Shown here: positions 1 through 50,279 of the stretch, piece by piece
Position numbering within the stretch: position 1 is the first letter of the stretch
Layout: each line of letters opens with the position of its first letter
Assembly: GCA_021790235.1 (NCBI GenBank)
Contig: JAJYID010000004.1
Coordinates: 1-50,279, forward strand
DNA length: 50,279 nt
Source: a bacterium
Lineage (GTDB): Bacteria; Patescibacteriota; CPR2; UBA1875; JAJYID01
Reading direction: 5' to 3'
Program-made: the position numbers and the translations under genes
The notes under the pieces: generated by a model
Seen by the model: only the letters and a program-made list of their open reading frames with translations
Databases searched by the model: none
What the model was told of the DNA's origin: nothing

Positions 1-125
1 GTTAGGGAATTTAGTTTTTGTCCTGATTTTTACTAGATTCCTGAACTGAACAATCAGGTCTAAACTTGCTAAAGTTATGCGATTTTAACTTTCGGACGCG
101 GGATCATAACCCGCCAGCTCCACCA
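1..125 (+). ncRNA. ssrA: tmRNA (ssrA), 3' portion; the 5' end lies outside the window
   Basis: Positions 90-125 read TTTCGGACGCGGGATCATAACCCGCCAGCTCCACCA. This is the tmRNA T-arm, 3' acceptor strand and encoded CCA. From memory, E. coli ssrA ends TTTCGGACGCGGGTTCAACTCCCGCCAGCTCCACCA. smpB is in the same window. Confidence 0.8.
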
Positions 126-170
126 AAAAAGCAGCATTCATTTCTGATGGTGCTTTTTTGGTGGAGCTGG
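114..170. terminator. Bidirectional hairpin terminator whose outer stem is an inverted copy of the tmRNA 3' end
   Basis: A 20-bp perfect inverted repeat pairs CCAGCTCCACCAAAAAAGCA (114-133) with TGCTTTTTTGGTGGAGCTGG (151-170). The inner A-run/hairpin/T-run has terminator form on both strands. Confidence 0.6.
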
Positions 171-212
171 GTGCCGAATCCCTAATGAAATCGATTGAAT
201 ATTTAGTAAAAA

Positions 213-527
213 TTATTGTAAAGCCATTTGGAGTTCTTGATTTGCATGAGCTGGAATTTCGGCAGCCTGAGAGTGAATATCCCTGAGATCTTCTATAAGC
301 TTTGTTTTCAGAGCAGCAGTCTCCGTCTCATCCAGCCCTTCATATAATTTGTTTGGTATCTGTTTTACTTCCTCAAGAATAGTAGATGCTTGTTCATGAA
401 TGTCTTGACTTATCGCCGGCGCCAAAATTTCAGGATTAATTTCATCCATTCCCCTGGCTCCTCCCGGTGCAAAATCCGATTCTGCCTGATTTATATTATT
501 CGGCTCTTGGTTCACCTTCCCCTCCAA
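213..527 (-). CDS. hypothetical acidic protein (104 aa, non-ATG start in the ORF track)
   Basis: Open frame ending just upstream of the bidirectional hairpin. No motif recognised and the start is uncertain. Confidence 0.4.
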   Translation of the reverse strand: MEGKVNQEPNNINQAESDFAPGGARGMDEINPEILAPAISQDIHEQASTILEEVKQIPNKLYEGLDETETAALKTKLIEDLRDIHSQAAEIPAHANQELQMALQ

Positions 528-684
528 GTCCTAGACTTCTTCTAACCTTTGCCAGTTTTATTTTTTCGACTTTATCTATGTATTCAGCAATAATAATACT
601 TTGCTGTTTCTTGAGGCTAGCAATTTTGGTCAGGTATTTATGATGTATGTTTTCCAGTTTTTGTCTTTTGATATCAGTATCCAT
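496..684 (-). CDS. hypothetical small coiled-coil-like protein
   Basis: The ORF track gives 496..738. The first ATG (MDTDIKRQKLE...) is at 684. The sequence is charged and helical. No motif recognised. Confidence 0.4.
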   Translation of the reverse strand: MDTDIKRQKLENIHHKYLTKIASLKKQQSIIIAEYIDKVEKIKLAKVRRSLGLGGEGEPRAE

Positions 685-743
685 GGCGTATACTTTAACT
701 ATAAAAATAATATCCCAAACCAGATATAAAAACAACAAATCTT

Positions 744-1616
744 ATGACCGTAAAAAGTTCTCTCACGAAAGCGTATAAAATTCTTCAAGATGCAAAAGTT
801 TCCGAACCCGAAAAATCGGCTGACTTTTTGATGCGGCAGGTTTTGGGCTGGGATAAGGCGCAGCTAATTGCTCATTCCAGTCACAAACTAACCAATAGTC
901 AAGAGGAACAATTTCGTCAATTTATTGAACGGCGAGGCAAACATGAGCCAGTCTGGTATATTACGGGGTACATTGAGTTTTATGGACTGGATCTGGAAGT
1001 AAACCAGAACGTTTTAATACCGCGGCCGGAAACTGAACTGTTAGTAGAACAGGTGGTAAATAACATTAAACAACTAACAAAAAACAAAAAAGACTTGAGG
1101 ATTTTAGAGTTGGGTACCGGTTCGGGCGCTATCTCATTGGCTTTAGCTAAAAAAGTAAAAAATAAGAAGTTAAAAGTAAAAATTTTTACTTCGGATATTT
1201 CGGAAAAAGCTCTAAATATTGCAAAAGAAAACGCCAAAAGGTTAGGGTTTAAGGAAGAAATTGAATTTAGACAAGGTGATCTGACTGAACCTTGGAGGGG
1301 CGAAAAATTTGACTTTATAGTTGCCAATCTTCCATATATTCCGCACGAGGAGATGAAAACGCTGGCACTAGATATACATCACTGGGAACCGCGGATAGCG
1401 CTAGACGGAGGAAAGGCGGGACTTGAGATTTATGAAAGATTACTAGAACAGGCATGTGACCATTTAAACGTAAATTATCAAATGTTTTTGGAAATCGGGA
1501 TTGGTCAGGGCAAGGTAATTCGAAATCTGACGGCAAAATATTTACCCGGTTCGCAGGTTGAGATTAAAAGAGATTATAGCGATATTGATCGCATTGCTAT
1601 TATAAAAAACGGGTAA
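744..1616 (+). CDS. prmC: release-factor glutamine N5-methyltransferase (PrmC/HemK family)
   Basis: SAM-binding motif LELGTGSGAISLALA. Catalytic tetrapeptide position reads NLPY (canonical NPPY). HemK-like N-terminal helical domain and length. Confidence 0.85.
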   Translation: MTVKSSLTKAYKILQDAKVSEPEKSADFLMRQVLGWDKAQLIAHSSHKLTNSQEEQFRQFIERRGKHEPVWYITGYIEFYGLDLEVNQNVLIPRPETELLVEQVVNNIKQLTKNKKDLRILELGTGSGAISLALAKKVKNKKLKVKIFTSDISEKALNIAKENAKRLGFKEEIEFRQGDLTEPWRGEKFDFIVANLPYIPHEEMKTLALDIHHWEPRIALDGGKAGLEIYERLLEQACDHLNVNYQMFLEIGIGQGKVIRNLTAKYLPGSQVEIKRDYSDIDRIAIIKNG

Positions 1617-1632
1617 GGTTTATAATTGTCTT

Positions 1633-2325
1633 ATGAAAGAACAAATCAAGAAATATACAAATATAGATAAGACCTGGAGGAAAAAGCTCAACCAGGTTGA
1701 GGATATTTTGAAAAGTAATGAAAGCAATGCGGTTAAAGTAGATTTGATTAACAACATTCTTTCTGACATTACCGACAAATTGATAGATATCCATCATCAA
1801 GCTCTAACCGACGAGATGACCGGCTTTGTGAACCGCCATTTTCTGAATGAATTTTTAAAAAAAACAATGAGGATTAGTCTTCGTTATGGGTATAGTATGT
1901 CGCTGGCAATTATGGATATAGATTATTTTAAAAGTGTTAACGATATTTTCGGTCATAATGCTGGGGATAAAGTGATCAAAGTAATTGCTGAAATTATCAA
2001 AAAAGATATCCGCAATTCTGATGTAGTTTCGAGATATGGGGGGGATGAGTTTATTATTGTTTTTCCAACGACTAAGCTCACTGATGCGCAAAGGGTAATG
2101 GAAAGGATCAAACTGGCTGTTTATAAATATGATTTTGGTGATGGGATAAAGTCTAGCATCAGTTATGGTTTAGCTGACCTTCAAGGAAAACATAAACTCT
2201 TTGAGGACTTAATTAAAGATGCTGATGATAAACTATATAAGGCTAAAGAGAAAAGGATAGATCCGAATAAATCAGTTAGGAAAACAAGTTCTCTTAAGAA
2301 AATTATTTCCAAAACCAAGAAATGA
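1633..2325 (+). CDS. GGDEF-domain diguanylate cyclase (single domain with short helical N-terminus)
   Basis: Motif RYGGDEFIIVFP. An RxxD I-site (RNSD) lies 5 residues upstream of GGDEF. DIDYFKSVND metal-site motif present. Confidence 0.85.
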   Translation: MKEQIKKYTNIDKTWRKKLNQVEDILKSNESNAVKVDLINNILSDITDKLIDIHHQALTDEMTGFVNRHFLNEFLKKTMRISLRYGYSMSLAIMDIDYFKSVNDIFGHNAGDKVIKVIAEIIKKDIRNSDVVSRYGGDEFIIVFPTTKLTDAQRVMERIKLAVYKYDFGDGIKSSISYGLADLQGKHKLFEDLIKDADDKLYKAKEKRIDPNKSVRKTSSLKKIISKTKK

Positions 2326-2364
2326 TAAAGTTGTCCTTTTGTGTTAAAATGGTGGATGTTTCAA

Positions 2365-2437
2365 GGGCCCTTGGCTCAGTTGGTAGAGCGCATCCATGGC
2401 ATGGATGAGGTCACCGGTTCGATCCCGGTAGGGTCCA
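2365..2437 (+). tRNA. tRNA-Ala (anticodon GGC), CCA not encoded
   Basis: Manual cloverleaf: acceptor GGGCCCT/AGGGTCC with G3:U70, D-arm GCTC-AGTTGGTA-GAGC, anticodon arm CATCC-ATGGCAT-GGATG, T-arm ACCGG-TTCGATC-CCGGT, discriminator A. Confidence 0.9.
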
Positions 2438-2539
2438 AATAAAACCAGTTGATAAAATGCCTTTCTATAGGCATTTTATTTTTTGAAAATCCCAAAATAT
2501 CGTAACACCATACCGAAGTTCGAACTTTTGTGCTCAAAG
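2417..2539 (+). repeat. Repeat module copy A: tRNA-Ala T-loop/3' end, terminator hairpin and about 55 nt of downstream conserved sequence
   Basis: Aligns by eye with 3823-3940 (one indel of about 10 nt) and partly with 5011-5081. Contains the 12-nt perfect palindrome AAGTTCGAACTT at 2516-2527. Confidence 0.8.
2454..2484 (+). terminator. rho-independent terminator of tRNA-Ala
   Basis: AAAATGCCT-ttctat-AGGCATTTT followed by a T-run. Confidence 0.75.
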
Positions 2540-2556
2540 CCCAGGCGGGCTTTTTT
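2536..2556 (+). terminator. second short hairpin with T-run
   Basis: AGCCC-aggc-GGGCT followed by TTTTTT. Confidence 0.5.
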
Positions 2557-2569
2557 AATATTTCAATGG

Positions 2570-2598
2570 TTGATAAACTGTAAGAACTATGGTACTAT
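2570..2598 (+). promoter_or_regulatory. sigma70-like promoter for the HD operon
   Basis: TTGATA, 17-nt spacer, TACTAT. Lies about 50 nt upstream of the ATG at 2651. Confidence 0.45.
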
Positions 2599-2650
2599 TA
2601 CACCTCAGTACCTTCTATTCTAATAACCCGATCTCACAAGGAGAGATATC

Positions 2651-3259
2651 ATGTCGCGCCAACTCGAAAGTGGTTCGAGCACAATGGTTCAAATGGCCGA
2701 GGGGCAGTTTGCTCTTCAGTTAGTATCAATGTCACAAGCTTTACAGGATCTCCTTCCCAAGCACTTACAAATTATGGGTAAGTGGGCTGACAGGATACTC
2801 GGTATGTATCCCGACGCCAATCCTGAAGTTGTAAAAGTTGCAGTTTGGTTTCATGATATAGGTTATGTGGACTGCGAGGATTACGACAGGGACGACCACG
2901 CGGTTTATTCTGAGGTAAGGGCTATCCAGTTCTTGCGAGCCAATGATTATTCTCAGAACAAACTGGAGCAGGTGGCCCATTGCGTCAGAGCACACCGGTG
3001 CAAAGACGTTCAGCCGGAAACCATCGAGGCGAAGATCATCGCCGTTGCTGATTCGGCTAGTCATTTGACTGACTATGCCTACATCAATCTCACTCAGCTA
3101 GGCATCAAGGATTATGCAATGGAAAAGCTTGAGCGTGACTACAGGGACGTTGGACTTTTGCCCGAGGTCAAGCAAGAGCTTTCACCGCTCTACGAAGCAT
3201 GGAAACAGCTACTACCGCAATTCCCCGATTGGAAAATCACAGACATGGAAGGAGCGTAA
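2651..3259 (+). CDS. HD-superfamily metal-dependent phosphohydrolase
   Basis: WFHDIGY (HD dyad), then downstream His/Asp positions (DHAVYS, VRAHR, AVADSASH). SD AAGGAG upstream. Confidence 0.7.
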   Translation: MSRQLESGSSTMVQMAEGQFALQLVSMSQALQDLLPKHLQIMGKWADRILGMYPDANPEVVKVAVWFHDIGYVDCEDYDRDDHAVYSEVRAIQFLRANDYSQNKLEQVAHCVRAHRCKDVQPETIEAKIIAVADSASHLTDYAYINLTQLGIKDYAMEKLERDYRDVGLLPEVKQELSPLYEAWKQLLPQFPDWKITDMEGA

Positions 3260-3262
3260 AAA

Positions 3263-3655
3263 ATGCCTGACGACAACACAGTTAATCATAATCGTAATCT
3301 TTGTGGCAGACCTGATGTGCCGAATGACACGCCCAGGGAAGTCGTAGAGCAGAATCCGGCGCATTGTCTCTGCTGTGGCAGTGAGATGTATATAGCGGAA
3401 CTTTCCAGTCTGGGAATGCAACAAGCCGGCATGTATCGGCTAGTATGTCCGGATTGCCCGGGTAGATGGCGAGAACTGAAGCCATGCATATCGATGGACA
3501 AGGACACCAGGATCTGTAAGGACCCTGGAAATGTCCTCGAAGTAGAGTGCGTCGTCTGGGATCCTGTGGAAAACGTCTTATGTGGGGGCTACCAGCCAGA
3601 CGAGTATGTGGCGGTTCAGCCGAATAAACCAAGATTTCACTCATCGAGGAGGTGA
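3263..3655 (+). CDS. Cys-rich hypothetical protein with zinc-ribbon-like CxxC...CxxC
   Basis: CLCCGSE...(21 aa)...CPDC plus further Cys residues. SD AAGGAG 8 nt upstream. Starts 3 nt after the HD gene stop. Confidence 0.6.
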   Translation: MPDDNTVNHNRNLCGRPDVPNDTPREVVEQNPAHCLCCGSEMYIAELSSLGMQQAGMYRLVCPDCPGRWRELKPCISMDKDTRICKDPGNVLEVECVVWDPVENVLCGGYQPDEYVAVQPNKPRFHSSRR

Positions 3656-3660
3656 TTTAG

Positions 3661-3699
3661 ATGTCCGGTGGCGGAAACGGTGGTGGTGGCGGCAAGTAG
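3661..3699 (+). CDS. 12-codon Gly-rich ORF (MSGGGNGGGGGK)
   Basis: ATG 3661 is preceded by GAGGAGGTGA at optimal spacing, and TAG is at 3697-3699. A terminator lies 35 nt downstream. Below the size cut-off of the ORF track. Coding status unproven. Confidence 0.35.
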   Translation: MSGGGNGGGGGK

Positions 3700-3732
3700 G
3701 CTGCTAATTACAAGCGACTCAAGAGTCTGGAA

Positions 3733-3757
3733 AGACGACTCAGCGAGTCGTTTTTCC
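3733..3757 (+). terminator. rho-independent terminator of the HD operon
   Basis: GACGACTC-agc-GAGTCGT followed by TTTTT. Confidence 0.7.
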
Positions 3758-3767
3758 TTTGTTTGCA

Positions 3768-3940
3768 GGGATTAAGCTACAATCTTATTTACTACTTTTT
3801 CCAGTTGATTTAGTATATTTAAGTTCGAATAGCTTCCGGTTAGGACCAAAATAAACCAGTTGATAAAATGCCTTATTTATAGGCATTTTATTTTTGAAAT
3901 AACGTAAACCCTAACCGAAGTTCGAACTTTCGTGCTCAAG
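3768..3940 (+). repeat. Repeat module copy B (degenerate tRNA 3'-end remnant, terminator and conserved tail)
   Basis: GTTCGAATAGCTTCCGGTTAGGACCAAA resembles the tRNA T-loop/acceptor with a 6-nt insertion. Same ACCAGTTGATAAAATGCC...GGCATTTT hairpin. Palindrome AAGTTCGAACTT at 3918-3929. The upstream 55 nt is shared with copy C. Confidence 0.8.
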
Positions 3941-3968
3941 AAGAGTAAATTAACATGAGGTAGAATTG

Positions 3969-3977
3969 TGATATAAT
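3969..3977 (+). promoter_or_regulatory. extended -10 element (TGaTATAAT) 6 nt before the ATG, implying a leaderless mRNA
   Basis: TGATATAAT at 3969-3977 and ATG at 3984. No SD. Confidence 0.45.
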
Positions 3978-3983
3978 CGACTC

Positions 3984-4946
3984 ATGAATGAAAGAATGGA
4001 ATCGATCAAATTTGATGACAAAAAGGGTTTAGAGAATTTAAAAGAAACAGATAATTTTTATCTTGATCCTGAGCTTCAGAAAGAGCTAAGGGACCTGACG
4101 GTTGGAGACCCCGAAGTTTTAAGAGAGAATTCATCAAGAATTCTTAGTAACTTAAAAGGCTTGCGTGAAAAAGACCAGAAATTAGGATCGAACTTTCAAC
4201 TAAGTATTAATGATGCTCGCGAATATACCAATATTTTAAGGCCATGCCATGAGACTTCAGGTCAAGTATTACTGCAAATATTAGAAGATGGCAAATTTTT
4301 GCCTCAATATGAGGTAGCCAAGCAATACCCTGGGATAAAAAGCAGGACAACCGAAACTGATAAGGGAATTAACTCTGATTTGTCTGTATTTTGTACCTTC
4401 GATCTTTTCAGAGGGTTTGGAGGCAACAATTACTCAGTAATTTTCAAAAAGGAAATACTAGAGAAGCCGAGCTCTTATTTTAGTTTCAATGATATTGCGG
4501 CATTAATCCCGAATTATGATACAGCAAGTAGTTATCAAAGTAAGAGATATTTAGATGAATACAGAAAACGAGTTATCCCCGGAAAAGATGCCCCTGAGGT
4601 TCTAGCCGAGATAGCAGCTACCTTTAAAAACCGATATGAAGATTTTCATTCACATGTTTCTTGGAGCGATGAAATTTTTGAAAAGATAGGAATCCCAAAA
4701 AGTTCAGCAGCAAAAGCAGCAGGGCATATAAGTGACAGACCCGAAATTCATCTCCTAAGCCCAACAGTTGATGACATTGAAGCAGTAGTTATCAATGACT
4801 GGAAAGAGAAAGATGAGGTAGTTGAGAAGGAAGTCTTAAAGAAACTCAAAAAACTTGGAATACCTTTTAAATACTGTAGTGATATCGACGTAGAGGGACA
4901 AAAACTTCCCGAGACGTTCTTCAAAGAATTGGAGAAGCAACAGTAA
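3984..4946 (+). CDS. hypothetical protein (320 aa)
   Basis: Long uninterrupted ORF with its own promoter, followed by repeat module C. No confident domain. See the finding on a weak H/Y/E pattern. Confidence 0.65.
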   Translation: MNERMESIKFDDKKGLENLKETDNFYLDPELQKELRDLTVGDPEVLRENSSRILSNLKGLREKDQKLGSNFQLSINDAREYTNILRPCHETSGQVLLQILEDGKFLPQYEVAKQYPGIKSRTTETDKGINSDLSVFCTFDLFRGFGGNNYSVIFKKEILEKPSSYFSFNDIAALIPNYDTASSYQSKRYLDEYRKRVIPGKDAPEVLAEIAATFKNRYEDFHSHVSWSDEIFEKIGIPKSSAAKAAGHISDRPEIHLLSPTVDDIEAVVINDWKEKDEVVEKEVLKKLKKLGIPFKYCSDIDVEGQKLPETFFKELEKQQ

Positions 4947-4951
4947 AACCA

Positions 4952-5081
4952 AGGGACTGCTTAAGCAACAAGCCTATTTACTACTTTTTCAAGCTGATTT
5001 AAGACCAAAAGGTTCGAATAGCTACCGGTAAGGTCCAAACTTAACCAGTTGATAAAATGCCTTAACATAGGCATTTTTTTT
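4952..5081 (+). repeat. Repeat module copy C (degenerate tRNA 3'-end remnant and terminator)
   Basis: GGTTCGAATAGCTACCGGTAAGGTCCAAA followed by the AACCAGTTGATAAAATGCC...GGCATTTTTTTT hairpin. The 27-nt core TATTTACTACTTTTTCAAGCTGATTTA (4975-5001) matches 3786-3812 with 2 mismatches. Confidence 0.75.
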
Positions 5082-5190
5082 AATGTCAAAAACTTGACAG
5101 TATAGGAGATTCGTACTTTTAAGAAAAAATGTGCTTTTTTAAAATGCCTGGCAAAGTTGACATAAATATTATCTGTAGTATTATTTAAAT

Positions 5191-5535
5191 ATGTTAATGG
5201 AAAAGATTATTGAACAGTTTTCTAAAATGAATATTATCCGGAGTACAATTTTTGTACAGAGTGCCGCTGGTTACTGTCTCATAGTACTGAACCAACGTGA
5301 GAAGATTAACAAAATAAAGATGTCAGCCCGAGTTCAACTTTTGGGTTGGATGAATAAATTTTTAGGTGAACTTGACCTCTTGAAACAAGCAGGTAAAATA
5401 AAACAACTTACAGAGTATAACCTCGTTGGTATTGCAACTTCATTCAATATTGTTCAAGACTATTGTTCAGACTATGACGTTTTGCCTCGTTTAGACGACA
5501 AGTCGTTACCTATAGATAAATTTGTTGAGCAATAA
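5191..5535 (+). CDS. hypothetical protein (114 aa)
   Basis: ORF preceded by TTGACA...TATTAT promoter-like hexamers (5156-5183). No motif recognised. Confidence 0.5.
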   Translation: MLMEKIIEQFSKMNIIRSTIFVQSAAGYCLIVLNQREKINKIKMSARVQLLGWMNKFLGELDLLKQAGKIKQLTEYNLVGIATSFNIVQDYCSDYDVLPRLDDKSLPIDKFVEQ

Positions 5536-5536
5536 C

Positions 5537-6274
5537 ATGTCCGAAACATGTTTCACAGCAGTAAGGTACGACGATGGTGAGAAACTTTTGGATGTGGCAA
5601 ATGAGTTTTTTAAAAAATATGATTTGTCCCTTGTCGAAGAAAGAATAGGAAACCGTCGGGGGAAATATGCAAGATCTCCCAAACACTATAAGGATCTAGA
5701 AGAATATTACGAAATTCAAGAAAAACAAAGACGAGGCAAAGAACTTTCTTGGACTACAAATTTTTTGTTTTTTGGGAACCCAAGTGATAATTCTGGGTGG
5801 AAAATATTTCTTTACAACGAACCAGTGAGCCCACTACATGGTGTGAAGACCAATGAAAATTTTTCCAAACATGTGTCCTCAAAACTGAATGCAAAATGTA
5901 TAGATTATTCATACTATAGCGTTGTCGATCAGCTGAGATTAAGATGTTTTAGGGACGGAAAATTAACTGACGAGTTGTGCTTCATGTTTGATAATGGAGT
6001 AGATTTTGCATCCGGATTTTTTAAAAAATTTGAAGGAACTAAGGGGACAATAAAGGATTCATGGACGAACGAGCGTTTTGAGGGTAAAGAGGCAGAAGCA
6101 ATCGAAGCAAAACACAAGGAAATCTGGCAAGCTCAATACGATTTTCTAGACAAGGAAGGATTTAACATAGAAAAAATACAATGGGGTTATGATAGTGAAA
6201 CAAACCGGCGGCCAATGTATTTAAAGGGTGGTCCAAGCGCAATACAAAAATTTTTTGCTTCTCAGGCCTTTTAA
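5537..6274 (+). CDS. hypothetical protein (about 245 aa)
   Basis: The ORF track starts at 5522 (TTG). The ATG at 5537 lies 1 nt after the upstream stop. No motif recognised. Confidence 0.55.
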   Translation: MSETCFTAVRYDDGEKLLDVANEFFKKYDLSLVEERIGNRRGKYARSPKHYKDLEEYYEIQEKQRRGKELSWTTNFLFFGNPSDNSGWKIFLYNEPVSPLHGVKTNENFSKHVSSKLNAKCIDYSYYSVVDQLRLRCFRDGKLTDELCFMFDNGVDFASGFFKKFEGTKGTIKDSWTNERFEGKEAEAIEAKHKEIWQAQYDFLDKEGFNIEKIQWGYDSETNRRPMYLKGGPSAIQKFFASQAF

Positions 6275-6519
6275 TCCTTAGTTTAAGCGATTTTGTTCAG
6301 AGATTCTTCCAGCTTATCCAACAGGCTCAAGTTCGCATACTGTACACTTATGACCGCCAGAAACCTAATTTTCTTAATTTTTCTTTGCTGGTGCACTTTT
6401 AATGGTAGTGTTTTTGTGTTATAATTGAGTTCAAAATAAACAGCGGAGGGAGCTTTCGGCTGTTTTTGTTTGGGTGTACATTGAAAATGACATAATCTCA
6501 AAATCTTATTGAAAGCGAG

Positions 6520-7560
6520 GTGAAAGACTTGAAGTATAAACCGATGGACATGGAAAAGTATAATAAGGCTAGAGAACTAAGGAGAAAACTCTGGGGACCA
6601 CAATCCATCGCTAATGAAATCCAAGTTGATGACAGCACTGTCATTAGATGGACTGCTGATATTGCTAAGGAAATATTCGAGAGACGAGTTGAACTAATGA
6701 GGCGGCTTGTCCTGGAGAAGAAATACACCAGGAAAGAAATTTGCGAGAGGTTGTGTATTGGCATGTCTACCCTTTATAAATATACCAATGATATAAGAGA
6801 GGAAAAAAGAGACTATGATTTCCTTGGAAGAGAGGTAGAAAGGTTATTTCTTGAAGGTGAATCAAAAGGGAAAATCAAGAAAAAACTGAATGTTTCCGAG
6901 AGTTTTATCAGGAAACATACAAAACCTCTACAGAAAGATCTCGTAAATGCTGAGCAAGGCGAATACCGAAATGAGCAGGGCGTTTTGTTTGTAGCTTGCA
7001 AGTATCTTGCTGAGTATCTGGATATGAATACTGCTTCTATTTATCCGTCCTTACGGGAGTATGAGGTTCCATACATAGAGCTACTGACATCTAATGAACG
7101 TGTGAGCAGTAATAACGGACGTTTAAAGTTCTATGAGTTCGATAAAGTGTTTGAACTTGTCCCGTCGCTCAAAGAAAGAAAAGGGCGTATAGATGATTTC
7201 AACAATTTATCTGAAAAGCATATTCTTAGGACTAAACCAGAAGATCTGACCGATGAGGAATTCAAGGTTTTATGGGCGCTTCTAGTCTGGAGGAATACAA
7301 AAGACTATTGGCCTCTTCCGGCAAACCTTACCAGCATGTTGAGGGGTATGAGTGCAAAAGACATTTCCCGATGTTTTGCCTCATTAGAGCTCAAACGGTA
7401 TATTACAATCATATACGAGCATAAGAATGCAAACAGTATGAGGAGAATAGTTGTTCACAAGGGTCCGCCGGAACTTATAACTCGGCAGGTCGAGTGTGCT
7501 CATTGTGAACACAAATTCTTTGTTTCCAGGGATTATGTCGAAAATGGGGCTGAGCCGTAG
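6520..7560 (+). CDS. multi-HTH DNA-binding protein with C-terminal CxxC
   Basis: Three successive helix-turn-helix-like segments (STVIRWTADIAKE, MSTLYKYTNDIRE, VSESFIRKHTK), a winged-helix-like region and CAHCEH near the C-terminus. Start is GTG 6520 or ATG 6544. Confidence 0.55.
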   Translation: MKDLKYKPMDMEKYNKARELRRKLWGPQSIANEIQVDDSTVIRWTADIAKEIFERRVELMRRLVLEKKYTRKEICERLCIGMSTLYKYTNDIREEKRDYDFLGREVERLFLEGESKGKIKKKLNVSESFIRKHTKPLQKDLVNAEQGEYRNEQGVLFVACKYLAEYLDMNTASIYPSLREYEVPYIELLTSNERVSSNNGRLKFYEFDKVFELVPSLKERKGRIDDFNNLSEKHILRTKPEDLTDEEFKVLWALLVWRNTKDYWPLPANLTSMLRGMSAKDISRCFASLELKRYITIIYEHKNANSMRRIVVHKGPPELITRQVECAHCEHKFFVSRDYVENGAEP

Positions 7561-7607
7561 GTTTCTACGGTTCAGCCCCTAAGAGGTTCAAAAGCCTCTT
7601 TTTTTTT
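7546..7607 (+). terminator. double hairpin terminator
   Basis: GGGGCTGAGCCGTAG/CTACGGTTCAGCCCC (15 bp, 1 G:U), then AGAGG...CCTCT followed by T9. Confidence 0.7.
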
Positions 7608-7717
7608 GTTAAAAATGTTATTGACTGATGGCTTACTATTTCTGTAAAATTGAAAGGTATAATAAATTTAAAAACTTTCCAAGGTTTGCATACTTGGGGG
7701 GGTGAAAAGGAGGAGGA

Positions 7718-7894
7718 ATGGTAGAAGACATGATTAACTCAATCGGTCCGGATGATGAAGAAGATGAAGAAATGACTGAAGAAGAAATGCCAGAAGAACA
7801 GAAAGGTGAAGAGAGCGAAGGTGAAGAGAACGAAGAAACTGAAGGAGACAATGAAGAAGTAGGTGATAATGAAGAGGAAGAAGAAACTGAGTAA
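7718..7894 (+). CDS. highly acidic small protein (58 aa, 32 Asp/Glu)
   Basis: AAGGAGGAGGA SD region, with ATG at 7718 (alternative 7730) and TAA at 7892-7894. A strong terminator follows. The Ser-rich ORF 7636..7851 on the minus strand is its antisense shadow. Confidence 0.6.
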   Translation: MVEDMINSIGPDDEEDEEMTEEEMPEEQKGEESEGEENEETEGDNEEVGDNEEEEETE

Positions 7895-7908
7895 ATTAAC
7901 TATTTTTT

Positions 7909-7937
7909 AAAAAATGGCCTTTTAAGGCCATTTTTTT
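7909..7937 (+). terminator. rho-independent terminator
   Basis: AAATGGCCTT-tt-AAGGCCATTT followed by a T-run. Confidence 0.75.
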
Positions 7938-7986
7938 GTTATGTAATAAGTTTTTTAAATTTGCCACTTCATGATTTTATGATAAA

Positions 7987-8424
7987 ATGTGCTTTATGCA
8001 AATCACACTTAGAAATTATAAAGATTCGGACTTTGAAGCTGTCAAACAAAATATTGTTGATGGCGGCATTTTTGATCCCATTCGCGATACCAGGGAAAAT
8101 CTAAAGAAAAAGATTGAGTATGATTCGGAGTCTATTATTATTGCGGAGAAGAATGGAGAGTTGATCGGCAATGTTTTTTTCTTTGAGGATGGTTGGGCGG
8201 CTCACCTTTTCAGATTAGTGGTCAGAGAAGATTATCGCGGCAAGGGTGTGGCTCAATTGTTAATGCAAGAAGCTGAAAAAAGGTTGAGAGATAGGGGGAT
8301 AAAGCAGCAGATTATGTTTGTCAACGAAAAATCGCCTCACTTGATTGAACACTACAAAAAGCAAGGGTATAAAGCTATCGGGACGTACAGATTTATGAGA
8401 AAAGTATTTAATAGTGGAAATTAA
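7987..8424 (+). CDS. GNAT-family N-acetyltransferase
   Basis: Acetyl-CoA motif RGKGVAQLLMQEAEKRL and typical length. The start may be the ATG at 7996. Confidence 0.8.
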   Translation: MCFMQITLRNYKDSDFEAVKQNIVDGGIFDPIRDTRENLKKKIEYDSESIIIAEKNGELIGNVFFFEDGWAAHLFRLVVREDYRGKGVAQLLMQEAEKRLRDRGIKQQIMFVNEKSPHLIEHYKKQGYKAIGTYRFMRKVFNSGN

Positions 8425-8520
8425 TTTTTACCCTTTCTTAGATCATTCAGAATTGATCCATATATTTTTGTTGTTGGACATCATAATATTTTGCTTCGCA
8501 AGTGTAGTTATCTGCCGATT

Positions 8521-8988
8521 TTAATCCCTTTCTTTTGTCCTTAGTTCTCTTTGAACATCGCGTTTGATGTCTTTTCTTTTGATAGTTTCTCGTTTGTCGT
8601 GCTTCTTTTTACCACGACCAAGGCCAATTTCAACTTTGACAAAGCCTCGTTTCAAGTAGACTTTGATCGGAATAAGCGTCAGACCTTGAGTTTTTGATTT
8701 ACCGATGAGGCTCGAAATTTCTGATTTTTTAAGCAGCAGTTTACGCGATCTGGTTGGCTCTTGGTTCACATTTGTCGCCTGTTTGTATGGCGAGATGTGG
8801 GCGTTAGTCAAAAACACTTCCTCGCCTTTGACGGTGGCAAATGCTTCCTTGATTGAAATCTGGCCCGCTTTCACTGACTTCACCTCCGGACCGGTCAGGA
8901 CGATGCCGGCCTCAAAAGTTTCCAGGATTTCGTAGTCAAATCGAGCTTTTTTATTCGTCGCTATCACTTTCATATTGGGCATATTCAT
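8521..8988 (-). CDS. smpB: SsrA-binding protein SmpB
   Basis: NKKARFDYEILETFEAGIVLTGPEVKS and a basic C-terminal tail. Several in-frame Met residues at the N-terminus, so the start is uncertain by up to 6 codons. Confidence 0.9.
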   Translation of the reverse strand: MNMPNMKVIATNKKARFDYEILETFEAGIVLTGPEVKSVKAGQISIKEAFATVKGEEVFLTNAHISPYKQATNVNQEPTRSRKLLLKKSEISSLIGKSKTQGLTLIPIKVYLKRGFVKVEIGLGRGKKKHDKRETIKRKDIKRDVQRELRTKERD

Positions 8989-9006
8989 ATTATACTATAA
9001 TATATT

Positions 9007-9031
9007 GTCATCCTGAACTTGATTCAGGATC
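9007..9031 (+). repeat. short hairpin repeat, GTCAT family (GTCATCCTGAA-CTTGA-TTCAGGATC)
   Basis: 8-bp perfect stem with CTTGA loop. Confidence 0.75.
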
Positions 9032-9047
9032 TAGGTTTGTTTGTATA

Positions 9048-9072
9048 GATTCCGGATCAAGTCCGGAATGAC
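9048..9072 (-). repeat. short hairpin repeat, GTCAT family (GTCATTCCGGA-CTTGA-TCCGGAATC on the minus strand)
   Basis: 8-bp perfect stem with CTTGA loop. Its terminal GGAATGAC contains the likely argS ATG (9068). Confidence 0.75.
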
Positions 9073-10732
9073 AGAGGAAAAAATGCATGAGGAACTGAAA
9101 AAAGCTATTTATGAAGCTGTAAAAGCCCAACAAAAAGATTGCGGGTGCGACTTCTCTATTCCCGGAGTTGAGCTTGAACATCCGAAAGATATGCGATACG
9201 GCGATATCTCGACCAATGTTGCTATGAAAATTGGAAAATTGCAAAGGAAGGATCCGATGGCAATTGCTGAGAATTTGGTAAAACAATTGGATCCTGGTTT
9301 AGTCAGAATGACACAGAGGAGAATTGAGAAAGTCGAAGCTGTGAAGCCGGGATTTATTAACTTTTATTTCAGCAGTGATTATTACCAGAAAAAAGTTCAA
9401 GAAATCATATCTGCCGGTAAGAAATTTGCCGATTCAAATATTGGTGAAGGAAAGAAAACCCAAGTTGAGTTTTTGTCGGCCAATCCCACTGGTCCGGCGC
9501 ATCTCGGAAACGCGCGTGGTGGTTTCTATGGCGATGTACTGGCGAATACTTTTCAAAAATTCGGGTTTAAAGTCGAGAGAGAATATTACGTTAATGATGG
9601 TGGTGGGCAAGTCATAAAGCTTGCCAAGTCGATTTTGGCTGAGGCAGAAATTATTCCCGGGGATGAAAGGGTTTACAGCGGAGTTTATATAAAAAAGTGG
9701 GTTGATGAGAATCGGGCATTTATCGAGGAGAACAAAGACGATCAGCAAAAGATCGGCTACAAAGCCGCTTGGGATGTCATGAATGATTACATTAAACCCT
9801 CAATCGAAAAGATGCATATCAAGTTCGACGAGTTCTTCAGTGAAAAGACCTTGCTTGAAAGCGGGGCGGTAGAAAAAACAATTGACGAACTGAAAAAGAA
9901 AAAACTGACGTATAAAAAAGATCAGGCTCTGTGGCTTAAGACGACCGAATTTGGCGATGATCAGGATAGGGTGCTGGTAAAAAGCGATGGAATGTATGCC
10001 TATATCGCGCCCGACATCGCCTATCATTACAACAAGTTTGGCGAAAGAAAGTTTGATCATGTGGTTGATGTTTTCGGCACAGACCATCACGGTTATGTGA
10101 AAAGGCTTTTGACGGCGACAGCTGCTCTCGGCTATCCGGGTCAGCTCGATATTCGTTTATTGCAGCTGGTTCGTTTAATTCAAAAAGGCAAAGAGCTTAG
10201 GATGTCAAAACGCGCCGGCACTGCGGTTACTTTTGACGAACTTCTTGACTTAATCGGTACAAAAGATGCCTCTGATGTAGCAAGATTTTTCTTTCTTTCC
10301 CGCGACCTCGACACCCATATGGACTTTGATCTCGATCTGGCCAAAGACACCTCCGAGAAGAACCCGGTTTATTATGTGAAATATGCATCGGCCAGGATAA
10401 ATGGGATCTTGCGTAATGCGACTATTGATTATTCTAAACCAAATTTAGGGTTGATTAAAAAACCGGCCGAAATCGACCTCATTAAAAAATTGATTGAACT
10501 GCCAGAAATAGTTGAGCAGGTGGCAAGCGACAAGAAATATCCGGTTCACAAGTTTGCTTATTACATTACGGAAGTGGCTGAGAAATTCCACAAATTCTAT
10601 CATGATTACCGGGTTGTTTCCGACGATGCGGAACTAACCAAGGCCAGACTAGCGCTTGTTGCAGCCACAAAAAATGTTCTAGAAATCACCGGGGAAGACA
10701 TTCTCGGTATTAACATACCAGAGAGGATGTAA
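9068..10732 (+). CDS. argS: arginyl-tRNA synthetase
   Basis: ANPTGPAHLGNARGG (HIGH region), RMSKRAG (KMSKS-like) and the anticodon-binding C-terminus ending in ...RM. The ORF-track start at 9041 (TTG) reads through the repeat, so ATG 9068 or 9083 is preferred. Confidence 0.9.
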   Translation: MTEEKMHEELKKAIYEAVKAQQKDCGCDFSIPGVELEHPKDMRYGDISTNVAMKIGKLQRKDPMAIAENLVKQLDPGLVRMTQRRIEKVEAVKPGFINFYFSSDYYQKKVQEIISAGKKFADSNIGEGKKTQVEFLSANPTGPAHLGNARGGFYGDVLANTFQKFGFKVEREYYVNDGGGQVIKLAKSILAEAEIIPGDERVYSGVYIKKWVDENRAFIEENKDDQQKIGYKAAWDVMNDYIKPSIEKMHIKFDEFFSEKTLLESGAVEKTIDELKKKKLTYKKDQALWLKTTEFGDDQDRVLVKSDGMYAYIAPDIAYHYNKFGERKFDHVVDVFGTDHHGYVKRLLTATAALGYPGQLDIRLLQLVRLIQKGKELRMSKRAGTAVTFDELLDLIGTKDASDVARFFFLSRDLDTHMDFDLDLAKDTSEKNPVYYVKYASARINGILRNATIDYSKPNLGLIKKPAEIDLIKKLIELPEIVEQVASDKKYPVHKFAYYITEVAEKFHKFYHDYRVVSDDAELTKARLALVAATKNVLEITGEDILGINIPERM

Positions 10733-10906
10733 AATAATCCAAAGTTCTTACATTAGGAGCTGACTTTAGAGCAGCTGAGGTAACAAAAGAAATTGGCGGA
10801 CAACTATTCTTGCTGAATTCAAAAAATAAGAAATCTACTCGGAAAATCCCTCAATTTGGGAGACATCATGTTTATGCTGAGCTGGTTAAAGAAATTGTGC
10901 AAGGGG

Positions 10907-13237
10907 CTATTTAATCTCAAAACTTAGAACTTTGTTCTTTGTGGCGGCGTAGACAGTCTTTCCTGAGATAGTAGCGAAACGGATATCTGAGAAATCATCA
11001 GTGGTATATCTACCTTGATAAGATCCATTCTTACCGATAACGATGATGGATTTATCTAATGCGGATCCGACGATAATATCTTGTGTGGCAGTGTCAGTGT
11101 AGATAAAGCTGGCAGTGGTGAGATTGAGGGGTATATCTTTGATAGAGAAATCTTGTTTTTTGCCGGAAGTGAATTTGTCGATTTCTCCATTTTTGGTTAA
11201 AACATAGATGTCAGAATCAATTCTAAACGATATGGGATCCTGTATGTCTCCAGAATTTGACAGATATTCCGTTCCCTTGCCGTAACCGCTCGAAGTTCTA
11301 ATATGTTTATAAATCTGATCTTGAGTCAGCAGGTATAGACTTGTACCATATGAATCGATATCTATAGCCTTTTCCCAATTGCCTGAAGCACTTTTTTTAG
11401 TCACACTATTGTCACTTGTATCGAACTCGTAAACGGCTGGAGAATCAGTCAAAATTTCTATTGTTGCAATTTTGTCTAAGATCGCTGCACCAAGTACATT
11501 CCCCTCGATTTTCCCGTTATACTGAATGGTGGTGGCTTTTTTAGAGAGGATACCTACGCTTGAAATCTGGCCATTTTTTGAAATGACATATAAGGTATTT
11601 TTCAGTTTGTAAATGCCTACAATGTAAGTACTGCTTGTTTTAGAAAAATCTGCTAAAACTGATGGATTAATCTTAGTTGTGTCTGTGATTTTATTATATT
11701 CATCACTAATTTCTGTAAGCTTTTCTTTTGTTTGAACAACATAAAATTTACCGGTAATCAACTGATTTGCCAAAGCTCTAGCATCGATAAGATCCTGAGA
11801 TGCTTTTTGAAAATCGTTTTGGCCGGCCAGAGAATCGGCTTCTGAGATTTTTTGAATCATTGAATCGTATTTCGCTTTCTCAGCTTTTTTGAGTTTAGTA
11901 TCACCCTGACCAACTTTGGAAATTAAAAGATAACCGGCTAAGATTAAAAGAATTGCTACACCTATTGCCAAATAATGATTTTTTTTGAGATTGAGTTTTG
12001 GCAACTTTTTCTTATTATGTTTGAAGTTGGCCAGTTGAGTAGCAGAACCATAGAGTGAACCGAGATTGTTTAAAATAGTGCTTTTAGTTTTCTCAAATCT
12101 GGTTTTACTTGGTGCTTCGTCACTTTCTTTGATGTGGATTTCTGACTTATAAGCTGGGGTTTTAATCTTTTCTTCAATTTCCTTTGGTCCTTCTTTCCCC
12201 TGAGTTTCGTGAGTATCTTCAAACTCTTCAATCCCTGGGACTTTTTCTGTTTCAAAGCCTTCTATTTTTTCATCTGTTTCGGCTAAGACATTTGAAAAAA
12301 TACTTTCTTTTTTCTTAGCATGTTTTTCATAAACCTCACCTGACTTACCTTTTATAAGAGCAAAAAGTTCCTTGGATTTAGGCAACAAAGTATTTCCATA
12401 AAACTCAAACACTGTTAAAGAAACCAGTTTCAAATGTTTTAAAATTTTTGCTAATATATTAGTTGATTTTTCAGCTAGGATTTCTTTTTTCGTTGTGCCT
12501 TGCAGCCATATTTCTTCCGGTTCCTCATCCAGAGTTTCATTTGCCAGAGCTTCCGGTGTCATAAATTCTAAAATGATAGCGGCATTTTGTCCATAAGATC
12601 CGCCGACACCCTCGATTAATCCTGCCAAGTGATTGATAGCTATTTTGGGATGGTATTTGATTACGTATTTTGAAACTTCTTCAACTGAGCAAGATCTAAG
12701 AATTCCGGAGGAAAGAATAGAAATCCTGTCACCTTCAGCCAGTTCGCCGCTAGTAATATTTACAAAAGTTCGTAGTGGGTTAACGCTGTCACCGGCCAAG
12801 TCATCGGTAATATGGCTTTCTTTGTCACCTCTATAAAGATAAGCTTCGGCTTTACCAGTTTGAGTGATATGAATGGTATCATCGGCAAATACTGCTAATA
12901 TAGCATTGAGTCTACCCATCCAAAAGGTGTTGCCATTTGAAGTAAATTCACCCAATTCTTCATTAATCTTTGCCAGGGCATTTTCGAAACTTTCAAGCGG
13001 GTCTCTCTCTAACTCCTGATAATATTCACCATGGAAGGTATCAATAATGAGTTCTATCAGTTCTTCAGAACGTTTTGGGTTGCCATTGACATCAATTACG
13101 GCAAAAAGAATACCATGTCTTCGCTCGTCCGGATCATCGGGACGATGTTCGTAGGCAGTACAGATGTTGTTTGTTGATTTAAGTTTATGCGACTCGCTGG
13201 CGAGCCGGGCCGTCCGAAGGGCTAATTTTTTATTCAT
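10907..13237 (-). CDS. membrane protein: N-terminal degenerate PP2C-like domain, one TM helix and a C-terminal beta-propeller-like repeat region
   Basis: ILFAVIDVNGN and AEGDRISILSSGIL resemble PP2C motifs (FAVADGMGG, GDxLLLCSDGL), but the metal-binding Asp positions are substituted. TM segment YLAIGVAILLILAGYLLI. Repetitive beta-strand-like C-terminal half. Confidence 0.45.
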   Translation of the reverse strand: MNKKLALRTARLASESHKLKSTNNICTAYEHRPDDPDERRHGILFAVIDVNGNPKRSEELIELIIDTFHGEYYQELERDPLESFENALAKINEELGEFTSNGNTFWMGRLNAILAVFADDTIHITQTGKAEAYLYRGDKESHITDDLAGDSVNPLRTFVNITSGELAEGDRISILSSGILRSCSVEEVSKYVIKYHPKIAINHLAGLIEGVGGSYGQNAAIILEFMTPEALANETLDEEPEEIWLQGTTKKEILAEKSTNILAKILKHLKLVSLTVFEFYGNTLLPKSKELFALIKGKSGEVYEKHAKKKESIFSNVLAETDEKIEGFETEKVPGIEEFEDTHETQGKEGPKEIEEKIKTPAYKSEIHIKESDEAPSKTRFEKTKSTILNNLGSLYGSATQLANFKHNKKKLPKLNLKKNHYLAIGVAILLILAGYLLISKVGQGDTKLKKAEKAKYDSMIQKISEADSLAGQNDFQKASQDLIDARALANQLITGKFYVVQTKEKLTEISDEYNKITDTTKINPSVLADFSKTSSTYIVGIYKLKNTLYVISKNGQISSVGILSKKATTIQYNGKIEGNVLGAAILDKIATIEILTDSPAVYEFDTSDNSVTKKSASGNWEKAIDIDSYGTSLYLLTQDQIYKHIRTSSGYGKGTEYLSNSGDIQDPISFRIDSDIYVLTKNGEIDKFTSGKKQDFSIKDIPLNLTTASFIYTDTATQDIIVGSALDKSIIVIGKNGSYQGRYTTDDFSDIRFATISGKTVYAATKNKVLSFEIK

Positions 13238-13427
13238 CTCAAAAGCTTTTTATACGAAGAAGTGTAGCATTAAATAGGAAATTGTGCAATAAGTGAGAAG
13301 ACTGCTACACGAGACCCAATATGTATTGAAGAAAAATCCTTTTGGTAGTAAAATTAAATTAAGAAAAGAGAGGGGGCTCCCCTTTCTTTTTGTACACGAA
13401 TAACAAACAAAGAGCCGGGAGGCCAAA

Positions 13428-13838
13428 GTGACCTGTTTTACGTATCAAAACAAGGAAAGAGTTGAGTTGGAGCTGAGAAGTTTTCTTTTGAGAAGGGAGG
13501 TGGACTGGCAGGAATTCTGGCAACACTTTTGCAGTAAAGGGTTGAAGTACAAGGATCTTTTCTATGTCATCCTGCTTGCGCATAATCCCCGCCTGGTAAT
13601 CCAGGCAACGGAGGTCTACTGCAGGCACGAACCATCGGCGTATAATTTGCGCTATCTCCTCTGGGAGAAACTCTGCCCCGACGTGAGAGACTTGCTTGCG
13701 AAGGAGCTTCTGCGTCAGAGCGGTGATGCGAGAGATTGTGTTCAGATCGTCAGAAGCAAATGTAGTCCTGGACTCAGGTGCCAGGCAGTTGTGAAACTAA
13801 TGCATGACTTGCCGGGTTTTAAGAAGATTCTGAGCTAG
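13428..13838 (+). CDS. hypothetical protein (136 aa) in a GC-richer islet
   Basis: GTG start 5 nt after GGGAGG. The sequence is helical. No motif recognised. Confidence 0.5.
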   Translation: MTCFTYQNKERVELELRSFLLRREVDWQEFWQHFCSKGLKYKDLFYVILLAHNPRLVIQATEVYCRHEPSAYNLRYLLWEKLCPDVRDLLAKELLRQSGDARDCVQIVRSKCSPGLRCQAVVKLMHDLPGFKKILS

Positions 13839-13882
13839 CATCCATTGTGTACATGTCATTGTTGCCGAAGGGAGGTGTTTGC

Positions 13883-13948
13883 ATGAAGTTTTTCGGTAAA
13901 AAAGCAAAGGCCAGTGAACAGCAGGAAAAACCCGTCGGTCTTGGTTAG
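13883..13948 (+). CDS. 21-codon ORF (MKFFGKKAKASEQQEKPVGLG)
   Basis: GGGAGGTG SD 6 nt upstream of the ATG. A terminator lies downstream. Coding status unproven. Confidence 0.3.
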   Translation: MKFFGKKAKASEQQEKPVGLG

Positions 13949-13998
13949 TTTCTTTTCCCACCCCCGCCGGGCCGTCCTGGCTTGGCGGGTCCATTCGT

Positions 13999-14033
13999 GG
14001 CGAGATTTTTGAAAAAGGTAATCTCGCCTTTTT
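13999..14033 (+). terminator. rho-independent terminator
   Basis: GGCGAGAT...ATCTCGCC followed by TTTTT. Confidence 0.7.
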
Positions 14034-14059
14034 GTATACTTAAATTCACTTTTTGCTCG

Positions 14060-14068
14060 TGGTAGAAT
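14060..14068 (+). promoter_or_regulatory. extended -10 element (TGgTAGAAT) 6 nt before the helicase ATG, implying a leaderless mRNA
   Basis: TGGTAGAAT at 14060-14068 and ATG at 14075. No SD. Confidence 0.45.
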
Positions 14069-14074
14069 GAATTT

Positions 14075-17000
14075 ATGGAAGATTTACTTAAGGGTTTAAA
14101 TAGCCAGCAGACGGAAGCCGTTACTCATGATCAGGGGCCGCTTCTGATCGTTGCCGGGGCCGGGACAGGGAAGACGACTGTGATTACCCGGCGGATCGCA
14201 TATCTAATCGCGTCCAAAAAAGCTCTGCCATCTGAAATTCTGGCGCTGACATTTACCGACAAAGCGGCGGGTGAAATGGAAGAACGGGTTGACGAACTAG
14301 TACCGTATGGTTTTGTCGACACTTGGATCTCCACTTTTCACGCCTTTGGCGACCGTATCCTGCGCGATCATGCTCTTGATCTTGGCTTAACAACTGATTT
14401 TCGTGTGTTATCCAAGCCGGAACAGGTCATTTTTATGCAAGACAATCTGGAGGCGTTCGATTTAGAATACTTTTCGCCACTGGGTAGTCCACTAAAGCAC
14501 ATTGACGCGCTTCTCGGGCACTTCTCAAAGCTAAAAGATGAAACGATTTCATCGAAAGAATATCTGGAGTATGCATCTTCTCTGTCATCCCGAGCACCAG
14601 CCGAGGGATCCCTTGCAAAGAATAATCAATCTCCAATTTCCAATGACCAATCAAATTTTAATGATAAAATTTCAAAAAAGGGAAAAGGATTCTTCGATTT
14701 CGCTCAGAATGACAATGTGATAGAAGCGAAGAAAACTCTGGAAATTGCTCGGGCATATGAGCGGTATCAGGAACTGATGGCGGAGGCGGGTAATCTCGAC
14801 TTCGGCGATCAAATCAATAAAGTGATTGAGCTTTTTAAGGCGCAGCCGGCGATTCTCAAAAAGTATCAAAATCAATTTAAATATATCTTGGTCGATGAGT
14901 TTCAGGATACGAACTATGCCCAGAACGAACTATTGAAATTATTGGTGGGGGGAGAGAGGGATTCTTCGGCTCGTCCTCCCGGGAAGTCGCTCAGAATGAC
15001 AGAAGGGGGTGGCCACCAAAATATTACGGTTGTCGGTGACGATGACCAGTCGATTTACCGTTTTCGCGGTGCCGCCATTTCAAACATTTTGCAATTTCCG
15101 AAGGATTATCCAAAGTGCAAACAAATCGTTCTGACGGAAAACTACCGTTCGACTCAAGCCATTTTAGATAGCGCGTACAAACTCATTAAACATAACAACC
15201 CCGACAGATTGGAAGTAAAGAATAATATTGTAAAGAAGCTGAAATCCCGATTTGACGCCGCTACGCTCGAACCGATTCATCTGCACTCGGATACTTTGAC
15301 GGCTGAAACCGATCAGGTAGCCAAGATGATTAAAGATTATTACGACGAAGGTAAATATTCCTTCAAAGATTTCGCCATCCTTAGCCGTTCGCGCCGAAAC
15401 GCGGAGGATTTTATCCACGCCTTAAACCATTACGGTATCTCCTACAAATTTTCCGGCTCATCCGGCCTATATTCTCGGCCGGAAATCCGATTATTAATTA
15501 ATTTCGCCAAAGTTTTGATTTCATCCGGCGACAATCTGGCTTTTTATCACCTAATCACCTCTGACGTTTATGGCATGGAGGTGTCAGAGGCGGTGAAGTT
15601 GAATGAAATTAGCCATAAAACTAATCGAAGCCTGGAATATGCCGGCAAGCATGCCGAACTGTCCGAAAAAGCTAAGGGAATTTTGGATAGATTTCTAACA
15701 GATATCGGAAATTTCCGGGAAGAGTCCAAAAAGCTGACGGCCGGACAGGTGGTTTACCTATTTATAAAAGAAACCGGATATTTGCAGAAATTAATTACGA
15801 AAGCCGAGAAAAGCGCCGAGGCGCAAGTGGCTATCCAGAATATCGCCAAGTTTTTTGAGCGGATAGGCGACTTTGAGAAGATTTCGGAGGATAAAAGTCT
15901 CATTAATTTCGTTCACCACTTGAAGGCTCTCATGGATGCCGGTGATGATCCGGCAATGGCCGAAGTCGATCCGGACATCGAAGCAGTTAGTGTGCTCACA
16001 GTTCACTCGGCTAAGGGCTTGGAATTTCCCGTTGTTTTTCTGGTTTCTCTTGTTTCGGACAGCTTTCCAACCAGAAAGCGTGCCGATTCTCTGCCGATAC
16101 CCGAAGAACTCATTAAAGAGAGTTTGCCGGAGGGCGATTGGCACTTACAGGAAGAACGGCGGCTTTTTTATGTCGGAATGACCAGAGCCAAGGAAATTCT
16201 GTACCTAACGAGCGCCGAGGATTATAGAGGCAAAAGAGTGCGCAAGGTTTCTCAATTTGTTTTGGAAGCGATTGACAAACCGGCGCTGGTGAAAGATAAG
16301 GTGAAGCTCGACAAAGTCCAGGTGATTGAGCGGTTTAAGAAGCGAGAGGAAATCGCCATTCCTAAAAAATTCTATGACGGCAAGGGTTTACTTACTCTAA
16401 GTCCGCATCAGATAGATGACTATCTGTCATGTCCCAAAAAGTTTGAATACATCCATATCCTGCGTGTGCCGATCATGACGCATCACAGCGTGGTTTACGG
16501 CTCAGCTATCCATAAAGCGATTGAGGCATATTTTGTAACCAAAAAGGCCGATAAGAAAGTGAATTTAGATGATTTAATAGAAATTTTTAGTGCAAATTGG
16601 CAAAGTGAAGGATTCATAACTCGGGAACATGAGGACAAAAGATTTAAGCAGGGTAAAAAATCGCTGGCAGAATTTTTTGCCAGAGAAGAAGCGGCCAAGA
16701 AACTTCCCGAGGAAGTGGAGGCCAAGTTTGAGGTACCGCTGAAAGACATTGATGTCAAAATCCGCGGCCGTTTTGATGCCGTTTATGGGTTACCCTTTGT
16801 TATTCCGAGCGATCCGGCAACTGCCGGACGAGCCGAGGAATCCCTTTCCCAAATTGAAATCCGCGACTTCAAGACTTCGGAGGTAGAGACGCAAGACCAA
16901 GCTGACAAAAAAGCCAAGACAAACCGCCAGCTCTCAGTTTATGCGCTGGCGAAACAAACCGAGACCGGAGTAATTCCGGAAGTTTCGCTTTATTTTGTCG

Positions 17001-17176
17001 ATTCTGGGTTCGTCGGCAAGATCCAAAAGAAAGAAAAGGATCTGGATAAAGTTCGAGATGAAATTGAAAAAGTAGCCGAGGGGATTAAAGCCGAAAACTT
17101 CAAAGCTTCTCCTGGATTCGGCGAATGCTCCCGATGCGCCTATCGCGAAATCTGCCCTTTTACGCTGTCGAGATAG
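14075..17176 (+). CDS. UvrD/PcrA-type SF1 helicase fused to a C-terminal PD-(D/E)XK nuclease with Cas4/AddB-type Fe-S cysteines
   Basis: Helicase motifs: AGAGTGKT, DEFQDTN, VGDDDQSIYRFRGA, ENYRS, TVHSAKGLEFPVVFL, RRLFYVGMTRAKE. Nuclease motifs: CPKKFEY...GRFDAV...IRDFK...QLSVYA...CSRCAYREICP. Confidence 0.85.
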   Translation: MEDLLKGLNSQQTEAVTHDQGPLLIVAGAGTGKTTVITRRIAYLIASKKALPSEILALTFTDKAAGEMEERVDELVPYGFVDTWISTFHAFGDRILRDHALDLGLTTDFRVLSKPEQVIFMQDNLEAFDLEYFSPLGSPLKHIDALLGHFSKLKDETISSKEYLEYASSLSSRAPAEGSLAKNNQSPISNDQSNFNDKISKKGKGFFDFAQNDNVIEAKKTLEIARAYERYQELMAEAGNLDFGDQINKVIELFKAQPAILKKYQNQFKYILVDEFQDTNYAQNELLKLLVGGERDSSARPPGKSLRMTEGGGHQNITVVGDDDQSIYRFRGAAISNILQFPKDYPKCKQIVLTENYRSTQAILDSAYKLIKHNNPDRLEVKNNIVKKLKSRFDAATLEPIHLHSDTLTAETDQVAKMIKDYYDEGKYSFKDFAILSRSRRNAEDFIHALNHYGISYKFSGSSGLYSRPEIRLLINFAKVLISSGDNLAFYHLITSDVYGMEVSEAVKLNEISHKTNRSLEYAGKHAELSEKAKGILDRFLTDIGNFREESKKLTAGQVVYLFIKETGYLQKLITKAEKSAEAQVAIQNIAKFFERIGDFEKISEDKSLINFVHHLKALMDAGDDPAMAEVDPDIEAVSVLTVHSAKGLEFPVVFLVSLVSDSFPTRKRADSLPIPEELIKESLPEGDWHLQEERRLFYVGMTRAKEILYLTSAEDYRGKRVRKVSQFVLEAIDKPALVKDKVKLDKVQVIERFKKREEIAIPKKFYDGKGLLTLSPHQIDDYLSCPKKFEYIHILRVPIMTHHSVVYGSAIHKAIEAYFVTKKADKKVNLDDLIEIFSANWQSEGFITREHEDKRFKQGKKSLAEFFAREEAAKKLPEEVEAKFEVPLKDIDVKIRGRFDAVYGLPFVIPSDPATAGRAEESLSQIEIRDFKTSEVETQDQADKKAKTNRQLSVYALAKQTETGVIPEVSLYFVDSGFVGKIQKKEKDLDKVRDEIEKVAEGIKAENFKASPGFGECSRCAYREICPFTLSR
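14584..14612 (+). repeat. GTCAT-family hairpin repeat inside the helicase CDS (GTCATCCCGAGCACCAGCCGAGGGATCCC)
   Basis: Carries the family termini. In frame, encoding SSRAPAEGSL. Confidence 0.7.
14687..14713 (-). repeat. GTCAT-family repeat (inverted orientation) inside the helicase CDS
   Basis: GGATTCTTCGATTTCGCTCAGAATGAC is the reverse complement of GTCATTCTGAGCGAAATCGAAGAATCC. In frame, encoding GFFDFAQND. Confidence 0.7.
14957..15000 (-). repeat. GTCAT-family repeat (inverted orientation) inside the helicase CDS, between motifs II and III
   Basis: Reverse complement reads GTCATTCTGAGCGACTTCCCGGGAGGACGAGCCGAAGAATCCCT. In frame, encoding RDSSARPPGKSLRMT. Confidence 0.75.
16799..16844 (+). 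repeat. GTCAT-family repeat inside the nuclease domain
   Basis: GTTATTCCGAGCGATCCGGCAACTGCCGGACGAGCCGAGGAATCCC with inner stem TCCGGCA/TGCCGGA. In frame, encoding VIPSDPATAGRAEES. Confidence 0.75.
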
Positions 17177-17241
17177 CTTTGACTTTAAGATTGTTCTGTA
17201 TTAAAATACACTGACGTTATCGACCAACCTGGAGGTGAACC

Positions 17242-17565
17242 TTGTTTCTGGTTTTAAAGAAAAATCTTGTTAGTCAGGGGAAGTTTCGTCTTGCAAGCTT
17301 GTCTCCAAACGGGAGTGTGATAGAGGTTGACTTTGAAGGGCGATCCGCATTTTTCGTCGTCAACTGCATCGCTATCCGCATTTTGATACCCCTGGTTGTT
17401 TCCCGTTATAAGTTTCGCATTACGGGCGAAGGTTTAACCGCGAAGGAGAAGAAGGCCGCCAGGAAGCGTGTACGGAGAGACATGATTCCAAGAATCGGCT
17501 GGGAGGTAAAGAAACAACTTCGAGGGAAGAATGTGCTGACAACTCCCATAATCCTTATAGGTTGA
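17242..17565 (+). CDS. hypothetical protein (107 aa) in a GC-richer islet
   Basis: TTG start 5 nt after GGAGGTGA. Basic C-terminal half. Followed by an 11-bp GC hairpin (17593-17622). Confidence 0.4.
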   Translation: MFLVLKKNLVSQGKFRLASLSPNGSVIEVDFEGRSAFFVVNCIAIRILIPLVVSRYKFRITGEGLTAKEKKAARKRVRRDMIPRIGWEVKKQLRGKNVLTTPIILIG

Positions 17566-17777
17566 TCTCGGGGTAGAGAGAAGATTGAGAGTGGCGGCGC
17601 CCGGTATTTTTCGGGTGCCGCCCCACGGGGCCGTTTTGGTTTTTAGAAGCCGGGACGGCTCTTTTCTAATTGCCAGAGATCGGAAAACCGGAGTATTATA
17701 AATATTATGAAGAAAGTTTCTCAGATCTATAAAATGCTTTTAAAAAAGATTGTGCCAGAAAGTTTTGCGGAGGGATT

Positions 17778-20276
17778 TTGACTCAGAAGATTCTCAAACA
17801 AGAACAGATTGACAAAGCCTTCAGTAATGGTATCAGCTTAAATGGTTTAAACGAAGACGAGGTTTTGGCGCGCGAAGAAAAGTACGGTTTCAATGAATTT
17901 ACCGCGGCCAAAAACAGCGCATTCAAAATTTTCTTGCGGCAGTTCAAGAATTCCATTATTTATCTTTTGATTATTGCGGCGTTTATTGCCTTTGCTTTGG
18001 GGGATTTTACCGACGGTTGCGCTATTACTATCATTTTGCTTATCAATGCTGCTTTGGGTTTCTCCCAAGAATTTCGCTCAGAGCGCACGGCCGAAAAGCT
18101 GTCTAAACTGATTGGGCATCACGTTATGGTTATAAGGAACGGTGCAGAAACCATTATCAATAAGCGTGAGGTGGTGCCGGAAGACATTGTAGTTTTGAAG
18201 GAGGGTGACATTGTGCCGGCTGACTGCCTTGTGCTAGAGGCAAATAATCTTTTTGTTGATGAATCTCAGCTAACCGGTGAGTCGGAAGAGGTTGCCAAAT
18301 CTCCGGGGGAGGGCAAAGACCGCAAGAGCCAAATTTTTTCCGGTAGCATTGTCAAAAGGGGTAAAGCGGTTGTGCAAGTATTCGCCACAGGAGAGAAGAG
18401 TGAGCTTGGGAAAATCGCAACGCTTGCAATTGATACAAAAGAGTCAACGAAATACGAGCAGTCGCTTGGCCAGTTTAGCAATTTTCTGGTCAAAATGACG
18501 CTTTTCTGTTTGGCCATTATCTTTACCGCCAAACTTTTTATTCTGGGTTTTCATTTAGGTGTGGCTGTCCTTATGGTTTATCTGCTTTTTGTTATAGCCC
18601 TTGCGGTGGCAGTGGTGCCGGAAGCTATGCCGGTGATTACGACCATTACCTTGTCGGTAGGCGCCATGAAACTTACCAAAAGGCATGTTATTGTCAAAAA
18701 AATGTCAGCGATTGAGGACCTCGGCAATGTGACTATTCTTTGCACTGATAAGACGGGAACGCTGACACAAAATAAATTAACGGTGGTGGGGATTTCGGCT
18801 GCTGATTCAGAGAAACTCAGTTTGTATGCCTGTGCTGCCCGAGAAGTGCTGGATACAAAAAGAAAGAGAATGGGCAATGCCTTTGATGAAGCCATTACAA
18901 GTTTTGCATCGGCTGATGCCCTAGAACAAGCGGTAGATTTTGAAATTATCGATGAAATTCCCTTCGATCCGGCTTCCAGACGCCGGAGTACCGTCATTCA
19001 AAACAAAAACACAAAAGAATATTTCCTGGTCAGTATCGGTTCGCCGGAAACTATTCTTGATCTCAGCACCGAGGAGATCACCAAAAATCTTACGTCAGAA
19101 CTTGCCGCTGATGGTAGGAAAGGTCTCAGGCACTTGGCGTATGCTATGAAGAAAATAGATTATGAGCTCGGTTTTGATATTCGGGAAAATGAGGATAGCC
19201 TTGTTTTCATTGGGATTATAAAGTTTGCCGATCCTTTGAAGGAGAGCTCAAAAAAGACTATCGAACTGGCCAAAAAGCTAGGCGTGGGTATCAAGATTAT
19301 TACCGGGGACAGTGTCGAGGTCGCTCGCTATATCGGCGTGCAGGTTGGGCTTTTGGGTAAAAATGACAAAGTTTTGACCGGCGATGAGGTTTGTGCTCTA
19401 GCAGATGGGGATTTTACAAGATCGGTGAACGGGTGCAGCGTTTTTGCCCTCACAAATCCCGAGCAGAAATTTAAAATTATTGAAGCATTAAAAACCAAGG
19501 AGGTTGTGGCTTATCAAGGTGATGGCATAAATGATGCGCCGTCGCTCAAGCTGGCTCATGTTGGCATTGCCGTCAATACAGCTACGGATGTAGCTAAAGA
19601 AAGCGCTGACATCCTGCTTTTAAAAAATGATCTGAAAGTGATTGTAAATGGTATCAGATACGGGCGGATGACATTTGCCAACATCAATAAATATATCAAA
19701 CATACTATGGTTGGTAACTACGCTCTTTTCTTTGCCTTGGGAGTGATCTTTCTTCTTTATTCTTCGCCGCCGCTTCTAAGCGTCCAGTTGCTTTTGGCCA
19801 CGGTTATCACCGATGTGCCCATGGTGGCCATTGCTTCAGATAATGTGGACGAGGAGGAACTAGCCAGACCGAGTGTCTTTGATCTGCATGATCTCATGTT
19901 CATTGCTATTTTGCTTGCCGTAGTAACCGCTATCGGCCAGATTCTATTTTTTGCTTTTGTTAGTGTAACCGGCGAACCGGTTTCCGTTATGCAAACAAAT
20001 ATGTTTTTGTATATTGTATTGTTGCAGCTTACTATTATTTTTGCTGTCCGCAACCGTTTCCATTTTTGGCAGGGCACCAGGCCGTCTGCTAAATTGATTT
20101 TTTCTATTATCGCGACAATTATTCTTTGCATCGCCATTCCGTATATGCCGGTTATCGGCCGATTTTTCTCCTTTGCTCCGATTGCCCTCTCTTCTCTTGG
20201 CTTGATTTTTGTTTTCCAGGTCATTTATATTTTTATTATTGATTTTATCAAACATTGGTATAACAAGGTTGCTTAA
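17778..20276 (+). CDS. cation-transporting P-type ATPase (P2/P3-like, Ca2+/Mg2+ type)
   Basis: CTDKTGTLT phosphorylation site, TGES actuator motif, TGD, GDGINDAPSLK and about 10 predicted TM segments. TTG start after GGAGGG. Confidence 0.85.
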   Translation: MTQKILKQEQIDKAFSNGISLNGLNEDEVLAREEKYGFNEFTAAKNSAFKIFLRQFKNSIIYLLIIAAFIAFALGDFTDGCAITIILLINAALGFSQEFRSERTAEKLSKLIGHHVMVIRNGAETIINKREVVPEDIVVLKEGDIVPADCLVLEANNLFVDESQLTGESEEVAKSPGEGKDRKSQIFSGSIVKRGKAVVQVFATGEKSELGKIATLAIDTKESTKYEQSLGQFSNFLVKMTLFCLAIIFTAKLFILGFHLGVAVLMVYLLFVIALAVAVVPEAMPVITTITLSVGAMKLTKRHVIVKKMSAIEDLGNVTILCTDKTGTLTQNKLTVVGISAADSEKLSLYACAAREVLDTKRKRMGNAFDEAITSFASADALEQAVDFEIIDEIPFDPASRRRSTVIQNKNTKEYFLVSIGSPETILDLSTEEITKNLTSELAADGRKGLRHLAYAMKKIDYELGFDIRENEDSLVFIGIIKFADPLKESSKKTIELAKKLGVGIKIITGDSVEVARYIGVQVGLLGKNDKVLTGDEVCALADGDFTRSVNGCSVFALTNPEQKFKIIEALKTKEVVAYQGDGINDAPSLKLAHVGIAVNTATDVAKESADILLLKNDLKVIVNGIRYGRMTFANINKYIKHTMVGNYALFFALGVIFLLYSSPPLLSVQLLLATVITDVPMVAIASDNVDEEELARPSVFDLHDLMFIAILLAVVTAIGQILFFAFVSVTGEPVSVMQTNMFLYIVLLQLTIIFAVRNRFHFWQGTRPSAKLIFSIIATIILCIAIPYMPVIGRFFSFAPIALSSLGLIFVFQVIYIFIIDFIKHWYNKVA

Positions 20277-20346
20277 GCTGGGTAAACCGGTAAGATTTTT
20301 CAAAAATTATTGCTTCTAATTTTGATATAGTGTAAAATCTACTTTT

Positions 20347-21749
20347 GTGAAAAAAACTAAGATTATAGCCACTCTTGGGCCATCCTCGGATGACCCAAAA
20401 ATTATGGGAAAATTGATAGATGCGGGAGTCAATATCTTCCGTATCAATTTTTCGCATGCCACAGAAGAAGAAAGAGTTAAGAGGGTAAAAGATCTAAGAA
20501 CAATCGAGAAGACAAGCGGGAAACCGGTAACGATTTTACAGGATCTGCAAGGGCCAAAAATACGTGTCGGCAAGATCGACGGTTCTATTGAATTAACCGA
20601 AGGAAAAGAAATTACTCTCACTATAGATACACCGGCCCATGGCGAAGTTCCTGTCCAATATCAAGGTATAGTTAGCGACGTTGAGAGCGGAAACCGTATT
20701 CTTCTGGTTGATGGGAAAATCGTTCTTGAAGTTATTTCTAAAGACAAGAAAAGATTAAATGCAAAGTCAAAACTGGCGGTGTTTTAAGCTCAAATAAAGG
20801 GATTAACCTGCCGGACTCCAGCATTTCTCTGCCGGCCCTTTCCGAAAAAGATCTCCATGATTTAAAGTTTGGTCTGACTAATGATCTTGACTATGTGGCT
20901 CTTTCATTTGTCAAGTCAGCCGAGGATATTTTGCAACTTAAAAGCATAATCAAAAAAGCAGGGGGAAAGACCAAAGTGATCGCAAAAATCGAGCGTCACG
21001 AGGCAGTGAAAAACATTGATGAGATTATTGAGGCCGCAGATGCGGTTATGGTAGCAAGGGGCGATCTAGGGATCGAAGTTTCTCTGGCCAGTGTTCCGCT
21101 TCTTCAGAAAACGATTATTGAAAGATGTAATGCAGCCGGCAAGCCGGTGATAGTAGCAACCCAAATGTTAGATTCGATGGTGCGGAATCCTGTATCAACT
21201 AGGGCTGAGACATCCGATATCGCAAATGCTATTTTGGATGGGGCTGACGCAGTGATGCTTTCTGATGAAACATCTGTCGGCAAATATCCGATTAATGCAG
21301 TGAAAGTCATGTGCAAGATCGCTTTGACAGTTGAAAAATGGTCTAATGATAGCCAAATTATCATTGGGGAAGACGCAATTAAAAAAATTAATTCAACTTC
21401 AGAAGCAATAAGCAAAAGCGCCTGTAAACTGGCTTCGGAAATTAAAGCCAAAGTGATTATTAATGCAACGGCTCGGGGTAAGACAACTAAAAATGTTTCG
21501 AGATTTCGTCCGCATTGTCCGATAATTTCTGTGACCCACACTTTAAAAATCGCTCGGGAGCTAAATCTGGTTTGGGGAGTTTATCCGTATGTTCTGAAAT
21601 ACAAAACTGTTCGTGAGATGAGCAGACAATCTACGGAAATCGCTAGGGCCCTAAAACTCGTCAAGAAGGGAGACAAACTCGTGATAATCAGCGGTGAGAA
21701 AGTTGGCGTGGAAGGTGGCACTAACATGGTTAAAGTTAAGGAGCTTTAG
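20347..21749 (+). pseudogene. pyk: pyruvate kinase with its reading frame broken near 20740-20755
   Basis: The ORFs 20347..20787 (KIIATLGPSS, NFSHA) and 20895..21749 (MVARGDLGIE...) are the two parts of one pyk. In the -1 frame, 20748-20894 reads KKIKCKVKTGGVLSSNKGINLPDSSISLPALSEKDLHDLKFGL..., which bridges the two parts. Confidence 0.8.
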
Positions 21750-21770
21750 GTCTTAGAAACAAAAAAGATG

Positions 21771-21799
21771 AAAGGACCGCATTAATTCGCGATCCTTTT
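21771..21799. terminator. bidirectional hairpin between pyk and the convergent small gene
   Basis: AAAGGACCGC...GCGATCCTTT (one mismatch) with flanking A- and T-runs. Confidence 0.5.
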
Positions 21800-21824
21800 A
21801 GGTAGCCGGCAGCCGAAGAACTCT

Positions 21825-22136
21825 TTAGTGAATTGGGAAAGCGGCTTCTGAGAGAAGGGTTTGCAGACCTTCCCTCAACTTTTCGGGAAGCTGCGCAAAC
21901 TCCCGCCAGAGTTCATTCTCTGTATAAAACCGCTTTAAATGTGACAAAGCTTCACGGTGTTTACCAAGTTCTCCTGCCTTTTTGAATATCGTAATCACAT
22001 GGTTCCAGATTGCCTGGCCTAAGTGATGTATATCCTGGCAAAAGTGAAAAAATTCCTGTGGATCTTGCCCTAAAACACCTCCCATCTCTTTTTGAAATTG
22101 ATCCCAGTCGCACGGCCCTATTTTTTTCTGGTTCAT
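21825..22136 (-). CDS. hypothetical protein (103 aa) in a GC-richer islet
   Basis: ATG preceded by GGGGAGGA on the minus strand. His- and Trp-rich helical sequence. No motif recognised. Confidence 0.5.
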   Translation of the reverse strand: MNQKKIGPCDWDQFQKEMGGVLGQDPQEFFHFCQDIHHLGQAIWNHVITIFKKAGELGKHREALSHLKRFYTENELWREFAQLPEKLREGLQTLLSEAAFPIH

Positions 22137-22252
22137 CTATCCTCCCCTAGATAGATATGTTTTGGTTTCATAATAAGTATACAACAAAACCTTTAAGCTG
22201 GTAAACGGTTCTGTTTCAAACAAAGGCAGAAAGGTGGTAAAATATTCTGGCT

Positions 22253-23035
22253 ATGGATAAATATATTAAAGATTTAGATAAAATCCTTTCCGATGAATTT
22301 CTAGCGCTTAGGAAAGAAATCGAAGGCCAAAAGCTCGGGGTTCTTTTTTCCGGTGGAGTAGACAGTTCTCTTATCGCAAAATTCGCCGAAGATGCCGGAC
22401 TGCACCCTGTTCTTTATAGTTTCGGTACTGAAAAATCCAAAGATAGGCGGTTTGTTTTTGACTTTGCACGAGATATGAAAATGCCGCTTATTTTTGAAGA
22501 AATTGAAAACAGTGAGATTGAAAACCACATTTCATTTATTAGAAAAGAACTAGTTAAAATCGGCGAGGATCCAAATCCTATGCAAGTCGCTCTTGCGGTC
22601 GGGGTTTATCTAATCGGGAAAAGGGTGAAAGTCGGCGGTATCAAGTTTATGATATGCGGACAAGGGTCTGATGAGCTTTTTGCTGGATATAAGAAATATG
22701 AGGGGTTAAAGGATGAGGATTTGCAAAAATCTTTAGAAAAAGATATTGAATCCGTAATGAGGTCGGACATTGCCCGCGATACTCACATGTTATCTCTTTC
22801 CGGTATAAAACTTTTTGCTCCTTATACGGATAAAACATTTATTGATTACGCACTCAAAATTCCGCTTAAATACAAAGTCTCAGGCGATACAAAAAAAATT
22901 ATAATTCGCAAAGTCGCTGAGAAGCGTGGACTCCCTGGTTATATCTGTAACCGTCCCAAAAATGCCATGCAGTATTCGTCCGGTATACAAAAGGTTATCT
23001 CAAAAGTCTATAAAGCGGAAAGAAAAAATGGATAG
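22253..23035 (+). CDS. standalone asparagine-synthetase-type (AsnB C-terminal) PP-loop ATP-pyrophosphatase domain protein
   Basis: PP-loop SGGVDSS, then GQGSDELFAGY and LFAPYTD...K..IRKVAEKRGLP, typical of the Asn_synthase domain. No N-terminal glutaminase domain (260 aa in total). Confidence 0.75.
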   Translation: MDKYIKDLDKILSDEFLALRKEIEGQKLGVLFSGGVDSSLIAKFAEDAGLHPVLYSFGTEKSKDRRFVFDFARDMKMPLIFEEIENSEIENHISFIRKELVKIGEDPNPMQVALAVGVYLIGKRVKVGGIKFMICGQGSDELFAGYKKYEGLKDEDLQKSLEKDIESVMRSDIARDTHMLSLSGIKLFAPYTDKTFIDYALKIPLKYKVSGDTKKIIIRKVAEKRGLPGYICNRPKNAMQYSSGIQKVISKVYKAERKNG

Positions 23036-24605
23036 ACTGCTTGAAAAAGTAATTCAAGAATCCATTGATCGAAAAATAGTTTCAGATGAAGATTTTCAAG
23101 CTTTAATTAAAAAAAATTTCAAAGGCAAATCTGAGGCGAAGTTTCCTTCAAATATTAAAATAAGGAAACAATACCGGTCCATGATTAATGAAGGAATAAT
23201 ATCGCCAAGCCCGGAACTGGAAAAAATATTGGTTACGAAGAAGATGCGTTCTCTTTCCGGAGTGGCTGTCATCACAGTTTTAACCAAGCCTTGGTCGTGC
23301 CCCGGCAAATGCCTGTACTGTCCGACTCAAGAAAATGTGCCGAAAAGCTATCTTTCAAGCGAGCCGGCAGTGATGCGGGCCATTTTGTGCAACTACGACC
23401 CTTTTAAGCAAGTGAAGGCTAGGCTGGAATCATTGGAGCTAGAAGGGCATCCGACGGACAAAATAGAGCTGATCGTCATTGGCGGAACATTTTCGGTTTT
23501 GCCGGGAGATTATCAGGAAGAATACATAAAATTATGCCTCGATGCATTGAACGGTACAAAAAGCAGAGATTTAAACGAGGCAAAAGTTCAGAACGAAACA
23601 TCCAGACATCGCCTAGTCGGGCTGACTCTCGAGACGAGACCGGATTATATTACGAAAAAAGAAGTTGAGCGTATGCGGTATCTGGGCGCAACGAGGGTAG
23701 AGCTGGGTGTGCAGTCTATATTTGACGATATTTTAGAAACTAACAAGCGAGGCCACAAAGTTGAGGCAACAATTCGAGCGACAAAACTCCTGAAAGATGC
23801 GGGACTGAAAATCTGCTACCATATGATGCCGAACTTGCCCGGTTCTGATTTGAAAAAAGACTTGAAAATGTTTAAGGTGATATTTTCCGATCCACGATTT
23901 CAGCCTGATTATATAAAAATTTACCCTTGCATGGTGACAAAGGGTTCGGAACTTTATGAACTTTGGAAAGCCGGAAAGTATAGGCCTTACGCCGACGAGG
24001 AGTTGGAAGGTCTGATTTGTGAAATTAAAAAGGTAGTGCCGTACTACGAGCGGATTATGAGGCTGATTCGCGACATTCCGTCCACTGATATTGAAGCCGG
24101 TTCCAAGATTTCCAATTTACGGCAAAATGTACAGAAAAAATTACGATCAGAAGGTACAAACTGTAGATGTATTCGTTGCCGGGAGGCAGGACTGAACATG
24201 TCAAATGTAAAAGGTAAAATGTCAAATGTTAAGCTATTTAAGGAAGAATATAAGGCTTCTGGTGGAGTTGAAATTTTCTTGAGTTATGAAGCTGAGGATA
24301 GAAGTATCCTGTTTGCTCTATTACGCTTAAGATTGTCGGGTGAAACCTATTTATCAGAATTAAAAGAAACGGCTATTATTCGTGAAGTCCATACCTATGG
24401 CCAGCAGATAAAAATTGGTAAAAGGGGTGATACCCAACACAAGGGATTGGGCAAAAAACTTATTTTCAAAGCCGAAAAATTAGCCGGCGATAATGGTTAT
24501 AAAAAGATCGCCGTTATTGCCGGTATTGGTACCCGAGATTATTACCGAAAGTTCGGCTATATGCTACATGGCGAGTATATGGTCAAAGTGTTTGAACTGA
24601 ATTAG
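23028..24605 (+). CDS. elp3: Elp3-type radical-SAM/GNAT tRNA uridine(34) modification enzyme
   Basis: Radical-SAM cluster CPGKCLYC, the Elp3-like core (ETRPDYI, ELGVQS, KIYPC) and a C-terminal GNAT motif HKGLGKKL. Start taken at ATG 23028 (MDRLLEKV), overlapping the upstream stop by 8 nt. The ORF-track start at 22926 lies inside the upstream gene. Confidence 0.85.
   Translation: MDRLLEKVIQESIDRKIVSDEDFQALIKKNFKGKSEAKFPSNIKIRKQYRSMINEGIISPSPELEKILVTKKMRSLSGVAVITVLTKPWSCPGKCLYCPTQENVPKSYLSSEPAVMRAILCNYDPFKQVKARLESLELEGHPTDKIELIVIGGTFSVLPGDYQEEYIKLCLDALNGTKSRDLNEAKVQNETSRHRLVGLTLETRPDYITKKEVERMRYLGATRVELGVQSIFDDILETNKRGHKVEATIRATKLLKDAGLKICYHMMPNLPGSDLKKDLKMFKVIFSDPRFQPDYIKIYPCMVTKGSELYELWKAGKYRPYADEELEGLICEIKKVVPYYERIMRLIRDIPSTDIEAGSKISNLRQNVQKKLRSEGTNCRCIRCREAGLNMSNVKGKMSNVKLFKEEYKASGGVEIFLSYEAEDRSILFALLRLRLSGETYLSELKETAIIREVHTYGQQIKIGKRGDTQHKGLGKKLIFKAEKLAGDNGYKKIAVIAGIGTRDYYRKFGYMLHGEYMVKVFELN
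24198..24233 (+). repeat. in-frame tandem direct repeat ATGTCAAATGT(N10)ATGTCAAATGT inside elp3
   Basis: Encodes MSNVKGKMSNVK between the radical-SAM and GNAT parts. Confidence 0.7.
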
Positions 24606-24691
24606 ATAATTTGATATAATGGATTTGGAGGGGTTTCTTCTTTGAACCTTTTTATTTTTTTGAACCTTGGATATTTGGGAGGTGTTTTCCT

Positions 24692-25033
24692 ATGGGTTGT
24701 CTTGATAACATAAACAACCTGGATTTGACAAAAAAATCAGATTTGCAGACTTGCCCTATGCTCTGGTGTGACTCGAAGCTTGTTTATCTGGTGGAACGCT
24801 ATCAGATCAATGACATGGAGTGGAAGGTGACGCTACTGTGCCCCGATTGTTGGACAAAGAGAGAACTAACGGTTGATCGTGAATCGGTACGTCAACTTCT
24901 CAAAAATAATCGTCTAGGTCGGGAGAAGCTTATGAAACAGCTGGACGAAATGCAGAAAAAGAATATGACAGATGAGACAGATAAGTTTATTACTGCTCTA
25001 GAGAATGATCATATCCTACCTATCGATTTTTAG
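24692..25033 (+). CDS. small zinc-ribbon protein (113 aa)
   Basis: CPMLWCDSK...(24 aa)...CPDC followed by a charged helical tail. GGGAGGTG SD. Terminator downstream. Confidence 0.6.
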   Translation: MGCLDNINNLDLTKKSDLQTCPMLWCDSKLVYLVERYQINDMEWKVTLLCPDCWTKRELTVDRESVRQLLKNNRLGREKLMKQLDEMQKKNMTDETDKFITALENDHILPIDF

Positions 25034-25076
25034 CGTTTTAGCACACCCAAACCCCGGAGGCAATCTGAAAATTCAC

Positions 25077-25105
25077 AGAGAGCCCTTCGGGGCTTTCTTT
25101 TTTCT
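25077..25105 (+). terminator. rho-independent terminator
   Basis: AGAGAGCCC-ttcg-GGGCTTTCT followed by a T-run. Confidence 0.75.
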
Positions 25106-25271
25106 TGACACAAGGAGTACAATATAAGTAATCGAAAGAGGGTGTGTAGAGATAGATTGTTTTAACCCTTCGAAGAACCTGCAAAGTCTTCTATTTCTGC
25201 TAAATTCTAAGTTTTAAAAACCCACAACCGCCTTAATGGTGCAGTAACGTAACATTTTAAGGAGGTTTACC

Positions 25272-25613
25272 ATGAGACGAGTGGCGGAACATCTGGAAGA
25301 TCTGAAAGGTATTGATATGTGTCCCATATGTGGATCGAAAGCCATCAGAATGACCGGCAGCCGTAGGAATGATCAGGATCCAGTCTGGATGATCTTCTTC
25401 TTTTGTCATAACTGCGAAGATCCTTACCCGCGCGGTCCGGTAATTTCAGAACTGAAGGCGGAAATTGCAAGGAAACATCTGAGTGAGGAAGGATGTGTCT
25501 CAGATCGGGCATTAAAAGAGATGATGGCAGATAAGGAAGAGCTTACAAAATCTCGTGAGAAAGAGGAGATATTGACACTTGGGATGATGTTTCAAGAATT
25601 AACCCGGAGGTGA
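25272..25613 (+). CDS. small zinc-ribbon protein (113 aa), distant paralogue of 24692..25033
   Basis: CPICGSK...(23 aa)...CHNC followed by a charged helical tail. AAGGAGGT SD. 11-bp hairpin at 25624-25648. Confidence 0.6.
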   Translation: MRRVAEHLEDLKGIDMCPICGSKAIRMTGSRRNDQDPVWMIFFFCHNCEDPYPRGPVISELKAEIARKHLSEEGCVSDRALKEMMADKEELTKSREKEEILTLGMMFQELTRR

Positions 25614-25750
25614 TCCGATATCTAGAGGAGACCCTGCGGGTCTTCTCTATTATAAAAACAAAAAACTTCTTGCCAAATATTTTTTAGCGGAGTAAAATAT
25701 TTTCGAAATAAAAGAGACGGATGTTTTAAATATAATTTGCGGGGGTACTC

Positions 25751-27427
25751 TTGCTTAAGAAAAAGCAAACAAAGTTTATTTTTGTAACGGGCGGAGTCTT
25801 GTCAGGAATCGGCAAGGGAATATTTGCAGCCTCGGTTGGTAACATTTTAAAGAACCGAGGTTTTTCTGTTAATATTCAGAAACTTGATCCTTACTTAAAT
25901 ATTGACGCAGGCACCCTTAATCCGGGAGAACATGGAGAAGTTTTTGTGACCGATGATGGAGCGGAAACAGATCTCGATCTTGGACATTATGAAAGATTTA
26001 TTAATACAAATCTAACTCGCAAAAGCTCGATTATGAGCGGACAGATCTTCCAAGCAGTTTTTGAAGATGAAAGAAAAGGCAAATATCTCGGGAAAACAGT
26101 CCAGGTTATTCCTCATCTTACCCAGAAGATCCAGGAAATAGTTCTGGATGCCGCAAAAGGGTTTGATATTCATATAGCTGAGATTGGTGGAACAATAGGT
26201 GATTTGGAAGCTGTACATTTCATAGAAGCCATTCGCCAATTCAAAAGAAGAGTCGAGTCAGAAAATGTAATGTATGCTCATCTGGTTTATCTGCCATATT
26301 TAGACGCATCAAAAGAGATTAAAACTAAACCAGCACAAGGCAGTGTCAGAGATTTACTTGGACTTGGTATTCATCCGGATATTATCGGTGCAAGACATGA
26401 CAAACCAATTGAAAAAAACCATTTAAGAAAAATCGCTTTGTCAGCCGATGTTGGACAAGAAGCTGTGGTACCGCTGCCATATGTTAAAAAGGTTTATGAC
26501 GTGCCGGCTAATCTGGAAAAAGTGGGGCTTGCTGATTATATTTGTAAAAAACTAGAGCTAAAAAGCACAAAACCCAAAAAGAACGGTTGGGAGAAGTTCA
26601 TGGAAAATGCCGCCGAAGCAAAAGGTGTTATAAAAGTTGGCCTTGTGGCGAAGTATCTGGCTAATGAGGATACATATAAAAGTGTCAACGAGGCTTTAAA
26701 ATCTGCTTTTTGGGCTCAAAAGAAAAATGTGAAAATTGTTTGGATTGACAGTGAGGAACTAGAAAGAAAAGGGGTGAAACTACTGAAAGATTTAGAGGGG
26801 ATAGTGATCCCGGGGGGGTTTGGAAACCGCGGTACGGAGGGCAAAATAATGGCGGCAGAGTATGCTCGCGAAAATAATATTCCATATCTCGGGCTTTGTC
26901 TAGGAATGCAGATAGCAGTTATAGAGTTTGCGCGTAATATTCTGGCTTGGCCAAGCGCAACGAGCGGTGAGTTCGACCCCAACAGTAAAAAACAAGTAAT
27001 ACATATTATGCCTGAGCAAAGGAAAAATATGGACGAAGCAAATTACGGGGCAACTATGCGGCTCGGTGCATACCCATGTGTCCTAGACAAAGTATCAAAG
27101 TCCTATAAACTTTACGGAAAAGACAAAATATCAGAAAGGCACAGGCACAGATATGAGTTTAATAATGATCATCGGGAAGAGTTTACGAATGCCGGTATGC
27201 TGCTTGCCGGGCTATCGCCTGATCATCACTTAGTTGAGATTATTGAGATACCAGCCCATAAATTCTTTGTAGCCTCACAATTCCATCCGGAGTTTAAGTC
27301 ACGCCCTGACATTCCGCATCCATTATTTCTAGGATTTGCTGAAGCTTGTCTCGGTAAAGATACAAAAAATAGAAAAATAGATCTTTTAAAGATAGCGGCC
27401 AAAGGAAAAGAAAGGGTTGGAGTCTAG
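25751..27427 (+). CDS. pyrG: CTP synthase
   Basis: FVTGGVLSGIGKG at the N-terminus and the glutamine amidotransferase motif GLCLGMQ...HRHRYEFN. TTG start. Confidence 0.9.
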   Translation: MLKKKQTKFIFVTGGVLSGIGKGIFAASVGNILKNRGFSVNIQKLDPYLNIDAGTLNPGEHGEVFVTDDGAETDLDLGHYERFINTNLTRKSSIMSGQIFQAVFEDERKGKYLGKTVQVIPHLTQKIQEIVLDAAKGFDIHIAEIGGTIGDLEAVHFIEAIRQFKRRVESENVMYAHLVYLPYLDASKEIKTKPAQGSVRDLLGLGIHPDIIGARHDKPIEKNHLRKIALSADVGQEAVVPLPYVKKVYDVPANLEKVGLADYICKKLELKSTKPKKNGWEKFMENAAEAKGVIKVGLVAKYLANEDTYKSVNEALKSAFWAQKKNVKIVWIDSEELERKGVKLLKDLEGIVIPGGFGNRGTEGKIMAAEYARENNIPYLGLCLGMQIAVIEFARNILAWPSATSGEFDPNSKKQVIHIMPEQRKNMDEANYGATMRLGAYPCVLDKVSKSYKLYGKDKISERHRHRYEFNNDHREEFTNAGMLLAGLSPDHHLVEIIEIPAHKFFVASQFHPEFKSRPDIPHPLFLGFAEACLGKDTKNRKIDLLKIAAKGKERVGV

Positions 27428-27455
27428 TTTGGAATAATTAAAAAAGGAATAAGAA

Positions 27456-27778
27456 ATGAAAAACGTTTCATTGCATACGCTATCTAATGGCTTAAGGGTA
27501 GTTATTTTTGACTATCCCCACATGGTATCAACCGAAATGAATGTGATGTTTAGGGGTGGCCCTGTATATGAGTCCCCAGAAAATAATGGAATTTCTCATT
27601 TTTTAATTATTCCAAACTAGTTAATCCAGAAGAAGATAGAAAAGATATTTTTAAAGTTAGTGTAAGTGACGTCGTATCTGTCATAGAAAAGTTTTTGAAT
27701 GTGGAAGATATGAGCTTTGTTTTGGCAGGCAATATTGATGACAAAATGAAAAAAACTCTTGAGGACGAAACTAGGTAA
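27456..27778 (+). pseudogene. M16 (pitrilysin-family) peptidase remnant with a large internal deletion
   Basis: The 54-codon ORF MKNVSLHTLSNGLRVV...ENNGISHFL stops inside the HxxEH zinc motif (27618-27620). Downstream, 27621-27778 reads like the extreme C-terminus (...MSFVLAGNIDDK...) in another frame. Confidence 0.6.
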
Positions 27779-27803
27779 TATTCCAATCTGATATAATATC
27801 TTT

Positions 27804-28283
27804 ATGCGTGATAATACATGGCTTTTTCAAAAACTAGATGAGATTTGGGATGAGAATTTTCCGGATATCCCACAGCACAATGATGTCATTATTAAGTTTG
27901 GCCGGAAAGCGCGTCAAAGATTAGGATCCATCAAGCAGGAGGCAAAAACTGCTCGCGATCTACTCAATAAAAATCGCAAAACTATCATTACGATAAATGG
28001 GCTGTTTAGAGATTTGGTCGTTCCGGAATACGTGATTACGGCCACAATCGCTCATGAGATGTGCCATTACGCGCATGGGTTTAGCTCGCCACTTGATCAA
28101 AAATTCTCAAATCCTCATCAGGGAGGGGTTGTAACAAAGGAAATGAAAGCGAGAGGATTTACCAAAGAACTGCAATTACAAAAAAAATGGCTAAAAGACG
28201 TTTGGCCTAAGTATTTGGAAGAAAAAATGCCATATAAACCGAGACAAAGGCGCAGAAGGAAAATGGTTATAAAGTGGATTTAG
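27804..28283 (+). CDS. SprT-like/DUF45-like zinc metallopeptidase
   Basis: HExxH motif in TIAHEMCHYAHG. Small size with a basic C-terminus. Confidence 0.55.
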   Translation: MRDNTWLFQKLDEIWDENFPDIPQHNDVIIKFGRKARQRLGSIKQEAKTARDLLNKNRKTIITINGLFRDLVVPEYVITATIAHEMCHYAHGFSSPLDQKFSNPHQGGVVTKEMKARGFTKELQLQKKWLKDVWPKYLEEKMPYKPRQRRRRKMVIKWI

Positions 28284-28331
28284 ATAGGCTAAAAACATAA
28301 AAATAGAAGAACTGAAAAACAAACTTGTCTT

Positions 28332-28374
28332 GTCATTCCGAGCGGCTTCGCGGAGCGACAAGTCGAGGAATCTC
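28332..28374 (+). repeat. GTCAT-family long repeat
   Basis: GTCATTCCGAGCGGCTTCGCGGAGCGACAAGTCGAGGAATCTC. Confidence 0.7.
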
Positions 28375-28393
28375 TTTCTAAAGTTTAAAATAA

Positions 28394-28438
28394 GGGATTT
28401 CTCCGTTAGCTACGAACGCATGAGTCAGTCGAAATGAC
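28394..28438 (-). repeat. GTCAT-family long repeat, inverted partner
   Basis: Reverse complement reads GTCATTTCGACTGACTCATGCGTTCGTAGCTAACGGAGAAATCCC. Confidence 0.65.
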
Positions 28439-28453
28439 AAAAAGAGAAGGGAT

Positions 28454-29053
28454 ATGGATAGATTAAAAATCAAAAGAATTATTAATGGAGCTGAGGAGGC
28501 AAATTGCTACTTACTTGTTTTGGGTAATGATCTAGCTGTTGTGGATCCCGGCGACAGGGTGGAAAGAATTATTTCCGCAATTGAGGAGTTTGGTACTTTA
28601 AATTATCGCTACATTTTCCTGACCCATGGGCATTTTGACCATGTAGGTGCGGTCAAGAAATTAGTTGAGAAGTATGGCTTCAGGGTTGCAATTAGCGATC
28701 GTGACAAAGACATTAAGTATCTTAACGAAAAATTCGGACTAAAGTTGCCTGGAATGCAATTTGATATTTTCGTGCATGACGGAGATATACTCAACTTTGG
28801 CGGAGGAAAGGTTAAAATTTTGGCAACTCCGGGGCACACCAGCGGCAGTGTCTGCTATCTGATAGGTGATAATCTTTTCTCCGGTGATACACTTTTTCCT
28901 CATCGGCACGGCCGGACAGATTTTGCGACCGGCAATCCGGAAGAGATGAGCGAGAGCTTGGCGAAGTTGTTTAAGCTGCCGGACGAAACAAAGGTATTCC
29001 CGGGACACTACGAGGAAACGACTATCGGCGAAGCCAGAAAATATTTCAAATGA
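28454..29053 (+). CDS. MBL-fold metallo-hydrolase (glyoxalase II-like)
   Basis: THGHFDHVGA (HxHxDH), then GHTSGS and the later His/Asp positions. Confidence 0.85.
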   Translation: MDRLKIKRIINGAEEANCYLLVLGNDLAVVDPGDRVERIISAIEEFGTLNYRYIFLTHGHFDHVGAVKKLVEKYGFRVAISDRDKDIKYLNEKFGLKLPGMQFDIFVHDGDILNFGGGKVKILATPGHTSGSVCYLIGDNLFSGDTLFPHRHGRTDFATGNPEEMSESLAKLFKLPDETKVFPGHYEETTIGEARKYFK

Positions 29054-29328
29054 GGTGGCATATGCCAGTAAAGGGCAAAAAGATTAAAATTTTCAAAATA
29101 TCAATTCACTGCAAGGTTTGTAATCAGCTTTTATATGTATATCAGAAAGAAGGCCCGGGTTTGCTTGTAAAGTGCTACGCTGATAGGATTATAGAAGACC
29201 ATACGAATGGCGACTTGAAATGTCCATCTTGCGGACAGCTTTTTGCTCGTCATGCTATTATGCACTGCCGCCCAGTACACAAAATTATACAGGGGAAGGT
29301 TTATATAAAGGGGCATGTTAAGAAATAA
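29050..29328 (+). CDS. small zinc-ribbon protein (92 aa)
   Basis: CKVC...(37 aa)...CPSC. ATGA overlap with the MBL gene stop. An alternative start is at 29062. Confidence 0.5.
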   Translation: MRWHMPVKGKKIKIFKISIHCKVCNQLLYVYQKEGPGLLVKCYADRIIEDHTNGDLKCPSCGQLFARHAIMHCRPVHKIIQGKVYIKGHVKK

Positions 29329-29427
29329 TGAAAAAATGTTAATTTTGAGGTATAATCCGTTAGGTAATTAGGTTTTATTGAAAATTTCGAATATTCGGAT
29401 TTGGGAATTAAAAAATCAAAGTTTTTT

Positions 29428-29504
29428 CGGGGTGTGGCGCAGTTGGCTAGCGCGCAGCGTTCGGGACGCTGAGGTCGGAAGTTCGAGTCTTCTCACCCCG
29501 ACCA
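29428..29504 (+). tRNA. tRNA-Pro (anticodon CGG), CCA encoded
   Basis: Manual cloverleaf: acceptor CGGGGTG/CACCCCG (C1:G72), D-arm GCGC-AGTTGGCTA-GCGC, anticodon arm CAGCG-TTCGGGA-CGCTG, T-arm GGAAG-TTCGAGT-CTTCT, A73, CCA. Confidence 0.9.
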
Positions 29505-29579
29505 TTCTTCACTAAAGCTATGAATGGCAGGCCAGTTTGTCTACTTGTTTACGTTTCTTAATTACTTTATCATAAAATC

Positions 29580-30611
29580 ATGGATCAGAATGTTGTTTTA
29601 ATTTTAGCAGGGCTTATCGTTGTCGGATTTGTGACGGTGGTTATTTTCATTAACAAAAAACTGGAAGCTTTGAAGGGTAAAGAAGACAATTCATCGCTTC
29701 TCATGCTAAATCAAAATCTGCAAGGGATGCAGGAGCGGCTTGATAAAACCACCGAGGCCATACAAGATCAGTTCAAGTCCAGCGCCGGCATCATCCGCGA
29801 TGTGACCGAAAAACTCACCAAACTTGAGGACACAAACAAACAAATCGTGGGTATCACCGATCAGCTTCAAGGTCTCGAAAATGTCTTGAAAAATCCGAAA
29901 CAGCGCGGCATCCTCGGCGAGTATTATCTGGAAACTTTACTTAAAAACCTATTCCAGCCGAATCAGTACCAGATGCAATACTCTTTCAAAGATGGGGATA
30001 TTGTTGACGCGGTCATTAAAATCAAAGACAAGGTTATTCCCATCGACTCCAAATTCTCGCTGGAAAACTACAACAAAATATTGAAGGAGAAAGACGAGAC
30101 CAAAAGAGCGCAGCTGGAAAAGCTGTTTAAGCAGGATTTGAAAAATCGGATTGATGAGACTTCCAAATACATTAAACCAAAGGAAGGGACTTTTGACTTT
30201 GCCTTTATGTTTATTCCCTCCGAGGGCATCTACTACGATTTACTTGTCAACCAGGTCGGGGCGCTGAAAGTGAACACCCGAGATTTGATCGAGTATGCAT
30301 TCAAAGAGAAAAAGGTGATAATTGTTTCACCGACTTCATTTGCCGCTTATCTGCAAACCGTCCTTCAGGGTCTTCGGGCGTTGACCATTGAAGAATCGAT
30401 TAAGGATATTGTTGGCAACATCCATAAACTCGGCAATCACCTGAGCTCTTATGAAACCTACATGCAGAAAATGGGTACAAATCTGGGGACAACTGTGGGT
30501 ATGTACAACAAAGCGTATAAAGAATTCGGCAAAATCGACAAGGATGTTACTAAAATTACCGGCAAATCTATAGATTCGGAAGTGCTAGAAATAGATAAAC
30601 CGAGAGAATAG
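29580..30611 (+). CDS. rmuC: DNA recombination protein RmuC
   Basis: N-terminal TM helix, a long coiled coil, then the RmuC nuclease-like core (FAFMFIPSEGIYYDL, IVSPTSFAAYL). Confidence 0.85.
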   Translation: MDQNVVLILAGLIVVGFVTVVIFINKKLEALKGKEDNSSLLMLNQNLQGMQERLDKTTEAIQDQFKSSAGIIRDVTEKLTKLEDTNKQIVGITDQLQGLENVLKNPKQRGILGEYYLETLLKNLFQPNQYQMQYSFKDGDIVDAVIKIKDKVIPIDSKFSLENYNKILKEKDETKRAQLEKLFKQDLKNRIDETSKYIKPKEGTFDFAFMFIPSEGIYYDLLVNQVGALKVNTRDLIEYAFKEKKVIIVSPTSFAAYLQTVLQGLRALTIEESIKDIVGNIHKLGNHLSSYETYMQKMGTNLGTTVGMYNKAYKEFGKIDKDVTKITGKSIDSEVLEIDKPRE

Positions 30612-30627
30612 CCTGCTACCTTGCATT

Positions 30628-30671
30628 GTCAACCCGACCGACGCTACGTTAGTGGTGAGTGGAGGAATCCC
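30628..30671 (+). repeat. GTCAT-family variant repeat
   Basis: GTCAACCCGACCGACGCTACGTTAGTGGTGAGTGGAGGAATCCC. The 3' terminus GGAGGAATCCC matches the family and the 5' end is diverged. Confidence 0.5.
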
Positions 30672-30709
30672 TTAGTTCGATAATTTAAAATAAAAAATAA
30701 TGAGGAAAA

Positions 30710-30847
30710 ATGGCAAAATGCAGCGAATGCTCGTTTTATCAGGAAATTGACGATACCAAAGGTGATTGTTTCGGTCATGAGGTACAGGCAGATCGCGACA
30801 CATCTGAGTGTCCGACAAATGCCTTTAAACCAAAGGAAGGTGAGTAA
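30710..30847 (+). CDS. 45-aa Cys-rich small protein (MAKCSECSFYQ...CFGH...ECP...)
   Basis: GAGGA SD directly upstream. Four Cys residues in a CxxC...C...C pattern. Below the ORF-track cut-off. Confidence 0.45.
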   Translation: MAKCSECSFYQEIDDTKGDCFGHEVQADRDTSECPTNAFKPKEGE

Positions 30848-31243
30848 TTTAAGTTGCTAAGGGTTGTCTCCCTTATGACTTGTAGCAAAAAGAGTAGCGT
30901 AATTTTGGTTTCTGATACCGGTCTCTGACTACTTTTTGCTTTATAGTAAAAAAAGTAATAAAATTTTCATACTATTTCTAATAGTAATTAGTGTTCTTTT
31001 AGGCAATCTAAGGTATGATTATGGCCTCTGATCAGGATGAAAAAACAGAATGATAAATAACCAACCAAGTGATAATAGGTCTGGCTATCAAAAGTTACAC
31101 GCTAATTCGGCTTACTCTGGAGGAAATGGCAGATGTAAGTCGGGTATATTTTGCTCTTGCAATGGGCAGTTTTTGCAATTTCACTTTGGGCGGATCACTG
31201 AGGTACGAATACTGAATCCTAATCTGACAAAGGGGATGTCAAA

Positions 31244-31552
31244 ATGATTGAGCCTTTAATGAAAAGACTTAACGATTTTTATTCCGAAGTTGGCAATACG
31301 CGAGTCAAAAGGCAGTTAATTGCCGAAATCTTTAGAGAGTCGAGTTTCATTCAGGAACTAACCCAACAGCTTAACAAGGTAGAAGTTCAGATCAAAGACC
31401 TGACCTGTAAAAAATGTAATGGGACAGGGAAGGTGTCTGATAAGTATATTGAGATAGACTCTGTAGACTGGCCATGGGATAACTATTATACAAAAAAGTC
31501 TTGTCCGATCTGCAAGGGTGCTGGTATTCGACTTGTTGAAGCGGGAGCGTAG
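31244..31552 (+). CDS. small protein with DnaJ-type zinc-finger repeats
   Basis: CKKCNGTGK and CPICKGAG (CxxCxGxG, twice). The stop codon lies in the loop of a terminator. Confidence 0.6.
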   Translation: MIEPLMKRLNDFYSEVGNTRVKRQLIAEIFRESSFIQELTQQLNKVEVQIKDLTCKKCNGTGKVSDKYIEIDSVDWPWDNYYTKKSCPICKGAGIRLVEAGA

Positions 31553-31567
31553 TCTCCCGCCTTTTAT
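31541..31567 (+). terminator. rho-independent terminator
   Basis: GCGGGAG-cgtagt-CTCCCGC followed by CTTTTA. Confidence 0.7.
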
Positions 31568-31695
31568 TACTAAGATCATTTGACAAATGCCTATCTTGTG
31601 CTAAAATAATGGCATAAATACTTTGATAGTTAGCAGGTTAAGTATTGGATCATAAGCAACCCCCTTGCTTGTGATCCTATATTTGCTCTGCTTTT

Positions 31696-32238
31696 TTAGT
31701 TGATGTATTCAGCTGCTCTTAGTATCAATATGCAACTTGCCGCATGGGTGATCTCGGAATTTTCCACCATTTGGATGGCTTTTTGAAGCGGTATTTTTAT
31801 AATTTTGATTGATTCGCTATCATCGGGATTTACTTTTGTTTGGGTTAAATTTTTTGCGAGAAATAAGAAATTTCTAGAGTTTATAGCCGAAGTGAAGGGG
31901 TCCACAAATCCCAAATCGATCCATCCACTTGCTTTAATCCCAATTTCTTCCTCTAATTCGCGCTTCGCGGTTTCAAGAGGAGTCTCGTTTTCTTCTATCC
32001 CGCCGCTTACCGTTTCAACAGAAAAGCTTTCAATAGCATGTTTGTATTCTTCGACCAGATAAACTTCATTATCATCATTGATTGCCAAAATTGATGTGCC
32101 TGGCTTCATCTCGACTTTTGTAAATTCTTTTTCAAGTCCGTCGTCAAAAACAACCAAATCACTTGAAAGAGTTACTAGATTGTTTTTATAAACGATATTG
32201 CTTTGTTTAACTTTAAAAGGCGGTTTTTTATTATTCAT
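31696..32238 (-). CDS. Nudix hydrolase (ADP-ribose pyrophosphatase-like)
   Basis: Nudix box GGIEENETPLETAKRELEEEIGI fits GX5EX7REUXEEXGU. Confidence 0.85.
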   Translation of the reverse strand: MNNKKPPFKVKQSNIVYKNNLVTLSSDLVVFDDGLEKEFTKVEMKPGTSILAINDDNEVYLVEEYKHAIESFSVETVSGGIEENETPLETAKRELEEEIGIKASGWIDLGFVDPFTSAINSRNFLFLAKNLTQTKVNPDDSESIKIIKIPLQKAIQMVENSEITHAASCILILRAAEYIN

Positions 32239-32334
32239 TTTTTCACTTTATCATAAACAAAATATATGAACAATTTCTTATTGAAGCAGATGTAAAAAAT
32301 GCTTATAATGAAGTATGGGTAAATTAAGGATTTT

Positions 32335-32703
32335 ATGGTCTGGCGAAAATATATAAACGGGATGTTTTTGGGGATACTTGGTTTTTCGCTTGTCTTAATT
32401 ATCCTTGTGAACTTTACCAGTCCGAGTATGGGAGCCTTTGTCTATGGATCATTCTTTATATGCTTATTCTTGCTTTTAGTATGTCTTGCAACCATACTGG
32501 GATTTTATGTTAGGCGAAGAGTGACAAATAATGAGATTCTCTATAAAAATCTGAAAAACGCCTTTAGGCAAGGTACTCTCATTGCTTTATATTTTACGGT
32601 ACTTTTGGTACTCCGGGCGGCAACGCTTTTAAACTGGTGGGATGCTGCGCTACTTGCGGTAAGTACTATATCATTTGATATGTTTTTCAAGGAAAAAATT
32701 TAA
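32335..32703 (+). CDS. small integral membrane protein (about 4 TM segments)
   Basis: Hydrophobic segments FLGILGFSLVLIILV, FFICLFLLLVCLATILGFYV, LIALYFTVLLVL and AALLAVSTISF. TAATG overlap with pheS. Confidence 0.6.
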   Translation: MVWRKYINGMFLGILGFSLVLIILVNFTSPSMGAFVYGSFFICLFLLLVCLATILGFYVRRRVTNNEILYKNLKNAFRQGTLIALYFTVLLVLRAATLLNWWDAALLAVSTISFDMFFKEKI

Positions 32704-33695
32704 TGAATATCCAGGATATGAAAAAACAATTTGTAAAGGATTTAGGCCAAACCGGCAGTCAAAAGGATTTGGAAGTCTTGAGAGTGAAATATCTTGGTAA
32801 AAAAAGCGAAATCTATTCCTCCCTTAGATCGCTTGGGCAGCTAGATCATGAGGAAAGAAAGGTAATGGGGGCAGCTCTGAATCAGTTAAGAGGAGAGATT
32901 GAGGCCGGGCTTAAGTCACAAGAATATGAGCTAGCCCAAAAAGAACAAACTGTTTTAGATTTTTCTGAACCCGGTAAAAAATTTGAAATTGGCCATAAGC
33001 ACCCTATAACTCAGGTGTATGAAGAACTTTTTGAGATAGCGAAGACCCTTGGCTTTTCTATTGCAGATGGGCCCGAAGTAGAGTCAGACTGGTATAATTT
33101 CGAAGCGCTCAATATGCCAAAAGACCACCCGGCGCGAGACACACAAGATTCGTTTTATATTGATGAAAGTACAGTCCTGCGTACTCAAACTTCGCCGGTG
33201 CAAATAAGATATATGGAGAAGCACAAACCGCCTATACGGATAGTTGTACCTGGCCGGACATATCGCCGGGACAACGACATGACTCATACTCCTATGTTTC
33301 ATCAGCTTGAAGGTCTTTTGGTAGATGATCGAGTGACTTTGGCAGATCTGAAAGGGGTTCTGACAGTTTTTGCCAAGGGTATTTTCGGCCAAGATAGGAA
33401 AGTACGATTTCGTCCGCATCATTTCCCTTTTACTGAACCATCTATAGAAGCGGACGTTTCCTGCGGGCTCTGTGGGGGTAAAGGCTGTCGGTCCTGCAAG
33501 TATTCCGGTTGGCTCGAGATACTTGGTGCTGGCATGGTTCATCCTAATGTTTTAAAAAACGTAGGGCTTGACTTTAAGAAATATCAGGGCTTTGCCTTTG
33601 GTATGGGAGTTGATCGTATTACCATGCTCAAGTTTGACATAGATGACACAAGGATGTTTTTTGATAATGATCTAAGATTTTTGGAGCAATTCTAA
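32703..33695 (+). CDS. pheS: phenylalanyl-tRNA synthetase alpha subunit
   Basis: Class II motifs: HPARDTQDSFY, FRPHHFPFTEPS, GFAFGMGVDR. Confidence 0.92.
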   Translation: MNIQDMKKQFVKDLGQTGSQKDLEVLRVKYLGKKSEIYSSLRSLGQLDHEERKVMGAALNQLRGEIEAGLKSQEYELAQKEQTVLDFSEPGKKFEIGHKHPITQVYEELFEIAKTLGFSIADGPEVESDWYNFEALNMPKDHPARDTQDSFYIDESTVLRTQTSPVQIRYMEKHKPPIRIVVPGRTYRRDNDMTHTPMFHQLEGLLVDDRVTLADLKGVLTVFAKGIFGQDRKVRFRPHHFPFTEPSIEADVSCGLCGGKGCRSCKYSGWLEILGAGMVHPNVLKNVGLDFKKYQGFAFGMGVDRITMLKFDIDDTRMFFDNDLRFLEQF

Positions 33696-34015
33696 TGGAT
33701 GAGACGGGTATGCCAGATCGGTATGATGAGGAAATAATAGAAAGTTTCCAGGTTGAAATGGCTGAAAAGATTAAAAAAGGCGGAAGTGAGGACTTAAAAT
33801 TTATCGATGTTAATCAACTTGGGAAAAATGAAATGCAGGCTTTCGGTTTATTGAAGGGGTTAAATGATAGGCAGATTACTTTAAAAATGTTTCGGGATGA
33901 AATTAGTAGATATGAAGGGATTGTTCAAATGAGTGAGAAGAGGCTCATAAGCCTTACACATTACTTTGCTTGGCTTAGAAATCAAGCCATGAAAAATTTG
34001 GAGAAAAAGCAATGA
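33695..34015 (+). CDS. hypothetical 106-aa protein inserted between pheS and pheT
   Basis: TAATG overlap with the pheS stop and ATGA overlap with the pheT start. No motif recognised. Confidence 0.55.
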   Translation: MDETGMPDRYDEEIIESFQVEMAEKIKKGGSEDLKFIDVNQLGKNEMQAFGLLKGLNDRQITLKMFRDEISRYEGIVQMSEKRLISLTHYFAWLRNQAMKNLEKKQ

Positions 34016-36339
34016 GAATACCGATTAGCTGGCTTAAGGAATATGTTGAAGTAAAATCTGTAAAAGAGTTGTCGGATAAGTTAACCATGTCCGGAACGGA
34101 AAACGAAATTCTCCATGCCGAGAAAGGGGACTTCGAAAAGATAGTTGTCGGTGAAATCTTGGAAATTAAGAAACACCCAAATGCGGATAAGCTGCAGATT
34201 ACGAAAACATCAGTGGGCAAAGAAACCCTGCAAATTGTTTGCGGCGCACCGAATATAAAAGTCGGGCAGAAGGTTCCTGTGGCATTAGTTGGTGCCCAGA
34301 TAGGCGAGTTTGAGATTAGAGAAGCTGAACTACGCGGCATCAAAAGTCATGGGATGCTTTGCAGTGAGTCAGAATTGGGTATATCTGATGATCATAGTGG
34401 GATCATGGTTTTGGATCCCAGAGCTAAGGTAGGAGAAAGTCTGGGAAATGTTCTTGGTTTGCCAGAAAAGATTTTGGATGCGGAAATCACGCCAAATCGT
34501 GGCGACTGCCTGTCTATGATCGGAATTGCTCGAGAGACAGCAGTAGTCACAAACCAAAAGCTGAAGCTGCCACAAATTAAAATTCAAGAAGCAAAAGAAA
34601 AAGCTTCAGATTTTCTGTCTGTTGAAATAAAGGATAAAGATTTGTGCCGCAGATATATAGGCAGAGTGATTAAAAATGTAAAAGTTGGCCCATCGCCTCA
34701 GTGGATGCAGGATAGTTTGAGTGCTTCCGGGGTACGGCCGATCAGCAATATTGTAGATGTGACGAACTATGTCATGTTGGAGATGGGGCAGCCGCTCCAT
34801 GCTTTCGACGCGGAAAAAATTTCGGGCAGAAAAATTATTGTCAGAAGGGCAAAAAAGGGAGAGAAAATTGAGACTCTTGACGGAACGGTACGCACACTAA
34901 ATCTAAAAGATTTGGTTATTGCAGACGACAAGAAGGCTATTGCGCTGGCCGGCGTGATGGGCGGAGCAAATAGCGAAGTTACAGATAGGACGAAGACAGT
35001 TGTTTTAGAGTCGGCAAATTTTCATCCGACATCTGTCAGAAAAACTGCCTTAAGTCTTGCTCTTAGATCAGAAAGTTCTGCGAGATTTGAAAAGGGTCTA
35101 CCCCTTCAGTTAACTGAGGAAGCGGCAGATAGAGCAGCAGCACTTTTGGCAGAAATAGCAGACGGTGAGGTGCTAGCCGGCAAGGTTGATATGGGTGAAA
35201 AGAAGGATAAAGAAACTAAAATAACTATTATGTTTAATCGTATAGAGACATTTCTTGGTGAAAATATCAGTCCTAGTAGGGCTATAGAAATTCTTACCCG
35301 ACTGGGCTTTCAAGTATCAGACAAAACGAAAGATAGGGCTGTTTTTATAGTTCCATACTGGCGTCTTGATGTTTCCATTGAGGAAGACCTATTTGAAGAA
35401 ATTGCCCGCATTTATGGATATGAAAATATCCCAAGTACCTTACCGGAAGGTGTTCTTCCGATTTACGAAGTTGATAAAAAAAACGAGGTTTCAGAAAAAA
35501 CCAGAGATATTTTCACGGCGCTTGGATTTTATGAGGTTCTTTCTTATTCATTTACAAACAAAGAAAAAGCTAATGTATTGAAAAAAGATAATGATCTGGT
35601 CAAAATTGCCAATCCTTTGAGCCAGGAACAGGAGTTTATGAGAAAAGATCTTTTGGGATCAAGCTTAGAAATTGCAGCTAAAAATAATGACTACAAACGT
35701 GGTACTATAAAGAAGATTTTCGAAATATCTTCAGTTTATACGTCAAAAACAGAACTAATGAAGCTTAGCGGGTTTGTTTTTGGAGAAGAAGCGGAGGAAG
35801 TTTTCAGGCAATCCAAAGGATCTTTGGAAGTGCTGTTTAATACCTTGGGGGTTGCCATAAAACTTAAGGATTGTAAAAAAAATGAAGCTGTTATTATTGC
35901 GGATAAAAATAAAGCTGGCTCTTTTATGATTTTAGATAGTACAATTATGGAAAAGTTTAAGGTGAAATCAAAGAGCGCATGTTTTTTTGAAATTGATATG
36001 AAGATTTTGGCAAAAGCTGTAAAAGTAAAGAAATATCAAAATATCCCAAAGTTTCCCGGATCGGAAAGAGATCTCACGTTTATAGTGGATGAGTCTCTGA
36101 GAGTAGAAGATCTTGATCATGCAATAGGTTCGCTGAAATCATCTATTTTAGAAAGTAAAGAAGCGGTAGCTATTTATCGAGGCAAGGGGCTGCTTCCGGA
36201 TAAAAAGAGTGTTTCGATAAGATTTATATATCAAGCAGATCGTACACTTACGGATCAAGAGGTTGATGATGACCAAACAGAAATTATTAAATTAATTAAA
36301 GACAAATTCGGAGGGGAAGTTAGAGGTGGCAAAGGTTAA
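34012..36339 (+). CDS. pheT: phenylalanyl-tRNA synthetase beta subunit
   Basis: MRIPISWLKEYV start, the tRNA-binding domain (HPNADKLQITK), B3/4, B5 and the C-terminal FDX-ACB-like region. Confidence 0.92.
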   Translation: MRIPISWLKEYVEVKSVKELSDKLTMSGTENEILHAEKGDFEKIVVGEILEIKKHPNADKLQITKTSVGKETLQIVCGAPNIKVGQKVPVALVGAQIGEFEIREAELRGIKSHGMLCSESELGISDDHSGIMVLDPRAKVGESLGNVLGLPEKILDAEITPNRGDCLSMIGIARETAVVTNQKLKLPQIKIQEAKEKASDFLSVEIKDKDLCRRYIGRVIKNVKVGPSPQWMQDSLSASGVRPISNIVDVTNYVMLEMGQPLHAFDAEKISGRKIIVRRAKKGEKIETLDGTVRTLNLKDLVIADDKKAIALAGVMGGANSEVTDRTKTVVLESANFHPTSVRKTALSLALRSESSARFEKGLPLQLTEEAADRAAALLAEIADGEVLAGKVDMGEKKDKETKITIMFNRIETFLGENISPSRAIEILTRLGFQVSDKTKDRAVFIVPYWRLDVSIEEDLFEEIARIYGYENIPSTLPEGVLPIYEVDKKNEVSEKTRDIFTALGFYEVLSYSFTNKEKANVLKKDNDLVKIANPLSQEQEFMRKDLLGSSLEIAAKNNDYKRGTIKKIFEISSVYTSKTELMKLSGFVFGEEAEEVFRQSKGSLEVLFNTLGVAIKLKDCKKNEAVIIADKNKAGSFMILDSTIMEKFKVKSKSACFFEIDMKILAKAVKVKKYQNIPKFPGSERDLTFIVDESLRVEDLDHAIGSLKSSILESKEAVAIYRGKGLLPDKKSVSIRFIYQADRTLTDQEVDDDQTEIIKLIKDKFGGEVRGGKG

Positions 36340-37954
36340 GATCGGTTTAGATTCCATAACGAAAAAATCCTTTTTTACGGAAAAAAAAGGAACGGTTTCG
36401 AATACCCCTGATGATAAAGGTCAAACTTCTCAACAAAAACCGGTAAAGAAAGATAACACAAACAATCAAAAGTTTAAATTCTTAAAATTTAAGAAACAGC
36501 AATTCTTCTCTGTCCAAGGTATCATAATGATTTTAGTACTTTTGCCGATTCTATTTTTCGGAGTGGTATCTTTAGCTTATCAGTATCACAACGAAGGCAG
36601 AATTTATGATGGTGTCAATGTTTTTGGTATCGATGCCGGAGGGAAAACACCTACGGAGCTAGGTAAACTTATTGATTCAAAAATAGCCTCCTATAAAGTA
36701 ACTATTCAAGGAGATAATCAAAAATTTGAAGCCACCTATAGCAATCTCGGGATTAACTATGATAAAGAAAAAATAGTTGATACGGCTTATGAATACGGGC
36801 GTGATGAGTCTGTTCTGACGAATTTTTTTAACAGGGCTAAAAGATTTTTTTCTCAGTATCCTATTACACTTGGATCGCGAACCTATGCTTTCAAGAAATA
36901 TAACGTTAACCTTACCTACAAACTAGATGAGAATAAACTGGATAGTTATTTAAGCGATTTAGAGTCTAAAATAAATGTGGATCCTCAGGATTCTCGCATG
37001 ACATCCAACGGTGATGCGATGCAGATTGTACCTGCTGTTTTTGGGATAAAGCTCGAAACAGCTGACTTGAAAAATAAAATATTAGCTTCTTCTCTGCACT
37101 TTGATACTCAACCTATCATTATGAAGACTGATGTTACATCACCCGCTATTATGGATGACAAAACACGTGCTTTAGCGATTGAAGCCGATCAAATCACATC
37201 AAAACCGGTAACCTTAACTTATGAGGATAAGTCATATTCGCCGTCAAAGAGTATACTTGTGTCCTGGATTACCTTTACCAGAAACGATGACAAATCAGAT
37301 TGGAAAATGGTAATAGACCAGTCAAAAATGGCTGATTACTTTGGTACTATTGGCAAGGATATTAATGTTTATTCGACTACTCAAAATATCAGAGTAGAAA
37401 ATGAGACGAAGGAAATAGTCACACAACAAGGAAAGGACGGGCTTATCATTAATCAAGCAGCTCTTGGAAGCCAGTTAGCGGCGGAACTTCAGTCAGACTC
37501 AAAGGTAAATATTGTAATCCCCATGATGGTTGATCATTTTAAAACACAGAGAGATTATGTGGTTGTTGCTGATTGGGATCAGTATATCGATATCAATCTT
37601 TCGACTCAGCGGATGGATGCATACCTAAAGGGTGGCCAAAAGGTTGGTAGTTGGGCGATTACAAGCGGGAGAGATAGTTTGCCAACACCGTTAGGACAGT
37701 TTCTGATAATGAGAAAATCTTATGATGTCTGTATGCCAAATCCGCCTAGTACCCAGCCTTTGTGTGGCATCCATTATGTTAGTTATTTCACTAGTTCTGG
37801 TGATGCAATCCATGAAGCTTGGTGGCGAAGTTACTTTGGCGGGCAAGATTATCATTGGGACGGTTCGCATGGTTGCATCAATGCTCCTCTGTCGGTTGCG
37901 CAGTTTATCTACAACTGGGCGCCCATCGGTACTCCGGTGACGATTCATTATTAA
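36326..37954 (+). CDS. L,D-transpeptidase (YkuD domain) with N-terminal TM helix and peptidoglycan-binding-like region
   Basis: C-terminal YkuD catalytic motif GSHGCINAP preceded by a conserved His. TM helix IIMILVLLPILFFGVV. The start is uncertain (GTG 36326 overlaps the pheT end). Confidence 0.75.
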   Translation: MAKVKIGLDSITKKSFFTEKKGTVSNTPDDKGQTSQQKPVKKDNTNNQKFKFLKFKKQQFFSVQGIIMILVLLPILFFGVVSLAYQYHNEGRIYDGVNVFGIDAGGKTPTELGKLIDSKIASYKVTIQGDNQKFEATYSNLGINYDKEKIVDTAYEYGRDESVLTNFFNRAKRFFSQYPITLGSRTYAFKKYNVNLTYKLDENKLDSYLSDLESKINVDPQDSRMTSNGDAMQIVPAVFGIKLETADLKNKILASSLHFDTQPIIMKTDVTSPAIMDDKTRALAIEADQITSKPVTLTYEDKSYSPSKSILVSWITFTRNDDKSDWKMVIDQSKMADYFGTIGKDINVYSTTQNIRVENETKEIVTQQGKDGLIINQAALGSQLAAELQSDSKVNIVIPMMVDHFKTQRDYVVVADWDQYIDINLSTQRMDAYLKGGQKVGSWAITSGRDSLPTPLGQFLIMRKSYDVCMPNPPSTQPLCGIHYVSYFTSSGDAIHEAWWRSYFGGQDYHWDGSHGCINAPLSVAQFIYNWAPIGTPVTIHY

Positions 37955-38003
37955 TTATTTAGTTTTAAACTAAATCTGATAAGATATATTAAAAGGAGAA
38001 AAA

Positions 38004-38387
38004 GTGGATTCACTACAAAACAATCAAAAACCCCAGGAAGTGCAAGATCAGGCGGGCAATATTCCGGAGAGTACTCCGAATACTCAAGATATTAATGAAA
38101 AATCGAAACAAAACCCCGGGCAGACTAATCCGCAAGGTGATGGTCAAAAAACTGCGGATAAGATTGCAAATGATTTAGGCCAGGGCATGGTCGGGCAACA
38201 GCTTCAAACTATGGGACAGCAAACCAATGTGCAAAGTGTTACAAAACCGGCGGCAAAAAGCAGTGATCCATATATTGAAGCTGCTGAAGCTATTATGAAA
38301 AAAGATAAAGATGATCCTTACCAGGAAGATAGAGATCATAAGGATATCCAGAAGCAGTATTTGACTGATAGGTTTGGAAAGAACTAA
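38004..38387 (+). CDS. hypothetical Gln/Pro-rich protein (127 aa)
   Basis: GTG start 6 nt after AAGGAG. Low-complexity N-terminal half. Confidence 0.45.
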   Translation: MDSLQNNQKPQEVQDQAGNIPESTPNTQDINEKSKQNPGQTNPQGDGQKTADKIANDLGQGMVGQQLQTMGQQTNVQSVTKPAAKSSDPYIEAAEAIMKKDKDDPYQEDRDHKDIQKQYLTDRFGKN

Positions 38388-38441
38388 GTTAAGAAATTTA
38401 TAAGTTACTCTGTTATTCAATTCTTATGTTAAAATATTATT

Positions 38442-40952
38442 ATGACGTTTTTCATTACAGGAGGGATTTTTCTAATAGTTGCAATTGCAGCGGGGTTTAT
38501 CTATTTTTACAAAAAAACCAGTGCTTATAAAAAGCAAATAGAAAGATCATTAAAGATAGTACCCCTTTTGGTGCGGGTTCCTAGAGAGATGGGGTCAAAG
38601 GAAAAGGCAACTCAAAGTCGTGATGACAGGGATGTGGGAAGGGAAATTATCTCGTTTATGGAGACTTTCTATGCTAACCTTTCTGTGATTTATAAAAGAG
38701 GATTTAAGGACATTCACCATAATCTTCTTTATGGCCAAAGGCATATTGCGCTTGAGATAATTGCTAAAGATAAAGAGATTGCTTTCTATATTGGTGTGCC
38801 GATTACGCTTCTTGACATGGTTGAGAAAATGTTATCCTCTCAGTATCCGGAGTCAGTGATAGAAGAAGCCGAAGAACATAATATTTTTTCGAAGGATTGG
38901 CGGAAAATGGGCATATGCGGAGGGCAGTTAAAACTTTACAAGTCTTTTATTTATCCGCTGAAAACATATAAAACTATTGAAGCAGAACCTCTTGAGTCTA
39001 TCACTAATGTTTTCAGCAAGCTTGAAATCGGCGAAGGCGCGGCAGTCCAAGTTCTGATTCGTCCAGTCCATCCGCGGAAAATGCACAAAGGCAGAGCCCA
39101 TGTTCGAAAAACACAAAATCAGAAAAACAGCGACTGGATTACTGCAGTTACCGGTACGTTGATGGCGAAAGATAATAGTTCTCTCAGTCAAGAACCTGTA
39201 AGATTGACGGCTATGGAAGAAGAGGTAAATAAAGCAATCGAAGAAAAAGCAGGTAAAGCTCCATTTGAAACGGTTATTCGCTTTATAGTTTCAACTGGTA
39301 ACCTTCACCGTAGCGAGATGATCATAAATGAGTTAAATGGCGCTTTTGCCCAGTTCAACGATCAAAACCTCAATGGTTTCAGGTTTAGAAGAGAAACAAA
39401 TGTTGACAAACTGGTCACTGACTATATTTTTCGTTTCTTTGACCATAATATCTTTTCTTTAAAAAGGTTTTTTTTCGGAGGTTTGATAGGTTATAAAAAC
39501 ATTTTAAATTCTGAGGAATTGTCCGGTATTTTCCACCTTCCAAACTATCTTATTCAGTCGCCGGGTATTAAGTGGCTTCCGGCTAAAATGACTGAATTGC
39601 CAAATAATTTGTCCGAAGAAGGTACTTTTATCGGGCGGGCACAGTATCGCGGTGAAAAGAAAATCGTACGTTTGGGAGAAAAAGATAAACTGCGTCATAC
39701 TTACATTTTAGGACAAACCGGTACCGGTAAAACGACAGTCATGCTTGATATGATTGTTGATGATATTTGTCGTGGAGAAGGAGTGGCATACATCGATCCT
39801 CATGGTGACGCTATTGAGGATATTTTAGTTCGTATTCCCAAAGAAAGAGCTGAGGATGTGGTGATTTTTGATGCCGGTGACTTAGATCGACCGATTGGAC
39901 TGAATATATACGAAGCCGAAACGATAGATCAGAAAGACCTTATCATTAACGAAGCACTGCAAATGCTCTATAAAATCTATGATCCAAATAACACCGGACA
40001 GATTTTTGGTCCGCGATTTGACCATTGGTTTAGGAATGCTTCCCTGACACTGATGGCAGATCCGGAAGGCGGCACATTTATCGAGGTGCCGAAAGTACTG
40101 ACCGATGAAAGGTTTCTGGCTCATAAACTAAAATATGTCACCGATCCGGTGATCAGAAGCTTTTGGTTTGATGATTTCGGGAAATCCACAGCTCAAGTAA
40201 AGTCCGAGATGCTTAGTTATTTTTTGCCTAAGTTTGGCGCTTTTATGACAAACACTACTATGAGAAATATCATCGGCCAGCCAAAGTCATCTATTAATTT
40301 AAATGAGATTATGGATTCCGGGAAAATTCTTCTTATTAATCTTTCCAAAGGTAAAATTGGCGAGCTTAATATGAGGTTTCTAGGTATTTTGCTTGTTATT
40401 AAGATGCAGGTTGCGGCGATGTCTCGGGCCAGCATCCCAGAGAGTGAGAGAAGACAATTTACTCTTTATGTCGATGAGTTTCAAAATTTCCTCACCGAAT
40501 CATTCGCCCAAATTCTCTCAGAAGCCAGGAAATATAAGTTCAATCTTGTGGTCGGAAACCAGTTTATCGGCCAGCTGACGGATCAGATGAGAACGGCCAT
40601 TTTCGGTAACATTGGTACCATTCTTAGTTTTAGAGTCGGGCCGGAAGATGCGGAGTTTATGGCGAAACAGTTTGAGCCGGTTTTCAGTATCAACGATCTT
40701 TTAAATATCGAAAACGGTTTTGCCTTTATTCGACTGATGATTAATGGCTACCCGTCCAGACCATTTATTGTTAATCCGGTCTATCCACCGATAGGTGTGG
40801 TTGATAAAAAAGTGGAGGATGCTATCCGGCAGCTTTCCAGACTTAAATATGGTAAGCCTCGAGAGATTGTCGATAAGGAGATTATGGAACGATTAGCTAT
40901 TGGTTCAGCACTTGAGGCTAACGAAACTTTGCCGAGAGAGATGGATCTGTAG
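38442..40952 (+). CDS. VirD4/TraG/TraD-like (type IV coupling protein-like) membrane-anchored ATPase
   Basis: N-terminal TM helix. Walker A GQTGTGKT at about aa 425. Walker B LYVDEFQNF. The C-terminal region resembles the TraD/TraG family. Confidence 0.6.
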   Translation: MTFFITGGIFLIVAIAAGFIYFYKKTSAYKKQIERSLKIVPLLVRVPREMGSKEKATQSRDDRDVGREIISFMETFYANLSVIYKRGFKDIHHNLLYGQRHIALEIIAKDKEIAFYIGVPITLLDMVEKMLSSQYPESVIEEAEEHNIFSKDWRKMGICGGQLKLYKSFIYPLKTYKTIEAEPLESITNVFSKLEIGEGAAVQVLIRPVHPRKMHKGRAHVRKTQNQKNSDWITAVTGTLMAKDNSSLSQEPVRLTAMEEEVNKAIEEKAGKAPFETVIRFIVSTGNLHRSEMIINELNGAFAQFNDQNLNGFRFRRETNVDKLVTDYIFRFFDHNIFSLKRFFFGGLIGYKNILNSEELSGIFHLPNYLIQSPGIKWLPAKMTELPNNLSEEGTFIGRAQYRGEKKIVRLGEKDKLRHTYILGQTGTGKTTVMLDMIVDDICRGEGVAYIDPHGDAIEDILVRIPKERAEDVVIFDAGDLDRPIGLNIYEAETIDQKDLIINEALQMLYKIYDPNNTGQIFGPRFDHWFRNASLTLMADPEGGTFIEVPKVLTDERFLAHKLKYVTDPVIRSFWFDDFGKSTAQVKSEMLSYFLPKFGAFMTNTTMRNIIGQPKSSINLNEIMDSGKILLINLSKGKIGELNMRFLGILLVIKMQVAAMSRASIPESERRQFTLYVDEFQNFLTESFAQILSEARKYKFNLVVGNQFIGQLTDQMRTAIFGNIGTILSFRVGPEDAEFMAKQFEPVFSINDLLNIENGFAFIRLMINGYPSRPFIVNPVYPPIGVVDKKVEDAIRQLSRLKYGKPREIVDKEIMERLAIGSALEANETLPREMDL

Positions 40953-41160
40953 GTTACATAATTTTTTGTCCCCCTTTTGTTTTTTGGTTTAATTTGTGCT
41001 AAAATAGTGATAGCTCCAAAGGGGCAAAATTTTCAAAAAATCTCTCATTGATTCGGGGTGGTTGTAACTCACAAAAATACCTTGCGATAAGCAAAAAGAG
41101 GGATGTCCGAGATTAGGATATTAGTTTAAACTATGTTAATTTGAAAATTAATTTTGAATA

Positions 41161-43275
<2,115 letters not shown>

Positions 43276-43309
43276 TGCTAATTAATAATTCAAAATTAAA
43301 AATTCAAAA

Positions 43310-43927
43310 ATGAAAGATTATAAATTTATCAGTATTGACCTACAAAGAGACTTCACAGATGTAAAAGGTGTTTGTTATAAAGAAAGACCCTCAGTAGATT
43401 TTGTGAAAAATTATTTGAATCCATTCTCTACTGAGAATAATGTAAAGATCAATGAAATCATATCTGACTATAGGGCGCCAAGGCTTGGTGATCGGGGAGA
43501 TCTTTGTTATCCGGGCGAATGGGGGTATGAGTCTATCATTGCAAATGAAGCAAAGAACTCTGATATATATGTCAAATGTATGAACTCACCTATTTGGACA
43601 AGAGAAAATATTGGGGTTCCTGATTCGAAACCAGGGATACCCTATCAAGACCCGAAGAGATTTGATAGTTGGATAGAAAAGACTATAGGAAAGCCACAAG
43701 ATGAAGTGGGTATTGTGTTATTTGGGTTAACAGTTGATTGTTGCGTTCTTTGCACAGCTCAAGAGTTAAACTTTAGAGGATATAACGTTTATATTTTAGA
43801 AGAAGCTACTGATACATATTCAGGGAGTTTAGAAGAAAAAGAGATTGTGTTAAATAATCCACCACTGACCAATTGGGCAGAAAAAATTAGTTGGGAAGAA
43901 GTAAAAAGTAGTGTAGGGAAAAAATAG
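43310..43927 (+). CDS. isochorismatase-family (cysteine hydrolase) protein
   Basis: ISIDLQRDF (catalytic Asp) and [15 protein letters not shown] (catalytic Cys region). Confidence 0.65.
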
Positions 43928-43929
43928 AA

Positions 43930-46791
43930 ATGGCGGACGAAGAAATAAGAGATTTAAACAAAATCGGAAAAATCGAACCTCGGGACATCAACGACGAGAT
44001 GCAGGAGAGCTATCTTGACTATGCAATGAGTGTGATTGTAGCTCGAGCTCTTCCTGATGTTCGTGATGGACTTAAGCCGGTACATCGAAGAATCCTGTAC
44101 GCGATGGAAAAACAAGGCGTTCGAAGTTCGGGAAGATATAAAAAGTCCGCGAATATCGTCGGTGAAGTTCTGGGTAAATATCATCCGCATGGCGACACCG
44201 CCGTTTACGACAGTATGGTTAGAATGGCCCAAGAGTGGAGCACTAGATATCTGCTCGTAGATGGACAAGGAAACTTCGGTTCTATGGATGGTGACTCGGC
44301 CGCAGCCTACAGATACACTGAAGCCAAAATGACCAAAGTTTCTGAGGAGCTTTTATCCGACATTGATAAAGACACGGTCGACTTTGTGCCGAACTACGAT
44401 GGTTCGCACAAAGAGCCACAAGTCTTGCCGGCAAAACTGCCGAATCTTCTCCTAAACGGTCAGATTGGTATTGCTGTTGGTATGGCGACCGCCATTCCTC
44501 CTCACAATCTTGGGGAACTGGTTGATGCAATTGCCGAACTAATTGATAATCCCGAGGCTACAGTTGAAGACCTGATTCAGCACGTCAAAGGCCCGGATTT
44601 CCCGACAGGCGGCATCATTTACAACGTCGAAGATATCAAGACGGCATACGCGACAGGTCGGGGAAAAATTGTAGTCAGAGGAGTTGCCGAAATCGAAGAA
44701 AAGAAAAAAGGCGGCTTCAGGATCGCAATTAGCGAAGTGCCGTATCAAGTTAACAAAGCCACATTGGTCGAAAAAATTGCAGATTTAGTTAAAGAAAAGA
44801 AAATTTTAGGGATCAGCGATCTTCGCGATGAATCTGATCGAAAGGGTGTTCGTGTTGTCGTAGAGCTAAAAAGAGACGCTCAACCAAACAAAATATTAAA
44901 CCAGCTTTACAAAATGACACAGCTTCAGTCAGCTTTCCACGTGAATATGATTGCTCTCGTCGACGGTATTCAGCCGAGAATTCTGACTCTGAAAAATGTC
45001 TTGGAAGAGTTTATAAAGCATAGATTCCAAGTTGTGACACGCAGAACTCAGTTTGAACTTGCTAAGGCGAAAGCTCGCGCCCACATTCTCGAGGGACTTC
45101 TGATTGCTCTTAAACGCATTGATGAAGTTATTGAAACGATCAAAAAATCGAAAGACAAAGAAGTTGCCAAGGTTAATTTGATGAAGAAATTCAAATTATC
45201 AGAAATACAGGCGCAGGCAATTCTTGATATGCGACTTCAGACTTTGGCCGGACTTGAGCGCCAGAAAATTCAGGATGAATATGACGAGCTTATGAAGCTA
45301 ATCGCAAAGCTTGAAGATATTTTGGCTCACCCGAAAAAGATTTACGGCATCATCAAAGAAGAACTGGCTGAAATGAAAGATAAATATGGTGATGAGAGAC
45401 GAACCAAAGTGGTCGAAACCGGCATCGGTGATTTCTCTGACAAAGACCTTATACCAAACGACGAGATGATAGTGACCATGACTAAGGGAAACTATATTAA
45501 GAGAATTCCAGTCACCACCTATCGCGTTCAAAACAGAGGTGGTAAGGGAGTCGTTGGCATGAAAACTAAGGAAGAGGACCTGGTTGCGCACATGATTTTC
45601 ACCAGAAACCATGACAATATTCTCTTCTTTACCAACAGGGGAAGAGTATTTCAGACACCGGTATATGAGCTGCCGGAAGCCTCGAGAATTGCCAAAGGTC
45701 AGCCGATAGTCAATGTGTTGCAGCTGGCTCCTGAGGAGGTTGTTACTGTCATTATTAATGTCCCGGATGAAAAAGAAGGCAAATATTTAATGATGGCTAC
45801 GAAGAAAGGGACGATTAAAAAGACACCTTTGGAGAATTTCTCGAATATCCGAAAAACCGGCATTATTGCCATTGGTCTTGATAAGAATGATGAACTCAAA
45901 TGGGTGAAAATGACTGATGGTGCCAGTGATATAATTTTGGCTACCAAAAACTCTCTGGCCATTAGATTTAACGAGAAAGATGTCCGACCGATGGGGCGAG
46001 TTGCACGCGGTGTTCGCGGTATACGGCTAAAATCAGATGACGAAGTGGTAGGTATGGATCCGATAGTGCCGAGTGGAGAGCTGCTTGTGGTTATGGAAAA
46101 CGGATATGGGAAAAGGACAAAACTCGAGCAATTTACATCGCACAGGCGCGGAGGTGTTGGTATCAAGGCCGGTGTGGTTACTAAGAAGACCGGCAAGACG
46201 GTAGATGTCCGTGTAATAGTTGATGACAAAGGCGACCTAGTTATTGTTTCGGCGCAAGGCGTAATTATCCGTACACCGCTTGCTAAGATTTCCAAAATCG
46301 GGCGGGCGACCCAGGGTGTGAGAATAATGAGAATGGATGATCAGGACAGGGTTGCGTCAGTGGCTTGCATTGCTGAGGACGAAGAAGATGAGAATAAACA
46401 ACAACAGATTCCGTTGGAGGTTAAAAATGACAGTTCAAAAGTAAAAAGTAAATCGGTTCAAGTTTTTAAAAAGAAAGCAACAAATAACAACCAACCATTA
46501 GTAGCTAAAAAGAAAAACACTACAAAGAAGTTTAAAACTCAAAAATCCAAAACTTCAATCATGGTTCAACAAAAGGCAGTCAAATCGCTACAATCAAAAT
46601 CTTCAAAAGTAAAAAAAACAGCCAAAGCATCTAAGAAAATTACTGCTAAAAAACCTGCAGTCAAAAAACAAAGTTCGACACAAAAAGGTCGGTCAGTTGC
46701 CTTTAAAAAGACTGCTGTTAAACCTGCGACAAAGTCCAAAAATACACTTGCAAACTTCAAAATAACCCAGGTAAAAGTCAAGAAAAAATAA
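43930..46791 (+). CDS. gyrA: DNA gyrase subunit A with a lysine-rich C-terminal extension
   Basis: [25 protein letters not shown] (active-site Tyr) and C-terminal beta-pinwheel repeats. The last 138 aa are low-complexity and Lys-rich. Confidence 0.95.
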
Positions 46792-46799
46792 GATTTTTC

Positions 46800-46828
46800 T
46801 TGACTTTTACTCGAAGCTTTTTTATTAT
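46800..46828 (+). promoter_or_regulatory. sigma70-like promoter just after gyrA
   Basis: TTGACT, 17-nt spacer, TATTAT. Confidence 0.45.
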
Positions 46829-47253
46829 CGAAATACTTACACTTCTTTGGGCAAATGTTCAAGGGAGCAGATAAAATATTAGCTCTCGAAAAAGAGCAGG
46901 TGAAAAACAAAAATAAAAATGCCGGTTTGAACCGGAAAAAATTAACATTTTTAGATTTTGGAAGGTGAGGCTAAGCTCTATGGGGGCGCCGATACAGTAA
47001 CGGATGAGAATGGTCACCAGGCGTCTATGGGGTAGTCGATTTTGCTTTATTATAAGTAAATTTTGATAGGCCAATGGTGAAACCGATCACTTTTCCTCGA
47101 GTTTAATTTGTCTAAAGAATTTCTAATTCTTATTTGACATTTCATTCTGGAGGGAGGGTGATCGGTTTTAGTTTTGTAAAAAATCGAGCTTCCAAATCTC
47201 TTTATAAAATTTTATAAATATCAAATCAAAACGGAGGGAACTAAGAGGAGAAA

Positions 47254-48849
47254 ATGAAAAAACTAAAAAGTAAAATTAAAGATCTTAAGAAAGGACTGAT
47301 AATCTTTGCGTGTCTCATGTTAGTCATCCAGGCAGTTGTAGTGACAGGAGTTCCGGCAAAAACCATGGCGGCTGTACCGGGGGCAAAAACCATGACATCA
47401 AAAAATGCAAACATCCCGCCAACAAACCATGTGGTAATCTCTGAAGTTCAAGTTTCAGGAGCTTCACCCAATGATGAGTTTGTGGAACTTTATAATCCGA
47501 CAGGCAATCCTGTAAATCTATTAGGTTGGAGGTTGTCAAAAAAAACAAGTGGCGGTACTCTGCAGACATTAGTTAACAGTCTCAGCGGTACTATCCAGGC
47601 ATATGGATTCTTCCTGATAACTCCGCAAAGTGGTTACACAGGAAAGATAGCAGCGGATGCCGTGTATTCACAAACTTCAACCTTTATCGCAAATGATAAT
47701 ACAGTCTTACTCTATAGCGACGCGGGGTTGACGCTCGTTGATAAGGTTGGGTTTGGAGCAGCATTAGACTATGAGACGGCGGCATATCTGGAGAATCCGT
47801 CGGTAAACCAAAGTATTAAAAGAACTCCTGTATGGCAGGACACAAATGATAACAAAATTGATTTTCAGCTAAATACTACCGCAGATCCAGAAAATTCAAC
47901 CAGTACACTCATGATTCCGCCGTCTGATCTCACAGAAGTAACACCGGTCACAAAACTAACTAATAATTCAACCCCCAGCTATACCTTTTATTCTTCTGAA
48001 GCAGGAAATATTACTTATGGCGGTGATTGCTCAAGTGCTACTAAGGCAGCCACAGCGGGTGATAATACTATTACATTCAACGCGCTAGCCGACGGACTGC
48101 ACAATAACTGTACCATTACTGTGACTAACACAAGTAACAATGGAAGCACTCTCAGTATTTCGTCTTTCACAGTTGATACAACTGACCCGACATTTAAAGC
48201 TACGCCCAACCCGCCAGTAGCCGGACCGGGAGTAAAGACAGTAGATATTACAGTCACCTCAAGCGAAGCGCTTGCCAAAGCACAACATAATAACTATGAT
48301 GGGAAATCTTATGAACTTATGATTACTATGACCGGTGATGGTACTCCCACTACAGTCTATCTTAATCCTGATTCGTCTGATGCTACAGGTAAAACCTTCA
48401 AATATACTTACACTATCCAGTCCATTGCTCAAAATGAAACAGTTTCGATTAATGCTAGTGGTGAAGATTTGGCTGGTAATGGTGTCAGTGGTAGTTCATG
48501 CGGCACTTTTGAAGTGAACAATCTTTCTCCGGTTGTGCCGAATTCTGCGCCAACGGTAACCCCAGCGGTAGCAACGGTTACAACTAATCCGGGACCGATC
48601 ATTCAGAATGATCAAGTCGGTTCAAGTTCTGACCAGAGTGAAGTTAAGGCAGATAATACATCAAAGCCAGGTAACTCAAACAACTCGGATGACAATACTA
48701 ATCAGAAAAAAACAGAGACGAAAGACCAGAAAAATGTCCCGTTATGGGGTATCATATTTCTGCTGATTTTAGCCGGGATAGGCGGTTACCTCTTCTACTC
48801 GCAAAGCCCAGATAAACCAAGTAAGGGGAAAACGGTTCGGAAAAAATAA
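47254..48849 (+). CDS. lamin-tail-domain (LTD) surface protein with signal peptide, Ig-like Thr/Ser-rich middle and C-terminal TM anchor
   Basis: LTD signature VVISEVQVSGASPNDEFVELYNPTGNPVNLLGWRL. N-terminal signal/TM segment. C-terminal WGIIFLLILAGIGGYLFY followed by a basic tail. Confidence 0.75.
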   Translation: MKKLKSKIKDLKKGLIIFACLMLVIQAVVVTGVPAKTMAAVPGAKTMTSKNANIPPTNHVVISEVQVSGASPNDEFVELYNPTGNPVNLLGWRLSKKTSGGTLQTLVNSLSGTIQAYGFFLITPQSGYTGKIAADAVYSQTSTFIANDNTVLLYSDAGLTLVDKVGFGAALDYETAAYLENPSVNQSIKRTPVWQDTNDNKIDFQLNTTADPENSTSTLMIPPSDLTEVTPVTKLTNNSTPSYTFYSSEAGNITYGGDCSSATKAATAGDNTITFNALADGLHNNCTITVTNTSNNGSTLSISSFTVDTTDPTFKATPNPPVAGPGVKTVDITVTSSEALAKAQHNNYDGKSYELMITMTGDGTPTTVYLNPDSSDATGKTFKYTYTIQSIAQNETVSINASGEDLAGNGVSGSSCGTFEVNNLSPVVPNSAPTVTPAVATVTTNPGPIIQNDQVGSSSDQSEVKADNTSKPGNSNNSDDNTNQKKTETKDQKNVPLWGIIFLLILAGIGGYLFYSQSPDKPSKGKTVRKK

Positions 48850-48860
48850 TTCTAAAAATA

Positions 48861-48888
48861 AAAAAGGCCCGTAAAAAGGGTCTTTTTT
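48861..48888 (+). terminator. rho-independent terminator
   Basis: AAGGCCC-gtaaaaa-GGGTCTT followed by a T-run. Confidence 0.7.
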
Positions 48889-48938
48889 ATTTGTGGCTTT
48901 TGCTTGATTTGATTTTACCTATAATTTATAATTTTTCT

Positions 48939-49115
48939 ATGGAAGATAAAAGTAAAAAAACAGAGGAAGAACTTGAAAAGGGGCAAGAACTTTGTCCTAA
49001 ATGTGGCAATCTAATGATACGGGAGGGCGGAGAACTTATTTGTTCCAGTTGTTCTAAGGACATTGATTTTTTCGGTGATGATGAAGAAATTACAGACGGC
49101 CTAAATAAAAAATGA
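48939..49115 (+). CDS. small zinc-ribbon protein (58 aa)
   Basis: CPKCGN...(11 aa)...CSSC. ATG 48939 lies 7 nt after a TATAAT, so it is probably leaderless. The ORF-track start at 48891 would include the promoter. Confidence 0.5.
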   Translation: MEDKSKKTEEELEKGQELCPKCGNLMIREGGELICSSCSKDIDFFGDDEEITDGLNKK

Positions 49116-49513
49116 ATTTTCTAAATAAAATTTTTTCTGCAAACTATCTTTTTTCTACGAATGAAGAGTTTAAAAACTGGTATATTTACCTGCCGATTTT
49201 TGGTAGTATGGTTATCATTGCCTTTCTAGCTAGTCAGTTTTTTAAACATCAGGTGGACTACAGCGCGAAGAAACCTTTTTCCAGACAGTTCTTCTGGATA
49301 TATCTTTTCTGGGGGCTGACCGGACTGCTTTTTCTTTTTGCTCGTGCTCAATATTTGCCCACATTCGGATCTAGATTTTTTCTCTTTTTAGTACTATCCC
49401 TCTTCATTATTTCCAATATTTGGCTGATCATTTATTACAAGAAATACACAAAAAAAGCACAGCTGAAACTTGCTGACAAAAAAAGAAAAGAAAAATGGTT
49501 AAGAAAGAGATGA
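49112..49513 (+). CDS. small integral membrane protein (3-4 TM segments) with a basic tail
   Basis: ATGA overlap with the upstream gene. Hydrophobic segments YIYLPIFGSMVIIAFLA, FFWIYLFWGLTGLLFLF and FFLFLVLSLFIISNIWLIIY. Confidence 0.55.
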   Translation: MNFLNKIFSANYLFSTNEEFKNWYIYLPIFGSMVIIAFLASQFFKHQVDYSAKKPFSRQFFWIYLFWGLTGLLFLFARAQYLPTFGSRFFLFLVLSLFIISNIWLIIYYKKYTKKAQLKLADKKRKEKWLRKR

Positions 49514-49598
49514 GGGAGAGTTAAAACTGTCAGATTGTTTTTAATAATAGAGTTTGAAAGTCAATTTTTATGTCAGCCAAATTGTATTATTATTTAAA

Positions 49599-50090
49599 CT
49601 ACACCCCTTCTTCGTAGAGCCGATCGAGTTCTTCTCCGAGTTTAACCATATCTGCGTCGCCATAGCCCGGATAATATTTTTTAAATTCTCGCGGATTATG
49701 AATATATTCTAATGCTATGTCGGGACTGATCTTTGGAAGTAACTCCTGCACTTTGGCAAAAATTTCTTCATCAGATATATTTCGTTCAGTTCGTTCAGCC
49801 ATTTCAGCATTCATATCACCTTTAGCTTGGTTGATAAACTCATCTAAATTTTGATCTTTTACTGCTTTTGCTGCCTGCACATTCTCCTTTAGTTCCTTAT
49901 TTGCACTTTCGACAGCGGCTCCCATATGCTTGCGCACACCTTCTGATAGATTGAGATCGTATCTTTCTCCATAGTCACTTTCTCCCTCGAGTTTATTATC
50001 TTGGATATTTTTTAAATCTTTGACATTTTCTGCATCTTCTTTATGTTGGCTATACATTTCTTCAGGATTTGGTCCCATCTCTGCTCCCAT
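49599..50090 (-). CDS. hypothetical acidic protein (163 aa)
   Basis: Uninterrupted ORF with GGAGATAAT just upstream on the minus strand. No motif recognised. Confidence 0.5.
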   Translation of the reverse strand: MGAEMGPNPEEMYSQHKEDAENVKDLKNIQDNKLEGESDYGERYDLNLSEGVRKHMGAAVESANKELKENVQAAKAVKDQNLDEFINQAKGDMNAEMAERTERNISDEEIFAKVQELLPKISPDIALEYIHNPREFKKYYPGYGDADMVKLGEELDRLYEEGV

Positions 50091-50191
50091 ATTATCTCCT
50101 TAATTTAAATATATGCATATTATAACTATTTTTATAATTATGTAAACATTGATAGGTAATGTGCGGTCGAGGCTTCGAGCATCTTGGACAC

Positions 50192-50279
50192 TCATACATT
50201 AAAATCTATTGTAGCATGTTCAAATCCGGGTAAGCTATTTAAGTATTCAAGCGGTGTCTTCATACCTAAAGACTGGTGC
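50192..50279 (-). mobile_element. C-terminal end of a DDE (rve-type) transposase/integrase; the gene continues beyond the window
   Basis: The minus strand reads HQSLGMKTPLEYLNSLPGFEHATIDFNV*. HxSLGxxTPxE(Y/F) is the typical C-terminal signature of IS481/IS3-type rve-domain transposases. Confidence 0.6.

Follow-up and report, generated by a model that had tools for sequence, protein, structure and literature searches.

The window, by which we mean the whole stretch of 50,279 nt that was analysed, contains a tRNA-Ala(GGC) gene that is followed by what are probably three non-autonomous mini-cassettes, arranged in tandem and head-to-tail at 2438–3848, 3849–5037 and 5038 to about 6359. The array was probably built by site-specific accretion of such cassettes, with a recombinase acting in trans. 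The modules at the cassette boundaries read as composite attP-like junctions, each made of a P arm that closes the preceding cassette, a crossover point after GGNCCA (tRNA position 73) and a P' arm that opens the next cassette. The genes for PrmC and a GGDEF protein lie upstream, and the array then unfolds from the tRNA as follows (+, forward strand).

2365–2437 (+): live tRNA-Ala(GGC), 73 nt, its last base being the discriminator A73 (ARAGORN; Rfam, 62.7 bits)
2438–2545 (+): P' arm of cassette 1 (nhmmer E 1.2e-32; alignment of junctions; inverted-repeat analysis)
2454–2477 (+): hairpin AAAATGCC...GGCATTTT in this P' arm, followed by a spacer
about 2505–2537 (+): inverted pseudo-tRNA-3' motif of this P' arm, with a palindrome inside it at 2516–2527
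2536–2553 (+): second terminator hairpin of cassette 1 (terminator scan)
2546–3764 (+): cargo of cassette 1, comprising promoter, HD gene, Cys-rich ORF and terminator
2570–2598 (+): predicted promoter of cassette 1 (promoter scan)
2651–3259 (+): HD-domain phosphohydrolase of cassette 1 (Pfam HD, E 1e-8)
3263–3655 (+): Cys-rich ORF of 130 aa, cassette 1
3729–3757 (+): predicted terminator of cassette 1 (terminator scan)
3765–3848 (+): P arm closing cassette 1, TTAAGC..TATTTACTACTTTTTCCAGTTGATTTA..GTTCGAATAGCTTCCGGTTAGGACCA (nhmmer E 1.9e-20; junction alignment)
3849–3941 (+): P' arm of cassette 2, with hairpin, spacer, inverted pseudo-tRNA motif and the palindrome at 3918–3929 (nhmmer E 7e-24)
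3942–4955 (+): cargo of cassette 2, comprising promoter and 320-aa ORF
3950–3977 (+): predicted promoter of cassette 2 (11/12 consensus positions)
3984–4946 (+): 320-aa ORF of unassigned function, cassette 2
4956–5037 (+): P arm closing cassette 2, crossover past 5037 (nhmmer E 6e-23; junction alignment)
5038–5119 (+): degenerate P' arm of cassette 3 (nhmmer E 7.5e-8; junction alignment; terminator scan)
5120–6282 (+): cargo of cassette 3, comprising promoter and two ORFs
5157–5184 (+): predicted promoter of cassette 3 (11/12 consensus positions)
5191–5535 (+): 114-aa ORF of cassette 3, no assigned function
5522–6274 (+): 250-aa ORF of cassette 3, no assigned function
6283–6359 (+): probable diverged terminal P arm, which would close cassette 3 and ends ...GTTCGCATACTGTACACTTATGACCGCCA (nhmmer E 0.11 alone)

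Repeat search and alignment placed the starts of three homologous modules, A, B and C, at 2438, 3765 and 4956. A 57-nt core is present in all three (72–86% identity); B and C have 104 nt in common (83% identity), while A and B have 43 nt in common (86% identity), as a tandem of related elements predicts, with A and B alike on the right side and B and C alike on the left. Profiles for nhmmer, built from 13 and 12 family members, recovered the P arms at 3765–3848 and 4956–5037 with E of about 1e-20 to 1e-23, as well as the three P' arms listed above, and detected no further significant module copy in the 50 kb. The earlier note had described three tandem copies of a tRNA end with its terminator. 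Alignment and profiles bear out the three homologous copies, but these have the form of composite attP-like junctions, and the hairpin that was taken for the tRNA's own terminator belongs to the elements. The copies are also longer than was thought: B starts at about 3765, and C spans 4956 to 5119; what was seen there as a shorter form is a complete junction whose right arm has decayed. Two further details of the note were confirmed, namely the T-loop remnant's insertion (TTCGAATAGCT versus TTCGATC) and the core of 27 nt that B and C have in common.

The individual arms differ in detail. The P arm of cassette 1 consists of a tRNA 3'-end mimic with a 7-nt insertion, and the crossover falls past 3848; the spacer in the P' arm of cassette 2 is 10 nt shorter. 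In the P' arm of cassette 3, the hairpin at 5054–5077 is intact and the distal part is deleted or diverged, ATTCGTACTTTTAAG replacing AAGTTCGAACTTTTGTG. The segment at 6283–6359 starts 9 nt past a stop codon, aligns in register with four other P arms and most resembles the Saccharibacteria-type arm of locus L018, and we assign it as the terminal P arm with low to moderate confidence. GGNCCA-ending P arms at 3848, 5037 and probably 6359 thus repeat the target end directly at the distal boundaries. Because the right-end arm is weak and diverged and the P' arm of module C is decayed, the array may be a fossil, at least in part. Cassettes of this kind may still be mobile today.

The position of the crossover follows from comparison with related loci, which came from JGI Ga0172368-71, two ENA assemblies and Logan runs; since these represent few environments, their independence is limited. 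In four relatives (L016, L036, L037 and L039) the tRNA-Ala(GGC) site is empty, with a 76-nt gene that encodes CCA and no modules, whereas the encoded CCA is absent from the gene in the window. In L016, the nearest of them (its PrmC is 76% identical, and nucleotide identity is about 80%), further tRNAs come after tRNA-Ala(GGC)-CCA, and nucleotide homology with the window ends exactly at 2437. The tRNA gene at 2365–2437 is therefore the left half of attB, with the crossover directly past 2437; a crossover between A73 and CCA deprives the live tRNA of its encoded CCA. Behind the orthologous tRNA-Ala in L012 there are four different cassettes, whose terminal P arm ends ...GGACCACCA and is followed by native DNA. 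The comparison of relatives proposed in the earlier note thus revealed both unoccupied sites and other content, and its idea of integrase-less tandem accretion at a tRNA 3' end gains support from the empty sites, from the other cassettes at the same tRNA and from the same modules elsewhere.

These other places are varied. One array lies behind a DUF192 gene, beside a 21-nt tRNA-like site (L006), another between topA and a sigma70_r4 gene (L021), and a third is an array fragment (L008). A sister module family is found at tRNA-Lys (L007) and behind topA (L004), a Saccharibacteria MAG (L018) has a junction with a family-like P arm and hairpin, and in L028 all that comes after tRNA-Met is the hairpin with some of the P' spacer, so that module families or their fragments adjoin at least three different tRNAs. 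The target tRNA is intact, with element DNA directly 3' of it, in the window (2437/2438), in L012 and at the tRNA-Lys of the sister family in L007. In L006, L012 and L021 the last P arm gives way to CCA and native DNA.

In 13 aligned junctions, the left side of GGNCCA is always the tRNA or a P arm, and the right side is always a P' arm or else CCA and unrelated native DNA. The P arm, which closes its cassette, contains a mimic of the tRNA T-loop and acceptor with the 7-nt insertion and ends in GGNCCA; the P' arm combines the conserved hairpin with a pseudo-copy of the tRNA 3' end, which is inverted and includes the palindrome. Breakpoints are exact to the nucleotide, and the modules, about 200 bp long, are 80–93% identical across arrays and genomes while the cargo they flank is unrelated.

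Such long, similar modules with no recombinase nearby could also act as portable homology arms and transcriptional insulators, with cassettes shuffled by RecA after DNA uptake and a site-specific step that only founded each array. L008 and L012, which have a cassette-d-like start in common behind different upstream cassettes, would suit this account. However, the start sites in L006 and L021 have only about 21 nt in common with the modules, the sister family begins at different tRNAs, the breakpoints are exact to one nucleotide, and a target mimic with an inverted copy that varies with the target points to a recombination site. We consider homologous exchange very unlikely as the main process, and favour site-specific accretion.

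None of the cassettes or arrays contains a recognisable enzyme for this reaction. No recombinase or transposase domain of Pfam was found in the 33 longest non-nested ORFs of the window (at least 120 aa) or in ORFs of 104, 114 and 58 aa, a scan that left aside nine shorter ORFs nested in or overlapping these genes, and this agrees with the earlier failure to recognise a recombinase between 2438 and about 8400. Domain searches of the array regions of the related loci gave no recombinase, and no ICE, IME, integrase remnant or conjugation gene adjoins the arrays examined. An intI gene with attI and Pc is absent from the array head, and IntI, IS110 (DEDD_Tnp_IS110) or any other candidate is absent from the 50-kb window and the other arrays. 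Short Logan contigs stop inside the repeats, without end overlap. Since none was found in the cassettes, the array or the window, the recombinase would have to work in trans, encoded at another place in the genome or on a helper element. Of the readings offered in the earlier note, mobilisation in trans fits best.

The idea of decayed islets, also raised there, fared less well. Ordinary islands or prophages that once had an integrase could have lost it along with most of their genes while keeping attL and attR, which would make them CIMEs in the strict sense. Both tycheposon islands (bioRxiv 10.1101/2020.12.28.424599) and the CIME model (PMC5704250) provide documented cases in which integration in tandem leaves behind partial tRNAs and degenerate remnants, and in the window decay is seen in module C and in the terminal P arm. 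Yet the cassettes, about 13 in number and drawn from at least 7 loci, are without exception compact (0.7–1.5 kb), with no integrase gene or remnant and no phage or conjugation gene in any of them, and independent decay would not yield uniform units with 200-bp ends conserved at 80–93% around unrelated cargo. We therefore regard ordinary decay as an unlikely origin. The same tRNA-mimic junctions around about 13 cassettes at several sites, none with a recombinase, speak for a dedicated system of cassettes and against mere remains of former islands.

The inverted motif may serve as a recognition site for a trans-acting enzyme. The palindrome AAGTTCGAACTT occurs exactly twice in the window, at the two positions given in the earlier note, 2516–2527 and 3918–3929 (about 0.35 copies are expected by chance, and two were reached in 3 of 100 shuffles), but it is merely the centre of the longer inverted pseudo-copy of the tRNA 3' end; the stretch conserved across the family is TTCGAACTTTyGTGCTCA rather than the palindrome as such. 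The inverted motif varies with the target: the Ala family has CGGTAwGG, the Lys family GCCGA. In single-stranded DNA folds of the junction, the P' inverted motif is base-paired to the P arm or the tRNA end, with the 7-nt insertion bulging out; at the junction that opens cassette 2, where the P' arm pairs with the adjacent P arm, the fold is far better than that of shuffled sequences (z = -4.5). The complementarity stops short of the crossover, lying 3–21 nt to its left.

These folds invite a non-classical reading, in which the site is single-stranded and folded like attC, or a guide RNA borne by the cassette programs an unlinked recombinase, for example of the IS110-type DEDD class. Besides the fold with its bulge and the variation of the motif with the target, the segment concerned lies between two terminator-like hairpins, a transposase of the IS110 family is encoded 2.3 kb away from the tRNA-Met junction of L028, and at the crossover attB and attP agree over a very short stretch of about 4–6 nt. 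Crossover identity of this length is unusual for tRNA-targeting tyrosine integrases, and for this reason our assignment of the enzyme to the tyrosine class is a loose one. Nevertheless, the non-classical reading seems highly improbable to us: neither the window nor the other arrays contain an IntI, IS110 or other candidate, the complementarity does not cross the crossover as that of bridge-RNA guides does, sequence is conserved as well as structure, unlike in attC sites, and inverted protein-binding sites account for the same data.

Accretion by a protein recombinase would proceed as follows. A free cassette would have one attP-like site of about 200 bp, made of P arm, crossover point and P' arm. 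Its attB partner would be the 3' end of the tRNA or a similar sequence of 21 nt, and the exchange would take place where A73 meets the encoded CCA. The hairpin of the incoming P' arm would then serve as the new terminator for whatever precedes it, tRNA or cassette, and CCA and the native downstream DNA would be pushed to the far end of the array. Each internal junction would join the P arm of one cassette to the P' arm of the cassette that follows. The enzyme may be a tyrosine-type integrase that recognises a tRNA-3'-like motif, present once in attB and twice, inverted, in attP.

The organisation of the array resembles that of known systems only in part. Integrons have intI, attI and Pc at the array head and promoterless cassettes ending in attC, which is defined by fold and not by sequence. 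Like them, the present arrays are ordered, mostly in one orientation, and composed of small unrelated cassettes of one to three genes, with a site of internal inverted symmetry at the cassette end and the recombinase outside the cassette; here, however, no intI, attI or Pc is adjacent, most cassettes have their own predicted promoter, the sites are tRNA mimics of about 200 bp with conserved sequence, and the anchor is a tRNA gene or look-alike. IMEX elements lack an integrase and use the host XerCD at dif, as in the CTX/TLC arrays of Vibrio cholerae. They likewise build up in tandem at one chromosomal site with the recombinase encoded elsewhere, but the target here is a tRNA 3' end instead of dif, and no Xer-type sites were recognised. 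IS110/bridge-RNA elements contain a DEDD transposase and a non-coding RNA, the loops of which correspond to the target and the donor over the core. We rejected such an element as a candidate, as DEDD_Tnp_IS110 is missing from the window and the other arrays and the complementarity is not across the core.

Closer parallels are found among accreting islands. CIMEs are defined as retaining attL and attR without genes for integration and transfer, and are viewed as decay products of ICEs or IMEs, beside an ICE that supplies integrase in cis (PMC5704250). CIMEs of the ICESt1/ICESt3 type in Streptococcus are similarly att-flanked, devoid of integration and transfer genes and placed in tandem at the 3' end of the target gene with chimeric att junctions; they differ in that the present cassettes are uniform units of 0.7–1.5 kb in an ultra-small uncultured lineage, with no ICE, IME or integrase seen in any array. 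By definition, tycheposons of Prochlorococcus encode a tyrosine or serine recombinase themselves, in many cases along with replication genes, and they measure several kb (bioRxiv 10.1101/2020.12.28.424599). These and other tRNA-linked islands also place cargo at tRNA genes, push older elements inward with partial tRNAs between them, and occur, for tycheposons, in streamlined genomes with few classical mobile elements, but the present cassettes lack genes for a recombinase or for replication, and descriptions of tycheposons do not include a composite att site of about 200 bp that contains an inverted tRNA-like motif. The ssrA-specific islands of Dehalococcoides insert site-specifically at the tmRNA 3' end by a genus-wide mechanism (PMC3146451). 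The 3' end of a small-RNA gene is thus targeted in both cases, but those islands are large, unlike the present sub-1.5-kb cassettes without recombinase. The best reading is therefore a variant of CIME- or tycheposon-like accretion with an integron-like organisation.

CPR (candidate-phyla-radiation) bacteria have tiny genomes, and their routes of gene gain are little understood. It is conceivable, and we put it forward tentatively, that the arrays represent an integron-like capture platform in Patescibacteria-like bacteria, in which small cassettes with tRNA-mimic sites, most with their own predicted promoter, are inserted, stacked and exchanged at tRNA 3' ends or tRNA-like pseudo-sites by an unlinked, possibly unusual or nucleic-acid-guided, recombinase, as a general route of gene flux in ultra-small genomes otherwise with few mobile elements. 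If the trans-acting enzyme were found, it would define a new cassette-capture platform and, as the target mimic seems to vary in step with the target tRNA, might yield a recombination site that is compact and programmable.

About 13 distinct cassettes of 0.7–1.5 kb were counted from at least 7 loci; mostly they have their own predicted promoter, one to three genes and a terminator. In most, a promoter-like site lies just inside the P' arm and the last ORF ends within about 110 nt of the P arm. The units in the window had been described as self-contained, and the promoter and terminator scan supports this for each, with strong promoter-like sites (2570–2598, 3950–3977 and 5157–5184) and terminator-like hairpins. 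Some cassettes have a foreign GC content (48–49% versus about 40%); for the cargo of cassette 1, it is 48.4%, compared with 40.4% in the window. Annotated cargo consists of enzymes, much of it nucleotide and carbohydrate enzymes (an HD hydrolase, a dCMP deaminase, an AIR-synthase-like protein, YdjC and a GDSL hydrolase), with a weak, below-threshold match to nucleoside deoxyribosyltransferase. The 320-aa ORF of cassette 2 has only two homologues among 5.8 billion proteins, both flanked by family modules, and the gene recurs with 55% amino-acid identity within sister-family modules at another locus; all cargo other than this gene is unrelated.

Behind tRNA-Ala(GGC), we found an array of small gene cassettes in which one homologous module recurs three times, as the earlier note had claimed; the copies, A, B and C, start at 2438, 3765 and 4956. 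Each junction consists of a P arm, which closes a cassette, a crossover, and a P' arm, which opens the next. In the formal alignment, the similarity of the copies extended beyond the short hairpin: a 57-nt core is common to all three, 104 nt are common to B and C (83% identity), and 43 nt are common to A and B (86% identity). This likeness far exceeds chance. Profiles of the P and P' arms, built from family members and searched against the 50-kb window, recovered the arms with E-values from 1e-32 to 7.5e-8 and no further significant copy of either arm.

Gene order and array elements in the window
upstream of PrmC: tmRNA, 3' part
744-1616: PrmC
1633-2325: GGDEF protein
2365-2437: tRNA-Ala(GGC), with the array region next
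2438-2545: P' arm, copy A
3765-3848: P arm, copy B
3849-3941: P' arm, copy B
4956-5037: P arm, copy C
5038-5119: degenerate P' arm, copy C
6283-6359: weak P-arm-like stretch
7987-8424: GNAT acetyltransferase, past the array region
after the acetyltransferase: SmpB, reverse strand, then ArgS

The nearest named relatives of the window's PrmC are MAGs of candidate division WS5 and Patescibacteria, and one member of the module family carries a Saccharibacteria label, which makes the host a probable member of the candidate phyla radiation. The stretch at 6283-6359 begins 9 nt past the stop codon of a 250-aa ORF, can be aligned in register to four further P arms, and probably closes the third cassette. 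Each cassette contains a strong promoter-like site and terminator-like hairpins, in agreement with the self-contained units described earlier. Copy C retains the hairpin, while its distal P' arm is deleted and diverged; given this decay and that of the terminal arm, the window array may be partly fossil. The system as a whole may still be active.

Comparison with related loci from other genomes and metagenomes (L003, L006 and so on) revealed both empty and differently filled tRNA-Ala sites. The closest relative found, L016 (GCA_021787535.1; PrmC 76% identical), has ~80% nucleotide identity to the window over tmRNA, PrmC, GGDEF and tRNA-Ala, and the similarity ends exactly at 2437. Its tRNA-Ala(GGC) is 76 nt long with an encoded CCA, and tRNA-Phe, tRNA-Gly, tRNA-Cys and tRNA-Leu lie directly 3'. 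The site is also empty in L036, L037 and L039, where tRNA-Ala(GGC) has its CCA and no modules. In L012 (PrmC 62% identical), the same tRNA has no CCA and is followed by four other cassettes.

Cargo of the L012 cassettes
two ORFs of unknown function
GDSL hydrolase
nucleoside-deoxyribosyltransferase-like ORF (weak, below-threshold match) and dCMP deaminase
small ORFs

The array of L012 closes with a terminal P arm, ...GGACCACCA, beyond which lies native DNA bearing a glycosyltransferase gene and LeuRS. The encoded CCA has thus moved to the distal end of the array, as expected if insertion took place between A73 and C74. A contig of a sister sample (L014) stops exactly at the tRNA end, which is consistent with population heterogeneity and no proof of it. 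We rejected local tandem duplication on account of the empty sites and the occurrence of the same modules at unrelated loci. Cassette 3 is not homologous to cassette a of L012, although their ORF sizes are similar, and the GNAT genes of the window and L012 are not orthologous.

Several tRNA genes in these relatives have further peculiarities. At L016 12639-12860, the final 23 nt of tRNA-Leu(TAA), TTCGAGTCCCGCCTCGGGCACCA, are repeated ~110 nt beyond the gene, which may be the scar or minimal insert left by another element that targets tRNAs. The tRNA-Ala(GGC) at L034 11007-11177 aligns to the window tRNA in pieces (11007-11025, 11062-11085 and 11148-11177) and may be interrupted or rearranged. 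The gene is inverted relative to PrmC/GGDEF at L035 11598-11624 and L037 11023-11098, so the tRNA is also a point of rearrangement; the contig of L035 terminates inside it.

Alignment of 13 junctions from the window and related loci placed the homology break at a single fixed point, immediately 3' of GGNCCA, which corresponds to the tRNA discriminator base. The sequence left of the breakpoint is a genuine tRNA, a tRNA-like site of 21 nt, or a P arm (TTAAGCAACAAGCCTATTTACTACTTTTTCnAGCTGATTTA, ~9 nt, GTTCGAATAGCTACCGGTnAGGnCCA), which imitates the T-loop and acceptor strand of the tRNA with 7 nt inserted. On the right is either CCA, with unrelated native DNA after it, or a P' arm, which starts with AA, 3 nt, AACCAGTTGATAAAATGCC, a loop and GGCATTTT, and continues beyond this hairpin with a spacer and ATATCGTAACACCnnACCGAAGTTCGAACTTTyGTGCTCAA, often followed by a second terminator. 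Copy A thus joins the tRNA to a P' arm, and copies B and C each join a P arm to a P' arm; the right sides of A and B are alike because both are P' arms, and the left sides of B and C because both are P arms. The earlier interpretation was largely right in outline. The hairpin, taken there for the tRNA's own terminator, is borne by the element: it recurs behind tRNA-Lys, tRNA-Met and non-tRNA sites, and the native terminators differ. A reverse-strand ORF of 53 to 58 aa across some junctions was rejected as a gene, as it has indels of 1 and 10 nt between copies and is missing in copy B.

The modules are re-used at several other loci, and a sister family, ~65-75% identical and with an acceptor mimic ending ...GCCGATTACGCCCACCA, occupies a live tRNA-Lys(UUU) in L007 and a position behind topA in L003/L004.

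Modules and cassettes at other loci
L006: PsbP-like cassette, flanked by a tRNA-like site of 21 nt (itself behind a DUF192 gene) and by a terminal P arm plus CCA
L021: two cassettes (YdjC-family protein; 161-aa ORF with no match in Pfam), with topA on one side and a sigma70_r4 gene on the other
L008: cassette with an AIR-synthase-like gene, flanked by two full junctions
L018 (Saccharibacteria MAG; a more distant variant): family-like P arm and hairpin at the junction, distal P' arm not recognisable
L028 (likewise more distant): behind tRNA-Met(CAT), only the hairpin and some of the P' spacer

We counted ~13 distinct cassettes of 0.73-1.5 kb, in which nearly all called ORFs are oriented like the anchor; several have a GC content of 48-49%, versus ~40% in the hosts. 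For the cassette-2 protein, a search of 5.8 billion proteins gave just two homologues, one with 90% identity and the same arms (L005) and one with 55% identity within sister-family arms at the topA locus; the structure model of the protein was unusable (pLDDT 35). The remaining cargo is mutually unrelated, and comparison of the cassette proteins with defence-system, phage and NCBI family libraries returned nothing informative. The P' arm pattern had no match in 185,579 GTDB species representatives, where 13 of the 16 matches to the hairpin pattern were chance occurrences in unrelated taxa. Neither the phages of GenBank nor the plasmids of PLSDB matched the junction, and in scans of viral contigs the matches inspected (L010 and L033) were chance ones within coding sequence.

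Unrelated cassettes at L008 480-525 and L007 8607-8650 (reverse strand) have a common hairpin in the 5' leader, GGAGGGCTTT..CAGACTCC, located between the promoter and the start codon, which may be a regulatory or processing signal common to cassettes. In two genomes, the array (L003 1416-5970 and L021 1-380) has topA on one side and a sigma70_r4/HARE-HTH gene on the other. The latter gene is followed in L003 by a TrwB-like (DUF8128) ATPase, 33% identical to the protein at 38442-40952 in the window, 33 kb from the array.

Pfam searches of the cassettes turned up neither an integrase nor a resolvase catalytic domain nor a transposase. In the window, the scan covered the 33 longest ORFs of 120 aa or more, leaving aside nine that are nested in these or overlap them, and detected no domain of a recombinase or transposase, which bears out, for the scanned ORFs, the earlier impression that no recombinase lies beside the modules. 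Among the scanned ORFs in and around related arrays, the sole exception was an IS110-family DEDD transposase at L028 2767-3792 (reverse strand), 2.3 kb from the tRNA-Met(CAT) junction. No other recombinase was seen close to a module, and the proximity of this one may be coincidence; L028 belongs to the same MAG (GCA_021796415.1) as L037. The 346-aa protein at 6520-7560 was considered as a candidate and is unsupported, with several helix-turn-helix motifs as its only matches and not one homologue among 5.8 billion proteins; its structure model was unusable (pLDDT 38), and it is unrelated to the sigma70_r4/HARE-HTH gene behind the L003 and L021 arrays. Alongside it near the array is an extremely acidic 58-aa ORF (7718-7894), and each has its own promoter.

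The P' arm carries on its opposite strand GTTCGAAC-TT-CGGTAwGGTG, a near copy, in inverted orientation, of the tRNA-Ala 3' end GTTCGATC-C-CGGTAGGGTC, situated 62-92 nt to the right of the crossover. The 12-nt palindrome AAGTTCGAACTT pointed out before occurs in the window only at 2516-2527 and 3918-3929, and sits in the middle of this motif. The inverted copy of the Lys-type family is GTTCGAATGCCGAAAT, matching that family's GCCGA acceptor mimic, so the motif changes with the target. No inverted repeat was present in the terminal junctions or empty sites examined. As single-stranded DNA, junction B is far stabler than shuffled sequence (z = -4.5), with AAGTTCGAA..CTTCCGGTTAGG of the P arm paired with the P' segment CCTAACCGAAGTTCGAACTT. 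These data would fit two inverted binding sites for one protein, and would fit a folded or RNA-mediated recognition step equally well.

We propose that each cassette is a non-autonomous integrative unit, which as a circle would contain a single attP of ~200 bp, made up of P arm, crossover and P' arm. A recombinase whose gene lies elsewhere, presumably acting in trans, would recognise the tRNA-3'-like motif in attP and in the target site attB, and would exchange strands just 3' of A73. The incoming P' hairpin would then terminate the transcript of the tRNA or of the preceding cassette, the cargo would be driven by the cassette's own promoter, and the array would grow by repeated insertion at the tRNA or any internal junction. 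The size of attP and its arm structure suggest a tyrosine integrase with accessory sites; serine or other enzymes are also possible, because the crossover identity is very short (~4-6 nt).

Tandem site-specific accretion is shared with CIMEs and ICESt1/ICESt3 (PMC5704250), with tycheposon islands (bioRxiv 10.1101/2020.12.28.424599) and with the ssrA islands of Dehalococcoides (PMC3146451). However, only the descriptive half of the CIME definition applies to the array, and it differs from tycheposons in having no recombinase of its own. It resembles an integron in organisation, but has no intI/attI, its cassettes bear promoters and its sites are conserved in sequence; nor does it qualify as an IS110 element. 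No comparable system was described for the candidate phyla radiation, Patescibacteria or Saccharibacteria in the full-text literature searched. Two features raise the array above an ordinary decayed island: a tidy cassette design, free of recombinase genes across the family, and a site that mimics a tRNA and has a target-matched inverted copy.

Elsewhere in the window, pyruvate kinase is present as two ORFs (20347-20787 and 20895-21749), ~100 nt apart, which could reflect a frameshift, a pseudogene or an intervening sequence. A 35-nt repeat with 89% identity (9040-9074 and 41153-41187), which includes the hairpin TTCCGGATCAAnTCCGGAA, sits just upstream of ArgS and GyrB and may be a shared regulatory element.

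Follow-up and report, generated by a model that had tools for sequence, protein, structure and literature searches.

Does the helicase-nuclease gene of this bacterium carry repeat-derived segments within its coding sequence and, if so, to which kind of repeat do they belong? An earlier note on the window, by which we mean the whole stretch of 50,279 nucleotides analyzed here, described four in-frame palindromic insertions in this gene and proposed a poorly characterized repeat family analogous to the Rickettsia palindromic elements (RPE). The host is an uncultivated bacterium with a small genome; among named groups candidate division WS5 is closest to it, and Patescibacteria are more distant. 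The gene and its segments are given below, with E values from an nhmmer profile made from 10 units, all from other genomes.

14075 to 17176, plus strand: SF1 helicase of the UvrD/PcrA type with a PD-(D/E)XK (Cas4/AddB-like) nuclease fused at its C terminus; 1033 aa, intact ORF
14584 to 14612, plus strand: unit 1, GTCATCCCGAGC-ACCA-GCCGAGGGATCCC, of the short "A" type; forms the left arm of an inverted doublet (HMM E = 1.6e-5)
14613 to 14686, plus strand: spacer of the doublet, 74 nt, AT-rich, with a CCAAT-rich second repeat (CCAATTTCCAATGACCAAT); encodes AKNNQSPISNDQSNFNDKISKKGK
14687 to 14713, minus strand: unit 2, reading GTCATTCTGAGCGAAATCGAAGAATCC on the minus strand; forms the right arm of the doublet (HMM E = 5.2e-4)
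14957 to 15012, minus strand: unit 3, long type, comprising 14959-15000 and a pyrimidine-rich leader at 15001-15012 (HMM E = 3.9e-10)
16790 to 16850, plus strand: unit 4, long type, comprising 16799-16844, a leader, and a CTTTCC tail (HMM E = 1.4e-7)

All four segments have the same termini and lie where they had been placed, with the start of unit 3 (14958-14959) shifted by 1 to 2 nt. The 1033-aa ORF (14075-17176) contains no stops, and all four segments are translated within its frame, yielding exactly the peptides previously listed: SSRAPAEGSL for unit 1, whose DNA (14584-14612, plus strand) reads GTCATCCCGAGCACCAGCCGAGGGATCCC; GFFDFAQND for unit 2; ERDSSARPPGKSLRMTEGGG for unit 3; and LPFVIPSDPATAGRAEESLS for unit 4. 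Units 1 and 2 do face each other across the 74-nt spacer (14613-14686), forming a composite insert of 130 nt. CCAAT-rich stretches akin to this spacer adjoin units in two other loci (L006, at 7166-7215 and 14520-14580, and L007). As the earlier note had also observed, unit 3 separates helicase motif II (DEFQDTN) from motif III (VGDDDQSIY), and unit 4, whose inner hairpin is TCCGGC-AACT-GCCGGA, lies between the nuclease motifs GRFDAV and EIRDFK. Candidate junction-spanning peptides of the translated inserts are APAEGSLAK, SLRMTEGGGHQNITVVGDDDQSIYR, and FDAVYGLPFVIPSDPATAGR.

The claim that the gene is not decayed was borne out. Pfam models are matched over their full length (UvrD-helicase 1-271/271, UvrD_C 1-349/350, PDDEXK_1 1-247/247), and dN/dS against orthologues is about 0.02-0.04, which demonstrates strong purifying selection; together, these results point to a functional helicase-nuclease. 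Its best solved relatives are PcrA, UvrD, and AdnB/AddA. Real inteins are present in some orthologues of this gene, and the Pfam UvrD-helicase model is matched twice in the L006 and L007 orthologues. The suggestion that the inserts form loops is supported by an AlphaFold model that is mediocre overall (pTM 0.43) and has further low-confidence regions elsewhere: residues 179-210, 295-314, and 908-924 are coil with pLDDT below 50, with confident helices and strands alongside. Residues 295-314 are the loop of unit 3, and residues 908-924 are that of unit 4, between strands at 894-906 and 926-933.

A 22-orthologue alignment and a codon alignment of the helicase gene speak for insertion rather than ancestral sequence. 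Orthologues without the segments are 70-95% identical, and the sites are empty in P0009, P0011-15, and L002. Filled and empty versions can be paired at site 1 (L004 versus L002, proteins 92% identical over ungapped columns) and at site 4 (L005 versus L002, 95% on the same basis). More distantly, PcrA (1PJR) is shorter by about 50 residues at site 1 and by 18 residues at site 2, the position of unit 3. L003, L004, and L007 have unit 1 at its site as well (29/31 nt identity), and L001, L002, and L005 lack it; a unit homologous to unit 3 is also found at its site in P0005; and the subtype of unit 4 sits at the same codon in L005, the site being empty in L002 and L004. That the same loops are filled in some branches of the orthologue tree and empty in others is new. 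MITEs combine terminal inverted repeats with a target-site duplication; the doublets have inverted termini, and no duplication is visible at the L004/L002 and L005/L002 pairs, whose flanks are too diverged for certainty.

The units are not confined to the helicase gene, and further copies in the window are as follows.

9007 to 9072, both strands: inverted doublet of short units (9007-9032 plus, 9047-9072 minus), intergenic, between smpB and argS
9289 to 9312, minus strand: decayed in-frame unit inside argS, encodes DPGLVRMT (weak HMM match, E = 0.8)
28332 to 28438, both strands: inverted doublet of long units (28332-28373 plus, 28395-28438 minus) with a 21-nt spacer (HMM E = 2.7e-13 and 1.2e-8)
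30628 to 30670, plus strand: solo, partly degenerate long unit directly after the rmuC stop codon (HMM E = 1.6e-12)

The profile that matches the four in-gene segments (E values of 4e-10 to 5e-4) also finds intergenic copies, matching at 28326-28380, 28391-28441, and 30622-30674. The smpB-argS doublet position is kept in L001 (both units) and L004 (one unit). At the same codon of argS (about 69), intact units are present in four orthologues and belong to two different subtypes; L003 has none. The long-unit doublet is intergenic and ends 15 nt upstream of an ATG at 28454. Four of the nine clear window units are intragenic (5/10 with the decayed argS copy), and the intragenic fraction reaches about 57% over the loci examined, with no orientation bias (14 plus versus 17 minus). 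Units are enriched 2- to 3-fold in the helicase gene, which holds 20 of 54 units in 13.8% of the DNA (P = 1.7e-5); with the window left aside, the count is 16 of 46 (P = 0.002). Remnants of decay were seen in argS and at site 2 of the helicase gene in L001 and L004. A candidate repeat insertion in a split pyruvate kinase gene was rejected: the break contains no repeat unit and looks like a frameshift. In GC-rich loci, "coding" calls made from ORFs were unreliable and were set aside.

The family signature exceeds chance expectation. Against an expectation of 1.3, the 5' motif was counted 6 times; for the 3' motif the count was 5 against 0.39. In neither case did any of 100 shuffles reach the observed count, and a scan for units gave 36 matches versus 0.78 in shuffles. 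An exact 29-mer of a unit is present in at least 120 soil metagenome contigs. Among 43 distinct units, GTC is found in 41 and GTT in 2, with T (34 units) or C (7 units) at position -1. Unit 4 opens with TGTT and the other three in-gene units with TGTC, and all four, as delimited in the earlier note, show the pattern GT(C/T)-AT...AT-CC. Because the wider scan imposed AT...AT-C, its independent evidence on the tail is limited to the second base, which is C in 32/43 units. The in-gene units consist of a perfect stem of 5 bp, followed by G·A/A·G and an inner hairpin, and 4-16 double changes were seen at the inner stem pairs, which were left free in the scan. Short C- and D-type units of the same lineage, together with the doublet at 9007-9072, fit an 8- to 9-bp stem with a 4- to 5-nt loop. 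By nearest-neighbour energies, neither the single units nor the composite folded significantly better than shuffles, and "palindromic" should therefore be read as a 5-bp perfect outer stem with an imperfect inner part. Inverted dimers are frequent, with three doublets among the nine clear window units and an inverted partner for 80 of 126 metagenome-contig matches. Searches of Rfam at gathering and E-value thresholds returned only tRNAs and a sub-threshold match to conserved helicase coding sequence, and literature searches on the repeat-encoded peptides found no papers.

To which family, then, do the units belong? CGTC-tagged REPs are defined by an unpaired (C/T)GTC tag, a stem opening with A-T, T-A, and a short C-rich tail, and they include Neisseria dRS3 (CGTC-1) and Rickettsia conorii RPE-6/RPE-4 (Di Nocera, De Gregorio & Rocco 2013, PMC3733652). 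Families CGTC-1 to -4 have 8- to 9-bp stems and 4- to 5-nt loops, and the repeats are mostly inverted dimers with 20- to 100-nt spacers; in-frame intragenic copies, often dimers, are enriched in UvrD/Rep, RecBCD, and tRNA-synthetase genes (PMC3733652). Judged by its (T/C)GTC tag, A-T/T-A stem opening, and C tail, the family is this already described superfamily, also known as NTS/SRM hairpins, rather than a new one. The label "poorly characterized" must therefore be abandoned, since the defining features match CGTC-tagged REPs (PMC3733652) and NTS/SRM (PMC11893778). The analogy to RPE stands in that dispersed hairpin repeats are inserted in an intact gene, but it understates the relationship, as the superfamily itself includes RPE-4/-6. 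The units include longer, new subtypes with an internal G·A motif.

The earlier note had further proposed that the elements tolerate translation in both orientations. Read-through is confirmed, but the tolerance largely reflects composition plus survivorship: units have a GC content of 55% versus 40% for the window, about 60% of their frames are open versus 39-50% in controls, and the one minus-orientation frame that contains a TGA is used by 0/17 intragenic copies. That this frame stays unused indicates that the segments are translated, not excised.

Chenal et al. (2025, PMC11893778) showed that NTS/SRM hairpins are bound by Ssn GIY-YIG ssDNA nucleases, that binding and cleavage by SsnA depend on GTC upstream and C downstream of the palindrome, and that SsnA with NTS lowers transformation in Neisseria; the activity demonstrated for Ssn is ssDNA cleavage only. 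In two CPR loci, L098 and L130, we found an inverted arrangement of unit (plus), GIY-YIG gene, and unit (minus), with genes of 95-96 aa; the protein matches Pfam GIY-YIG at 59 bits, it has more than 6500 homologues, and most named top matches are from CPR. The unit type adjoining the gene in L098 is that of unit 2. We know of no strand-transfer activity of Ssn. Six-frame motif searches found no GIY-YIG gene in the 50-kb window and L001-L009 (this genome and seven orthologue contigs), so the Ssn link is indirect for this genome, and none in 120 metagenome loci. One GIY-YIG protein on 25 contigs (P0174) was rejected as a multi-copy element, because a single locus had been recovered in many samples.

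We consider it probable that CGTC-REP copies, two of them paired as an inverted doublet and two standing alone, were fixed in-frame in a functional gene; their spread would have been of the Ssn type. The units would move as DNA-level elements through a single-stranded hairpin intermediate, recognized by a GIY-YIG nuclease of the Ssn kind whose gene lies elsewhere in the genome, and doublets would be gene-less derivatives of a unit-ssn-unit element. Insertion would be blind to reading frame, and in a gene-dense genome many copies would land in genes. Selection would then retain only copies that add a multiple of 3 nt, contain no stop in their reading frame, and lie in loops able to accommodate them, where, once fixed, they would be translated as filler and decay by mutation.

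An alternative is that the units are not neutral selfish filler but are kept by selection for a DNA- or RNA-level function, for example, as Ssn marks limiting the replacement of repair genes by incoming ssDNA or as mRNA hairpins tuning expression. Units that are 29/31 identical between genomes lie beside third codon positions that are only 42-51% identical, and unit DNA is thus far better conserved than synonymous sites, which are saturated. Such conservation could reflect selection for function instead of recent spread, and the enrichment of the helicase gene, its counterpart in UvrD/RecBCD genes of other phyla (PMC3733652), and the effect of SsnA and NTS on Neisseria transformation (PMC11893778) are in line with it. 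However, close orthologues manage without units, decayed copies are present, unit subtype and partner vary between lineages at the same site, intragenic orientation is unbiased, and repeated recent insertion, with a conserved master copy as the source, would account for the conservation just as well; we regard a selected function as unlikely. Mobilization by a RAYT or IS200-family tyrosine (Y1) transposase, as for REP/REPIN-type repeats, would account for inverted doublets that resemble REPINs, and a Y1 transposase gene does lie about 270 nt downstream of a unit in L007. Nevertheless, the tag is (T/C)GTC and not GTAG, it is GIY-YIG genes that such units flank, and no Y1 gene was flanked by CGTC units in the survey of Di Nocera et al. 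(PMC3733652). The L007 protein, moreover, is an ordinary IS200 equivalog, scoring 110 bits for IS200 and 28 bits with the RAYT model, whose cut-off is 80. As this plain IS200 gene was the only Y1 gene seen, the RAYT hypothesis was rejected, and this route as a whole seems very unlikely.

Two further readings carry almost no weight. Helicase sites 1, 2, and 4 are loops of variable length in the wider family, as would be expected if the segments were ordinary lineage-specific loop sequence, ancestral or of convergent low complexity, that happens to resemble a repeat. The same DNA units are nevertheless found between genes and in other genes, with nucleotide-level identity in both orientations, and close orthologues have empty sites, which makes this reading extremely improbable. 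Equally improbable is removal of the segments before the mature protein, as mini-introns or intein-like elements. The real inteins of some orthologues offer a precedent, yet the segments code for just 9-15 aa and have no match in Rfam, and the insertions keep frame and avoid the stop-containing frame, neither of which excision would need.

On a more novel reading, the intragenic units might be actively maintained or renewed, at the level of DNA, as Ssn targets, the unit-ssn-unit arrangement representing a class of GIY-YIG-driven hairpin transposons that repeatedly hit the same loops of DNA-repair helicase and tRNA-synthetase genes. We think this rather unlikely; if true, such transposons would reshape proteins, and perhaps recombination, in small-genome bacteria. 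The natural filled/empty pairs and recurrently hit loops provide material for testing Ssn-type mobility.

The decoration of proteins by selfish DNA is real here but largely of a known kind, intragenic copies in UvrD/Rep and RecBCD genes having been known since 2013 (PMC3733652). What is extended is its range: in-frame hairpin-repeat decoration, best known from Rickettsia, reaches a WS5/CPR-like lineage in which more than half of the copies in the loci examined are intragenic. This intragenic share is new, as is the near identity of units (29/31) in genomes with saturated synonymous sites. One sequence signature joins three literatures, those on RPE and CGTC-REPs, on Neisseria dRS3/NTS, and on Ssn nucleases. 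The inserts also inflate or split domain matches in metagenome-predicted proteins, such as those of Pfam UvrD-helicase in L006 and L007, and can mislead alignment-based phylogeny and structure prediction.

Among known systems, CGTC REPs share with the window units the (C/T)GTC tag, the A-T/T-A opening, the C tail, inverted dimers, and in-frame intragenic copies. Unlike CGTC-1 to -4, the window units have a perfect outer stem of only 5 bp; a tandem G·A step (CGAG/CGAG) comes next, then an inner hairpin that varies, for a total of 28-46 nt; their WS5/CPR-like host lies outside the coverage of the 2013 survey, and the intragenic fraction is much above that of the CGTC-REP families. NTS/SRM hairpins share GTC upstream and C downstream of the palindrome, and their unit-ssn-unit architecture recurs in L098 and L130. 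The published SRM string, HGTCWYN(0-2)YYVSBRHN(0-5)WNVSBRGN(0-2)RNCYNB, matches no window unit, nor does the NTS string; 3/43 units match the SRM string, all short C-type, in L001, L003, and L007. The intragenic share of NTS in N. meningitidis is 2%, versus 4/9 clear units in the window. RPE-1, an element type reportedly described by Ogata et al. (2000; cited in PMC10969869), is about 150 bp long and encodes a conserved 45- to 50-aa peptide. Like the units here, it is selfish palindromic DNA that a reduced genome carries in-frame in its protein genes, where the fold allows it; in contrast, our units are 27-46 nt long and are read in several frames and both orientations. REP/REPIN-RAYT systems have in common with our units short hairpin repeats, inverted doublets, and a presumed recognition of ssDNA hairpins, but their tag is GTAG, whereas it is GTC here, and the associated protein here is a GIY-YIG nuclease and not a RAYT.

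Our results show that four hairpin repeats lie in frame inside the helicase-nuclease gene, and the reading that the earlier note took from the sequence is essentially right. All four segments are located where it had placed them, the 1033-aa ORF reads through each with the peptides that it had given, and units 1 and 2 do face each other, 74 nt apart. It had also proposed a repeat model as a check for further copies: a profile trained on ten units, all from other genomes and none from the window, matches the four segments and three intergenic copies as well.

Repeat units of the window and their main host gene (E values are from the other-genome profile)
14075-17176, + strand: helicase-nuclease gene, ORF of 1033 aa
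14584-14612, + strand: unit 1, inside helicase-nuclease, E = 1.6e-5
14687-14713, - strand: unit 2, inside helicase-nuclease, E = 5.2e-4
14957/9-15000, - strand: unit 3, inside helicase-nuclease, E = 3.9e-10
16799-16844, + strand: unit 4, inside helicase-nuclease, E = 1.4e-7
9007-9032/9047-9072: inverted doublet between smpB and argS
28332-28373/28395-28438: inverted doublet
30628-30670: solo copy directly 3' of rmuC
9289-9312: decayed in-frame copy inside argS

Units 1 to 4 have common termini, GT(C/T)AT(C/T)(C/T)(C/T)GAGC at the 5' end (6 occurrences in the window versus 1.3 expected) and GA(A/G)G(A/G)ATCC at the 3' end (5 versus 0.39). Four of the nine clear window units fall within the helicase gene, which is 6% of the window (P = 0.0014). 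A second, AT-rich repeat, of CCAAT/TTTCCAAT motifs with peptides such as FPISNFQSNINDQ, adjoins units within genes in the window (14620-14680) and in two orthologous loci of relatives (L006, 7166-7215 and 14520-14580; L007, 1620-1670); it is the spacer of the helicase doublet (units 1 and 2) and may be a separate small element. Pyruvate kinase, a single 468-aa gene in relatives, is two ORFs in the window (20347-20787 and 20895-21749), apparently owing to a frameshift, or to a fault in the assembly, close to 20780; no repeat unit lies at this break.

In an alignment of 22 proteins, the segments are absent from most orthologues at 70 to 78% identity and from all at about 50%. In the nearest relatives, the window's three sites (site 1, the loop with units 1 and 2; site 2, with unit 3; site 4, with unit 4) hold peptides of repeat origin, related or different, and so does a fourth that is unoccupied in the window; in a codon alignment of eight syntenic orthologues, DNA units of the window recur in relatives. 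At site 1, the orthologous loci L004 and L002 differ by a 105-nt doublet (proteins 92% identical, ungapped columns), and at site 4, L005 and L002 differ by a net 54 nt (proteins 95% identical). Relative to the window's protein, PcrA (1PJR) is shorter by about 50 residues at site 1 and by 18 at site 2. The orthologues without the segments and these clean filled/empty pairs bear out in-frame insertion, with the repeat identity of the inserts established. An AlphaFold2 model (mean pLDDT 70.5, pTM 0.43) agrees with the proposal that they fall in loops: residues 179-210, 295-314 and 908-924 are coil with pLDDT < 50, bordered by confident helices and strands.

As the earlier note had also claimed, the gene is not decayed. 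It gives full-length Pfam matches to UvrD-helicase, UvrD_C and PDDEXK_1 (the Cas4 match is weaker) and is under strong purifying selection (dN/dS 0.02-0.04, with dS saturated). The closest solved structures are PcrA, UvrD and AdnB/AddA, and the nearest named relative is a 'candidate division WS5 bacterium', the remoter homologues being from Patescibacteria. Some orthologues (P0005, P0010, P0029) hold a Pfam PF14890 intein, which in P0005 sits in motif III between DDDQ and SIY; P0005 also has far more inserts that derive from repeats. This gene attracts selfish elements. Window positions 16121-16220 give a sub-threshold Rfam match to n00280, a C. difficile sRNA located within a helicase gene (38.8 bits versus a gathering score of 65.2), most likely conserved helicase coding sequence.

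Together, the window and the seven orthologous loci contain 54 units, of which about 31 lie in frame within genes, namely those of the helicase and a radical-SAM protein and argS (11 of 34 when the helicase is left out). Of the 54, 20 are in the helicase gene, which makes up 13.8% of this DNA (P = 1.7e-5); with the window excluded, it has 16 of 46 (P = 0.002). Presence of units is patchy across the orthologue tree, and partner units at a given site vary from lineage to lineage. Codon ~69 of argS is a second recurrently occupied site besides the helicase loops, with an in-frame unit in five of six genomes (window, 9289-9312, decayed; L001, 4116-4140, C-type; L002, 2311-2335, L004, 4844-4868, and L005, 2828-2852, all GTCATTCTGG-type) and none in L003. 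At site 1, units share 29/31 nt between genomes that agree at 42-51% of third codon positions, so copies are young, homogenised or constrained as DNA. Intragenic orientation is unbiased (14 plus versus 17 minus), and the TGA-containing minus-orientation frame is used by 0 of 17 copies; excision would not demand such avoidance, which argues that the units are translated, not excised. Unit GC is 55% versus 40% for the window, and the units are only moderately stop-poor (60% of frames open versus 39-50% in controls).

With a relaxed pattern, the family occurs in MAGs of many phyla among the matches listed. At least 120 metagenome contigs, with GC near 55%, contain the 29-mer of the short 'A' unit without mismatch; of the 126 matches, 80 are paired with a unit in inverted orientation, in most cases 28-31 nt off. 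That the 'A' unit is abundant in soil contigs (L140-L259) of far higher GC than this 40%-GC genome suggests that it is either extremely conserved or spread horizontally. SsnA is a GIY-YIG ssDNA nuclease whose cleavage is governed by three bases 5' of the palindrome and whose binding is governed by the C after it, and ssn genes typically have inverted units on both sides (PMC11893778). No GIY-YIG gene lies within the window or L001-L009. Two CPR loci, L098 (Magasanikiibacteriota) and L130, have a single-domain GIY-YIG gene (95-96 aa) between inverted units, unit(+) directly 5' of its ATG and unit(-) 1-5 nt past its stop; the L098 units are identical in type to window unit 2. The protein has > 6500 homologues, the named ones among the top matches being mostly CPR. 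L007 has an IS200-family (Y1) transposase gene at 6754-7173, some 270 nt 3' of a CGTC-type unit; it was considered as a RAYT and rejected as an ordinary IS200, which probably has no connection with the repeats.

The units are best explained as selfish hairpin repeats acting at the DNA level. They would probably spread via single-stranded intermediates, and the nuclease recognising these would, again probably, be of the Ssn type, with its gene elsewhere in the genome; doublets would derive from a unit-ssn-unit element and lack its gene. Selection would retain insertions by frame, lack of stops and loop position, and fixed copies would be translated as filler and then decay. We infer mobilisation by Ssn; Ssn is not known to have strand-transfer activity, and no target-site duplication was observed at the filled/empty pairs, where the flanks are diverged. 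The in-gene copies could, less probably, be under selection for a function, given the strong conservation of the units and their enrichment in the helicase gene.

In a set of 43 distinct units (window plus the seven loci), GTC is nearly invariant, and the base ahead of it is T in 34 and C in 7. The stem begins A-T, T-A, with a C after it. The unit scan required five outer stem pairs and left the next three free, and these show 4-16 compensatory double changes or, in long subtypes, a G·A/A·G step. A further palindrome, CCTGCCTCGCCGGCAGGCAGG, is nested in loops of intragenic units (L006, 7939-7983 and 15361-15423; L007, 2750-2794). The 12-nt leaders upstream of units are pyrimidine-rich and G-poor (in the window, for example, 15001-15012 (-), 16787-16798 (+), 28439-28450 (-)), with CCTC, CTCC, TCCT or CCTT in 19 of 43 versus 3.9 expected; their complement resembles Shine-Dalgarno, and minus-oriented units stop 10-15 nt ahead of start codons (argS ATG 9083, ATG 28454, L003 helicase ATG).

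The GTC tag, A-T/T-A opening and C after the stem are the defining traits of the CGTC-tagged REP superfamily (PMC3733652), to which the window's repeat, judged by these features, belongs. The superfamily includes Neisseria dRS3 and R. conorii RPE-6 (both CGTC-1) and RPE-4 (CGTC-4), and dimers are its prevailing form (PMC3733652). The signature is also common to the NTS/Ssn-related motifs of PMC11893778, which does not cite the 2013 CGTC-REP paper (PMC3733652); the published SRM string matches none of the window's own units and three short C-type units in relatives. The earlier note's "analogous, poorly characterised element family" thus holds for in-frame hairpin insertion but not for novelty, as the superfamily, RPE-6 and RPE-4 included, was already described (PMC3733652), and the phenomenon, with its preference for UvrD/RecB-type genes, is in the literature. 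In N. meningitidis, only 2% of NTS are intragenic (PMC11893778). New here are the lineage carrying the repeats, the longer subtypes containing G·A, the very high share of intragenic units and the evidence that identical loops are struck recurrently.

Follow-up and report, generated by a model that had tools for sequence, protein, structure and literature searches.

Elp3 is established in the literature, for the archaeal enzyme, as a tRNA carboxymethylase that uses SAM and acetyl-CoA to place a carboxymethyl group on C5 of U34, yielding cm5U. According to a 2026 study, the reaction proceeds via free acetate, and cm5U leaves with a free carboxylate and no remaining thioester (PMC13315578), so that formation of an amide from it needs a separate ATP-dependent activation. 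The amide, ncm5U (5-carbamoylmethyluridine), is one of the two main Elongator/Elp3 end products at the tRNA wobble position. Conversion of cm5U to mcm5U is carried out by Trm9 (with Trm112) and by the methyltransferase domain of ALKBH8. The cm5U-to-ncm5U enzyme has been unassigned in the literature since at least 2011, and none is named in a 2023 review; the original prediction for the locus described here, which regarded this enzyme as unidentified, agrees with the literature we found.

Amide formation on activated carboxylates is known from other systems. The C-terminal synthetase domain of AsnB and ASNS (PF00733; structures 1CT9 and 6GQ3) adenylates a -CH2-COO- group and then amidates it with ammonia. 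NadE (NH3-dependent), Dph6 (diphthine-ammonia ligase) and QueC belong to other PP-loop subfamilies but likewise activate a carboxylate, which is then attacked by ammonia. Dph6 carries out the final step of a modification borne by a macromolecule of the translation machinery, whereas QueC, which has a Zn site formed by a Zn-binding Cys cluster, proceeds to a nitrile. The synthetase fold and acyl-adenylate chemistry also occur in natural-product enzymes (beta-lactam synthetase, CarA, TsnB9 and lasso cyclases), which retain an N-terminal domain, either vestigial or functional, rely on nucleophiles that are intramolecular or unusual, and lie in biosynthetic clusters.

We analyzed a 50,279-nt stretch of DNA from a member of Patescibacteria (hereafter, the window), in which an AsnB-like gene directly precedes a gene for Elp3 (Table 1).

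Table 1. Features of the AsnB-like/Elp3 locus, with positions in the window
Feature	Position	Strand	Details
Promoter-like site TTCAAA-17-TAAAAT with TG extension	22215..22243	+	9/12 consensus matches, weak evidence alone; just 5' of the AsnB-like ORF
AsnB-like ORF, candidate cm5U34-tRNA:ammonia ligase (AMP-forming)	22253..23035	+	260 aa, pI 9.1; PF00733 only
PP-loop SGGVDSS, ATP pyrophosphatase motif	22349..22369	+	Residues 33-39; aligns to AsnB S234-S240
GQGSDELFAGY	22658..22690	+	Residues 136-146; alignment to 1ct9; Gln137 at the Glu348/Glu364 position
C-terminal motif RPKNAMQYSSGIQK	22952..22993	+	Residues 234-247; Lys236 = catalytic Lys449 of AsnB (1ct9 alignment)
AsnB-like/Elp3 8-nt overlap ATGGATAG	23028..23035	+	TAG stop at 23033-23035, Elp3 ATG at 23028; translational coupling
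Elp3, radical-SAM + GNAT tRNA U34 carboxymethylase (by homology)	23028..24605	+	525 aa; TIGR01211
CPGKCLYC, three-Cys radical-SAM [4Fe-4S] motif of Elp3	23298..23321	+	Residues 91-98
CxxC...CxxC zinc-ribbon-like ORF, possible third operon gene	24692..25033	+	113 aa
Terminator-like hairpin and T-run, probable transcription-unit end	25077..25098	+	9-bp stem with 5 GC pairs, then TTTTTTC

The assignment of the downstream gene as Elp3 with a radical-SAM motif and a C-terminal GNAT domain was confirmed, the product matching the ELP3 model TIGR01211 from end to end (608.9 bits against a cut-off of 350). Pfam detected Radical_SAM and Radical_SAM_C together with weak C-terminal GNAT matches (18-19 bits), and the three cysteines C91, C95 and C98 were invariant across 12 Elp3 sequences. 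The closest studied relatives are the Elp3 proteins of Dehalococcoides mccartyi and Methanocaldococcus infernus, which are likewise single polypeptides with radical-SAM and GNAT domains, the TIGR01211 match and the three-Cys motif; unlike them, the window-type Elp3 is found in Patescibacteria and is joined, by translational coupling or by fusion, to a proposed tailoring enzyme. A 2020 review of Elp3 names only Dehalococcoides among bacteria and does not mention Patescibacteria (PMC7663514). Bacterial Elp3 had also been described as rare in the original prediction, which does not hold for Patescibacteria: a homology search with an E-value limit of 1e-50 matched at least 7999 proteins, and this group accounts for many of those with a name.

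The overlap between the AsnB-like stop codon and the Elp3 start was borne out by the sequence. Relatives repeat this geometry, as ATGAATAG in locus L090 and with an overlap of 17 nt in L010, indicating that it is not a one-off in the window. The small ORF that follows Elp3 had no Pfam or NCBIfam match, and a copy with 64% identity occupies the equivalent position in L090. No terminator-like site was found between Elp3 and this ORF.

We then considered the AsnB-like protein itself. Translation and a Pfam scan upheld the description of a 260-aa protein that carries both synthetase motifs and no N-terminal glutaminase: the sole domain was Asn_synthase (PF00733; 123.3 bits against a cut-off of 21, E 2.4e-35), no GATase or glutaminase domain was detected, and the N-terminus lies about 25 residues ahead of the PP-loop. 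The AF2 model was of high confidence (pLDDT 93.4), and Foldseek aligned it with the synthetase domains of E. coli AsnB and human ASNS at TM 0.84-0.85, compared with about 0.5 for NadE. Across an alignment of 26 close relatives, S33, G35, D37, S38 and S39 of the PP-loop and K236, A238, Q240, Y241, S242 and G244 of the C-terminal motif were invariant, and there was no invariant Cys.

Membership of other PP-loop and AsnB-fold families was not supported. For a QueC-type nitrile synthase, the window protein gave no QueC match at E <= 0.01, and its relatives scored 15-21 bits against a cut-off of 22 (PF06508). A PP-loop U34 2-thiolase (NcsA/Ctu1/TtuA or MnmA) was disfavored by the absence of an invariant Cys and a TM of only about 0.42-0.48 to TtuA. 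As for beta-lactam or carbapenam synthetases, the single 260-aa domain matched only the C-terminal halves of those enzymes (TMt 0.41-0.44).

Based on the alignment to 1ct9, the residues that serve adenylation and amidation in AsnB are preserved in the AsnB-like protein: the PP-loop, D351, E352, Y357, D384, R387, K429 and K449 all have counterparts. Apart from the missing glutaminase, the differences from AsnB and ASNS include the replacement of K376 by Asp and of Glu348 (E. coli AsnB) or Glu364 (human ASNS) by Gln137. Wherever the motif was identified among homologs (72 of 120 with a regular expression, and the GQGP variants inspected), this position was Gln, as it was in every locus ORF other than the degenerate copies in L088 and L116; a GQGPD[IV]L subgroup lacks the E352 equivalent. 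Human ASNS carrying E364Q shows no activity with Asp, ATP and NH4Cl, indicating that the Glu is essential for aspartate turnover (PMC6748925). Of the archaeal relatives, P0033 and P0073 have a class-II glutaminase at the N-terminus that starts with MCGIAG and has the Cys nucleophile, indicating that ammonia transfer is the chemistry of the family.

Among the best 80 species-genome matches, 17 loci belonged to the bacterial clade, one of which was untestable at a contig edge. Elp3 directly adjoined the AsnB-like gene or lay no more than about 0.7 kb away in 15 of the 16 testable relatives, which span Patescibacteria and Anaerolineae at 32-83% identity, and three further relatives (59%, 42% and 32% identity) were also linked to Elp3. 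In locus L020, Elp3 was absent within 10 kb upstream and 3 kb downstream of the AsnB-like gene. The genes overlap co-directionally in the window, L090 and L010, stand head-to-head in most loci, and are separated by small ORFs in L008 and L016, a variety suggesting that selection rather than inherited synteny holds them together. In addition, the proteins P0136 and P0241 (816 aa) from one lineage are in-frame AsnB-like::Elp3 fusions, whose junction was seen in three near-identical sequences that together occupy at least four contigs; L170 is a locus in which the two ORFs are fused in frame. Conservation of the linkage in other genomes, on which the original prediction depended, is thus evident, and the overlapping and fused genes suggest a 1:1 complex of the two proteins on the same tRNA.

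We also surveyed 80 Elp3-centered metagenome loci for the gene that occupies the position beside Elp3. A Trm9-like methyltransferase was present in 64 of them, mostly head-to-head within 350 nt, the AsnB-like gene in four (~5%), neither in 12, and both in none. Conversely, a Trm9-like gene was absent from all 26 AsnB-like loci that we inspected, the window, L015 and L020 among them. The best solved relative of the methyltransferase profile was Trm9 (5CM2_Z; E 5e-26, full length); the methyltransferase was called Trm9-like on a score of 94 bits, compared with 82 bits for generic methyltransferases, together with genomic context. Like the AsnB-like protein, the methyltransferase is encoded head-to-head beside Elp3 and is also found fused to the Elp3 N-terminus (P0255, on 4 contigs), whereas its fold is unrelated and its reaction is a SAM-dependent O-methylation instead of an ATP-dependent amidation. 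As the two genes are mutually exclusive beside Elp3 in the loci sampled, the AsnB-like gene takes the place held elsewhere by the enzyme for esterification of the cm5U carboxylate, and the proposed shared substrate is the carboxylate of cm5U34. Since sister lineages have the Trm9-like gene in this position, the two proteins would represent alternative tailoring modules for that carboxylate, with the Trm9-like one leading to mcm5U instead. With four occurrences in 80 sampled Elp3 loci, the AsnB-like partner is an accessory in some lineages and not a general requirement.

Taken together, the AsnB-like protein is probably an ATP-dependent amide synthetase with the fold of the AsnB synthetase domain and no glutaminase, which follows Elp3 in modifying one and the same nucleotide. 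In the proposed pathway, the window Elp3 would form cm5U34 by the reaction known from its archaeal homologs. The PP-loop of the AsnB-like protein would then take up Mg-ATP and adenylate the -CH2-COO- group of cm5U, which has the chemical shape of an aspartate side chain, with release of PPi. Attack of free ammonia on the acyl-adenylate would give ncm5U34 and AMP. This differs from AsnB and ASNS in that the proposed substrate is a nucleoside carboxylate bound in tRNA rather than free aspartate, and in that the gene is genomically tied to that of Elp3. We favor this amidation of Elp3-made cm5U34 to ncm5U34 as the likely function, although the identities of the product and the nucleophile are deduced. 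Counting against it are locus L020 with no Elp3 nearby, the GQGPD[IV]L subgroup, and the preservation of D351, E352, D384 and R387 from the aspartate pocket, which a nucleoside substrate would not obviously lead one to expect. Nevertheless, the idea that the coupled pair makes ncm5U gained in silico support from the conserved linkage and from the exclusion of lasso cyclases and beta-lactam synthetases discussed below.

A different outcome on the same adenylated cm5U carboxylate is the most serious alternative, although we regard it as unlikely. An amine other than ammonia (methylamine, an amino acid or a polyamine) could serve as the nucleophile and produce an N-substituted ncm5U not described so far, or the amide could undergo a second ATP-dependent dehydration of the QueC/preQ0 kind to the nitrile cnm5U. 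The ammonia tunnel of AsnB would have no counterpart in a protein lacking the glutaminase domain, which may leave the nucleophile site exposed to solvent, and the structural neighbors include AsnB-fold enzymes with alternative nucleophiles, namely CarA, TsnB9 and beta-lactam synthetase. For the nitrile, cnm5U and cnm5s2U exist at archaeal U34, their biosynthesis is described in no paper that we found, and the AsnB-like family is abundant in archaea. However, the relatives with an intact Cys-nucleophile glutaminase point to ammonia, and the Zn-binding Cys cluster of QueC has no obvious counterpart, no Cys being invariant among the 26 relatives. The QueC Pfam matches were below threshold and restricted to the PP-loop region, the archaea named in the cnm5U papers were absent among the named top matches listed, and we know of no AsnB-fold nitrile synthase.

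Improbable, in our view, is a function tied to Elp3 but directed away from the cm5 side chain, either at another position of U34, such as 2-thiolation as by NcsA, Ctu1 and MnmA, or at the modification or regulation of Elp3 itself. In its favor, the s2U34 thiolases are themselves PP-loop ATPases and share their target nucleotide with Elp3; Pfam matches to tRNA_Me_trans, ThiI and QueC, weak and sub-threshold, fall in the PP-loop region, and one Thorarchaeota homolog adjoins SAMP2, which we take to be a sulfur carrier for tRNA thiolation. The lack of an invariant Cys nevertheless leaves no basis for Fe-S or persulfide chemistry, the TtuA and LarE structures align at TM 0.4-0.5 against 0.84 for AsnB, and the AsnB-specific catalytic residues, K449 included, are conserved. 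The exclusivity with the Trm9-like gene also indicates that the carboxylate is the common target.

That the protein is simply an ammonia-dependent asparagine synthetase without its glutaminase domain, its adjacency to Elp3 being functionally meaningless, appears very improbable. AsnB and ASNS are its closest matches in sequence and structure, most aspartate-pocket residues are kept, and relatives are annotated as "asparagine synthase" in the source databases. However, the Glu that is essential in ASNS is Gln throughout the family apart from the two degenerate copies, and the scores fall far under the equivalog cut-offs (122.6 against 267.1 for TIGR01536 and 102.4 against 499 for NF006949). Furthermore, asparagine metabolism cannot explain the adjacency in 15 of 16 relatives, the in-frame Elp3 fusion or the exclusivity with the Trm9-like gene. 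A natural-product enzyme (a lasso-peptide cyclase, beta-lactam or carbapenam synthetase, or macrolactam cyclase), of which the original prediction had raised the lasso-cyclase and beta-lactam-synthetase types, can practically be dismissed: the structural comparison placed CarA and beta-lactam synthetase high among its matches and there is a weak match to the macrolactam cyclase model NF033561, but this reached only 21.1 bits against a cut-off of 300, the N-terminal domain of such enzymes is missing, the scanned neighbors were housekeeping genes or had no family match, with no lasso protease or cluster-like gene among them, a conserved precursor peptide beside a leader protease was not noticed in the loci examined, and the constant partner is Elp3.

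Amidation of cm5U, our preferred reading, can be extended beyond the bacterial clade only tentatively. About 60 archaeal homologs were not located beside Elp3, and their recurrent neighbors were housekeeping genes (purB, a Hel308-type helicase and an HDAC), which makes functional orthology across the whole family uncertain. We therefore consider it doubtful, if conceivable, that the entire GQG subfamily, defined by Gln for Glu and a C-terminal K-x-A-x-Q-Y-S-S-G and including the many archaeal members, of which some possess a working glutaminase, is the Elp3-pathway cm5U amidotransferase across prokaryotes. If it were, the subfamily would provide the archaeal source of ncm5U, possibly the precursor of cnm5U and cnm5s2U. 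ASNSD1 and YML096W, which we take to be uncharacterized eukaryotic look-alikes of the subfamily, would then become prime candidates for the eukaryotic ncm5U enzyme.

As the AsnB-like gene is locked to Elp3 in several lineages of uncultured bacteria and sits in the slot of the Trm9-like methyltransferase, it is a strong candidate for the missing enzyme that converts cm5U to ncm5U. Its product is small, soluble-looking and confidently modeled, and the locus supplies its own Elp3, making the proposal directly testable. More broadly, our analysis shows that Patescibacteria widely use an archaeal/eukaryotic-type xcm5U34 pathway, typically as a pair of Elp3 and a Trm9-like methyltransferase, and that lineages alternate between ester-forming and predicted amide-forming tailoring modules.

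The AsnB-like gene overlaps the Elp3 gene in the window, its stop codon (TAG, 23033-23035) lying beyond the Elp3 ATG at 23028 (ATGGATAG). Asn_synthase was the sole domain match in a Pfam scan of the 260-aa AsnB-like protein, and no glutaminase domain was found. The 525-aa Elp3 product scored 608.9 bits against the TIGR01211 ELP3 model (cut-off 350); CPGKCLYC is its radical-SAM motif, and it also has a Radical_SAM_C domain and a weakly matched GNAT tail. Sequence inspection, Pfam and TIGR01211 therefore confirmed the features read in the original prediction, namely the short synthetase ORF with its SGGVDSS and GQGSDELFAGY motifs, the missing glutaminase and the overlapping full-length Elp3. The transcription unit likely comprises the AsnB-like gene, Elp3 and a small zinc-ribbon-like ORF, the last of which may be co-transcribed with Elp3.

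Features of the AsnB-like/Elp3 region of the window
Feature	Position	Strand	Remarks
Promoter-like site, weak	22215-22243		ahead of the AsnB-like ORF
AsnB-like protein, 260 aa	22253-23035	+	Pfam Asn_synthase PF00733, 123 bits, E 2.4e-35
SGGVDSS	residues 33-39 of the AsnB-like protein		
GQGSDELFAGY	residues 136-146 of the AsnB-like protein		
Elp3	23028-24605	+	
Zinc-ribbon-like ORF, 113 aa, CxxC...CxxC	24692-25033		downstream of Elp3; 64%-identical copy at the same position in locus L090
Terminator-like site	25077-25098		after the 113-aa ORF; none earlier in the unit

The pair is surrounded by genes of bacterial housekeeping type (PrmC, ArgRS, PheT, L,D-transpeptidase, GyrB, GyrA, CTP synthase and pyruvate kinase), and the closest relatives of both the AsnB-like protein and Elp3 come from CPR2/Patescibacteria assemblies. 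A second 113-aa zinc-ribbon-like ORF with a CxxC...CxxC pattern (25272-25613), conserved at 77% in locus L010, is weakly similar to the first, and neither matched any family. The pyruvate kinase gene is broken into two, with one ORF at 20347-20787 and the other at 20895-21749. From about 20770 the canonical sequence runs on in a different frame, which reflects either a single frameshift (pseudogene) or an assembly error. Downstream of CTP synthase, a 159-aa ORF (27804-28283) contains HExxH and gave sub-threshold SprT-like and metallopeptidase-toxin matches.

Using an alignment of 26 sequences, we searched a single genome from each species, obtained 271 relatives of the AsnB-like protein, examined the best 80 of them and located nearby Elp3 genes by tblastn. 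Elp3 adjoins three relatives of 59%, 42% and 32% identity, two of them head-to-head and one at a distance of 1.2 kb across three small ORFs. The best 80 relatives include a bacterial clade of 17 loci from CPR2, Microgenomates, Gottesman- and Roizmanbacteria, other Patescibacteria and Anaerolineae, together with MAGs labelled Gammaproteobacteria that cluster with Roizmanbacteria. Elp3 was adjacent in 15 of these 17 loci; L015 was left unscored, as it lies 219 nt from a contig end, and L020, where the neighbours are a histidine phosphatase and RmuC, is a true exception. Within the clade of the window, the ORF overlap measures 8 nt (window and L090) or 17 nt (L010). In a neighbour-joining tree the bacterial Elp3-linked AsnB-like proteins cluster together, and the Elp3 partners comprise one 14-locus clade, all linked, the clade of the window and a few singletons. 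The conservation of the elp3 linkage, which the original prediction had named as a check, is thus evident, with varying arrangements and an in-frame fusion.

Other genes recur at these loci as well. A staphylococcal-nuclease-like gene neighbours nine bacterial loci (L003:7879-8424, L012, L013, L017, L018, L019, L024, L034 and L039), a His_Phos_1 histidine-phosphatase gene neighbours five (L001:6790-7368, L017, L019, L020:9334-9954 and L024), being present even at L020, which lacks Elp3, and SecA flanks Elp3 in six; this recurrence may be mere shared synteny. The GQG signature has been lost from two AsnB-like genes next to Elp3, which read SANGADELF (L088:9953-12374) and TATGLDALF (L116:4-417). 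In L088, whose contig bears the label 'uncultured archaeon', the RD motif is missing as well and the gene overlaps its partner by 11 nt. These two genes are either divergent or decaying members.

In one lineage, the two proteins are fused. The 816-aa protein P0136 contains AsnB-like residues 1-265 followed in frame by Elp3, and three near-identical sequences share the junction KSYNKV-MEDII. They were found on at least four contigs belonging to different assemblies, making a sequencing error unlikely. Using the fusion protein as a query against a 50%-identity representative library, we found no second independent AsnB-like::Elp3 fusion among the long matches scanned, but the query did bring up a Trm9-like::Elp3 fusion. 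The 765-aa protein P0255 (L171:5001-7298), whose type of fusion is present on four contigs, has an N-terminal class-I methyltransferase joined to Elp3; the best solved relative of this domain was Trm9 in the Yarrowia Trm9-Trm112 complex (5CM2_Z, E 2.8e-10; next match 1.8e-5). Further Elp3 architectures in the library (P0292, P0243 and P0332) were a HAD-hydrolase::Elp3 protein of 829 aa, an Elp3::NUDIX protein of 640 aa and an 850-aa Elp3 with a DUF559 endonuclease-like insertion. A leucine-carboxyl-methyltransferase (LCM) family gene (PF04072; L170:687-1523), separated from the downstream AsnB-like::Elp3 fusion by guanylate kinase, was set aside, since it did not recur in neighbour clustering.

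We also surveyed the linkage from the Elp3 side, using the 80 metagenome loci nearest the window Elp3 (44-72% identity; best 80 of at least 600). These loci carry no taxonomic labels; in the tree they are interspersed with named Patescibacteria, for example Falkowbacteria, Nealsonbacteria and Parcubacteria. An AsnB-like neighbour was found in only four of the 80 (L090, L141, L116, which is partial at a contig edge, and L101, which is weak and convergent), and the AsnB-like gene is therefore no universal partner but accompanies Elp3 as an accessory in some lineages. When the AsnB-like and Elp3-first loci were searched by tblastn with the P0255 methyltransferase domain, a methyltransferase gene was detected beside Elp3 in 64 of the 80 Elp3-first loci (within L092-L168), almost always lying upstream in head-to-head orientation, 0-350 nt away, as in L103:5282-5971 (-) next to Elp3 6001-7557 (+). 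Neither gene was found in 12 loci, four of which have less than 700 nt of upstream sequence.

The methyltransferase is roughly 230 aa long with a DxGCGNGR motif, and its best PDB match is again Trm9 (5CM2_Z). A profile of 17 of these sequences retrieved Trm9 first and at full length (E 5e-26, 94 bits), with generic methyltransferases from 82 bits down, and NCBIfam holds no specific model for them; the moderate score margin combined with the genomic context leads us to call them Trm9-like. No Elp3-first locus carried both partners (0 of 80), and the Trm9-like gene was absent by tblastn from all 26 AsnB-like loci checked, window included. At L091, whose Elp3 is 71% identical to that of the window, the upstream gene is a Trm9-like fragment and no AsnB-like gene is present; thus the partner can differ between close Elp3 relatives. 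The AsnB-like and Trm9-like genes accordingly occupy the same slot beside Elp3, each occurring both as a divergent neighbour and as an N-terminal fusion, and are mutually exclusive in the loci sampled. Trm9 methylates the cm5U carboxylate to form mcm5U. The shared slot, architectures and exclusivity are the strongest argument that the substrate of the AsnB-like protein is the same carboxylate. The single methyltransferase-like match among the AsnB-like loci, at the Anaerolineae locus L016, was discarded as a Trm9-like partner, being a generic class-I sequence matching in the SAM-binding core only and located beyond an MFS transporter.

The AlphaFold model of the AsnB-like protein (pLDDT 93.4, pTM 0.90) best matched the synthetase domains of E. 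coli AsnB and human ASNS (TM 0.84-0.85), followed by CarA, beta-lactam synthetase and TsnB9, with LarE, TtuA and NAD synthetase far behind (TM about 0.4-0.5); a profile search of PDB sequences gave an identical ranking. Relative to 1CT9, the PP-loop (S234-S240 to S33-S39), D351 (D140), E352 (E141), Y357 (Y146), D384 (D172), R387 (R175), K429 (K215) and the catalytic K449 (K236) are kept, and E348 and K376 are changed to Q137 and D164. Gln occupies the E348 position in every homologue whose motif was located by regular expression (72/120); of those missed, the ones inspected read GQGP, hence Gln too, and all locus ORFs have it except the degenerate L088 and L116 copies. One subgroup reads GQGPD[IV]L, without an E352 equivalent.

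Locally, the cm5 side chain (-CH2-COO-) is identical in structure to that of aspartate. The AsnB-like protein would adenylate the cm5U carboxylate, and attack by ammonia would then yield -CH2-CONH2, that is, ncm5U. A 2026 study showed that Elp3 hydrolyses acetyl-CoA and passes the resulting free acetate to its radical-SAM site, where cm5U is formed with both carboxylate oxygens retained (PMC13315578). No activated thioester therefore survives the Elp3 reaction, and amide formation needs its own activation step, which an adenylating enzyme fits. Regarding the nucleophile, the archaeal members P0033 and P0073 have an N-terminal class-II glutaminase starting MCGIAG and other archaeal members have a degenerate glutaminase start (MSG or MAG), so that ammonia transfer appears to be the ancestral chemistry of the family. 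Alternatively, the nucleophile could be an amine other than ammonia, or the amide could be taken on to a nitrile; archaeal tRNA is known to carry cnm5U at U34, and we found no description of its pathway in the literature searched.

Other activities are less compatible with the data. A plain asparagine synthetase might be considered because the acidic and basic residues of the AsnB aspartate pocket are kept, and these would not obviously be needed with a nucleoside substrate. However, every known asparagine synthetase has the equivalent of Glu364 in human ASNS, and neither E364Q nor E364A shows activity when given Asp, ATP and NH4Cl (PMC6748925). The Gln-for-Glu change thus makes asparagine synthesis unlikely for the family and, together with the Elp3 linkage, led us to reject this activity. 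The original prediction had also allowed for another PP-loop tRNA enzyme; a thiolase is dismissed by the poor fold match to TtuA and LarE and by the lack of any invariant Cys in the 26-sequence alignment, which likewise argues against QueC-type chemistry. Matches of relatives to PF24167 (DUF7411), QueC, NAD_synthase and tRNA_Me_trans are uninformative PP-loop cross-matches. The remaining alternative of the original prediction, a homologue resembling lasso cyclases or beta-lactam synthetases, was rejected, as was CarA, in view of the domain architecture, the scores and the neighbouring genes scanned.

Elp3 is not a neighbour of about 60 archaeal homologues, and a conserved-neighbour search for a tRNA-related partner returned only purB, a Hel308-type helicase, HDAC and local Methanomassiliicoccales synteny. 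Because these neighbours are uninformative and Elp3 is not adjacent, extending the proposed function to archaea is speculative. The purB gene (adenylosuccinate lyase) recurs beside the archaeal GQG-family gene at 21 loci within L026-L089 (e.g., L046:6009-7493), spanning Bathyarchaeia, Nitrososphaeria, Methanocella and a Methanobacteriota MAG. In a single case, a Thorarchaeota homologue lies tail-to-tail with the ubiquitin-like protein SAMP2 (L007:6901-7089), a sulfur carrier in archaeal tRNA U34 thiolation. Four loci in bins assigned to Lachnospiraceae, Bacteroides ovatus, Bifidobacteriaceae and Ruminococcus (L065, L068, L075 and L081) have AsnB-like and flanking genes near-identical to those of Methanomethylophilaceae and Methanomassiliicoccales, and are probably of archaeal origin, having been mis-binned in gut MAGs.

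ncm5U accumulates in trm9 mutants (PMC10275265; PMC3110198), and a review of tRNA processing from 2023 does not name any enzyme that forms it (PMC10275265). Our full-text searches likewise found no description of a biosynthetic enzyme for ncm5U, in line with what the original prediction had stated, or for cnm5U, no paper tying Elp3 to an asparagine-synthase-like protein, and nothing relevant linking ASNSD1/YML096W to tRNA. A 2020 review placed bacterial Elp3 only in Dehalococcoides and reported no evidence for xcm5U in bacteria (PMC7663514). The premise that bacterial Elp3 homologues are rare did not hold for Patescibacteria, in which our homology survey found Elp3 to be widespread.

The rearranged but conserved adjacency, the fusion, the replacement in the Trm9-like slot and the active-site logic support the proposed amidation of cm5U. 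We consider it probable that the AsnB-like protein acts on the product of Elp3 by adenylating its carboxylate; ncm5U, formed with ammonia, is somewhat favoured as the outcome. The pairs of Patescibacteria-type Elp3 with Trm9-like genes suggest an mcm5U34 pathway in these bacteria, of which we found no description in the literature searched. The AsnB-like protein would extend a known enzyme fold to a new class of substrate, and it is a concrete candidate for an enzyme missing for more than ten years.
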